From: a virus
Taxonomy: Duplodnaviria > Heunggongvirae > Uroviricota > Caudoviricetes
Length of the DNA stretch: 6,375 nucleotides
IMG/VR virus record: IMGVR_UViG_2728369593_000005
Location: 1 to 6,375 of that record
Direction: 5' to 3' (one strand)
The notes under the pieces: generated by a model
What the model saw: the letters and a program-made list of their open reading frames with translations, nothing else
Told to the model about the DNA's origin: nothing
Databases searched by the model: none
Position numbers and translations under genes: made by a program
In this document: in pieces, positions 1-6,375 of the stretch
Position numbering within the stretch: position 1 is the first letter of the stretch
Layout of the letters: every line of letters begins with the position of its first letter

Positions 1-2
1 TG

Positions 3-122
3 GTGATTTCTGATAACCAGATTTACCGTGAATGGGGAATTACTAGCGAAAACGAACACCGATTCATGGTCTTTGGAAAGGTCTTAATCAGTCAGTCGCA
101 AACCCTTAAGAGACATAATTAA
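3..122 (+). CDS. 3' end (39 codons plus stop) of an upstream prophage gene, product unknown; 5' part outside window
   Basis: Only frame 3 is open from the window edge (frames 1 and 2 hit stops within 12 nt). Translation ...VISDNQIYREWGITSENEHRFMVFGKVLISQSQTLKRHN*, stop TAA at 120-122, followed 20 nt later by a textbook intrinsic terminator. Confidence 0.45.
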   Translation: MISDNQIYREWGITSENEHRFMVFGKVLISQSQTLKRHN

Positions 123-140
123 CCTCAATATCCTTCCATC

Positions 141-162
141 GGCCACCGAAAGGTGGCTTTTT
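141..162 (+). terminator. Rho-independent terminator (GCCACC / GAAA loop / GGTGGC followed by T5)
   Basis: 6-bp GC stem 142-147/152-157 with a GAAA tetraloop, immediately followed by TTTTT at 158-162, directly downstream of the stop at 120-122. Confidence 0.75.
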
Positions 163-175
163 ATTACCTATCAAT

Positions 176-226
176 TTGCATATCCCGCAAATATCACTTG
201 CATATCTCGCAATTTAATTTTATCTT
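176..226. promoter_or_regulatory. Two operator-like imperfect palindromes TTGCATATC(C/T)CGCAA 22 bp apart, overlapping a candidate sigma70 promoter
   Basis: TTGCATATCCCGCAA at 176-190 and TTGCATATCTCGCAA at 198-212, each of the form TTGC-N7-GCAA, with a centre-to-centre spacing of 22 bp (about two helical turns). The second site coincides with a -35-like TTGCAT (198-203), a 17-bp spacer and a -10-like TATCTT (221-226). Confidence 0.4.
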
Positions 227-397
227 TTGTTCCAGACCAACTACAGGATTACAACAAAATCTGGTTGCAACACGGTGCATGTGTCGTAAGCAGTCAGTAA
301 ATGTCAAAAACGAACAGGCAGGACGCCCACGAAGTAGCCGCCGGTGGCGTATGAATGACCGGATGATTCGTTAAATACTATGTGTAAGAGAGCGCAA

Positions 398-600
398 ATG
401 AACCGTTATTTCACATGCTCGTTTTGTGGCGCAAACGAGCTGCAGGCAAAAAAATCATCGCCAAAGGCGGAAAAGATGAAGTTGCTATCTGCTCTGAGTG
501 CGTAGTCTTGTGTGTCGGGGCATTAATCAATATCAGCACAACTATTCGGTTCACACCAAATGAGAATGCGCCTTTAGATGCGCGGAAATCTGGAGGTTAA
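398..600 (+). CDS. Small ClpX-type C4 zinc-finger protein (about 67 aa if read through); reading frame interrupted by a -1 shift at an A7 tract (448-454), so either a pseudogene, a programmed frameshift or a sequence error
   Basis: ATG at 398 gives MNRYFTCSFCGANELQAKK and then runs out of frame to a stop at 503-505. The -1 frame (supplied ORF 415..600) continues ...KKIIAKGGKDEVAICSECVVLCVGAL.... Joined at the A run, the product has CSFCG...KIIAG...ICxECVxLC, which closely mirrors the ClpX N-terminal zinc-binding motif (CSFCGK...KLIAGP...YICDECVDLC) as I remember it. Neither half alone has all four Cys ligands. Confidence 0.6.
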
Positions 601-689
601 AGAACAAAATGAAAGTCCAGATTTTAAACAATAACTGTGAAGTCGTTTGGGCGTAAAACATGACCGCGCGTAGACCAAGGGAGGAAAAA

Positions 690-866
690 GTGGGAATAGT
701 TAGAAATCAAGCAGATATATTGAAAATCAGCTCTGAATTGCTTGGAGTTTTGAAAAGTGAGCTCACCGCACATGGCATCGAGCCCACTGACGAAAATTTA
801 AGTTGGGTTTTGTCGATTATTCAACAATCACTCAAGCCCAGCCTCAGCAAACTTTTTATCGAGTAG
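690..866 (+). CDS. Hypothetical small prophage protein (58 aa from GTG 690; alternative ATG at 660 gives 68 aa)
   Basis: Strong Shine-Dalgarno AAGGGAGG at 676-683, 6 nt before GTG 690. Product VGIVRNQADILKISSELLGVLKSELTAHGIEPTDENLSWVLSIIQQSLKPSLSKLFIE. Same orientation as the rest of the prophage operon. No homology recognised. Confidence 0.4.
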   Translation: MGIVRNQADILKISSELLGVLKSELTAHGIEPTDENLSWVLSIIQQSLKPSLSKLFIE

Positions 867-1019
867 TGCTTCGAACTTATCGTAAAGCTTGCTTATGTCG
901 TCTATCGGGTTTTCTGACGTACTGTAATTTTTATCTGATGTCATGGCAGCAGTCTGATATGCAGTGTGAGTCTTAACCGATAGTTGGAATAAATAAAGAA
1001 TTTTTTCTTCTTTGGTCAT
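828..1019 (-). CDS. Hypothetical small protein (63 aa), antisense to the surrounding operon and overlapping the 3' end of the 690..866 ORF by 39 nt
   Basis: Internal ATG (complement of 1017-1019) preceded by AAGGA with a 7-nt spacer; the supplied ORF 828..1061 has no Shine-Dalgarno at its first ATG. Product MTKEEKILYLFQLSVKTHTAYQTAAMTSDKNYSTSENPIDDISKLYDKFEALLDKKFAEAGLE. AT-rich segment. Confidence 0.35.
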   Translation of the reverse strand: MTKEEKILYLFQLSVKTHTAYQTAAMTSDKNYSTSENPIDDISKLYDKFEALLDKKFAEAGLE

Positions 1020-1099
1020 AACTATTTCCTTCTTGGCTATATGAAAACACCAAGATACCACCGAGCCTGAAGTGGTGAAAAGACAGGCACATAACAGCT

Positions 1100-1440
1100 A
1101 AGTATTTTCAACCAGAGAGAATCCTTAGCGTTGTGGTGAATGCGGCTCAGCGCACGCGGGTTAAGGTTGAGGCTGACAGTCGACCTTCTGTGGATACCCA
1201 CCCGCCTGGTGTGCAACCTTCGCCAGGCACCGGGAGGCACCCGGCACCACAACTTTATGCTGTGTGTAGTCTTGGCGGTACCAGCTTATACCCTTGCTTC
1301 CGGCTGGTACCGTCCTTTTTACAAAACAGAGAAGAGCATCACCGGACGACGGGCTCATAACCCAATCCATCCGGGCGGCAGTCACCGCAGGTGTTCTTCT
1401 CTGTTTTGTGGAGAAACTAACCGACCTTGCAGGGTCGATA
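1100..1440 (+). other. GC-rich, highly self-complementary, apparently non-coding element (candidate structured RNA or DNA site)
   Basis: Abrupt change from the AT-rich 600-1060 segment to a GC-rich one. ORFs are open in several frames on both strands but have Arg/Pro/Cys/His/Trp-rich, non-protein-like composition. Multiple stems are present, including GCCTGG 1203-1208 / CCAGGC 1223-1228, GGCACC three times at 1226-1248, and a perfect 10-bp stem at 1276-1312. Confidence 0.3.
1276..1320 (+). terminator. Strong hairpin (perfect 10-bp stem CGGTACCAGC/GCTGGTACCG, 17-nt loop) followed by T5; possible intrinsic terminator or RNA 3' end
   Basis: Arms at 1276-1285 and 1303-1312 are exact reverse complements; TCC then TTTTT at 1316-1320. 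Confidence 0.4.
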
Positions 1441-1457
1441 TGATGAGGAGCAGCAAA

Positions 1458-1820
1458 ATGGCTAGCGAACGCAGTACTGATGTGCAGGCATTTATCGGGG
1501 AGCTGGACGGCGGCGTATTTGAAACCAAAATCGGCGCAGTTCTCAGTGAAGTCGCTTCCGGTGTGATGAACACGAAAACCAAAGGTAAGGTCTCGCTCAA
1601 CCTGGAAATCGAACCGTTTGATGAGAACCGAGTGAAAATCAAACACAAACTCTCATATGTTCGCCCGACTAACCGCGGGAAAATTTCCGAAGAAGACACC
1701 ACCGAAACGCCGATGTATGTCAATCGCGGTGGTCGCCTGACTATTCTGCAGGAAGAACAGGGACAGTTACTGACTCTTGCCGGTGAACCTGACGGAAAAC
1801 TCCGCGCAGCAGGTCGTTAA
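1458..1820 (+). CDS. yfdP: Uncharacterised prophage protein YfdP (120 aa)
   Basis: GAGGAG Shine-Dalgarno at 1445-1450, 7 nt before ATG 1458. The 120-aa product (MASERSTDVQAFIGELDGG...) matches the size and my recollection of K-12 YfdP. The upstream in-frame extension to 1140 is rejected as coding. Confidence 0.8.
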   Translation: MASERSTDVQAFIGELDGGVFETKIGAVLSEVASGVMNTKTKGKVSLNLEIEPFDENRVKIKHKLSYVRPTNRGKISEEDTTETPMYVNRGGRLTILQEEQGQLLTLAGEPDGKLRAAGR

Positions 1821-1885
1821 TATCGTTTTTAATTAACTGATTATTTATCTCATCACTGAATATCTTTATATAGTGAGGACTTATT

Positions 1886-2710
1886 ATGTCTCAGAACTTA
1901 GACGCAACCGCAATTAATCAAATCCATGCCCTTATTTCTGCTCAGGGTGTTAATGAAATTATCAGTAAGATTGGTGCCGATGCTGTGGCATTGCCTGAGA
2001 ATTTCCGCATTCATGATCTGGAAAAATTTAATTTAAATCGCTTCCGTTTCCGTGGTGCGCTTTCCACTGCCAGCATCGATGACTTTACCCGTTATTCTAA
2101 AGATCTTGCAGATGAAGGCACCCGCTGCTTTATCGATGCTGATAATATGCGTGCCGTCAGTGTGCTTAACCTGGGTACTATTGATGAACCAGGTCACGCA
2201 GATAACACCGCCACACTCAAACTGAAAAAGACAGCACCGTTCTCTGCTCTGTTGTCTGTTAACGGCGAGCGTAACTCCCAGAAGTCACTAGCAGAATGGA
2301 TTGAAGACTGGGCCGACTACCTTGTGGGCTTTGATGCGAATGGTGACGCCATTCAGGCAACAAAAGCGGCTGCGGCAGTCCGTAAAATCACGATTGAAGC
2401 AAACCAGACCGCTGATTTTGAAGATAATGACTTCAGCGGCAAACGCTCCCTGATGGAGTCTGTCGAAGCGAAGACCAAAGACATTATGCCAGTGGCATTT
2501 GAATTTAAATGCGTTCCGTTTGAAGGCCTGAAAGAACGTCCGTTTAAATTACGCCTCAGCATTATCACTGGCGATCGTCCGGTACTGGTTCTGCGCATTA
2601 TTCAGCTGGAGGCGGTGCAGGAAGAAATGGCTAACGAATTTCGTGATCTGCTTGTTGAGAAATTCAAAGACAGCAAAGTAGAAACCTTTATTGGTACTTT
2701 CACCGCCTGA
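1886..2710 (+). CDS. yfdQ: Uncharacterised prophage protein YfdQ (274 aa; I recall this family as DUF2303)
   Basis: 274-aa ORF with GAGGA 6 nt before the ATG; protein-like composition; size and sequence match my recollection of K-12 YfdQ. Confidence 0.85.
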
Positions 2711-2722
2711 TTTCATTACTGC

Positions 2723-2744
2723 AAATGCCCCTGCGGGGGCATTT
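2723..2744 (+). terminator. Hairpin AAATGCCCC-TGCG-GGGGCATTT between yfdQ and yfdR (weak terminator or attenuator; T tract only 3 nt)
   Basis: Perfect 9-bp inverted repeat 2723-2731/2736-2744 with a 4-nt loop, 13 nt after the yfdQ stop. Confidence 0.3.
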
Positions 2745-2838
2745 ATGGAAACATAATTTACTCAATAATCGCCGGATGGTGAGAGATTCCTTTTACCAGA
2801 ATTCAACGCGGTGCAGCGCATATAAAGTGGAGAACAAA

Positions 2839-3375
2839 ATGTCATTTATTAAAACTTTTTCCGGGAAGCATTTTTATTATGACAAGATAAATAAAGACGA
2901 CATCGAGATTAACGATATCGCAGTTTCCCTTTCAAATATCTGTCGCTTTGCAGGACATCTTTCACACTTCTACAGCGTCGCCCAACATGCGGTGCTTTGC
3001 AGCCAGCTGGTGCCGCAGGAATTTGCTTTTGAAGCGTTAATGCATGATGCAACAGAAGCATATTGCCAGGACATTCCCGCACCACTGAAACGACTTCTTC
3101 CTGACTATAAACAAATGGAAGAAAAAATAGACGCCGTAATCCGTGAGAAATACGGGTTACCCCCAGTTATGAGCACGCCAGTGAAATATGCCGATCTCAT
3201 CATGCTGGCAACCGAACGCCGCGATCTCGGGCTTGATGATGGCTCTTTCTGGCCTGTACTGGAAGGCATCCCGGCAACAGAGATGTTCAAAGTGATTCCA
3301 CTGGCACCAGGCCATGCCTACGGGATGTTTATGGAACGCTTTAACGAGTTATCGGAGTTACGCAAATGCGCATGA
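2839..3375 (+). CDS. yfdR: HD-domain 5'-deoxynucleotidase YfdR (178 aa)
   Basis: Product MSFIKTFSGKHFYYDKINKDD...HDATEAYCQDIP... carries HD-type metal-ligand motifs and matches my memory of K-12 YfdR (178 aa). GGAG sits 9 nt before ATG 2839. The supplied ORF start at 2725 lies inside the upstream hairpin and lacks a Shine-Dalgarno. Confidence 0.85.
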   Translation: MSFIKTFSGKHFYYDKINKDDIEINDIAVSLSNICRFAGHLSHFYSVAQHAVLCSQLVPQEFAFEALMHDATEAYCQDIPAPLKRLLPDYKQMEEKIDAVIREKYGLPPVMSTPVKYADLIMLATERRDLGLDDGSFWPVLEGIPATEMFKVIPLAPGHAYGMFMERFNELSELRKCA

Positions 3376-3728
3376 ATGTTTTCGAAATGGAAGGGTTTCT
3401 TCGCGGGAAATGTGTACCGCGAGATCTGAAAGTAAACGAAACAAATGCTGAATACCTAGTACGTAAATTCGATGCGCTTGAAGCTAAATGTACAGCACAG
3501 GAAAACAAAATAATACCAGTGTCAACTGAACTGCCACCAGCAAATGAAAGTGTTCTGTTATTCGATGCTAACGGAGAAGGCTGGCTAATTGGCTGGCGTT
3601 CTCTCTGGTACACCTGGGGACAAAAAGAAACCGGAGAATGGCAGTGGACATTTCAGGTCGGGGACCTTGAAAACGTCAATATCACTCACTGGGCAGTAAT
3701 GCCAAAAGCACCGGAGAATAAGAAATGA
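3366..3728 (+). CDS. yfdS: DUF551-family prophage protein YfdS (120 aa)
   Basis: C-terminal ...THWAVMPKAPE is the signature end of the DUF551 family as I recall it. The start overlaps the yfdR stop within ATGCGCATGA. Size matches K-12 YfdS. Confidence 0.8.
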   Translation: MRMNVFEMEGFLRGKCVPRDLKVNETNAEYLVRKFDALEAKCTAQENKIIPVSTELPPANESVLLFDANGEGWLIGWRSLWYTWGQKETGEWQWTFQVGDLENVNITHWAVMPKAPENKK

Positions 3729-4039
3729 GCATAATGACCACTTTTACCGACAAAGAACTGATTAAAGAAATTAAAGAGCGTATCAGCAGCCTTGACGTGC
3801 GAGACGATATTGAGCGCCGTGCTTATGAAATCGCACTCCTATCTCTGGAAGTAGAACCAGATGAACGCGAAGCTTATGAATTATTCATGGAAAAGCGTTT
3901 CGGTGACTTAGTAGATCGTCGGAGAGCAAAAAACGGCGATAACGAATACATGGCATGGGATATGACTCTCGGTTGGATCGTCTGGCAGCAACGAGCTGGT
4001 ATCCATTTTTCAACAATGTCACAACAAGAGGTGAAATAA
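3725..4039 (+). CDS. yfdT: Uncharacterised prophage protein YfdT (104 aa; alternative start at 3734 gives 101 aa)
   Basis: ATG overlaps the yfdS stop (ATGA at 3725-3728), suggesting translational coupling. Acidic, protein-like composition; size consistent with K-12 YfdT (101 aa). Confidence 0.75.
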   Translation: MSIMTTFTDKELIKEIKERISSLDVRDDIERRAYEIALLSLEVEPDEREAYELFMEKRFGDLVDRRRAKNGDNEYMAWDMTLGWIVWQQRAGIHFSTMSQQEVK

Positions 4040-4135
4040 TAGAGCCATACAGCCTCACACTCGATGAGGCCTGTCAGTTTCTTAAAATATCCTGATCTAC
4101 CATCGCCGTCATAGAGCGTATTTTTATTACCTGAT

Positions 4136-4151
4136 TTGCAGGTTCGATTCC
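4136..4151. other. tRNA T-arm-like fragment (TTGCAGGTTCGATTCC) upstream of torI; not a complete tRNA
   Basis: Contains the canonical T-loop motif GGTTCGATTCC preceded by GCAGG, but the complementary T-stem 3' strand CCTGC does not follow (sequence continues CTATTCGG). The matching 3' half is found about 290 bp downstream at 4445-4459. Confidence 0.5.
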
Positions 4152-4170
4152 CTATTCGGAGATAGCACTC

Positions 4171-4371
4171 ATGCAACACGAACTACAGCCTGATTCACTG
4201 GTTGATTTGAAATTCATCATGGCTGATACTGGCTTCGGTAAGACCTTCATCTATGACCGGATTAAGTCCGGCGACCTGCCTAAAGCCAAAGTTATCCACG
4301 GACGAGCAAGATGGTTATATCGTGACCATTGTGAATTCAAAAATAAGCTCTTAAGCCGCGCCAATGGGTAA
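4171..4371 (+). CDS. torI: TorI: prophage excisionase (recombination directionality factor) and inhibitor of the TorR response regulator
   Basis: The 66-aa product MQHELQPDSLVDLKFIMADTGFGKTFIYDRIKSGDLPKAKVIHGRARWLYRDHCEFKNKLLSRANG matches my recollection of TorI and has the AlpA/Xis-type helix-turn-helix pattern. GGAG 9 nt before the ATG. Sits immediately inside attR, as expected for an excisionase. Confidence 0.88.
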   Translation: MQHELQPDSLVDLKFIMADTGFGKTFIYDRIKSGDLPKAKVIHGRARWLYRDHCEFKNKLLSRANG

Positions 4372-4420
4372 AATAGCGGGTAAAATATTTTTCACATCTA
4401 AAAAACACCATTCCAATCAA

Positions 4421-4459
4421 TCCCCTGCAACCTCAAGTAGATGTCTGCAGGGGACACCA
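4421..4459. other. Prophage attR: tRNA 3'-end core (CTGCAGGGGACACCA, 4445-4459) with a flanking 9-bp inverted repeat
   Basis: 4445-4459 is the T-stem 3' strand, acceptor 3' strand, discriminator and CCA of a tRNA, and is consistent with my recollection of the argW 3' end. TCCCCTGCA at 4421-4429 is the exact reverse complement of TGCAGGGGA at 4446-4454, as expected for integrase core-type sites around a crossover region. Confidence 0.6.
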
Positions 4460-4845
4460 GATACCCTTCAAACGATATCTACCTTCACCCCGTAAAAGAT
4501 AAGTTAGGCAGCACATTTGCCCTATCTACTCATTTTTCCTGCAACAGGTTGAAATCTCAACACGGTCAGAAAACGCTGATGACTAAACAGCCCTGGGCCG
4601 GGCGATGTAACCATCACACACAATCCTGATCGCGAAATATGGCGTGACTTGATACTTCACTCCACAATGCTTTCCTTGATGAATTCGCAGGCCCGTGATA
4701 CACGGGACAGGTCGCTGAATTACGACAATGCCCTGGAAATCAGCGAGCCGTGTATCCGGAGTACATTTGAGCGACTGTACCAGAACATGAATGAGGCGTT
4801 TGGATTAGGCGATTATTAGCAGGGCTAAGCATTTTGGTATTATTA

Positions 4846-4889
4846 TTTTCCGGTTGAGGGATATAGAGCTATCGACAACAACCGGAAAA
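4846..4889. terminator. Perfect 11-bp inverted repeat (TTTTCCGGTTG / CAACCGGAAAA, 22-nt loop) 10 nt downstream of the cscB stop; candidate cscB terminator
   Basis: Arms at 4846-4856 and 4879-4889 are exact reverse complements. The T/A runs are part of the stem rather than a free 3' U tract, so terminator function is uncertain. Confidence 0.35.
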
Positions 4890-4898
4890 AGTTTACGT

Positions 4899-6146
4899 TT
4901 ATATTGCTGAAGGTACTGGCGTTTCCATCACTATTTGCTCACGTTTTTTACTCAGGAAGAAAATGCCAAATAGCAACATCAGGCAGACAATACCCGAAAT
5001 TGCGAAAAAAACCGTCTGGTAGCCTGCGTGGTCAAAGAGTATCCCAGTCGGCGTTGAAAGCAGCACAATCCCCAACGAACTGGCAATTTGAAAACCAATC
5101 AGAAAGATCGTCGACGACAGGCGCTTATCAAAATTTGCCACGCTGTATTTGAAGACGGATATGACACAAAGTGGAACCTCAATGGCATGTAACAGCTTCA
5201 CTAATGAAATAATCCAGGGGTTAACGAATAGCGCGCAGGAAAGGATACGCAACGCCATAATCACAACACCGATAAGTAATGCATTTTTTGGCCCTACCCG
5301 ATTCACAAAGAAAGGAATAATCGCCATGCACAGCGCTTCGAGTACCACCTGGAATGAGTTGAGATAACCATACAGGCGCGTTCCTACATCGTGTGATTCG
5401 AATAAACCTGCATAAAAGACAGGAAAGAGTTGTTGATCAAAAATGTTATAGAAAGACCACGTCCCCACAATAAATATGACGAAAACCCAGAAGTTTCGAT
5501 CCTTGAAAACTGCGATAAAATCCTCTTTTTTTACCCCTCCCGCATCCGCCGCTATGCACTGGTGATCCTTATCTTTAAAACGCATGTTGATCATCATAAA
5601 TACAGCGCCAAATAGCGAGACCAACCAGAAGTTGATATGGGGACTGATACTAAAAAATATACCGGCAAAGAACGCGCCAATAGCATAGCCAAAAGATCCC
5701 CAGGCGCGCGCTGTTCCATATTCGAAATGAAAATTTCGCGCCATTTTTTCGGTGAAGCTGTCAAGCAAACCGCATCCCGCCAGATACCCCAGGCCAAAAA
5801 AGAGCGCCCCCAGAATTAGACCTGCAGAAAAATTGCTTTGCAGTAACGGTTCATAAACGTAAATCATAAACGGTCCGGTCAAGACCAGAATGAAACTCAT
5901 ACACCAGATGAGCGGTTTCTTCAGACCGAGTTTATCCTGAACGATGCCGTAGAACATCATAAATAGAATGCTGGTAAACTGGTTGACCGAATAAAGTGTA
6001 CCTAATTCCGTCCCTGTTAATCCTAGATGTCCTTTCAGCCAAATAGCGTATAATGACCACCACAGCGACCAGGAAATAAAAAAGAGAAATGAGTAACTGG
6101 ATGCAAAACGATAGTACGCATTTCTGAATGGAATATTCAGTGCCAT
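4899..6146 (-). CDS. cscB: Sucrose:H+ symporter CscB (oligosaccharide:H+ symporter family within the MFS, LacY-like; 415 aa)
   Basis: 415-aa hydrophobic multi-pass ORF. The sequence (MALNIPFRNAYYRFASSYSFLFF...) matches my recollection of E. coli CscB and is clearly LacY-like. It lies immediately downstream of a fructokinase gene on the same strand, as in the csc locus. Confidence 0.9.
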   Translation of the reverse strand: MALNIPFRNAYYRFASSYSFLFFISWSLWWSLYAIWLKGHLGLTGTELGTLYSVNQFTSILFMMFYGIVQDKLGLKKPLIWCMSFILVLTGPFMIYVYEPLLQSNFSAGLILGALFFGLGYLAGCGLLDSFTEKMARNFHFEYGTARAWGSFGYAIGAFFAGIFFSISPHINFWLVSLFGAVFMMINMRFKDKDHQCIAADAGGVKKEDFIAVFKDRNFWVFVIFIVGTWSFYNIFDQQLFPVFYAGLFESHDVGTRLYGYLNSFQVVLEALCMAIIPFFVNRVGPKNALLIGVVIMALRILSCALFVNPWIISLVKLLHAIEVPLCVISVFKYSVANFDKRLSSTIFLIGFQIASSLGIVLLSTPTGILFDHAGYQTVFFAISGIVCLMLLFGIFFLSKKREQIVMETPVPSAI

Positions 6147-6207
6147 AATTACCTGCCTGTCGTTAAAAAATTCATGTCCTATTTAGAGATAAGAGCGGCC
6201 TCGCCGT

Positions 6208-6375
6208 TTACTTCTCACTTTCCAGTTCTTGTCGACATGGCAGCGCTGTCATTGCCCCTTTCGCTGTTACTGCAAGCGCTCCGCAACGTTGAGCGAGATC
6301 GATAATTCGTCGCATTTCTCTCTCATCTGTAGATAACCCCGTAGAGGACAGACCTGTGAGTAACCCCGTAATAAC
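6208..6375 (-). CDS. cscK: Fructokinase CscK, 3' end only (55 codons plus stop); remainder beyond window edge
   Basis: Reverse-complement frame is open from the window edge to TAA (complement of 6208-6210). It translates to ...DLAQRCGALAVTAKGAMTALPCRQELESEK*, a typical PfkB-family sugar-kinase C-terminus. Position directly upstream of cscB fits cscK. Confidence 0.75.
   Translation of the reverse strand, partial: VITGLLTGLSSTGLSTDEREMRRIIDLAQRCGALAVTAKGAMTALPCRQELESEK

Follow-up and report, generated by a model that had tools for sequence, protein, structure and literature searches.

The two near-identical dyads at positions 176–190 and 198–212 of the window, by which we mean the whole 6,375-nucleotide stretch of DNA that was analysed, are very probably the operators OL2 and OL1 of a lambdoid prophage of the SfII/mEp460 type, with PL, its predicted early-left promoter, overlapping them. 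What the window covers is the early-left arm of this prophage; it ends in torI, after which the host gene cscB follows on the minus strand. The order of features, namely the 3′ end of cI, a terminator, the two sites, and then rightward genes as far as torI/xis, is that of the OL/PL position of lambdoid phages. The cognate regulator would be CI and, presumably, also Cro. In the literature searched, we found no binding, footprint, or transcription-start data for the SfII/mEp460 immunity type, and nothing specific on the operators of SfII, SfV, e14, or mEp460. The PaaR2 system of CP-933P belongs to a different immunity type (PMC8630535).

The preliminary description of this DNA had reported two near-identical TTGC-N7-GCAA palindromes, and both 15-mers are indeed present on the plus strand: TTGCATATCCCGCAA, the predicted promoter-distal CI/Cro operator OL2, at 176–190, and TTGCATATCTCGCAA, the predicted promoter-proximal operator OL1, at 198–212. 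They differ at a single position (C185 versus T207). They are assigned no strand; their centres lie at about −51 and −29, respectively, from the predicted start of transcription. The exact pattern TTGCATATCNCGCAA, with 14 specified bases, occurs twice in the 6375 bp when both strands are counted, against an expectation of about 5e-5, and the looser dyad TTGC-N7-GCAA, for which 0.09 copies are expected in the window, is found only at the same two places. A shuffle-based expectation of 0.83 refers to matches with up to three mismatches and is uninformative on exact matches, and the exact-motif counts were used in its place. The repeated pair is far beyond chance.

A candidate third site, TTGCAACACGGTGCAT at 266–281, was rejected: its half-sites are spaced by N6, and it is not kept in the mEp460 clade. 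Thus, OL consists here of two sites, and not of three adjacent operators on each side as in λ, P22, and 434; three adjacent operators are a λ-specific detail and do not define the lambdoid OL/PL class.

Positions 3–122 (plus strand) hold the last 39 codons and the TAA stop of a CI-type repressor gene, whose HTH-encoding part lies upstream of the window, and it is because of this gene that the classical OL/PL reading is adopted. The translated frame, ISDNQIYREWGITSENEHRFMVFGKVLISQSQTLKRHN, is identical to the C-terminus of the 230-residue CI of E. coli PSJ-07 and of mEp460, and the gene ending at the equivalent of position 122 is annotated as cI in SfII or as an XRE/S24 repressor in related records. 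The full-length CI (230 aa), whose last 38 residues agree with the reading frame of the window, matches the Pfam families HTH_3 (1.2e-11) and Peptidase_S24 (6.1e-19), and the nearest solved structures are the 434 repressor and SinR for the N-domain and UmuD for the C-domain. Inspection of the CI sequence by eye reveals a likely Ala-Gly cleavage site and the Ser and Lys motifs GDSM and VKRL, which a self-cleaving repressor should have. OR and the region of cI for the N-terminal part are outside the window, and were read in the near-identical sequences of PSJ-07, 00-3076, and SfII.

Downstream of cI, the stem-loop GGCCACCGAAAGGTGGCT (stem at 141–158) is followed by TTTTT to form an intrinsic terminator of the cI transcript at 141–162 (plus strand). 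The SfII annotation places a rho-independent terminator at the equivalent position, and heteroimmune relatives have one there as well. The earlier statement that the sites come directly after a terminator is thus confirmed by the stem and its T-run; what had been missed is that this terminator is the repressor gene's own. Separately, a perfect 10-nt inverted repeat, AACCAGATTT (15–24) and AAATCTGGTT (257–266), spans the region with its arms 232 nt apart, one inside the 3′ end of cI and the other in the PL leader; it may be due to chance.

The predicted PL extends from 198 to 226 on the plus strand, with a −35 hexamer TTGCAT at 198–203, a 17-nt spacer, and a −10 hexamer TATCTT at 221–226. The start of transcription would fall at about 233–235. 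The preliminary description had the second site overlapping the −35, with a 17-bp spacer to TATCTT, and this holds: the hexamers are exactly 17 nt apart, and the geometry is kept in four genera. The −35 and 9 nt of the spacer lie within OL1. A consensus sigma-70 scan of positions 1–1500 did not call PL, which matches 7 of the 12 consensus positions against a threshold of 9/12. In the orthologous modules of Kluyvera, Buttiauxella, and Pantoea, TTGCGT or TTGCGC is followed, after 17 nt, by TATCGT, TATCTT, or TAATGT, and the first six bases of the proximal operator constitute the −35 in all four genera. Heteroimmune prophages have, at the equivalent place, a strong TTGACA-17-TAnnnT promoter flanked by dyads. 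Therefore, TTGCAT-17-TATCTT is accepted as the predicted PL on the strength of the comparative geometry and not of the consensus scan.

The conservation of the sites was followed in two sets of sequences. The first comprises 128 IMG/VR loci, with 79 distinct OL sequences, that were collected with an anchor downstream of, and outside, the sites. The −10 was part of this anchor, so its invariance in the 79 sequences carries no weight, and support for the −10 was counted only from the cross-genus set and a BLAST-derived set. Positions 1–5 (TTGCA) and 11–15 (CGCAA) of the sites are near-invariant among the 79 sequences, at 1.7–2.0 bits, compared with only 0.6–1.6 bits at the central positions 8–10; these counts come from sequences related by descent and do not represent independent events. 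The spacer between the sites varies in both sequence and length, the start-to-start distance being 21, 22, 23, or 24 bp in 1, 31, 25, and 21 distinct sequences, respectively, and one of the 79 distinct sequences retains a single site. The claim that the sites are phased at 22 bp is thus true of the window, where they start 22 bp apart, but this distance is not fixed in the relatives. Fixed half-sites with variable centres form the pattern that would be expected of an operator for a dimeric HTH protein, and not of a decaying duplication. The earlier proposal that the dyads are operators of the dimer-binding type is thus supported by comparative evidence.

The second set consists of 95 prophage loci from different GTDB species, gathered by means of a downstream RNA element (see below) and not by the operators. 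A TTGC-N7-GCA[AT] pair lies upstream in four of the 95, an Escherichia-type locus and loci of Kluyvera, Buttiauxella, and Pantoea, and these same four encode a CI that is 64–99.6% identical to that of the window. The pair is present in none of the remaining 91 loci, whose promoters are flanked by other dyads. In the e14 element of K-12, for instance, the N-terminal part of the repressor is unrelated, and dyads of the TGTACC type accompany a TTGACA-17-CATAAT promoter at the same place; e14 was considered as an experimental proxy and rejected as heteroimmune. The motif is thus specific to the immunity type: it tracks the repressor, and heteroimmune phages have other dyads in its position. It had been stated beforehand that loss of the repeats from otherwise conserved homologous prophages would speak against operators; on examination, the sites are retained.

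The preliminary description had also suggested a search for further copies in the rest of the prophage. In the whole 41,475-bp SfII genome, there are three exact copies of TTGC-N7-GCAA, compared with 0.63 expected; two are at OL, and the one extra copy is in the cI–cro spacer. No further copies were found near int/xis or elsewhere in SfII. The distribution of the motif is the same within 10–15 kb around two E. coli prophages.

The motif thus recurs, in the relatives, in the divergent cI–cro control region (OR). Among 30 distinct variants of the cI–cro spacer, the length is constant, and the variation is concentrated in the centres of the sites. Two full sites are found in the relatives, TTGCTTATCACGCAA at −35 and TTGCGCGTTATGCAT at −83 from the cI ATG, and they are conserved in four genera. 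The cI-proximal site is TTGCTTATCACGCAA, and the cro-proximal full site has the form TTGCG-N5-WGCAT. These two full operators are 48 bp apart, with a TTGCGCAA palindrome between them. A search for a third full operator between the two full sites found only half-sites and the TTGCGCAA palindrome to be conserved. In the SfII spacer (L001, 3333–3429) and its orthologues, a conserved 10-bp palindrome, CTTGCGCAAG, located between the OR sites, overlaps the −35 of the predicted PR. Given two OR sites 48 bp apart with a palindrome between them, pairwise cooperativity in the λ style cannot be assumed at OR.

On the cI side of this spacer, the predicted PRM reads TTGCTT, 17 nt, TGTAAT. Because its −10 ends only 6 nt before the cI ATG, the cI mRNA made from PRM is probably leaderless, as in λ. 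On the cro side, the sequence TTGCGC-17-TAACAT (or TAATAT) is the predicted PR, and the cro-proximal operator lies over its −10 and start.

Positions 1–300 of the window constitute the immunity module. By BLAST, the module is 98.5% identical to that of SfII and about 82–84% identical to those of mEp460, some Stx2a phages, and ECOR-derived phages. A query spanning the module (100–420) was matched over at least 80% of its length in 397 of 5426 complete E. coli genomes, or about 7%. In most E. coli genomes, the similarity to the window begins only at about position 301–309, which places a mosaic junction at about 300–309; the immunity module is exchanged on its own. A leader RNA, described below, starts at this junction and may serve as a homology patch for the swapping of immunity regions.

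The arrangement has much in common with OL/PL of λ. In both, the sites are downstream of cI and on the same strand, they head an early-left operon ending in xis, they are dyad-symmetric with the motif appearing again at OR, and the promoter-proximal site overlaps the promoter. The repressor has the same HTH plus S24 autopeptidase organisation, and the probably leaderless cI mRNA from PRM is a further shared trait. Adjacent operators in λ are 23–24 bp apart, and here, too, adjacent sites are about two helical turns apart, at 21–24 bp. The differences are also clear. The λ sites are 17 bp long, whereas the present ones are 15-bp TTGCA-N5-CGCAA sequences; OL of λ has three sites and the present one two; and OR of λ has three adjacent sites, in contrast to two sites 48 bp apart plus the TTGCGCAA palindrome. 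Further, λ has the N gene and nutL after PL, and here neither is present, their place being taken by a conserved three-way-junction RNA.

The Stx2 phage 933W, also lambdoid, reportedly has three operators at OR and two at OL (Tyler, Mills, and Friedman 2004), and it resembles the present prophage in the latter respect, but its repressor and operator sequence are different. The phages Stx2a_1447 and WGPS2, which share the immunity module of the window, are not the same phages as 933W. The 434 repressor and other XRE-type HTH proteins provide a structural parallel, since the 434 repressor, together with SinR, is the most similar solved structure to the N-domain of CI, and such proteins bind short dyads as dimers. 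However, the similarity to the CI N-domain is weak (E values between 1e-4 and 8e-3), and 434 has an unrelated operator sequence, ACAA...TTGT.

From what is known of this repressor family, we infer the following mode of regulation. CI, with its 434-like HTH N-domain and LexA/UmuD-like S24 C-domain, would bind TTGCA-N5-CGCAA as dimers, and dimers on OL1 and OL2, about two helical turns apart, would probably bind cooperatively. The dimer on OL1, covering the −35 and part of the spacer, would exclude RNA polymerase and keep the early-left operon silent in the lysogen. This operon would begin with the leader RNA, continue with the zinc-finger gene and yfdP-T, and finish at torI/xis. Upon DNA damage, RecA-stimulated self-cleavage of CI would free the operators, and transcription would begin at about 233–235. 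Cro probably would act at the same sites later.

Could another regulator use these sites? The preliminary description had allowed for a regulator encoded outside the window or for one of the small proteins within it. The former possibility is the one that stands, since CI is encoded just upstream of the window edge; the latter does not. That the operators belong to a regulator other than CI, such as the ClpX-type zinc-finger protein, some other small protein encoded in the window, or a host protein like CytR, is improbable in our estimation. The idea draws on the zinc-finger gene being the first one downstream of the sites, and on TTTGCATA, which is similar to the recognition octamer of CytR, GTTGCATT, itself resembling TTGCAT. 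The zinc-finger protein, however, is not the regulator, since its gene is frameshifted in the window, and both sites are retained in SfII and E. coli PSJ-07, where the gene is absent. A CytR octamer does not include the invariant CGCAA half. More generally, a non-CI regulator would not account for the motif tracking the CI orthologue across genera (four of four loci versus none of 91) or for its recurrence in the cI–cro spacer.

Two further explanations dispense with transcriptional control. The pair might lack any regulatory role, having arisen by neutral tandem duplication or been left as a scar by recombination at a mosaic junction. In favour of this, the copies form direct repeats at a distance of 22 bp, one relative is missing a copy, as recombination between repeats would produce, and mosaic junctions are common in the region. 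A neutral duplication should decay evenly, though, and here the half-sites are near-invariant while the centres and the spacer vary; moreover, the dyad recurs at OR, and it is kept in three other genera whose CI is about 65% identical and whose surrounding sequence cannot be aligned. We consider this reading very unlikely. Less likely still is that the repeats are iterons or some other DNA-level site, such as a replication origin or the arm site of a recombinase. Iterons typically have a period of about 22 bp, but there are only two copies, each itself a dyad, and they adjoin the repressor gene, the replication genes being located beyond cro, on the far side of cI. Iterons would form an array of several direct repeats beside the replication initiator gene, and the lack of additional copies near int/xis or elsewhere in SfII argues against a recombinase or origin site. 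The operators OL2 and OL1, recognised by CI, thus continue to be the reading that we prefer.

The sites were also said to head a rightward transcription unit that reaches torI, and this agrees with the gene order in the annotated SfII, E. coli 00-3076, and PSJ-07. The first gene of the operon, at 380–600 (plus strand), encodes a ClpX-type C4 zinc-finger protein. In E. coli 00-3076, the protein is 73 aa long; in the window, one A is missing from a run of eight (A7 at 448–454, where the relative has A8), which breaks the gene into two frames. It is either a pseudogene or a gene with a slippage-prone homopolymer. At the distal end of the early-left unit, torI, an excisionase or recombination directionality factor, occupies 4171–4371 (plus strand), and the homologous position is annotated as torI in PSJ-07.

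Several other features of this arm deserve mention. The segment 1100–1323 (plus strand) matches the Rfam model STnc100, a gammaproteobacterial sRNA, with 43.4 bits, below the gathering score of 47, and its end is formed by a long hairpin and a T-run (about 1276–1320). RefSeq relatives label its equivalent a “frameshifted hypothetical protein”, possibly through mis-annotation of an sRNA gene; the segment would also be an internal terminator between PL and torI. Directly after yfdQ, at 2724–2745 (plus strand), there is a hairpin, AAATGCCCC-TGCG-GGGGCATTT, for which the terminator scan made no call; it is a possible internal terminator or attenuator of the early-left operon. Beside torI and the end of the prophage, the minus strand encodes, at 4899–6146, a 415-aa MFS permease that RefSeq names “oligosaccharide MFS transporter” and that we take to be the sucrose permease CscB. 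Therefore, the prophage adjoins the csc locus, unlike the arrangement in K-12-like strains, where dsdC is the neighbour.

We now turn to the leader of the PL transcript, which contains at 307–374 (plus strand) a 68-nt RNA element, folded as a three-way junction, that the covariance model scores at 93 bits. Its helices are P1 (310–314/367–371), P2 (317–319/325–327), and P3 (341–345/358–362). The element is conserved, and unannotated, in about 1400 E. coli genomes and many phages. In a gap-free alignment of 45 distinct sequences, two helices are 94.3% paired, compared with at most 44% when the partners are slid, and compensatory changes occur in 10 of 11 pairs. The 5-bp P1 and the 5-bp P3 are confirmed by 84 distinct species-level sequences, and P2 (GGC-loop-GCC) is supported by the variable length of its loop and by GTC/GAC variants. 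The junction strands CACGAAGUAGCCG and AUGA are invariant, and the P3 loop GGCRUAYGAA is conserved. Thermodynamic folding of 227–385 was no better than that of shuffled sequences (z = +1.9). Accordingly, the structure is supported by covariation and not by stability.

The element matches nothing in Rfam 15, even at E values of up to 10, and our literature search on its core sequence found nothing specific. The junction strands were compared by eye with the hammerhead core, which they do not match. A reading as a small ORF, MSKTNRQDAHEVAAGGV, was likewise rejected, the frame being broken by an indel in the K-12 e14 copy (GCCGCC versus GCCCGCCC).

In nearly all (about 90) of the 95 Enterobacterales loci, the element begins about 15–35 nt after the −10 of an operator-flanked, post-terminator promoter; in the window, it begins about 75 nt past the predicted PL start. 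Its hosts are prophages of many immunity types, including K-12 e14, SfV, ST64B, and ZF40, as well as T5-like Providencia phages. With the covariance model, single copies are detected in SfII, on the PL side, and in K-12 e14. In many loci, such as L003 (at about 5310–5370) and many from IMG/VR, the element is followed by a hairpin, AAGCGCCCTACAGGACGCTT, and then by a perfect rrn-type boxA, GCTCTTTAACAA. The leaders of many relatives thus share with rRNA antiterminators the order of a boxB-like hairpin followed by boxA; a search of the window found no boxA.

The closest parallel in kind is provided by the put sites of HK022 and HK639. These, too, are cis elements of about 65–70 nt that lambdoid phages without an N gene have at the 5′ end of their PL transcript, which offers a lead to the function of the leader RNA. 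The put sites, however, form two stem-loops, in contrast to the closed three-way junction of 307–374, and SfII has one copy of the leader RNA, on the PL side only. With filters off, cmsearch gave no above-noise match in HK022 or HK639, including the annotated putL-like RNA of HK639. Thus, what the element shares with put is its position, downstream of an early promoter and on the sense strand, and not a detectable homology.

The N-less context of SfII, and of SfIV, has been noted previously (PMC3851460). Because of this context and of the position of the element, a cis-acting role in elongation or antitermination suggests itself as a hypothesis. It is tempting to go further and propose that this undescribed RNA acts on the polymerase as an RNA-only processive antiterminator or an anti-Rho element, that is, as an analogue of put with an unrelated fold; we offer this tentatively, as a possibility that we would not at present bet on.

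In kind, the regulation proposed here is textbook lambdoid regulation. We found no earlier description of the operator consensus TTGCA-N5-CGCAA in the literature searched. The analysis yields this consensus, PL, and a probable PRM/PR layout for one immunity type, which is also that of the Shigella serotype-converting phage SfII, coliphage mEp460, and some Stx2a phages. It enables immunity typing and the prediction of prophages that would repress one another, and it aids the design of induction reporters for KplE1/e14-like prophages with torI at the end of the operon. The leader RNA, for which no function has been described and which marks where PL transcripts begin (their 5′ ends) in many heteroimmune prophages, is the more valuable lead. 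If the antitermination proposal were true, a large group of N-less lambdoid prophages across Enterobacterales would use this RNA to carry PL transcription through internal terminators to xis/torI, and a new antitermination system would be switched on and off by the OL/PL module.

Follow-up and report, generated by a model that had tools for sequence, protein, structure and literature searches.

The locus examined here raises the question of whether a small gene that is read in two frames, joined at a run of adenines, depends on slippage for its expression, or is an ordinary gene that has lost one base. The gene lies at 398–600 of the window, by which we mean the whole 6,375-nt stretch of viral DNA that was analysed. 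We approached the question through the reading frames themselves, a census of the adenine tract in related sequences, the predicted protein and the genomic setting.

A zinc-finger gene read in two frames

Four features define the gene as sequenced:

386–392, + strand: Shine–Dalgarno-like AAGAGAG, purine-rich, 5 nt 5' of ATG398 (sequence inspection)
398–505, + strand: upstream frame of the disrupted gene, from ATG398 through the CSFC knuckle to a TAG stop at 503–505 (translation, Pfam)
448–454, + strand: A7 homopolymer, one base short of the A8 found in intact alleles, where GCA AAA AAA ATC encodes A-K-K-I
455–600, + strand: downstream gene part, in the -1 frame relative to ATG398, reading IIAKGGKDEVAICSECVVLC... 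to a TAA stop at 598–600

The first-pass annotation had placed one CxxC pair (CSFCG) in the frame of ATG398 and the other (CSECVVLC) in the -1 frame, with the two frames meeting at seven A, and had predicted a peptide of only 35 aa if no slippage occurs. Translation of 398–505 and 415–600 confirms both statements. The ATG398 frame encodes MNRYFTCSFCGANELQAKKSSPKAEKMKLLSALSA followed by a stop, 35 aa in all, with the cysteine codons of the first knuckle at 416–418 and 425–427; 17 out-of-frame codons then lead to the TAG. The -1 frame (ORF 415–600) reads ...GKKIIAKGGKDEVAICSECVVLCVGALIN...SGG before its stop and also contains ...GKKIIAKGGKDEVAICSECVVLCVGALINISTTIRFTPNENAPLDARKSGG; the cysteine codons of the second knuckle are at 490–492 and 499–501, and a variable C-terminal tail follows. 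The junction is exactly the seven A at 448–454, which in the upstream frame read gcA AAA AAA, formally an X_XXY_YYZ heptamer in the 0 frame (447–454). The ATG equivalent to ATG398 is the start that PGAP chooses in intact alleles.

The two halves belong together. Against the Pfam family PF06689 (zf-C4_ClpX), for which the gathering threshold of 27 bits served as the cut-off, the fused 67-aa sequence scores 41.4 bits and the two genomic fragments 16.2 and 21.7 bits. Because only the fusion passes, one domain is truly split over two frames and the match is no chance resemblance. The four-cysteine CxxC...CxxC arrangement is absent from any single polypeptide encoded in the window, and is present after frame fusion and in A8 alleles.

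Around the tract, the heptamer stands by itself. No downstream stimulatory structure above chance was found, with folding z-scores of 0.14 (455–500) and -0.46 (455–540) relative to shuffled sequences. The only element 3' of the tract is a 4-bp CGCC/GGCG hairpin, which had been described as weak and as lying 3 nt downstream; it is indeed weak, being no better than in shuffled sequences, and it starts 4 nt after the A7. Upstream, sequence inspection revealed no Shine–Dalgarno-like or GGAGG-like stimulator at about 10–14 nt.

Tract length among homologues and the origin of the A7 copy

The first-pass annotation had reasoned that an eighth A would restore a single frame, and a count of adenines across related prophages shows that it does so in most copies. 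A 241-nt query over the gene, run against 5,426 complete E. coli genomes, found the locus in about 100 of them. With a 91-nt query, 99 records were returned from complete E. coli genomes: 25 are 100% identical to the window (A7), and 74 differ, falling in the 95–99% identity band, where all among the matches listed span one extra base (A8). The differing records listed carry an intact 204-nt CDS of 67 aa, annotated by PGAP as 'ClpX C4-type zinc finger protein' (WP_001083098.1). One A8 record read directly gives GCA AAA AAA ATC ATC GCC in a single frame, and codons 17–20 of the intact gene, GCA AAA AAA ATC, form the A8 run. A7 copies are either left unannotated by PGAP or have their -1 frame named 'hypothetical protein'. 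Metagenome and IMG/VR contigs were scanned with a pattern of fixed flanks and any 5–11 bases between them, and A8 was found in 6 of 7 metagenome contigs and 42 of 46 IMG/VR contigs (48/53 together), the remaining one and four being A7. No tract of another length (A6, A9) occurs among 69 sequences, including these contigs.

More distant relatives are uninterrupted as well. The 112-aa Salmonella homologue (P0013, present in >1,000 contigs) reads GCA AAA AAA ATT at this point, the homologue in Salmonella phage F1055 reads GCA AAA AAG CTC, and the 121-aa homologue of E. coli 97.3 and phage Phi06_2987 reads GCG ATA AAG ATC, each in a single frame. These diverged homologues all occupy the same genomic position as the gene. 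Over the 45-codon zinc-finger core, dN is 0.16–0.27 with synonymous sites near saturation, giving a dN/dS of 0.10–0.25 where it can be computed, and the fused protein matches phrog_5259, a single-frame phage family, from end to end. It is therefore the uninterrupted reading that is under purifying selection, and the A run is dispensable. Judging from these homologues, the gene is normally one uninterrupted 67-codon ORF, and the copy in the window is one base short (A7 for A8). We also considered A7 as the ancestral state and ruled it out, as the in-frame A8 is shared with Salmonella and the single-frame reading is under purifying selection.

The A7 copies themselves fall into two groups when haplotypes are defined by the SNPs at 516, 517, 519, 548 and 570. 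Of the 25 A7 complete genomes, 22 carry 519A, and 21 of those also carry 570G; these 519A genomes come from independent laboratories and include ST167 isolates from several laboratories and one ST131 isolate. Among the metagenome and IMG/VR contigs, each of the five with A7 has the 519A/570G haplotype. Because the 519A haplotype is shared across independent collections, A7 is a real allele that has become established in one prophage lineage. The other A7 copies (NCTC9038, strain 135, UPEC_U013, RMDEC465 and the window) each occur once, on haplotypes whose other copies have A8. NCTC9038 is the one A7 copy in 30 on the commonest haplotype, with ECCHD184 as an A8 counterpart; siblings of strain 135, such as CE0007a, are A8; and the window is the single copy that combines 548G with A7, its sibling SOI121 and its nearest relatives (L065, L060) being A8. 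In all, at least six SNP haplotypes include an A7 copy, and several of these also have A8 siblings. Since tract state and SNP state occur in all four combinations within 125 bp, repeated loss or miscalling of an A is far more economical than repeated recombination. When sporadic A7 records were compared with their A8 siblings, the tract was the sole homopolymer indel in about 3.6 kb. The two other runs of seven or more in the window (5005 and 5526) sit within a 415-aa permease ORF that is intact, which gives no hint that homopolymers were miscalled in general.

With a probability of roughly 0.57, we favour the reading that the window carries an ordinary frameshift allele: a genuine slippage deletion that has made a recent pseudogene with a trace leak. 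The deletion most likely arose in the cell and not in sequencing. In outline, this would be a small gene from the accessory set of a lambdoid prophage (SfV/e14/CPS-53-like), with a 67-codon ORF as its intact form, and replication slippage in the homopolymer would have removed one A to leave A7. Ribosomes starting at ATG398 would then make the 35-aa peptide with one of the two CxxC knuckles, from which the zinc domain could not form because the second knuckle is missing. Full-length protein would appear only through incidental -1 slippage on A_AAA_AAA or through stuttering of RNA polymerase. In E. coli reporters without a stimulator, average background frameshifting is 0.055%, frameshift-prone heptamers reach 2–10 times that, and A_AAA_AAA is among the motifs above 0.10% (PMC4066793). 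Given these values and the lack of a stimulator, the full-length yield from A7 is expected to be at most incidental and sub-percent. The leak might exceed this estimate, since C-AAA-AAA gave 25–60% frameshifting under T7 overexpression from pDEST17 in one study (PMC1851650). At the level of the family nothing here is new: this is a frameshifted copy of an annotated gene.

A homopolymer pseudogene and a sequencing error had both been named as alternatives from the start, and both fit the single-frame A8 majority. A sequencing or assembly artefact, in which base-calling dropped one A from a tract that is A8 in the organism and the 67-codon gene is really intact, is the less probable of the two but a serious competitor. 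It would explain why the window is an A7 singleton beside A8 relatives (SOI121, L065, L060), why sporadic A7 outside the 519A lineage appears only in long 'complete' assemblies (NCTC9038, UPEC_U013, RMDEC465 and strain 135) and in 0 of 48 non-519A metagenome and IMG/VR contigs, and why only contractions, the typical long-read error, are seen. Against it, A7 is demonstrably real in one widespread lineage, the sporadic records differ from their siblings at no other homopolymer over about 3.6 kb, and the other long homopolymers of the window lie within an intact ORF.

That the tract is a phase-variable contingency switch, with changes between A8 and A7 turning the zinc-finger gene on or off among lysogens, we consider improbable. 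Two properties of a contingency locus are present: tract length is polymorphic among very close relatives, and the change recurs, with four or five separate origins of A7, at the least, on different haplotypes. Mononucleotide runs are also known indel hot spots, and AAAAAAA is under-represented in E. coli genes, with transcriptional slippage or a high indel rate as possible causes (PMC4066793). As for switching itself, the sequences show A7 and A8 as the sole two states, with neither A9 nor A6 among the 69 sequences, and the main A7 group is one clonal haplotype and not a mixture. The diverged homologues do without the run, so the family is independent of it. An 8-nt run is also short for high-rate switching in mismatch-repair-proficient E. 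coli.

A variant that we rate as more doubtful still is that A8 is a tuned weak point, such that lysogens losing an A switch off a decoy of the ClpX zinc-binding domain (ZBD) yet keep a trickle of it by -1 slippage. If this were true, the tract would be a heritable dimmer of a protein that alters ClpXP substrate choice at prophage induction.

The first-pass annotation had also offered programmed ribosomal or transcriptional slippage, which would make the A_AAA_AAA run the normal route to the 67-aa product, and this proposal fares worst. A canonical X_XXY_YYZ heptamer does lie in the 0 frame exactly at the junction, but the stimulator and the conserved two-frame layout of a programmed -1 site are absent, and neither the long run nor the conserved out-of-frame layout of programmed transcriptional slippage is present, the run being seven and the layout unconserved. 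We know of no case of programmed transcriptional slippage on a run of seven. In the documented bacterial examples of transcriptional slippage, the run is nine A or T long (PMC5009743). Despite the use of A_AAA_AAA by some IS elements (PMC4066793) and the high frameshifting at C-AAA-AAA in an overexpression vector (PMC1851650), the proposal is highly improbable, as one uninterrupted frame, with A8 or without any A run, is found in the majority of close copies and in every diverged homologue, no hairpin or pseudoknot above chance and no Shine–Dalgarno-like element at the usual distance accompany the heptamer, and translation in the 0 frame yields 35 aa and half of the zinc site. Overall, we are strongly inclined to regard the frameshift as not programmed. 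Where two frames meet at what looks like a textbook slippery heptamer, the cause can thus be a mere homopolymer deletion, and it is the census of homologues that settles the question.

The encoded protein and its probable early-left setting

The fused product had been taken for a free-standing zinc finger of the ClpX N-terminal type, and structural comparison agrees with the Pfam result in upholding this. The best sequence matches in the PDB are ClpX ZBD chains, 2DS5 (E = 2.6e-4) and 1OVX. An AlphaFold model of an intact homologue that is 97% identical (P0001) superposes on 2DS5, 2DS6 and 2DS8 with an rmsd of 1.4–1.7 Å and a TM-score of about 0.8 normalised to the target, and these are its top Foldseek matches in the PDB (probability 1.00). 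The mean pLDDT of the model is 69.9, with 76–87 over residues 1–40 and values below 50 from residue 53, where the tail is disordered. On the model, the intact protein is a free-standing ClpX-ZBD-like fold, a zinc ribbon followed by a helix.

SspB, RssB, trigger factor, lambda O and MuA all dock on ClpX through the ZBD, at a hydrophobic surface that includes F16 and I46 (PMC7804408). In the alignment, F9 of the phage protein falls on F16 of ClpX, and L38, A42 and L43 fall on L42, I46 and I47 of the docking patch; we infer that these four residues correspond to the ClpX hydrophobic docking patch (PMC7804408). As the patch residues align with the docking surface, it is plausible, and our best guess, that the intact protein would act as a decoy or partner for the surface of the ClpX ZBD on which SspB, RssB, lambda O and MuA dock. 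As the product of the first gene in a PL-like operon, it would be made soon after induction. Such a decoy could shield replication proteins and other ClpXP substrates. The searchable literature returned nothing relevant on phage-encoded ClpX-ZBD-like proteins, including prophage and anti-adaptor terms.

A profile search of 1.84 billion representative proteins found 592 relatives at E <= 1e-3. Because these are nearly all 50–300 aa and not ClpX-sized, free-standing ClpX-type fingers form a large family, which Pfam and PGAP already name without an assigned function. The longer members, of 121 aa (E. coli 97.3 and Phi06_2987; L016, 3098–3463) and 112 aa (Salmonella; L017, 3001–3339), have the same N-terminal ribbon and carry unrelated C-terminal extensions. 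Since they share the ribbon and differ in their extensions, the sequences suggest that the finger may be a module that delivers different tails.

Upstream of the gene, four further features set its context:

3–122, + strand: 3' end of a repressor gene of CI type (XRE family), co-oriented with the zinc-finger gene
141–165, + strand: intrinsic terminator after the repressor gene (z = -3.35)
176–212, + strand: two TTGC-N7-GCAA palindromes (176–190 and 198–212), overlapping a weak promoter-like TTGCAT-17-TATCTT
309–372, + strand (by context): conserved structured leader with helices P1 (309–314/367–372), P2 (317–319/325–327) and P3 (341–345/358–362)

The order in the window is the repressor 3' end, the terminator, the palindromes, the leader, the zinc-finger gene and small ORFs, with yfdP, yfdQ (DUF2303), yfdR and others further 3', and an oligosaccharide MFS permease on the opposite strand. 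In every locus examined, and with any immunity type, the zinc-finger gene lies 3' of a CI-type repressor gene on the same strand; an S24-peptidase domain was shown for the Salmonella repressor homologue only. The sibling locus L001 has the same palindrome motif in its cI/cro intergenic region, so 176–212 resembles OL/PL and the palindromes are probably operators of the upstream CI-type repressor. A simple promoter scan made no call at TTGCAT-17-TATCTT. Gene order and operator motifs together suggest that the zinc-finger gene opens an early-left (PL) operon of lambdoid type. The gene, with the segment 374–606, behaves as an accessory cassette: its flanks (300–373 and 607–650) are present in 1,419 E. 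coli records and the gene in about 100. In other prophages, unrelated small ORFs fill the same slot, for example SfV orf33.

The leader deserves attention in its own right. These 64 nt are more conserved than the coding sequence downstream, and are present in 1,419 E. coli records and in 53 phage records, including SfII, SfV, SfIV, ST64B, ZF40, YeP1, pAEv1818, mEp237 and T5-like Providencia phages. A scan with one genome per species gave 101 leader stretches in species representatives from dozens of Enterobacterales genera; the 80 of these that were listed are all from Enterobacterales except two, in records titled Chryseobacterium and Vagococcus. In ZF40, YeP1, SfV, pAEv1818 and prophage loci of E. 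coli and Salmonella, the leader lies 3' of the repressor gene and 5' of the first gene. It is upstream of kil in mEp237, and has no annotated repressor nearby in Providencia phage PSTCR5. In SfV-type immunity regions, it starts about 10–15 nt after a TTGACA-16-CATAAT promoter that overlaps operators.

An alignment of 106 distinct copies (A4; loci L075–L181) supports the structure. In the proposed helices, 93.5% of cells are paired, compared with 22–42% when the partners are slid, and 11 of the 14 base pairs are changed on both sides. The covariation score is 0.597 versus 0.155 in shuffles, and RNAalifold independently gives the same structure. Little or no variation is seen in the joining strands (CACGAAGUAGC) or in the P3 loop (GCRUAYGAA). 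The structure is visible only by comparative analysis, and single-sequence folding of 296–397 gives z = 0.27. Counts of G-U versus A-C did not discriminate the functional strand. An Rfam 15 scan of the whole window at E <= 1 found no family at 296–600, and the core sequence, an invariant 14-mer, had no relevant match in the searchable literature. By analogy with HK022 put RNA, the leader may be a put-like cis-acting RNA in early-left transcription; a BLAST of it against HK022 21000–29000 gave no match, in a stretch that may lack putL. Strongly covarying, spread over temperate phages and prophages of dozens of Enterobacterales genera and absent from Rfam 15, the leader may matter more than the frameshift.

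Several other elements were noted along the window. Two convergent small ORFs, 660–866 (+) and 828–1061 (-), overlap at their 3' ends and match phage families of unknown function (68 aa, phrog_15476, full length; 77 aa, phrog_2605). NCBIfam supplied no names for the neighbouring phage ORFs. At 1100–1323 (+) there is an Rfam match to STnc100 (43.4 bits against a gathering score of 47, E = 4e-7), with a DicF-like 3' hairpin at 1261–1315 (E = 0.94). In homologous E. coli loci, PGAP places a 'frameshifted hypothetical protein' just 5' of yfdP, near the equivalent of this segment, the overlap being approximate, and the relatives L008 and L014 differ near the same place by a 28-nt block of AGGCACC-like repeats. 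The segment probably encodes an sRNA, a broken gene being the less likely reading. Within 4171–6146, the prophage arm ends with a 66-aa ORF, presumably the TorI/AlpA-type excisionase of KplE1/CPS-53. About 500 bp beyond it is the minus-strand oligosaccharide MFS permease (TIGR00882, 594 bits), which we take to be the sucrose permease CscB. Among the complete E. coli genomes in the collection, none matches the whole window above about 98%.

Comparison with known systems

The closest known counterparts are WP_001083098.1 and phrog_5259. After frame fusion, the gene product shares 97% identity over 67 residues and occupies the same slot, directly after a CI-type repressor gene, in many E. coli prophages; the window copy differs in that it lacks one A of the A8 and is hence split. 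With the ClpX ZBD (PF06689; PDB 1OVX, 2DS5–2DS8), the phage protein shares the CxxC-N21-CxxC spacing class, at about 37% identity and with a 3-residue insertion (KGG) between the knuckles. Unlike ClpX, it has no AAA+ module and is a stand-alone protein of 67 aa with a disordered tail.

As for the tract, it resembles the -1 sites of dnaX and IS elements (A_AAA_AAG and A_AAA_AAA with stimulators) in being a slippery heptamer of lysine codons in the 0 frame. It differs from them in having neither a conserved stimulator nor a conserved two-frame layout, and in that its 0-frame product has no plausible function. A further parallel is offered by the 'savior' or compensated indels in homopolymers, such as the G-run of herpes simplex thymidine kinase (PMC5009743), where an inactivating indel in a mononucleotide run is likewise accompanied by possible traces of slippage product; unlike in those cases, nothing here indicates that the trace product matters or that the indel was selected.

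Follow-up and report, generated by a model that had tools for sequence, protein, structure and literature searches.

The window, by which we mean the whole 6,375-nucleotide stretch analyzed here, is the early-left arm of a lambdoid prophage of the SfV/KplE1(CPS-53)/e14 type, and its features are listed in Table 1. From the C terminus of a cI-like repressor it runs through a pL-like promoter and a series of small ORFs to a GC-rich element, which is followed by yfdP, the other yfd genes, torI, and chromosomal cscB. A RefSeq locus of 99.5% identity has the same gene order and continues into an integrase. The element lies 3' of a cI-like repressor and 5' of yfdP, kil, or xis in SfV, e14, ST64B, sal3, and phiES15, and the order repressor, element, yfdP or kil, xis, int is common to SfV, ST64B, 118970_sal3, and phiES15. 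At an identity of at least 90% the element is present in 2786 of 5426 complete Escherichia coli genomes. BLAST blocks from other prophage contexts start at about 1054–1058, within a motif that also occurs 5' of other cores of the same type (type 2, defined below) and, in a Qin-like locus, about 190 nt upstream of DicF. A σ70 consensus scan of positions 1–2000 gave no promoter belonging to the element, and a stricter positional scan of the family placed promoters solely before type-1 copies and none before type-2 copies. Transcription is therefore most likely to come from pL, about 900 nt upstream, and the RNA may be scarce in a repressed lysogen.

Table 1. Coordinates of genes, predicted RNA structures, and sequence motifs in the window
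Feature	Position	Strand	Remarks
LexA-family cI-like repressor, C terminus	3–122		
Repressor terminator	141–158		
Two TTGC-N7-GCAA operators and pL-like promoter	176–213		
Small ORFs	to ~1060		
ClpX-zinc-finger ORF	380–600		Frameshifted
Upstream motif GATACCACCGAGCCTGAAGTGGTGAAAAGACAGGCAC	1052–1096	+	Recurrent; left edge of mobile module
5' hairpin, 6+6 bp	1097–1129	+	Minimum-free-energy fold, inverted repeat; window/SfV/e14 subfamily only
GC-rich element	1100–1440		
STnc100-type core, type 2, 124 nt	1130–1253	+	Rfam, family pairing, covariation
P1, closing helix, 9 bp	1130–1138/1245–1253		
Junction AAU	1139–1141		
P2	1142–1146/1152–1153 and 1155–1157		Loop UCAGC, bulged A1154
P3	1158–1161/1200–1203		
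Pseudoknot, 7 bp	1163–1169/1214–1220	+	AAGGUUG with CAACCUU, in P4 loop
P4	1205–1211/1221–1227		
P5	1230–1234/1240–1244		Loop AGGCA
Single-stranded linker (A)UGCUGUGUGUAGUCUU	1254–1273	+	Candidate seed and/or RNase E entry site
Intrinsic terminator	1274–1320	+	12-bp stem 1274–1285/1303–1314, 17-nt loop, U5 at 1316–1320
Long hairpin	1316–1414	+	25-bp stem 1316–1340/1390–1414; starts in terminator U-tract
Small hairpin	1422–1437	+	Just 5' of yfdP ribosome-binding site; minimum-free-energy fold; partly conserved
yfdP	1458–1820		Shine-Dalgarno GAGGAG 1444–1449, ATG 1458
yfdQ, yfdR, yfdS, yfdT	between yfdP and torI		In that order
torI (excisionase)	4171–4371		
Chromosomal cscB	4899–6146	−	

The element had been singled out in a preliminary description as a GC-rich and stem-rich interval of non-coding appearance, and the features on which that description was based were all found again at the coordinates given there. 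The GC content is 0.52–0.66 over 1100–1400 as compared with 0.32–0.46 upstream, and the segment 1097–1323 folds at −95.2 kcal/mol (z = −4.4), with none of 200 shuffled sequences folding as well. The perfect 10-bp stem, in which CGGTACCAGC (1276–1285) pairs with GCTGGTACCG (1303–1312), is present and is followed by the run of five T residues; it lengthens to 12 bp, and we calculate that chance would give about 0.006 perfect inverted repeats of 10 bp, spaced by up to 20 nt, in a sequence of 340 nt. The hexamer GGCACC occurs three times, at 1226–1231, 1236–1241, and 1243–1248. These copies correspond to the end of P4, to the loop and stem of P5, and to the 3' strand of P1, which together make up the invariant 3' core of STnc100, and their origin in a known RNA family was overlooked at the first reading.

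Long ORFs are open on both strands, as described before (1133–1360 and 1140–1820 on the plus strand, 1161–1646 and 1037–1252 on the minus strand), and RefSeq annotates a hypothetical protein over the window copy and "protein YmfH" over the copy in e14. A coding function, either as a YmfH-like ORF (1133–1360) or as an N-terminal extension of YfdP (1140–1457), is nevertheless barely credible and was rejected on the indels, the stop codons, and the absence of a protein family. Single-nucleotide indels separate the homologues in an alignment, A1, of the window, SfV, e14, ST64B, sal3, phiES15, and one metagenomic relative; in phiES15, every one of the six frames of the core is interrupted by stop codons; and no family in Pfam or NCBIfam matches any open frame of the element, so that the homologues carry no intact conserved coding frame. 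RefSeq itself flags the ORF as frameshifted in the genome of 99.5% identity, the putative ORFs would run through a strong intrinsic terminator, and the substitutions are compensatory for RNA pairing. In addition, yfdP has its own ribosome-binding site, as noted earlier, with a Shine-Dalgarno sequence 8 nt before the ATG. The ymfH gene of the K-12 e14 prophage is 92% identical to this non-coding element; for this reason, ymfH is very probably the same RNA mis-annotated as an ORF. A search of the literature for ymfH transcripts yielded an iModulon/operon mention and a retron-trigger screen only.

When the window was compared with Rfam at a permissive threshold (E up to 1), the results were limited to a match to STnc100 (RF02076), which covers exactly 1100–1323 and the full length of the model (positions 1–206; 43.4 bits, E = 4.2e-7), and a weak match to DicF; a known riboswitch or ribozyme was rejected on this result. 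The STnc100 score is near, but below, the Rfam gathering cut-off of 47 bits, and the copies in SfV and e14 score 39.5 and 29.2 bits, respectively. Two further signatures of the family are present. (i) The 22-nt 3' core CACCGGGAGGCACCCGGCACCA, which comprises P5 with its AGGCA loop and the 3' strand of P1, is found exactly at 1228–1249. (ii) The 5' junction GGUGAAU is followed by P2 with its UNNGC loop, giving GGUGAAU-GCGGC-UCAGC-GC-A-CGC at 1135–1157. The P2 sequence distinguishes two types: type 1 has CCCCC...GG-N-GGG, whereas the window, designated type 2, has GCGGC...GC-A-CGC. All five P2 pairs form in the window, three of them being G-C where type 1 has C-G. The P2 register of the Rfam model counts the type-2 pairs as mismatches, which largely explains the sub-threshold score; type-1 relatives score 57–148 bits.

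Viral contigs were scanned in three ways, once by the 22-nt 3' core and twice by 5' motifs. The exact core was found in at least 120 viral contigs or loci, and the contigs that carry it can be sorted by their flanks, which show no alignment to the window, into 34 clusters. With the type-1 5' motif alone as the query, the same core was recovered exactly in 77 of 116 unique elements and with one mismatch in another 35. Several hundred relatives from phages and Enterobacterales have a common architecture, which consists of P1, GGUGAAU, a bulged P2, a covarying pseudoknot, P4, and an invariant CCGGG-AGGCA-CCCGG hairpin, and which is followed by an intrinsic terminator or a gene start. A scan for the 3' hairpin in one genome per species found members in Escherichia, Salmonella, Citrobacter, Klebsiella, and Enterobacter, as well as in Kosakonia, Pantoea, Erwinia, and Rahnella; it also gave chance matches, which lack the 5' half, in GC-rich actinobacteria. 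Judged by its sequence and predicted pairing, the element is thus a divergent member of the known STnc100/PasD prophage RNAs and not a new class. The preliminary description is supported in its reading of a structured non-coding RNA that ends at the terminator, whether a prophage small RNA or a cis-regulatory leader for yfdPQRST; the checks that it named by covariance-model scan, by compensatory base changes in homologue alignments, and by a look for an intact frame in homologues came out in its favor. Its statement that no class could be assigned gives way to an assignment to STnc100/PasD with a DicF-like 3' module.

In EHEC, STnc100 copies give rise to transcripts that accumulate as terminated species, and one of these was verified by northern blot (PMC5331693). 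EcOnc27, an RNA bound by Hfq, overlaps the STnc100 copy that lies 3' of stx2B (PMC12711010), PasD1 and PasD2 are small RNAs from Hfq RIL-seq that are structurally related to STnc100 (bioRxiv 10.64898/2026.05.13.724894), and one STnc100 copy was found in outer-membrane vesicles (PMC12370729). The window RNA shares with these RNAs, including EcOnc27/sRNA103 and PasD1/PasD2, the GGUGAAU junction, P2, the pseudoknotted middle, the core CACCGGGAGGCACCCGGCACCA, and a fold closed by P1 and followed by a linker and an intrinsic terminator, all in a lambdoid prophage of Enterobacterales. It differs in the three C-G to G-C flips of P2 and in a longer variable region and in the presence of an extra 5' hairpin. 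Moreover, the window copy lacks its own promoter and lies in an early-left operon, not in a late-operon leader as do many classical copies, and its 3' module is DicF-like in place of the usual terminator, GCCCCUC...GAGGGGC.

The short stems had been noted at the first reading, which overlooked that they belong to one multi-helix fold with a pseudoknot. In alignment A1, the full model of this fold is 93.2% paired as compared with 43–50% when the partners are slid, and 14 pairs are changed on both sides, a number that none of 500 shuffles reaches. Among 196 unique elements of the family, pairs 5–8 of P1 covary (UA/CG/AU and GC/AU), and pair 3 of P5, which is never mispaired, is GC in 140 elements, UA in 54, and GU in 2. 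For P2, the sample was 223 elements retrieved solely through the 3' core. A register that places a bulge at position 13 is 90–97% paired in these elements and has changes between CG and GC or UA at three pairs; the register of the Rfam model is just 64–70% paired at three pairs. Because the search patterns fixed GGUGAAU and parts of P2, the invariance of these segments is meaningful only in the sets that were found with the 3' core. The 5' hairpin that precedes the core is not conserved in ST64B or phiES15.

The pseudoknot, which Rfam does not annotate for STnc100, was defined in the present analysis. It occurs across the family in 57 distinct complementary sequence classes, such as AGUUAA/UUAACU, CCAGUC/GACUGG, CUGGUGU/ACACCGG, and GUUCCAGCAG/UUGCUGGAGU, and its complementarity was reached by none of 10000 permutations. 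In phiES15 the pairing AAGGCUG/CAGCCUU represents a compensatory change relative to the window. A local hairpin from the single-sequence fold (1163–1170/1180–1187) is in competition with the pseudoknot and shows little conservation in ST64B; it was left out of the model. Bases that are unpaired and yet invariant in the core are GAAU and those of the UNNGC and AGGCA loops. Together with the pseudoknot, they suggest that the core binds a specific conserved host or phage factor.

The segment 3' of the core consists of a linker, unpaired in the minimum-free-energy fold, and the terminator. Five pairs of the terminator stem change on both sides among the homologues, and the stem starts 25 nt past the 22-mer core and 21 nt past P1, the mode for the family being 20–40 nt past the core. 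The linker sequence UGCUGUGUGUAGUCUU is conserved in e14, ST64B, phiES15, and a further locus (L083) despite the replacement of the terminator stems by unrelated sequences, and it appears to correspond to the 5' part of DicF. The match to the DicF model (RF00039) at 1261–1315 is weak, 19.7 bits against a cut-off of 48 bits; the e14 copy gives 28.5 bits, intermediate variants that occupy the dicF slot 42.8 bits, and canonical DicF 72.5 bits. Three such variants from Qin-like dicB operons (L192, L199, and L224) align closely with 1254–1320 of the window. Their 5' part is identical to window 1256–1277, and their hairpins are close to the terminators of e14 and the window. A chimeric variant (L168), which joins the variant 5' part to the canonical DicF hairpin, provides a bridge to canonical DicF, to which the direct similarity of the window is limited to UUGGCGGUA-CAG.

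The window module resembles DicF of the Qin dicB operon in its place, which is an early-left operon 3' of the immunity repressor, in its repressor control, in having its own Rho-independent terminator, and in its design, in which a short single-stranded 5' part precedes a terminator stem beginning UUGGCGGUA; the graded series of dicF-slot variants links the two. In contrast, the candidate seed is UGCUGUGUGUAGUCUU in the window and UUUCUGGUGACGUUU in DicF, neither the stem nor the loop of the terminator is the same, and the order of the modules is reversed, with the core lying 5' of the DicF-like module here and 3' of DicF in Qin. In a crude RNAduplex test against ftsZ (−80 to +60), the window RNA gave z = +1.2 and DicF z = −1.4, which lends no support to a DicF-like pairing of the window RNA. 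At Qin-like loci, canonical DicF lies directly 5' of a type-2 STnc100 core, and dicB, identified by the Pfam DicB family (137 bits), begins 30–40 nt after the core. Some of the loci with dicF-slot variants have upstream the sequence GGUUGUGAAUAACAAC, which is the P1 of the window with the core replaced by a short loop, and another locus (L179) is a further core-deletion form; the existence of these forms indicates that the core behaves as an insertable or deletable module. From these comparisons, STnc100-type cores appear to be linked both physically and evolutionarily with the DicF-type small RNAs of early-left operons.

Most of the second half of the interval is filled by a separate hairpin with a 25-bp stem, which was also overlooked at the first reading. 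Its apical part forms two small hairpins, and the segment 1316–1470 folds at −64.1 kcal/mol (z = −6.4), with no shuffled sequence as good. The hairpin is 94.7% paired in SfV, e14, ST64B, and sal3, with one double change, and L083 has a hairpin of the same size and in the same place but of unrelated sequence; the four long hairpins that were compared have fold z values of −4.7 to −8.2. At Qin-like loci, the position right after the U-tract of DicF holds the extended, 23-bp P1 of the type-2 core. We infer that the long hairpin is a processing site for a double-strand-specific, RNase III-type enzyme on read-through transcripts. A published RNase III site just 3' of DicF was expected, but the published RNase III cleavage in the dicB operon maps upstream of DicF and not at a position like that of the long hairpin, and this is why cleavage of 1316–1414 is put forward here as a prediction.

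The 3' surroundings of the core vary within the family. In about 40% of the members a terminator follows 20–40 nt after the core; about 60% have none, and in most of these a Shine-Dalgarno sequence and a start codon come 30–40 nt on and P1 is extended to about 23 bp. Many type-2 relatives without a terminator are 5' leaders directly before genes such as dicB, indicating that the core does not have to belong to a small RNA that acts in trans. About 20 of 112 type-1 copies have a TTGACA-17/18-TAAATT promoter whose transcription start is 3 nt before GGUGAAU, and these copies lie just 5' of holin and endolysin genes, often in tandem arrays beside phage tRNA genes. With a strong σ70 start followed by a terminator or lysis genes, they resemble the pR'-tR' transcripts lambda 6S RNA and StxS, which are leader RNAs that end at a terminator and can have a second role as small RNAs. 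The window copy, in contrast, is in an early-left position with no adjacent promoter and precedes yfdP-xis-int and not lysis genes.

The reading that we favor, to which we assign a probability of roughly 0.6, is a composite one in which a pL-driven prophage small RNA is combined with a cis-acting transcription barrier before yfdP-xis-int and with processing at the long hairpin. It builds on the non-coding nature, the fold, the family relatedness, the conserved position of the terminator, and the operon context described above. Positions 1097–1320 would be a non-coding RNA gene of two joined modules, the STnc100 core and the DicF-like module. Transcription from pL would reach the element, and RNA polymerase that is unmodified for antitermination would stop at 1316–1320, releasing an RNA of about 190–225 nt. 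By analogy with DicF, RNase E may trim this RNA in the AU-rich linker, and the RNA would work in trans together with Hfq, by means of the conserved UGCUGUGUGUAGUCUU. In cis, the terminator that ends the RNA would form a tL-like barrier, leaving yfdP-yfdT-xis-int silent unless it is read through. On read-through, the U-tract would be drawn into the 25-bp hairpin, which would be cleaved by an RNase III-type activity, separating the small RNA from the yfdP mRNA. The U-tail of five U residues is short for strong Hfq binding, and this counts against the composite model.

The whole interval could instead be a purely cis-acting leader cassette that sets pL transcription into yfdP-xis-int and the processing or stability of the downstream mRNA. 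This is possible, although we consider it the less probable outcome, and it would fit the members with an extended P1 and no terminator before a start codon, the location of a type-2 core between dicF and dicB, the retention of the post-terminator hairpin as a structure even when its sequence is unrelated, and the lack of a promoter of its own. The conservation of the linker argues otherwise: it extends across Escherichia, Salmonella, and Cronobacter, is identical in the dicF-slot RNAs, and has a seed-like pattern. Furthermore, the STnc100 and PasD relatives are known as discrete RNAs that accumulate in association with Hfq (PMC5331693, PMC12711010, bioRxiv 10.64898/2026.05.13.724894). It is highly improbable that the interval is what is left of an ancestral element, now decaying and without function; a remnant of another element was one of the possibilities named in the preliminary description. 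The prophage is indeed partly degraded, its ClpX-zinc-finger ORF being frameshifted, and derivatives with a deleted core exist (L179 and the variant-B loci), but the 22-nt core is identical and the pairing is kept by compensatory changes in many genera, and the element is conserved in the functional phages SfV, SfII, SfIV, and ST64B and in the E. coli genomes counted above.

Two further readings center on the core. It is rather doubtful that the STnc100-type core is an autonomous pseudoknotted cis RNA domain that stands before terminators and gene starts and binds a conserved factor; the factor could be RNA polymerase, a nuclease, or a protein of termination or antitermination, and the domain would set termination, processing, or translation. 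This reading addresses the sites at which cores were found: in early-left operons, in the interval from dicF to dicB, and as tandem arrays within the leaders of late operons. Still more unlikely is a core that binds a factor or RNA polymerase and thereby alters termination downstream, like HK022 put or a riboswitch aptamer. In keeping with such a role, the core is of riboswitch size, folds into several helices and a pseudoknot, and has unpaired bases that are invariant; it lies 5' of an intrinsic terminator in many members; and it occurs in phage operons subject to antitermination, among them operons in which tandem arrays of it stand between late promoters and the lysis genes. HK022 put is likewise a structured nascent RNA of a pL operon, 5' of terminators, in a lambdoid phage. 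However, HK022 had no match to the STnc100 model in 20000–40751 and none to the 22-mer core, with up to three mismatches, in 27000–40751, and put RNA, which measures about 74 nt and is built of two stems and a triple helix, differs in sequence and fold (PMC9378689). The STnc100 members terminate and do not antiterminate, accumulating as terminated species (PMC5331693). Copies that have a strong, constitutive-looking promoter are followed by a terminator and then by lysis genes, where an autonomous antiterminator would be lethal, and P1 does not overlap the terminator, so that no switch geometry is apparent. A put-like antiterminator was accordingly rejected as an identification and retained as a functional analogy of low probability.

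The STnc100/PasD prophage RNAs and the genomic logic of DicF in the dicB operon were already known. New in the present work are a type-2 variant and terminator-less leader forms, a pseudoknot that covaries, a correction of the P2 register, a link between STnc100 and DicF modules, and the interpretation of ymfH as RNA. The STnc100 family is considerably broader than the Rfam model captures. The RNA reading corrects a widespread annotation error, in that ymfH of K-12, and likewise the "hypothetical protein" upstream of yfdP, present in about half of the complete E. coli genomes, would be an RNA element. If the core is an autonomous cis domain, the reported triggering of the retron-Sen2 toxin by over-expression of ymfH would be caused by the RNA and not by a protein. 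These results should be useful to specialists: they give concrete mutants with which to address the control of xis/int and of toxic early genes in cryptic prophages, and they bear on the origin of phage small RNAs by module shuffling.

The type-2 members of the STnc100-type family, the variant copies with an altered helix P2 that include the one in the window, fall below the Rfam gathering score because the P2 register of the RF02076 consensus misfits and because the model lacks the pseudoknot. At three pairs the consensus register fits only 64–70% of the sequences; an alternative register with a bulged position 13 (P2 at 1142–1157 of the window) fits 90–97% and shows CG↔GC/UA covariation. Bona fide (type-1) copies of STnc100 are found in tandem arrays of three to five, which often adjoin phage tRNA genes and lie 5′ of holin and endolysin genes. 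Of 112 type-1 copies, about 20 have a sigma-70 promoter close to consensus that places the transcription start 3 nt 5′ of GGUGAAU, the 5′ junction of the core.

In Qin-like prophages a type-2 core occupies the region between dicF and dicB; its P1 is a 23-bp helix, it has no terminator, its 5′ end lies inside the DicF U-tract, and some 35 nt separate its 3′ end from the start codon of dicB. Natural deletion forms also exist, in which the core is absent and a short loop (GGUUGUGAAUAACAAC) caps P1; in locus L179, all that is left is P2 and the 5′ strand of P1. The STnc100 core thus acts like a module that can be inserted or deleted. The motif GATACCACCGAGCCTGAAGTGGTGAAAAGACAGGCAC, at 1052–1096 of the window, is also found 5′ of other type-2 cores (L204, L256, and L249), and the Qin-like locus L169 has a copy (about 1830–1875, minus strand) roughly 190 nt 5′ of DicF.

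Transcription into the element of the window likely originates in the pL-like promoter region at 141–235. A small ORF for a ClpX-type C4 zinc finger lies at 380–600 in two frames (380–505 and 415–600), broken at an A-run near 449–456; the second piece matches Pfam zf-C4_ClpX at 21.7 bits, and the ORF probably represents an early-left gene with a frameshift. In SfV-like phages, C4 antisense RNA and isrK (82 and 64 bits) are adjacent in the right-hand immunity region; this pair is an ant-immunity module of the P1/P7 type and has no relation to the STnc100-type element.

Coordinates of features in the window and in the compared loci (L-numbers)
Feature	Locus	Position	Strand	Remark
Repressor terminator	window	141–158
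Two operators, TTGCATATC(C/T)CGCAA	window	176–190; 199–213		3′ of repressor terminator
pL-like promoter, TTGCAT-17-TATCTT	window	within 141–235		3′ of repressor terminator
Type-2 core between dicF and dicB	L169	1358–1616	minus	also L192, L201
Core-deletion form	L179	from about 4648	minus
Core-deletion forms	L192, L198, L201			upstream of dicF slot
STnc100 tandem array	L013	2265–3380
STnc100 tandem array	L021	342–1038
STnc100 tandem array	L060	4349–5513
STnc100 tandem array	L029	1702–2340
C4 antisense RNA and isrK	L004 (SfV)	2194–2395		also L201, L058
Annotated ymfH ORF	L001 (E. coli K-12 e14)	4079–4390

The ymfH ORF of K-12 e14 starts at the 5′ strand of P1 and extends across the core and terminator into and through the long hairpin, which begins in the terminator U-tract. 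In a published screen, over-expression of ymfH was reported to trigger the retron-Sen2 toxin RcaT (bioRxiv 10.1101/2020.06.22.160242), and the RNA may be the cause of this triggering.

Follow-up and report, generated by a model that had tools for sequence, protein, structure and literature searches.

DnaA-directed inhibitors of replication initiation include lambda P, SirA and DiaA/HobA, and YfdR, a product of the cryptic Escherichia coli prophage CPS-53 (KpLE1), likewise binds DnaA and lowers initiation. Using purified YfdR, Noguchi & Katayama (2016; PMC4776307) demonstrated a Phe46-dependent binding to domain I of DnaA, in competition with DiaA and DnaB. The reliance on a conserved phenylalanine of domain I (Phe46 in the E. 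coli protein) is shared with B. subtilis SirA and DiaA (PMC4776307), whereas lambda P binds domain III. In sequence, YfdR is not related to P, SirA or DiaA; it is an HD-domain phosphohydrolase whose catalytic residues are intact. In the same study, multicopy yfdQ and yfdR combined with either yfdS or yfdT constituted the minimal set blocking initiation at oriC, and extracts inhibited oriC replication in vitro (PMC4776307; the initiation-inhibition findings are restated in PMC12122000). The requirement for YfdQ and for YfdS or YfdT has no parallel among the DnaA-directed inhibitors. All of these functional data were obtained by overexpressing genes of a cryptic prophage in multicopy; deletion of yfdQRST was without an initiation phenotype, the authors allow for an artefact, and in their pull-downs none of YfdQ, YfdS and YfdT bound strongly to YfdR or DnaA (PMC4776307). 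The first-pass annotation of the DNA studied here had named the YfdR-DnaA interaction and the inhibition of initiation, which are correct and published (PMC4776307). It had also called the function of the cassette unestablished, which is partly outdated, since a genetic and biochemical dissection of yfdQRST was published in 2016.

The window, i.e., the whole stretch of 6,375 nucleotides that we analyzed, carries this gene cluster as five intact ORFs on the + strand (1458-4039 in the ORF list): yfdP (1458..1820; 120 aa, the ATG at 1440 being a possible earlier start in the same frame), yfdQ (1886..2710; 274 aa), yfdR (2839..3375; 178 aa), yfdS (3366..3728; 120 aa) and yfdT (3725..4039; 104 aa from the ATG at 3725 or 101 aa from that at 3734). 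The block is bounded on its 3' side by torI (4171..4371, + strand), which codes for the KplE1 excisionase and TorR inhibitor, belongs to the phrog_66 excisionases and specifies a protein 100% identical to the RefSeq TorI. A further ORF on the same strand, a ypdJ-like remnant of the N-terminus of an SfV-type excisionase (3955..4095; ORF list), overlaps the 3' end of yfdT, and the homology to Shigella phage SfV stops at 4092, within the SfV xis gene. At the other end of the window lies the 3' end of a prophage cI-like (XRE/S24) repressor gene (1..122, + strand), placed by a 98.4% alignment of positions 1-373 to 5001-5373 of locus L165, whose XRE family regulator ends at 5122.

The five proteins are 96-100% identical to those of yfdPQRST from E. 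coli K-12 CPS-53 and orf32-28 of SfV, and tblastn recovers the same P-Q-R-S-T order, again at 96-100% identity, in a K-12-type locus (L083), a RefSeq locus (L001) and the SfV locus (L002). At the nucleotide level, SfV, SfIV, Stx2c phages and thousands of E. coli genomes carry the block with 96-98% identity, and 4691 of 5426 complete E. coli genomes match the window. These are real conserved genes and not chance ORFs, and the block is the already described yfdP-yfdT block of the CPS-53/SfV-type E. coli prophage. The description of five same-strand genes ending beside an excisionase gene is borne out in full, with torI starting 131 nt after yfdT, and so are the gene identities, with which our family assignments agree, as do the gene names that RefSeq gives in E. 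coli loci nearly identical to this one. In comparison to CPS-53 and to orf32-orf28 of SfV, the gene content, order, strand and torI neighbor are all alike and there is essentially no difference inside 1458-4039. What sets the window apart is that it retains the repressor-proximal upstream region, with an STnc100-like RNA and a leader (see below), and that its neighbor is the csc sucrose locus and not dsdC. The tight coupling that had been proposed for all five genes is accurate for yfdR-yfdS-yfdT, with overlaps of 10 nt between yfdR and yfdS and 4 nt between yfdS and yfdT (or a gap of 5 nt from the later start). It is loose for yfdP-yfdQ-yfdR, where the gaps are 65 nt and 128 nt, because the yfdQ-yfdR spacer holds a conserved terminator-like hairpin (2723-2744).

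The phages SfV, SfIV, mEp460 and ST64B carry the block in the slot that corresponds to the lambda pL operon, with the cI repressor on one side and xis-int on the other, and in SfV, mEp460 and ST64B the order on one strand is cI, a variable slot, P-Q-R followed by a variable position, and xis-int. The same lambdoid early-left position, between repressor and xis-int and on the strand of both, is seen for our block and likewise in E. coli prophages; the positional point has also been made for the LLS and ST64B phages (PMC12315714). The succession of repressor, terminators and leader, accessory ORFs and xis-int resembles the accessory region of the lambda pL operon in map position and strand logic, with Ea22-like and DUF551 ORFs filling the same slot in related phages; it differs from the lambda pL operon in that neither N, nut and Rec genes nor an antiterminator were identified. 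We place the region in the early-left operon of a CPS-53/KpLE1 (SfV-type) lambdoid prophage, as its accessory part, with the immunity repressor on one side and the genes for excision on the other.

We then asked how the five genes assort, counting co-occurrence at YfdQ-seeded loci from a species-level genome scan and from a scan seeded on a distant homolog; a further scan, seeded on the YfdQ of Xanthomonas phage CP2, yielded only four loci, and in a first scan of viral contigs the matches were all at 99-100% identity, which placed distant co-occurrence beyond its reach. The gene yfdP lies directly upstream of yfdQ in every judgeable locus (245/245, made up of 77/77, 80/80 and 88/88), including that of phage CP2, across a range spanning Xanthomonas, Enterobacterales, Marinobacter, Photobacterium and Hahella. 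They form an obligate pair, and the only one among the five genes. The third gene, yfdR, follows the pair in 52 of the 74 species-level loci, is absent from the other 22 and is widespread without yfdP-yfdQ; it is a frequent yet separable companion. Full-length yfdS and full-length yfdT each occur in 3/74 species-level loci, and, among 67 loci with a near-identical P-Q-R, in 43 and 33, respectively. Either of these two can be found without the other, and the patterns PQR--, PQRS-, PQR-T, PQRST and PQ--- are all present. In loci devoid of yfdR, the next gene codes for an SSB, a DEDD exonuclease or a C5 methylase, and downstream of the pair in phage CP2 come a 511-aa ORF and, after it, genes for Erf, an exonuclease, an endonuclease and SSB. 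The check on co-assortment, which had been set beforehand, thus splits the module: yfdP-yfdQ is inseparable, yfdR is separable, and yfdS and yfdT go their own ways. The block is a mosaic of three units (yfdP-yfdQ, yfdR and yfdS/yfdT) and not one five-gene system.

YfdQ is a DUF2303 protein (E 2e-92), whereas YfdP, like YfdT, matched no model in our local copy of Pfam; homologs of YfdP bear the precomputed domain PF27127. A search of PDB sequences identifies a structure of a YfdQ homolog with 36 chains (9o7m), for which our literature search found no paper; the corresponding searches with YfdP, YfdS, YfdT and CP2 ORF38 and ORF36 gave no matches. Fold searches with YfdP and YfdQ returned no informative structural neighbors, and Foldseek with the YfdQ model against a PDB library produced no match at E <= 0.001 and did not recover 9o7m. 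Neither protein shows sequence or fold similarity to the SSAP (Red-beta/RecT/Erf/Sak), exonuclease, Gam or Ku families. The idea that YfdQ is a DNA mimic was dropped, its pI of 4.97 being unremarkable. Overproduced YfdQ has been reported to set off particle production by phage SW1 (bioRxiv 413146).

The pair is flanked by RNA structures on both sides. After the repressor gene comes a terminator-like hairpin with a T-run (141..166, + strand; GGCCACCGAAAGGTGGCT then TTTTATTA), found by consensus scan, at a place for which the SfV annotation has a rho-independent terminator. Further along, an STnc100-like RNA region (1100..1323, + strand) ends in a hairpin (1274-1314) and a U-run (1316-1320); RefSeq labels the stretch a "frameshifted hypothetical protein". 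It matches Rfam RF02076 over the full model length with an E-value of 4e-7, its 43.4 bits lying below the gathering score of 47, and at the gathering threshold RF02076 has no match in eight other leader-bearing genera, on which grounds we do not assign the upstream RNA to STnc100.

Directly upstream of yfdP is a structured RNA leader (1316..1437, + strand), delineated by nhmmer, covariation and folding, in which a 25-bp helix (1316-1340/1390-1414) encloses two hairpins (1342-1374 and 1375-1388), forming a three-way junction, and a last hairpin (1422-1437) precedes the Shine-Dalgarno sequence AGGAG at 1446-1450. It lies upstream of yfdP in 37/80 species-level loci according to nhmmer. The automatic RNAalifold consensus caught part of this structure, and a hand-drawn version was tested against controls: in an alignment of 25 sequences, 90.3% of cells are paired as opposed to 35-50% in slid controls, 55 cells show double changes against 8-27 in the controls, and none of 500 shuffles attains the observed score. 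The stretch 1256-1462 folds with -92 kcal/mol (z -7.6). The leader matches no Rfam family, and upstream of yfdP a consensus scan of the + strand detected nothing resembling a sigma-70 promoter. The lambda N leader is processed by RNase III, and the long helix of the yfdP leader can be likened to it. On the other side of the pair, directly 3' of the yfdQ stop codon, is another terminator-like hairpin (2723..2744, + strand; AAATGCCCC-TGCG-GGGGCATTT), which recurs in the yfdQ-yfdR spacer of nearly all genera with compensatory changes in its stem. The covarying leader RNA and the conserved hairpin after yfdQ are new side findings of this analysis. The yfdP-yfdQ cassette that these conserved RNA structures flank ranges, as a conserved pair, from lambdoid phages of enterobacteria as far as Xanthomonas phage CP2.

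The HD-domain assignment of YfdR proved right: it matches the phrog_318 "dNMP phosphatase" profile over its full length (residues 1-178, E 6e-110), and its HD motif is conserved. With E. coli YfbR and the PHROG 318 dNMP phosphatases, with which we presumably may also count T5 Dmp, YfdR shares the HD-domain fold and the H...HD...E...D...D pattern. Its closest solved relative is Agrobacterium Atu1052 (PDB 2gz4, E 2.5e-14), with whose HD motif its catalytic residues align, and R36, H50, H69, D70, E73, D78 and D119 are kept in 98-99 of 101 homologs neighboring P-Q. By these conserved residues, YfdR is predicted to be a catalytically intact HD-domain nucleotide phosphohydrolase. It is only marginally similar to YfbR, scoring 25.3 bits against the Pfam YfbR-like model PF12917 (cut-off 25.9) and 20.6 bits against NCBIfam NF003009 (cut-off 122), the latter being the only match of any of the five proteins in NCBIfam. 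Because both scores fall below the curated cut-offs, we classify YfdR as an HD-domain relative and not as a YfbR equivalog. According to Zimmerman et al. 2008, as cited in PMC4776307, YfdR is active with a nucleotide affinity far below that of YfbR. Homologs of YfdR occur in 324 phage records, and enzymes of this type are also found in large phages (genomes of 140-350 kb) of Caulobacter, Bacillus and Stenotrophomonas.

The two remaining proteins are small. YfdS has a C-terminal DUF551 (PF04448, E 2.6e-4) and belongs to phrog_583, whereas YfdT matches phrog_660 (E 3e-31). Paralogy of the two was considered as a cause of their genetic redundancy and dropped, the BLASTP E-value of 0.37 not being significant. 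As YfdS and YfdT are not detectably related, a specific joint mechanism becomes less likely. We see yfdS and yfdT as interchangeable small mosaic ORFs of the accessory region that assort independently.

The explanation that we favor, and hold to be reasonably probable, is that of a mosaic early-left accessory region whose YfdR, with helpers, shuts off host initiation for phage development. Upon induction or infection, the operon would be transcribed by read-through of several terminator-like hairpins. YfdR, YfdQ and either small protein (YfdS or YfdT) would then block DnaA-dependent helicase loading at oriC, while the YfdR phosphatase might act on the deoxynucleotide pool in vivo; YfdP and YfdQ may form a physical complex. 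As an outcome, host initiation would be shut down and phage development favored. Against this scheme stand the multicopy origin of the functional data, the unaltered initiation upon deletion of yfdQRST, the outcome of the pull-downs, the unrelatedness of YfdS and YfdT and the low nucleotide affinity reported for YfdR. The earlier suggestion of a replication-directed "host-takeover" function agrees with this scheme, fitting the early-left operon position of the genes in functional phages. A more far-reaching proposal, which we put forward tentatively as a possibility, takes yfdP-yfdQ and the flanking RNAs as a real unit in themselves. They would be a widely distributed early-phage cassette, perhaps a new kind of phage machine whose target is the replication of host or phage DNA, in which YfdQ may form a large (36-chain) assembly and which would be controlled by the structured leader RNA, possibly an RNase III or antitermination element.

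Among the rival explanations, the one that survives best, though we think it unlikely, is that yfdP-yfdQ and their neighbors act on phage DNA through an unrecognized replication, recombination or DNA-protection function, such as an assembly on ssDNA or on DNA ends, the effect of YfdR on DnaA being secondary. The proximity of the pair to SSB, DEDD exonuclease, Erf, exonuclease and methylase genes across distant hosts points in this direction, as do the 36 chains of the YfdQ homolog in 9o7m, which suggest a large assembly, and the persistence of P-Q in the 22/74 loci without YfdR. Against it, the authors of PMC12315714 deem an unrecognized recombinase unlikely, the gene trio being present also in ArgO145 with its complete separate Rec module, and the two proteins lack any likeness to the recombination and DNA-protection families listed above.

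In another explanation, which we judge rather improbable, the host has domesticated these genes of the cryptic prophage to slow replication initiation in response to stress, for instance oxidative or alkylation stress. This was proposed by Noguchi & Katayama (PMC4776307), who report that deletion of yfdQ or yfdS raises the sensitivity to H2O2 or MMS and that multicopy yfdQRST raises resistance to hydroxyurea, and the retention of the block in most of the 5426 complete E. coli genomes would be in line with it. However, deletion leaves initiation unaffected (PMC4776307), and the same genes occur in functional phages (SfV, SfIV, Stx2c phages and mEp460) at 97-98% identity, so that phage function and recent transfer account for their conservation. 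Moreover, neither a regulator of the host nor a promoter responsive to stress emerged from the consensus scan.

Nucleotide depletion is a known defense strategy, and an HD-domain nucleotide phosphohydrolase next to uncharacterized proteins in a prophage could be read as a prophage-expressed system for anti-phage defense or superinfection exclusion, acting by nucleotide depletion or replication arrest on infection, as the first-pass annotation had also entertained. The altered stress phenotypes of CPS-53 gene deletions, as cited in PMC4776307, and a match of TorI to the small "mad1" component in PADLOC, which probably reflects only the excisionase-type HTH fold, speak for it. Yet it is very improbable: of the 5027 models of PADLOC-DB v2, not one is matched at E <= 0.1 by YfdP, YfdQ, YfdR, YfdS or YfdT; the genes reside in an early operon that runs from the repressor to xis-int with several terminator-like hairpins after the repressor gene, and not in a typical, lysogen-expressed moron slot; P-Q stands beside recombination genes in phage CP2 and YfdR-type enzymes occur in 140-350 kb phages; and the five genes do not co-assort, unlike those of usual defense systems.

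Overall, the block is ordinary and largely known, with an uncharacterized yfdP-yfdQ core, and the finding, which rediscovers an annotated and partly characterized prophage cluster, matters little by itself. Its useful outcomes are that the module is a mosaic, that the defense hypothesis is unsupported, and that the conserved core consists of yfdP-yfdQ with its RNA flanks. As a homolog of YfdQ has been solved as a large assembly, and as YfdQ is needed genetically for the DnaA-directed inhibition and can set off particle production by another phage, this pair is a tractable target for understanding the means by which temperate phages disturb the initiation of replication in their hosts.

The block from yfdP to yfdT is the known yfdPQRST cluster of CPS-53 (KpLE1), a cryptic prophage of E. 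coli K-12. It comprises five intact plus-strand ORFs, yfdP (1458-1820), yfdQ (1886-2710), yfdR (2839-3375), yfdS (3366-3728) and yfdT (3734-4039, or 3725-4039 with an earlier ATG), followed by the excisionase gene torI (4171-4371, +). Gaps of 65 nt and 128 nt separate yfdP from yfdQ and yfdQ from yfdR, yfdR overlaps yfdS by 10 nt, the yfdS-yfdT junction is a 4-nt overlap or a 5-nt gap, and 131 nt lie between yfdT and torI. By megablast, 4691 of 5426 complete E. coli genomes match the window, and the RefSeq gene names there are yfdP-yfdT. At the protein level, identity to a K-12-type locus and to SfV orf32-28 is 96-100%, and the block recurs at 96-98% identity in functional phages (SfV, SfIV, Kati, the PhiR series and Stx2c-converting phages). 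The five-gene cluster of the first-pass annotation is confirmed by these matches and was accurately described, yet it re-describes known, partly characterised genes.

A neighbourhood analysis seeded on YfdQ, in which 80 species-level genomic loci were searched with profiles of all five proteins, divides the block. The gene yfdP lies directly 5' of yfdQ in 77/77 loci having enough upstream sequence, whereas 52 of 74 have a downstream yfdR, adjacent in 47 of them, and full-length yfdS and yfdT occur in 3/74 each. Eight loci (Marinobacter, Photobacterium, Hahella, Kistimonas and Pontibacterium; YfdQ identity 41-46%), the most distant of the set, have yfdP and yfdQ without yfdR. Among viral contigs encoding a YfdQ 99-100% identical to that of the window, yfdP is adjacent in 80/80, and the 67 with enough downstream sequence contain yfdR in 67, yfdS in 43 and yfdT in 33. 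In a second viral/phage set yfdP is adjacent in 88/88 loci, the patterns being yfdPQR (33), yfdPQRST (22), yfdPQRS (21), yfdPQR with yfdT (3) and yfdPQ alone (6). In Xanthomonas phage CP2, too, YfdQ is preceded by a homologue of YfdP (39% identity). These counts show that yfdP and yfdQ are obligately paired, that yfdR often joins them as a separable third member, and that yfdS and yfdT are mosaic ORFs; the tightly coupled five-gene module proposed earlier is thereby refuted in part. HD hydrolases of the YfdR type are found in 324 phage records, among them Caulobacter, Bacillus, Stenotrophomonas and Rhizobium phages, several of which have genomes of 140-350 kb.

The pair is flanked by conserved RNA structures. 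Roughly 400 nt upstream of yfdP (1054-1457) are GC-rich, labelled 'frameshifted hypothetical protein' in RefSeq, and conserved in nucleotide sequence 5' of yfdP in 37/80 species-level loci. Within them, 1100-1323 (+) is a full-length but sub-threshold match to STnc100 (RF02076; 43.4 vs 47 bits, E 4e-7), terminating in a 13-bp hairpin (1274-1314) and a U-run; upstream of yfdP in eight other genera no STnc100 match reached the gathering threshold. STnc100 is a prophage sRNA family that, as a rule, is reported close to the late-gene antiterminator Q rather than in the early-left region. Directly 5' of yfdP is a structured leader RNA (1316-1437, +), present in related loci including L088 (7442-7602) and L115 (7405-7574) of the comparison set, in which a 25-bp helix pairing 1316-1340 with 1390-1414 encloses two hairpins as a three-way junction, and a further hairpin (1422-1437) lies just 5' of the yfdP Shine-Dalgarno sequence. 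The structure tested on a 25-sequence alignment, whose first helix starts 5 nt further in and omits the U-run pairs, pairs 90.3% of cells (slid controls, 35-50%) and has 55 double-change cells (controls, 8-27), and 0/500 shuffles reach its score; the compensatory changes span about 25 genera. No Rfam family covers 1316-1437. A terminator-like hairpin directly 3' of the yfdQ stop codon (2723-2744, +), found in nearly all genera, likewise covaries with compensatory stem changes, and two more conserved hairpins follow it in the yfdR leader (the yfdQ-yfdR spacers of comparison loci L083-L152). Together, the conserved leader and the hairpins after yfdQ suggest that transcription of the operon passes through several terminator-like signals and that yfdP-yfdQ is a bounded cassette delimited by conserved RNA structures; these elements may serve in termination, in processing by RNase III or in the control of translation. 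The conserved block starts with a hairpin GCCTG-AAGTGGTGAAAAGA-CAGGC (1063-1090, +), a possible nut-like or other regulatory element, and similar sequences, 'CCTGATGTGG(T/A)(G/T)AAAAGACAGGC', occur 5' of yfdP in Kosakonia, Kluyvera and Buttiauxella loci.

In SfV, mEp460 and ST64B the order on a single strand is cI, variable slot, yfdP, yfdQ, yfdR, variable ORFs, xis and int, so placed that yfdP-yfdT occupy the map position of the accessory region of the lambda pL operon, as was likewise pointed out for the LLS/ST64B phage group (2025 Genome Research, PMC12315714). The window opens within a cI-like repressor gene, whose 3' end occupies 1-122, and a terminator-like hairpin follows (141-158). A variable slot (374-1053) separates this gene from the conserved early block, and its cargo differs by strain: an orf33-like gene in SfV and a RefSeq comparison locus, and a minus-strand ECs1072-family gene in another (L165). 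The window's own slot ORFs at 660-866 (+) and 828-1061 (-) gave no family match; of two overlapping small ORFs, 380-505 (+) corresponds to the first half of the ClpX C4-type zinc-finger profile and 415-600 (+) to the second, and 380-600 looks like a frameshift-split phage ClpX-zinc-finger-like gene. From 1054 on, the sequence is common to SfV and other E. coli prophages. A ypdJ-like ORF or remnant (3955-4095, +) overlaps the 3' end of yfdT before torI, and homology to SfV stops at 4092, within SfV xis, marking a recombination junction with torI in place of an SfV-type xis. TorI matches the PADLOC model 'mad1' (E 7.6e-14), which probably reflects a shared excisionase/AlpA-type HTH fold only rather than a defence role. 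Beyond it lie a DUF4942 gene remnant (4649-4819, +) and a cscB-like LacY-family sucrose-type permease (4899-6146, -; E 1e-193); the prophage end adjoins the csc sucrose locus in this strain and dsdC-dsdX in others.

In YfdR, the HD catalytic set (R36, H50, H69-D70, E73, D78, D119) is kept in 98-99 of 101 homologues, and therefore enzyme activity appears to be under selection besides DnaA binding. YfdR falls short as a YfbR equivalog (Pfam 25.3 vs a cut-off of 25.9 bits; NCBIfam 20.6 vs 122), and its nearest solved relative is Atu1052 (2gz4), of unknown function. YfdQ belongs to DUF2303 and has a solved homologue, PDB 9o7m ('YfdQ Protein', E 1e-44; 36 chains in the entry), whose source by tblastn is a CP2-like Xanthomonas phage (98.8% to phage MET23-P3); a literature search found no publication for this entry.

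The interaction of YfdR with DnaA and its inhibition of initiation, mentioned in the first-pass annotation, are correct and published: yfdQRST was found as a multicopy suppressor of hda-185 over-initiation, with yfdP dispensable, and extracts with oversupplied YfdQRST inhibited oriC replication in vitro (Noguchi & Katayama, PMC4776307). Hence the function of the cassette is unestablished only in part. To YfdQ, YfdS and YfdT those authors could assign no roles. Deletion of the genes gave no initiation phenotype, and the authors, mentioning the SfV homologues, suggested, with lambda P as the analogue, that the genes ancestrally served phage growth (PMC4776307). YfdR was later cited as a prophage-encoded DnaB competitor at DnaA domain I (PMC12122000), and CPS-53 YfdQ and YfdM are reported in a preprint to be needed for, and able to trigger, phage SW1 particle production (bioRxiv 413146).

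The explanation we favour, and hold to be probable, is that yfdP-yfdT are accessory early-operon cargo used in lytic development: YfdR together with YfdQ would interfere with DnaA-dependent helicase loading at oriC and may also act on the deoxynucleotide pool, and the yfdP-yfdQ core would have a function associated with DNA metabolism. It is rather unlikely that the pair acts instead on phage DNA replication or recombination. This would fit its synteny—in CP2, YfdQ is followed by a 511-aa ORF without known function and then Erf, exonuclease, endonuclease and SSB, and in loci without yfdR the gene 3' of yfdQ encodes SSB, a DEDD exonuclease, a C5 methylase or an unknown protein—but is weakened by the ArgO145 argument in PMC12315714. 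Less probable still is that the host has domesticated the genes to restrain initiation under stress. Anti-phage defence, the more exciting interpretation, is very improbable and not supported, as the PADLOC defence models gave no match to YfdP, YfdQ, YfdR, YfdS or YfdT and nothing here speaks positively for it.

The present analysis offers as modest leads the recognition of yfdP-yfdQ as the only obligate unit of the five genes, the covarying leader RNA, and a solved, apparently unpublished YfdQ assembly brought to light here.

Follow-up and report, generated by a model that had tools for sequence, protein, structure and literature searches.

The 6,375-nt stretch of DNA analysed here (the window) is the right end of a KplE1/CPS-53-like E. 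coli prophage, attR junction included, and it raises the question of why a short copy of a tRNA sequence stands just upstream of the excisionase gene torI, inside phage DNA. The original prediction, made from this sequence alone, had recognised two pieces of a tRNA 3′ end with torI between them, and both pieces are borne out by comparison with intact argW from an empty site (L004 1441-1515, with a 3′ end reading ...CTAATTGCAGGTTCGATTCCTGCAGGGGACACCA): the upstream piece is identical to the T-arm region of argW at 16 of 16 positions, and the downstream piece to the last 15 nt of the gene at 15 of 15. The two abut in argW, with C62 in common; in the window torI sits between the upstream 16-mer and the attR core. 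ARAGORN finds no tRNA gene over the whole window. In phages of the KplE1/HK620 type, int and xis lie at opposite prophage ends and are transcribed separately. The torI product is 100% identical to HkaC/gp18. The features on which the argument turns are collected in Table 1.

Table 1. Features of the 6,375-nt window in and around the torI recombination module (positions are those of the window)
Feature	Position	Strand	Remarks
Prophage gene content, yfdP to yfdT, ypdJ-like remnant, torI			followed by the attR junction and the bacterial flank
ypdJ-like remnant	3955-4095	+	first 46 codons (N-terminal part) of an excisionase of SfV type; marks the module's left mosaic joint
Upstream tRNA-identical 16-mer, TTGCAGGTTCGATTCC	4136-4151	+	end of argW variable loop, T-stem 5′ strand, T-loop, CC
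Family leader motif, CAGGTTCGATTCCC	4139-4152	+	in 15 of 31 protein-defined lineages
Invariant core of leader motif, GTTCGATTCCC	4142-4152	+	final C, T in the tRNA
Shine-Dalgarno block, CGGAGATAGCACTC	4157-4170	+	GGAG at 4158-4161; ends at torI ATG; family consensus CGGAGATRAAACC
torI	4171-4371	+	66 aa; excisionase (RDF) of the KplE1/HK620/Sf6 module; ORF call, annotated as TorI in RefSeq
Two GGGTAAAA words	4366-4373, 4378-4385	+	putative IntS arm-type (P) sites; overlap torI stop codon
9-bp inverted repeat, TCCCCTGCA / TGCAGGGGA	4421-4429 / 4446-4454		16-bp spacer; spans P side and core
Phage-side diverged T-loop counterpart, GTAGATGTC	4437-4445	+	in register with the tRNA T-loop
attR core, CTGCAGGGGACACCA	4445-4459	+	15-bp identity of phage attP and argW 3′ end
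Bacterial flank downstream of argW	4460-4898	+	empty-site homology
cscB	4899-6146	minus	next gene after the bacterial flank

The downstream piece is readily accounted for. Homology to empty argW sites begins at query position 746, or window 4445, in a BLAST search of 5,426 E. coli genomes, and homology to HK620 and Sf6 stops at query position 760, or window 4459, in a BLAST search against phages; the phage homology on the left and the bacterial homology on the right overlap only in the core. The HK620 and Sf6 records annotate the attP core at the point where their homology to the window ends, and Kapi1, Sf6, HK620 and KplE1 have a common 16-17-bp att site, with attP between xis and int (PMC8787464). 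IntS strand exchange at the KplE1 core is known from the literature (PMC2951348, PMC3509656). The piece is, as predicted, the attR core left by IntS-mediated integration into argW; it is textbook for a KplE1-type system, and exactly the sort of partial tRNA copy that forms the attL/attR repeats at prophage ends. The inverted repeat noted at the outset is exact and conserved in the family as a whole; where the core varies, in L101 and L102, the repeat varies with it. We take the two GGGTAAAA words to be putative IntS P sites: the word is also repeated beside int in attP, the authors of the HK620 annotation marked the stretch that holds these words as an attP repeat, and IntS arm-type sites have TAAA in common (PMC2951348). 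The window shares torI, the P arm and the attR core with KplE1, HK620 and Sf6 at 97% identity, and core, arm-type words and RDF gene are arranged as published (PMC2951348, PMC3509656, PMC8787464). The binding-site maps in the accessible papers on this module cover attL and a 135-bp attR, whose left primer (from PMC3509656) maps to window 4348, inside torI; the tRNA-like sequence upstream of torI lies outside both. Excision in vitro succeeded with the 135-bp attR fragment (PMC3509656).

The two pieces are not the halves of a single split tRNA. Similarity to the tRNA does not stop at 4445 but continues leftward into a diverged T-loop, and a T-loop of this kind, TT[C/A]GATGT[C/A], stands in register directly left of TGCAGGGG in 28 of 28 related att sites. 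Its G-6, G-3 and T-2 never vary among the 28; at -3/-2 both the leader motif and the tRNA, whose sequence in this register is TTCGATTCC, carry T and C instead. Since the att region has an in-register T-loop of its own, the upstream piece is an additional copy and, as the alignment reads, an extra and more tRNA-like one. It is true that the two pieces, joined, would rebuild a tRNA 3′ end, as they do abut in argW, but the neat fit is an artefact of how they were delimited, which left out the diverged T-loop at 4437-4445. The idea that torI had been inserted into a longer tRNA-derived att region finds no support in the same 28 sites, nor in the observation that modules lacking the upstream motif share the same att core.

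Nor was the upstream piece deposited when this prophage integrated. Left of 4095 the window matches the thrW-type phages SfV, SfII and SfIV at 96% identity, and the 46-aa ORF that ends there is the N-terminus of SfV Xis, cut after FLKIS; from 4121 to 4459, the 16-mer region included, the match is to free HK620 and Sf6, at 97%. The tRNA-like piece thus lies within a mobile recombination module, close to its left edge; no integration into this chromosome gave rise to it. The 16-mer sequence also precedes hkaC/gene 18 in free HK620 and Sf6, where the identity takes in TTTGCAGGTTCGATTCCCTATTCGGAGATAGCACTC-ATG, and the motif that it contains is present in the unintegrated phages g341c, phiEt88 and Midgardsormr38. 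The upstream piece is phage-borne, part of a module that consists of leader, xis, P arm, core, P′ arm and int. In this it differs from an attL/attR repeat: it is located inside phage DNA, it corresponds to tRNA sequence on the left side of the crossover, and it occurs in phages that have not integrated. The original prediction had entertained a phage-borne att arm site; phage-borne it is, as HK620 and Sf6 attest, but an arm site it is not, for the IntS arm-type word with TAAA (GGGTAAAA / TTTTACCC) does not occur within 4136-4152 and the sequence is outside the attR that is active in vitro.

To learn what is kept of this sequence elsewhere, relatives were gathered by excisionase protein homology alone, from phage records searched with tblastn and from species-representative genomes scanned with an alignment of six excisionases. 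The pattern GTTC[G/T]ATT[C/T]C occurs no more than 60 nt upstream of the start codon in 15 of the 31 lineages so defined, against a chance expectation for an 8-mer of 6e-4 per leader, and the core GTTCGATTCCC (a scrambled counterpart of which is CAAGCTAAGGG) recurs directly 5′ of the Shine-Dalgarno sequence, some 29 nt ahead of the excisionase start codon. The hosts are Escherichia, Shigella, Salmonella, Citrobacter, Enterobacter, Phytobacter, Serratia, Pantoea, Erwinia and Edwardsiella; the lineages include HK620/Sf6/KplE1, Salmonella g341c, Erwinia phiEt88 and Erwinia Midgardsormr38; and the excisionases that follow the motif are as little as 36-45% identical to TorI (36% in phiEt88). Pattern scans added two loci on viral contigs (L138, L168) and five in metagenomes (L278, L326, L331, L351, L361). 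Leader variants include ACAGG, CCAGG and CTAGG, and CCT against CCC. Nearly every module has the same argW-type core as its target. The sequences examined included one Proteus tRNA-Arg(CCU).

This survey also defines how far the likeness to argW extends. The full run of 16 is restricted to the E. coli/HK620 lineage, and most lineages match argW exactly over 10-13 nt; the 16/16 figure is made up of a family-conserved 13-mer and three lineage-specific bases. The identity does, then, go beyond a generic T-loop in E. coli, where the run is 16 nt, but conservation across the family is limited to 10-13 nt. No lineage that we compared has tRNA similarity further 5′ of the motif, the flanks of which match argW at 2-9 of 20 positions around exact runs of 10-16 nt, and ARAGORN detects neither a tRNA nor a pseudo-tRNA upstream of xis in the window and about 40 related loci. 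We attach next to no probability to the explanation that the original prediction had named as its own undoing, a fortuitous resemblance to the T-loop common to tRNAs. The string GGTTCGAnTCC is indeed generic to tRNAs, and a copy with one mismatch is present at 1605-1615 on the minus strand. But a uniform model predicts 3e-6 occurrences of the exact 16-mer in the window (matches with up to three mismatches number 0.10 in shuffles), the motif holds the same position in 15 lineages, and it matches the TTCGATT loop variant, the one found in the target tRNA.

The motif is conserved where its surroundings are not. With sequences anchored on the motif, mean pairwise identity is 0.94 in the core GTTCGATTCCC, 0.35 in the 20 nt upstream, 0.63 in xis DNA and 0.75 in the Shine-Dalgarno block, and conservation is seen also at positions outside the anchoring pattern (C-3, A-2, G-1 and C+8 to C+10). 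The motif is found in at least nine unrelated upstream contexts, many lineages having a rho-independent terminator directly 5′ of the leader, and the spacer between it and the Shine-Dalgarno sequence is variable in sequence. Its length is another matter: the distance from motif to GGAG is 5 nt in 12 of 16 lineages, and the motif lies 3-6 nt upstream of the Shine-Dalgarno sequence overall. Among E. coli sequences, variants in the leader between -41 and -1 are all singletons, and torI and the P arm carry common polymorphisms. These comparisons indicate strong purifying selection on the motif when it is set against its immediate flanks. The fixed spacing to the Shine-Dalgarno sequence could also reflect simple shared ancestry of a short unit. 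Two independent lineages, Midgardsormr38 and L361, have tandem copies of the motif (periods 16 and 13 nt). The motif is absent from about half of the lineages; in L098 and L114 the terminator and the Shine-Dalgarno sequence are kept and about 25 bp with the motif are missing, a clean deletion. Whatever the motif does must be dispensable, given its absence from so many lineages, these deletions included.

It is also specific to the TorI-type excisionase family. When we scanned for the motif together with a Shine-Dalgarno sequence, the sole non-tRNA matches that encode an excisionase-family protein were xis leaders. We considered and rejected a general phage expression signal or multi-copy operator; the other matches were tRNAs, tRNA-like elements and scattered unrelated sequences on viral and metagenome contigs, and a multi-copy operator is rejected because the motif is single-copy in the complete genomes of HK620 and phiEt88.

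We suggest that the upstream piece, carried by the phage, works as a cis element in the leader of the excisionase gene, and is neither a relic of integration nor one half of a split att site; we would put the probability of this reading at about 60%. The piece is the E. coli-lineage form of a conserved T-arm-like motif, (C)AGGTTCGATTCCC, which we read as a cis-acting element controlling expression of the excisionase. The pattern of conservation suggests that the motif probably helps to control the timing of excisionase production. Control of excision in these phages has been proposed to target the RDF gene (PMC2951348).

A tRNA origin for the motif is plausible as history, and that history might conceivably be all there is. 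On this account the sequence would be a non-functional tRNA/att remnant at the left edge of the module, left by an old attL-type junction, by tandem integration, or by an att site split when xis was acquired. It would suit such a remnant that the motif sits at a mosaic boundary of the module, that bits of the T-stem 3′ strand are kept in some leaders (CCTG in L096 and L099, CC[C]TGT in L102 and L103), and that the rest of the leader is marginally closer to a tRNA 3′ end than are shuffled sequences, at p values of 0.01-0.18 from lineages that are not independent. This extended similarity is not peculiar to argW, however, as another tRNA 3′ end, used as a control, scores equally well or better; no lineage has a longer stretch of tRNA similarity; and the att region already has its own T-loop. 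It is also hard to see why a remnant should stay invariant between scrambled bases on either side, in lineages with xis DNA no more than about 63% identical. We therefore think a mere remnant improbable, and the more specific proposal of an earlier or tandem integration at the same tRNA is not supported, as the piece travels with the phage module.

The same nucleotides have been given a transcriptional meaning before. Annotations of 2001 and 2004 by the sequencing authors had assigned the stretch over the motif to a predicted promoter and to a 'boundary sequence': the HK620 record places a promoter at L002 1506-1544 (window 4126-4164) with a cII site at 1507-1519 (4127-4139), the Sf6 record has 'pI; possible integrase expression promoter', and bsq2, the 'boundary sequence', comprises the leader and gene 18. 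The motif could accordingly be part of a cII-activated pI promoter, or, as the original prediction proposed, TTGCAG at 4136-4141 could be the -35 box of a sigma-70 promoter; we consider either one doubtful. The pI annotations are predictions only, and the site proposed for cII in HK620 is TTGC-N5-TTGC, whereas the phage's own pRE site has N6. The cII element has TTAC in the window and is TTGC..TTCC or absent in other lineages. Neither the annotated TTGC repeats nor the -10 box is what is conserved; that is the T-arm-like 11-14-mer and the Shine-Dalgarno sequence, and the motif would be placed in the spacer of the promoter, a part normally free of constraint. A pI promoter located here would express xis along with int, which is not what integration calls for. 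The -35 box fares no better: there is no sigma-70-like match (-35 and -10 hexamers 16-18 bp apart) on the + strand of 3700-4700, and the TTG is not conserved outside the E. coli lineage.

The motif may also be a site for one of the two recombination proteins that the module encodes. Integrase might treat it as a core-type, attB-like 'B' half-site, with IntS bound at the GGGTAAAA arm sites also contacting the motif and looping out or otherwise repressing torI; taken with the known repression of intS by TorI, this would amount to mutual repression. Such a reading would be the most economical account of the tRNA identity. The motif corresponds to argW positions 50-62 and ends exactly where the att identity block starts in the tRNA, and the motif followed by a 7-bp gap and GAGAT mimics the spacing of half-site, overlap and half-site. 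Core recognition is also the only one of the specificities compared that is common to all motif-bearing modules, their core being the same, whereas RDF sites and arm-type sites differ between module groups. Against this, every phage and right-hand core half-site conforms to GRTGTC, G-3 and T-2 being present in 28 of 28, and the leader, which has TC there, should for that reason be a poor Int site; its GATTCC resembles the weak bacterial B half-site. The C at +3 is invariant in leaders but variable in C sites, the motif is 197 bp outside the 135-bp attR that is active in vitro (PMC3509656), and tandem copies 13 and 16 bp apart keep no helical phasing. We regard an integrase half-site as unlikely.

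The other candidate reader is TorI itself. TorI binds 8-bp words built on a GTTCG, GATCG or GTCCG core, and at sites I4 and I5 it represses transcription (PMC2951348); the published site coordinates fit CAGTTCGC, CAGTCCGT, CAGTTCGT, TGGTTCGC and CAGATCGT in the HK620 sequence. Sites I1-I5 of attL have in common with the motif the pentamer GTTCG, which occurs exactly at 4142-4146 and is preceded by GG as in I4, and a second GTTCG, GTCCG or ATTCG is found 12 bp downstream, overlapping the Shine-Dalgarno sequence, in L103, L102 and the window. The motif might then be a TorI operator through which torI is negatively autoregulated, as happens at PintS. We doubt it. Position 8 is a pyrimidine in 26 of 26 P′-arm TorI words from five phages and A in 16 of 16 leaders; position 1 is a pyrimidine in 24 of the 26 words and A in 10 of the 16 leaders; and 4136-4152, with purines at both, does not fit the TorI word YRGWYCGY at these positions. 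Bona fide TorI sites also form rigid arrays with 10- or 20-bp periods (at +21, +41, +84, +94 and +104 from the core), whereas leaders have either one copy or several, at distances of 12, 13 or 16 bp. The leader motif also persists where the RDF sites are of another type. The phiEt88 module has other P′-arm repeats (GATGTAAC and GCGTTAC) and an excisionase with another recognition helix, and still keeps the motif, and one leader type accompanies three RDF types (L095/L097, L117 and L138).

Within the reading that we favor, a cis element of the excisionase leader, we prefer to place the action of the motif on RNA, on the xis transcript made by read-through, where it would be a single-stranded sequence element in the translation-initiation region that tunes ribosome loading or binds a factor; its likeness to a tRNA would then record descent from tRNA or att sequence that was co-opted later. 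We hold this tentatively, at somewhat less than even odds. What favors a role at the RNA level is that the spacing to the Shine-Dalgarno sequence is nearly fixed, that the motif is independent of the type of RDF, that tandem copies at non-helical spacings are tolerated, and that the motif lies downstream of a terminator without a recognisable promoter. By itself, such a role leaves unexplained the match to the T-loop variant of the phage's own target tRNA. Menouni's 2013 report in PNAS is said to describe silencing of torI read-through by Rho-dependent termination.

The element would act as sequence, and not as structure. RNAalifold returned an empty consensus for the leaders, with no conserved pairs; single leaders fold no better than shuffled sequences (z-scores of -0.5 to +0.5); Rfam covariance models gave noise only against the leader, with E > 1; and a possible UUCC/GGAG pairing that would mask the Shine-Dalgarno sequence comes to only 4 bp. 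Two more specific devices were considered and set aside. A conserved T-arm hairpin would need T-stem complementarity, which by hand count is present in about 5 of 12 independent lineages, near chance, and a small upstream ORF running through the motif has, on reading by hand, neither frame nor start codons conserved between lineages.

There are precedents for control of this general kind. The sib element of lambda, through retroregulation of int/xis, is an instance of an att-flanking cis element that sets the Int/Xis ratio at the RNA level, and the P4 Vis protein has been proposed to bind int mRNA (as cited in PMC2951348). Neither system has sequence or structural similarity to the torI leader, which is without an RNase III-type hairpin.

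A more speculative version of the cis element makes use of the tRNA likeness. The leader may carry a deliberate mimic of the T-arm of the target tRNA gene, read either by integrase, as an attB-type half-site, or on the mRNA by a host factor that binds T-loops. We think this unlikely, and mention it for what it would imply. Were it true, production of excisionase would be coupled to the recombination machinery, and were integrase the reader, repression of torI by IntS and of intS by TorI would make a two-gene toggle that sets the direction of recombination.

The accessible literature and database records make no mention of a conserved T-arm-like motif at this position; Panis 2007, Panis 2010 and Menouni 2013 lie outside that scope and may assign it a role, and a prior description is possible. 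In the accessible literature the control of torI is poorly defined, and a motif in the ribosome-binding region offers a concrete and easily mutated candidate control point, in a model prophage of E. coli K-12 as well as in serotype-converting phages of Shigella, Salmonella and E. coli. For those who annotate the borders of argW prophages there is a practical corollary: a tRNA-like sequence upstream of torI is not evidence of tandem or earlier integration. The bacterial side of the junction described here carries cscB, not dsdC.

The intact excisionase gene torI is preceded in the window by what is left of another one. The short ypdJ-like ORF to the left of the torI leader (see table) corresponds to the N-terminal part of an SfV-type excisionase, and in Salmonella phage g341c a remnant of the same type likewise lies 5′ of the T-arm-like leader, where gene 19, as annotated in the record, joins the remnant in frame to the real xis. 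Such remnants also precede the T-arm-like leader in an Enterobacter locus (L115), in L326 and L351 from metagenomes and in many IMG/VR loci of E. coli, which suggests that an SfV-type xis-int module gave way to a TorI-type one, either repeatedly or once with wide spread afterward.

In most E. coli relatives the leader is immediately preceded by an intact rho-independent terminator, in the form GCCGCCTGATGGCGG-T6 or CCGCATCAATGCGG-T7. The corresponding segment of the window has degraded to CCGTCATAGAGCGTATTTTT, and a terminator scan detected no terminator there; its decay could allow more read-through into torI. The leader motif itself, the T-arm-like word upstream of torI, has been duplicated in tandem twice, independently: in the Erwinia phage Midgardsormr38 (L005, approximately 1990-2025), with a period of 16, and in a metagenome contig encoding an 82% TorI homologue (L361, approximately 700-770), with a period of 13.

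Features of the window discussed in the text
Feature	Position	Strand	Description
T-loop-like word GGTTCGATTTC	1605-1615	minus	one mismatch
ypdJ-like ORF, 46 aa	3955-4095		N-terminal 46 residues of SfV-type excisionase; ends after FLKIS
Degraded terminator	4100-4127		
ORF, 43 aa	4364-4495		homologue of hkaB / Sf6 gene 17
att-region inverted repeat	4421-4454		
cscB	4899-6146	minus	bacterial flank of attR

The inverted repeat of the att region, TCCCCTGC(A)/(T)GCAGGGGA, is kept throughout the family, and where the core differs both arms are altered, reading CCCCTACA/TGTAGGGG in Rouxiella and TCCCTGCA/TGCAGGGA in Edwardsiella (loci L101 and L102). Its 16-nt spacer holds the diverged, in-register T-loop of the phage side, and CACCA follows the repeat; with these three elements the region resembles an acceptor/T-arm minihelix. 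At 16 bp, the arms stand too far apart to be a standard pair of core sites.

The RDF-type sites lie at +21, +41, +84, +94 and +104 from TGCAGGGG, and the offsets are the same in HK620, Midgardsormr38, Chronis and Eho49 (P′ arms compared in loci L002, L005, L006 and L007). In attL, by inference, the GTTCG of the tRNA's own T-loop would stand left of site I1 at a distance of 31 bp, about three helical turns, and it could therefore serve as an extra TorI site, a candidate that is present in attL but absent from attP.

On the other side of torI, the 43-aa ORF, which may be a real gene or a by-product of constraints on the att site, starts within the torI stop region and reads through the attR junction, so that its C-terminus would differ between the phage and prophage versions. 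The bacterial flank is the sucrose (csc) locus, cscB followed by cscK and cscA, instead of the dsdC found at this flank in K-12. When positions 3700-4900, comprising the prophage end and the flank as far as the start of cscB, served as query against 5,426 complete E. coli genomes, only 11 matched at least 80% of it.

The T-loop-like word at 1605-1615 falls within the long ORFs of the two strands overlapping positions 1140-1820, and it is consistent with a chance match because shuffled sequences give 0.33 such one-mismatch words per window.

Repeated elements resembling an acceptor-stem plus T-arm minihelix (TCCGGAG...GGCGGGTTCGATTCCCGCCTCCGGAGCA) occur in two viral contigs, L134 and L140, each directly upstream of an ORF; L134 carries three copies, two of which lie at approximately 108 and 583 on the reverse strand, and ARAGORN made no tRNA call for these elements in either contig. 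In Proteus hauseri (L107) a TorI homologue is followed, 1.3 kb downstream and on the opposite strand, by a tRNA-Arg(CCU) at 3995-4067 whose T-arm is ACAGG/CCTGT, an arrangement unlike the argW-attL/xis-attR layout. Adjoining this tRNA are GCGAACTGAG repeats, the reverse complement of a GTTCG-type RDF array.
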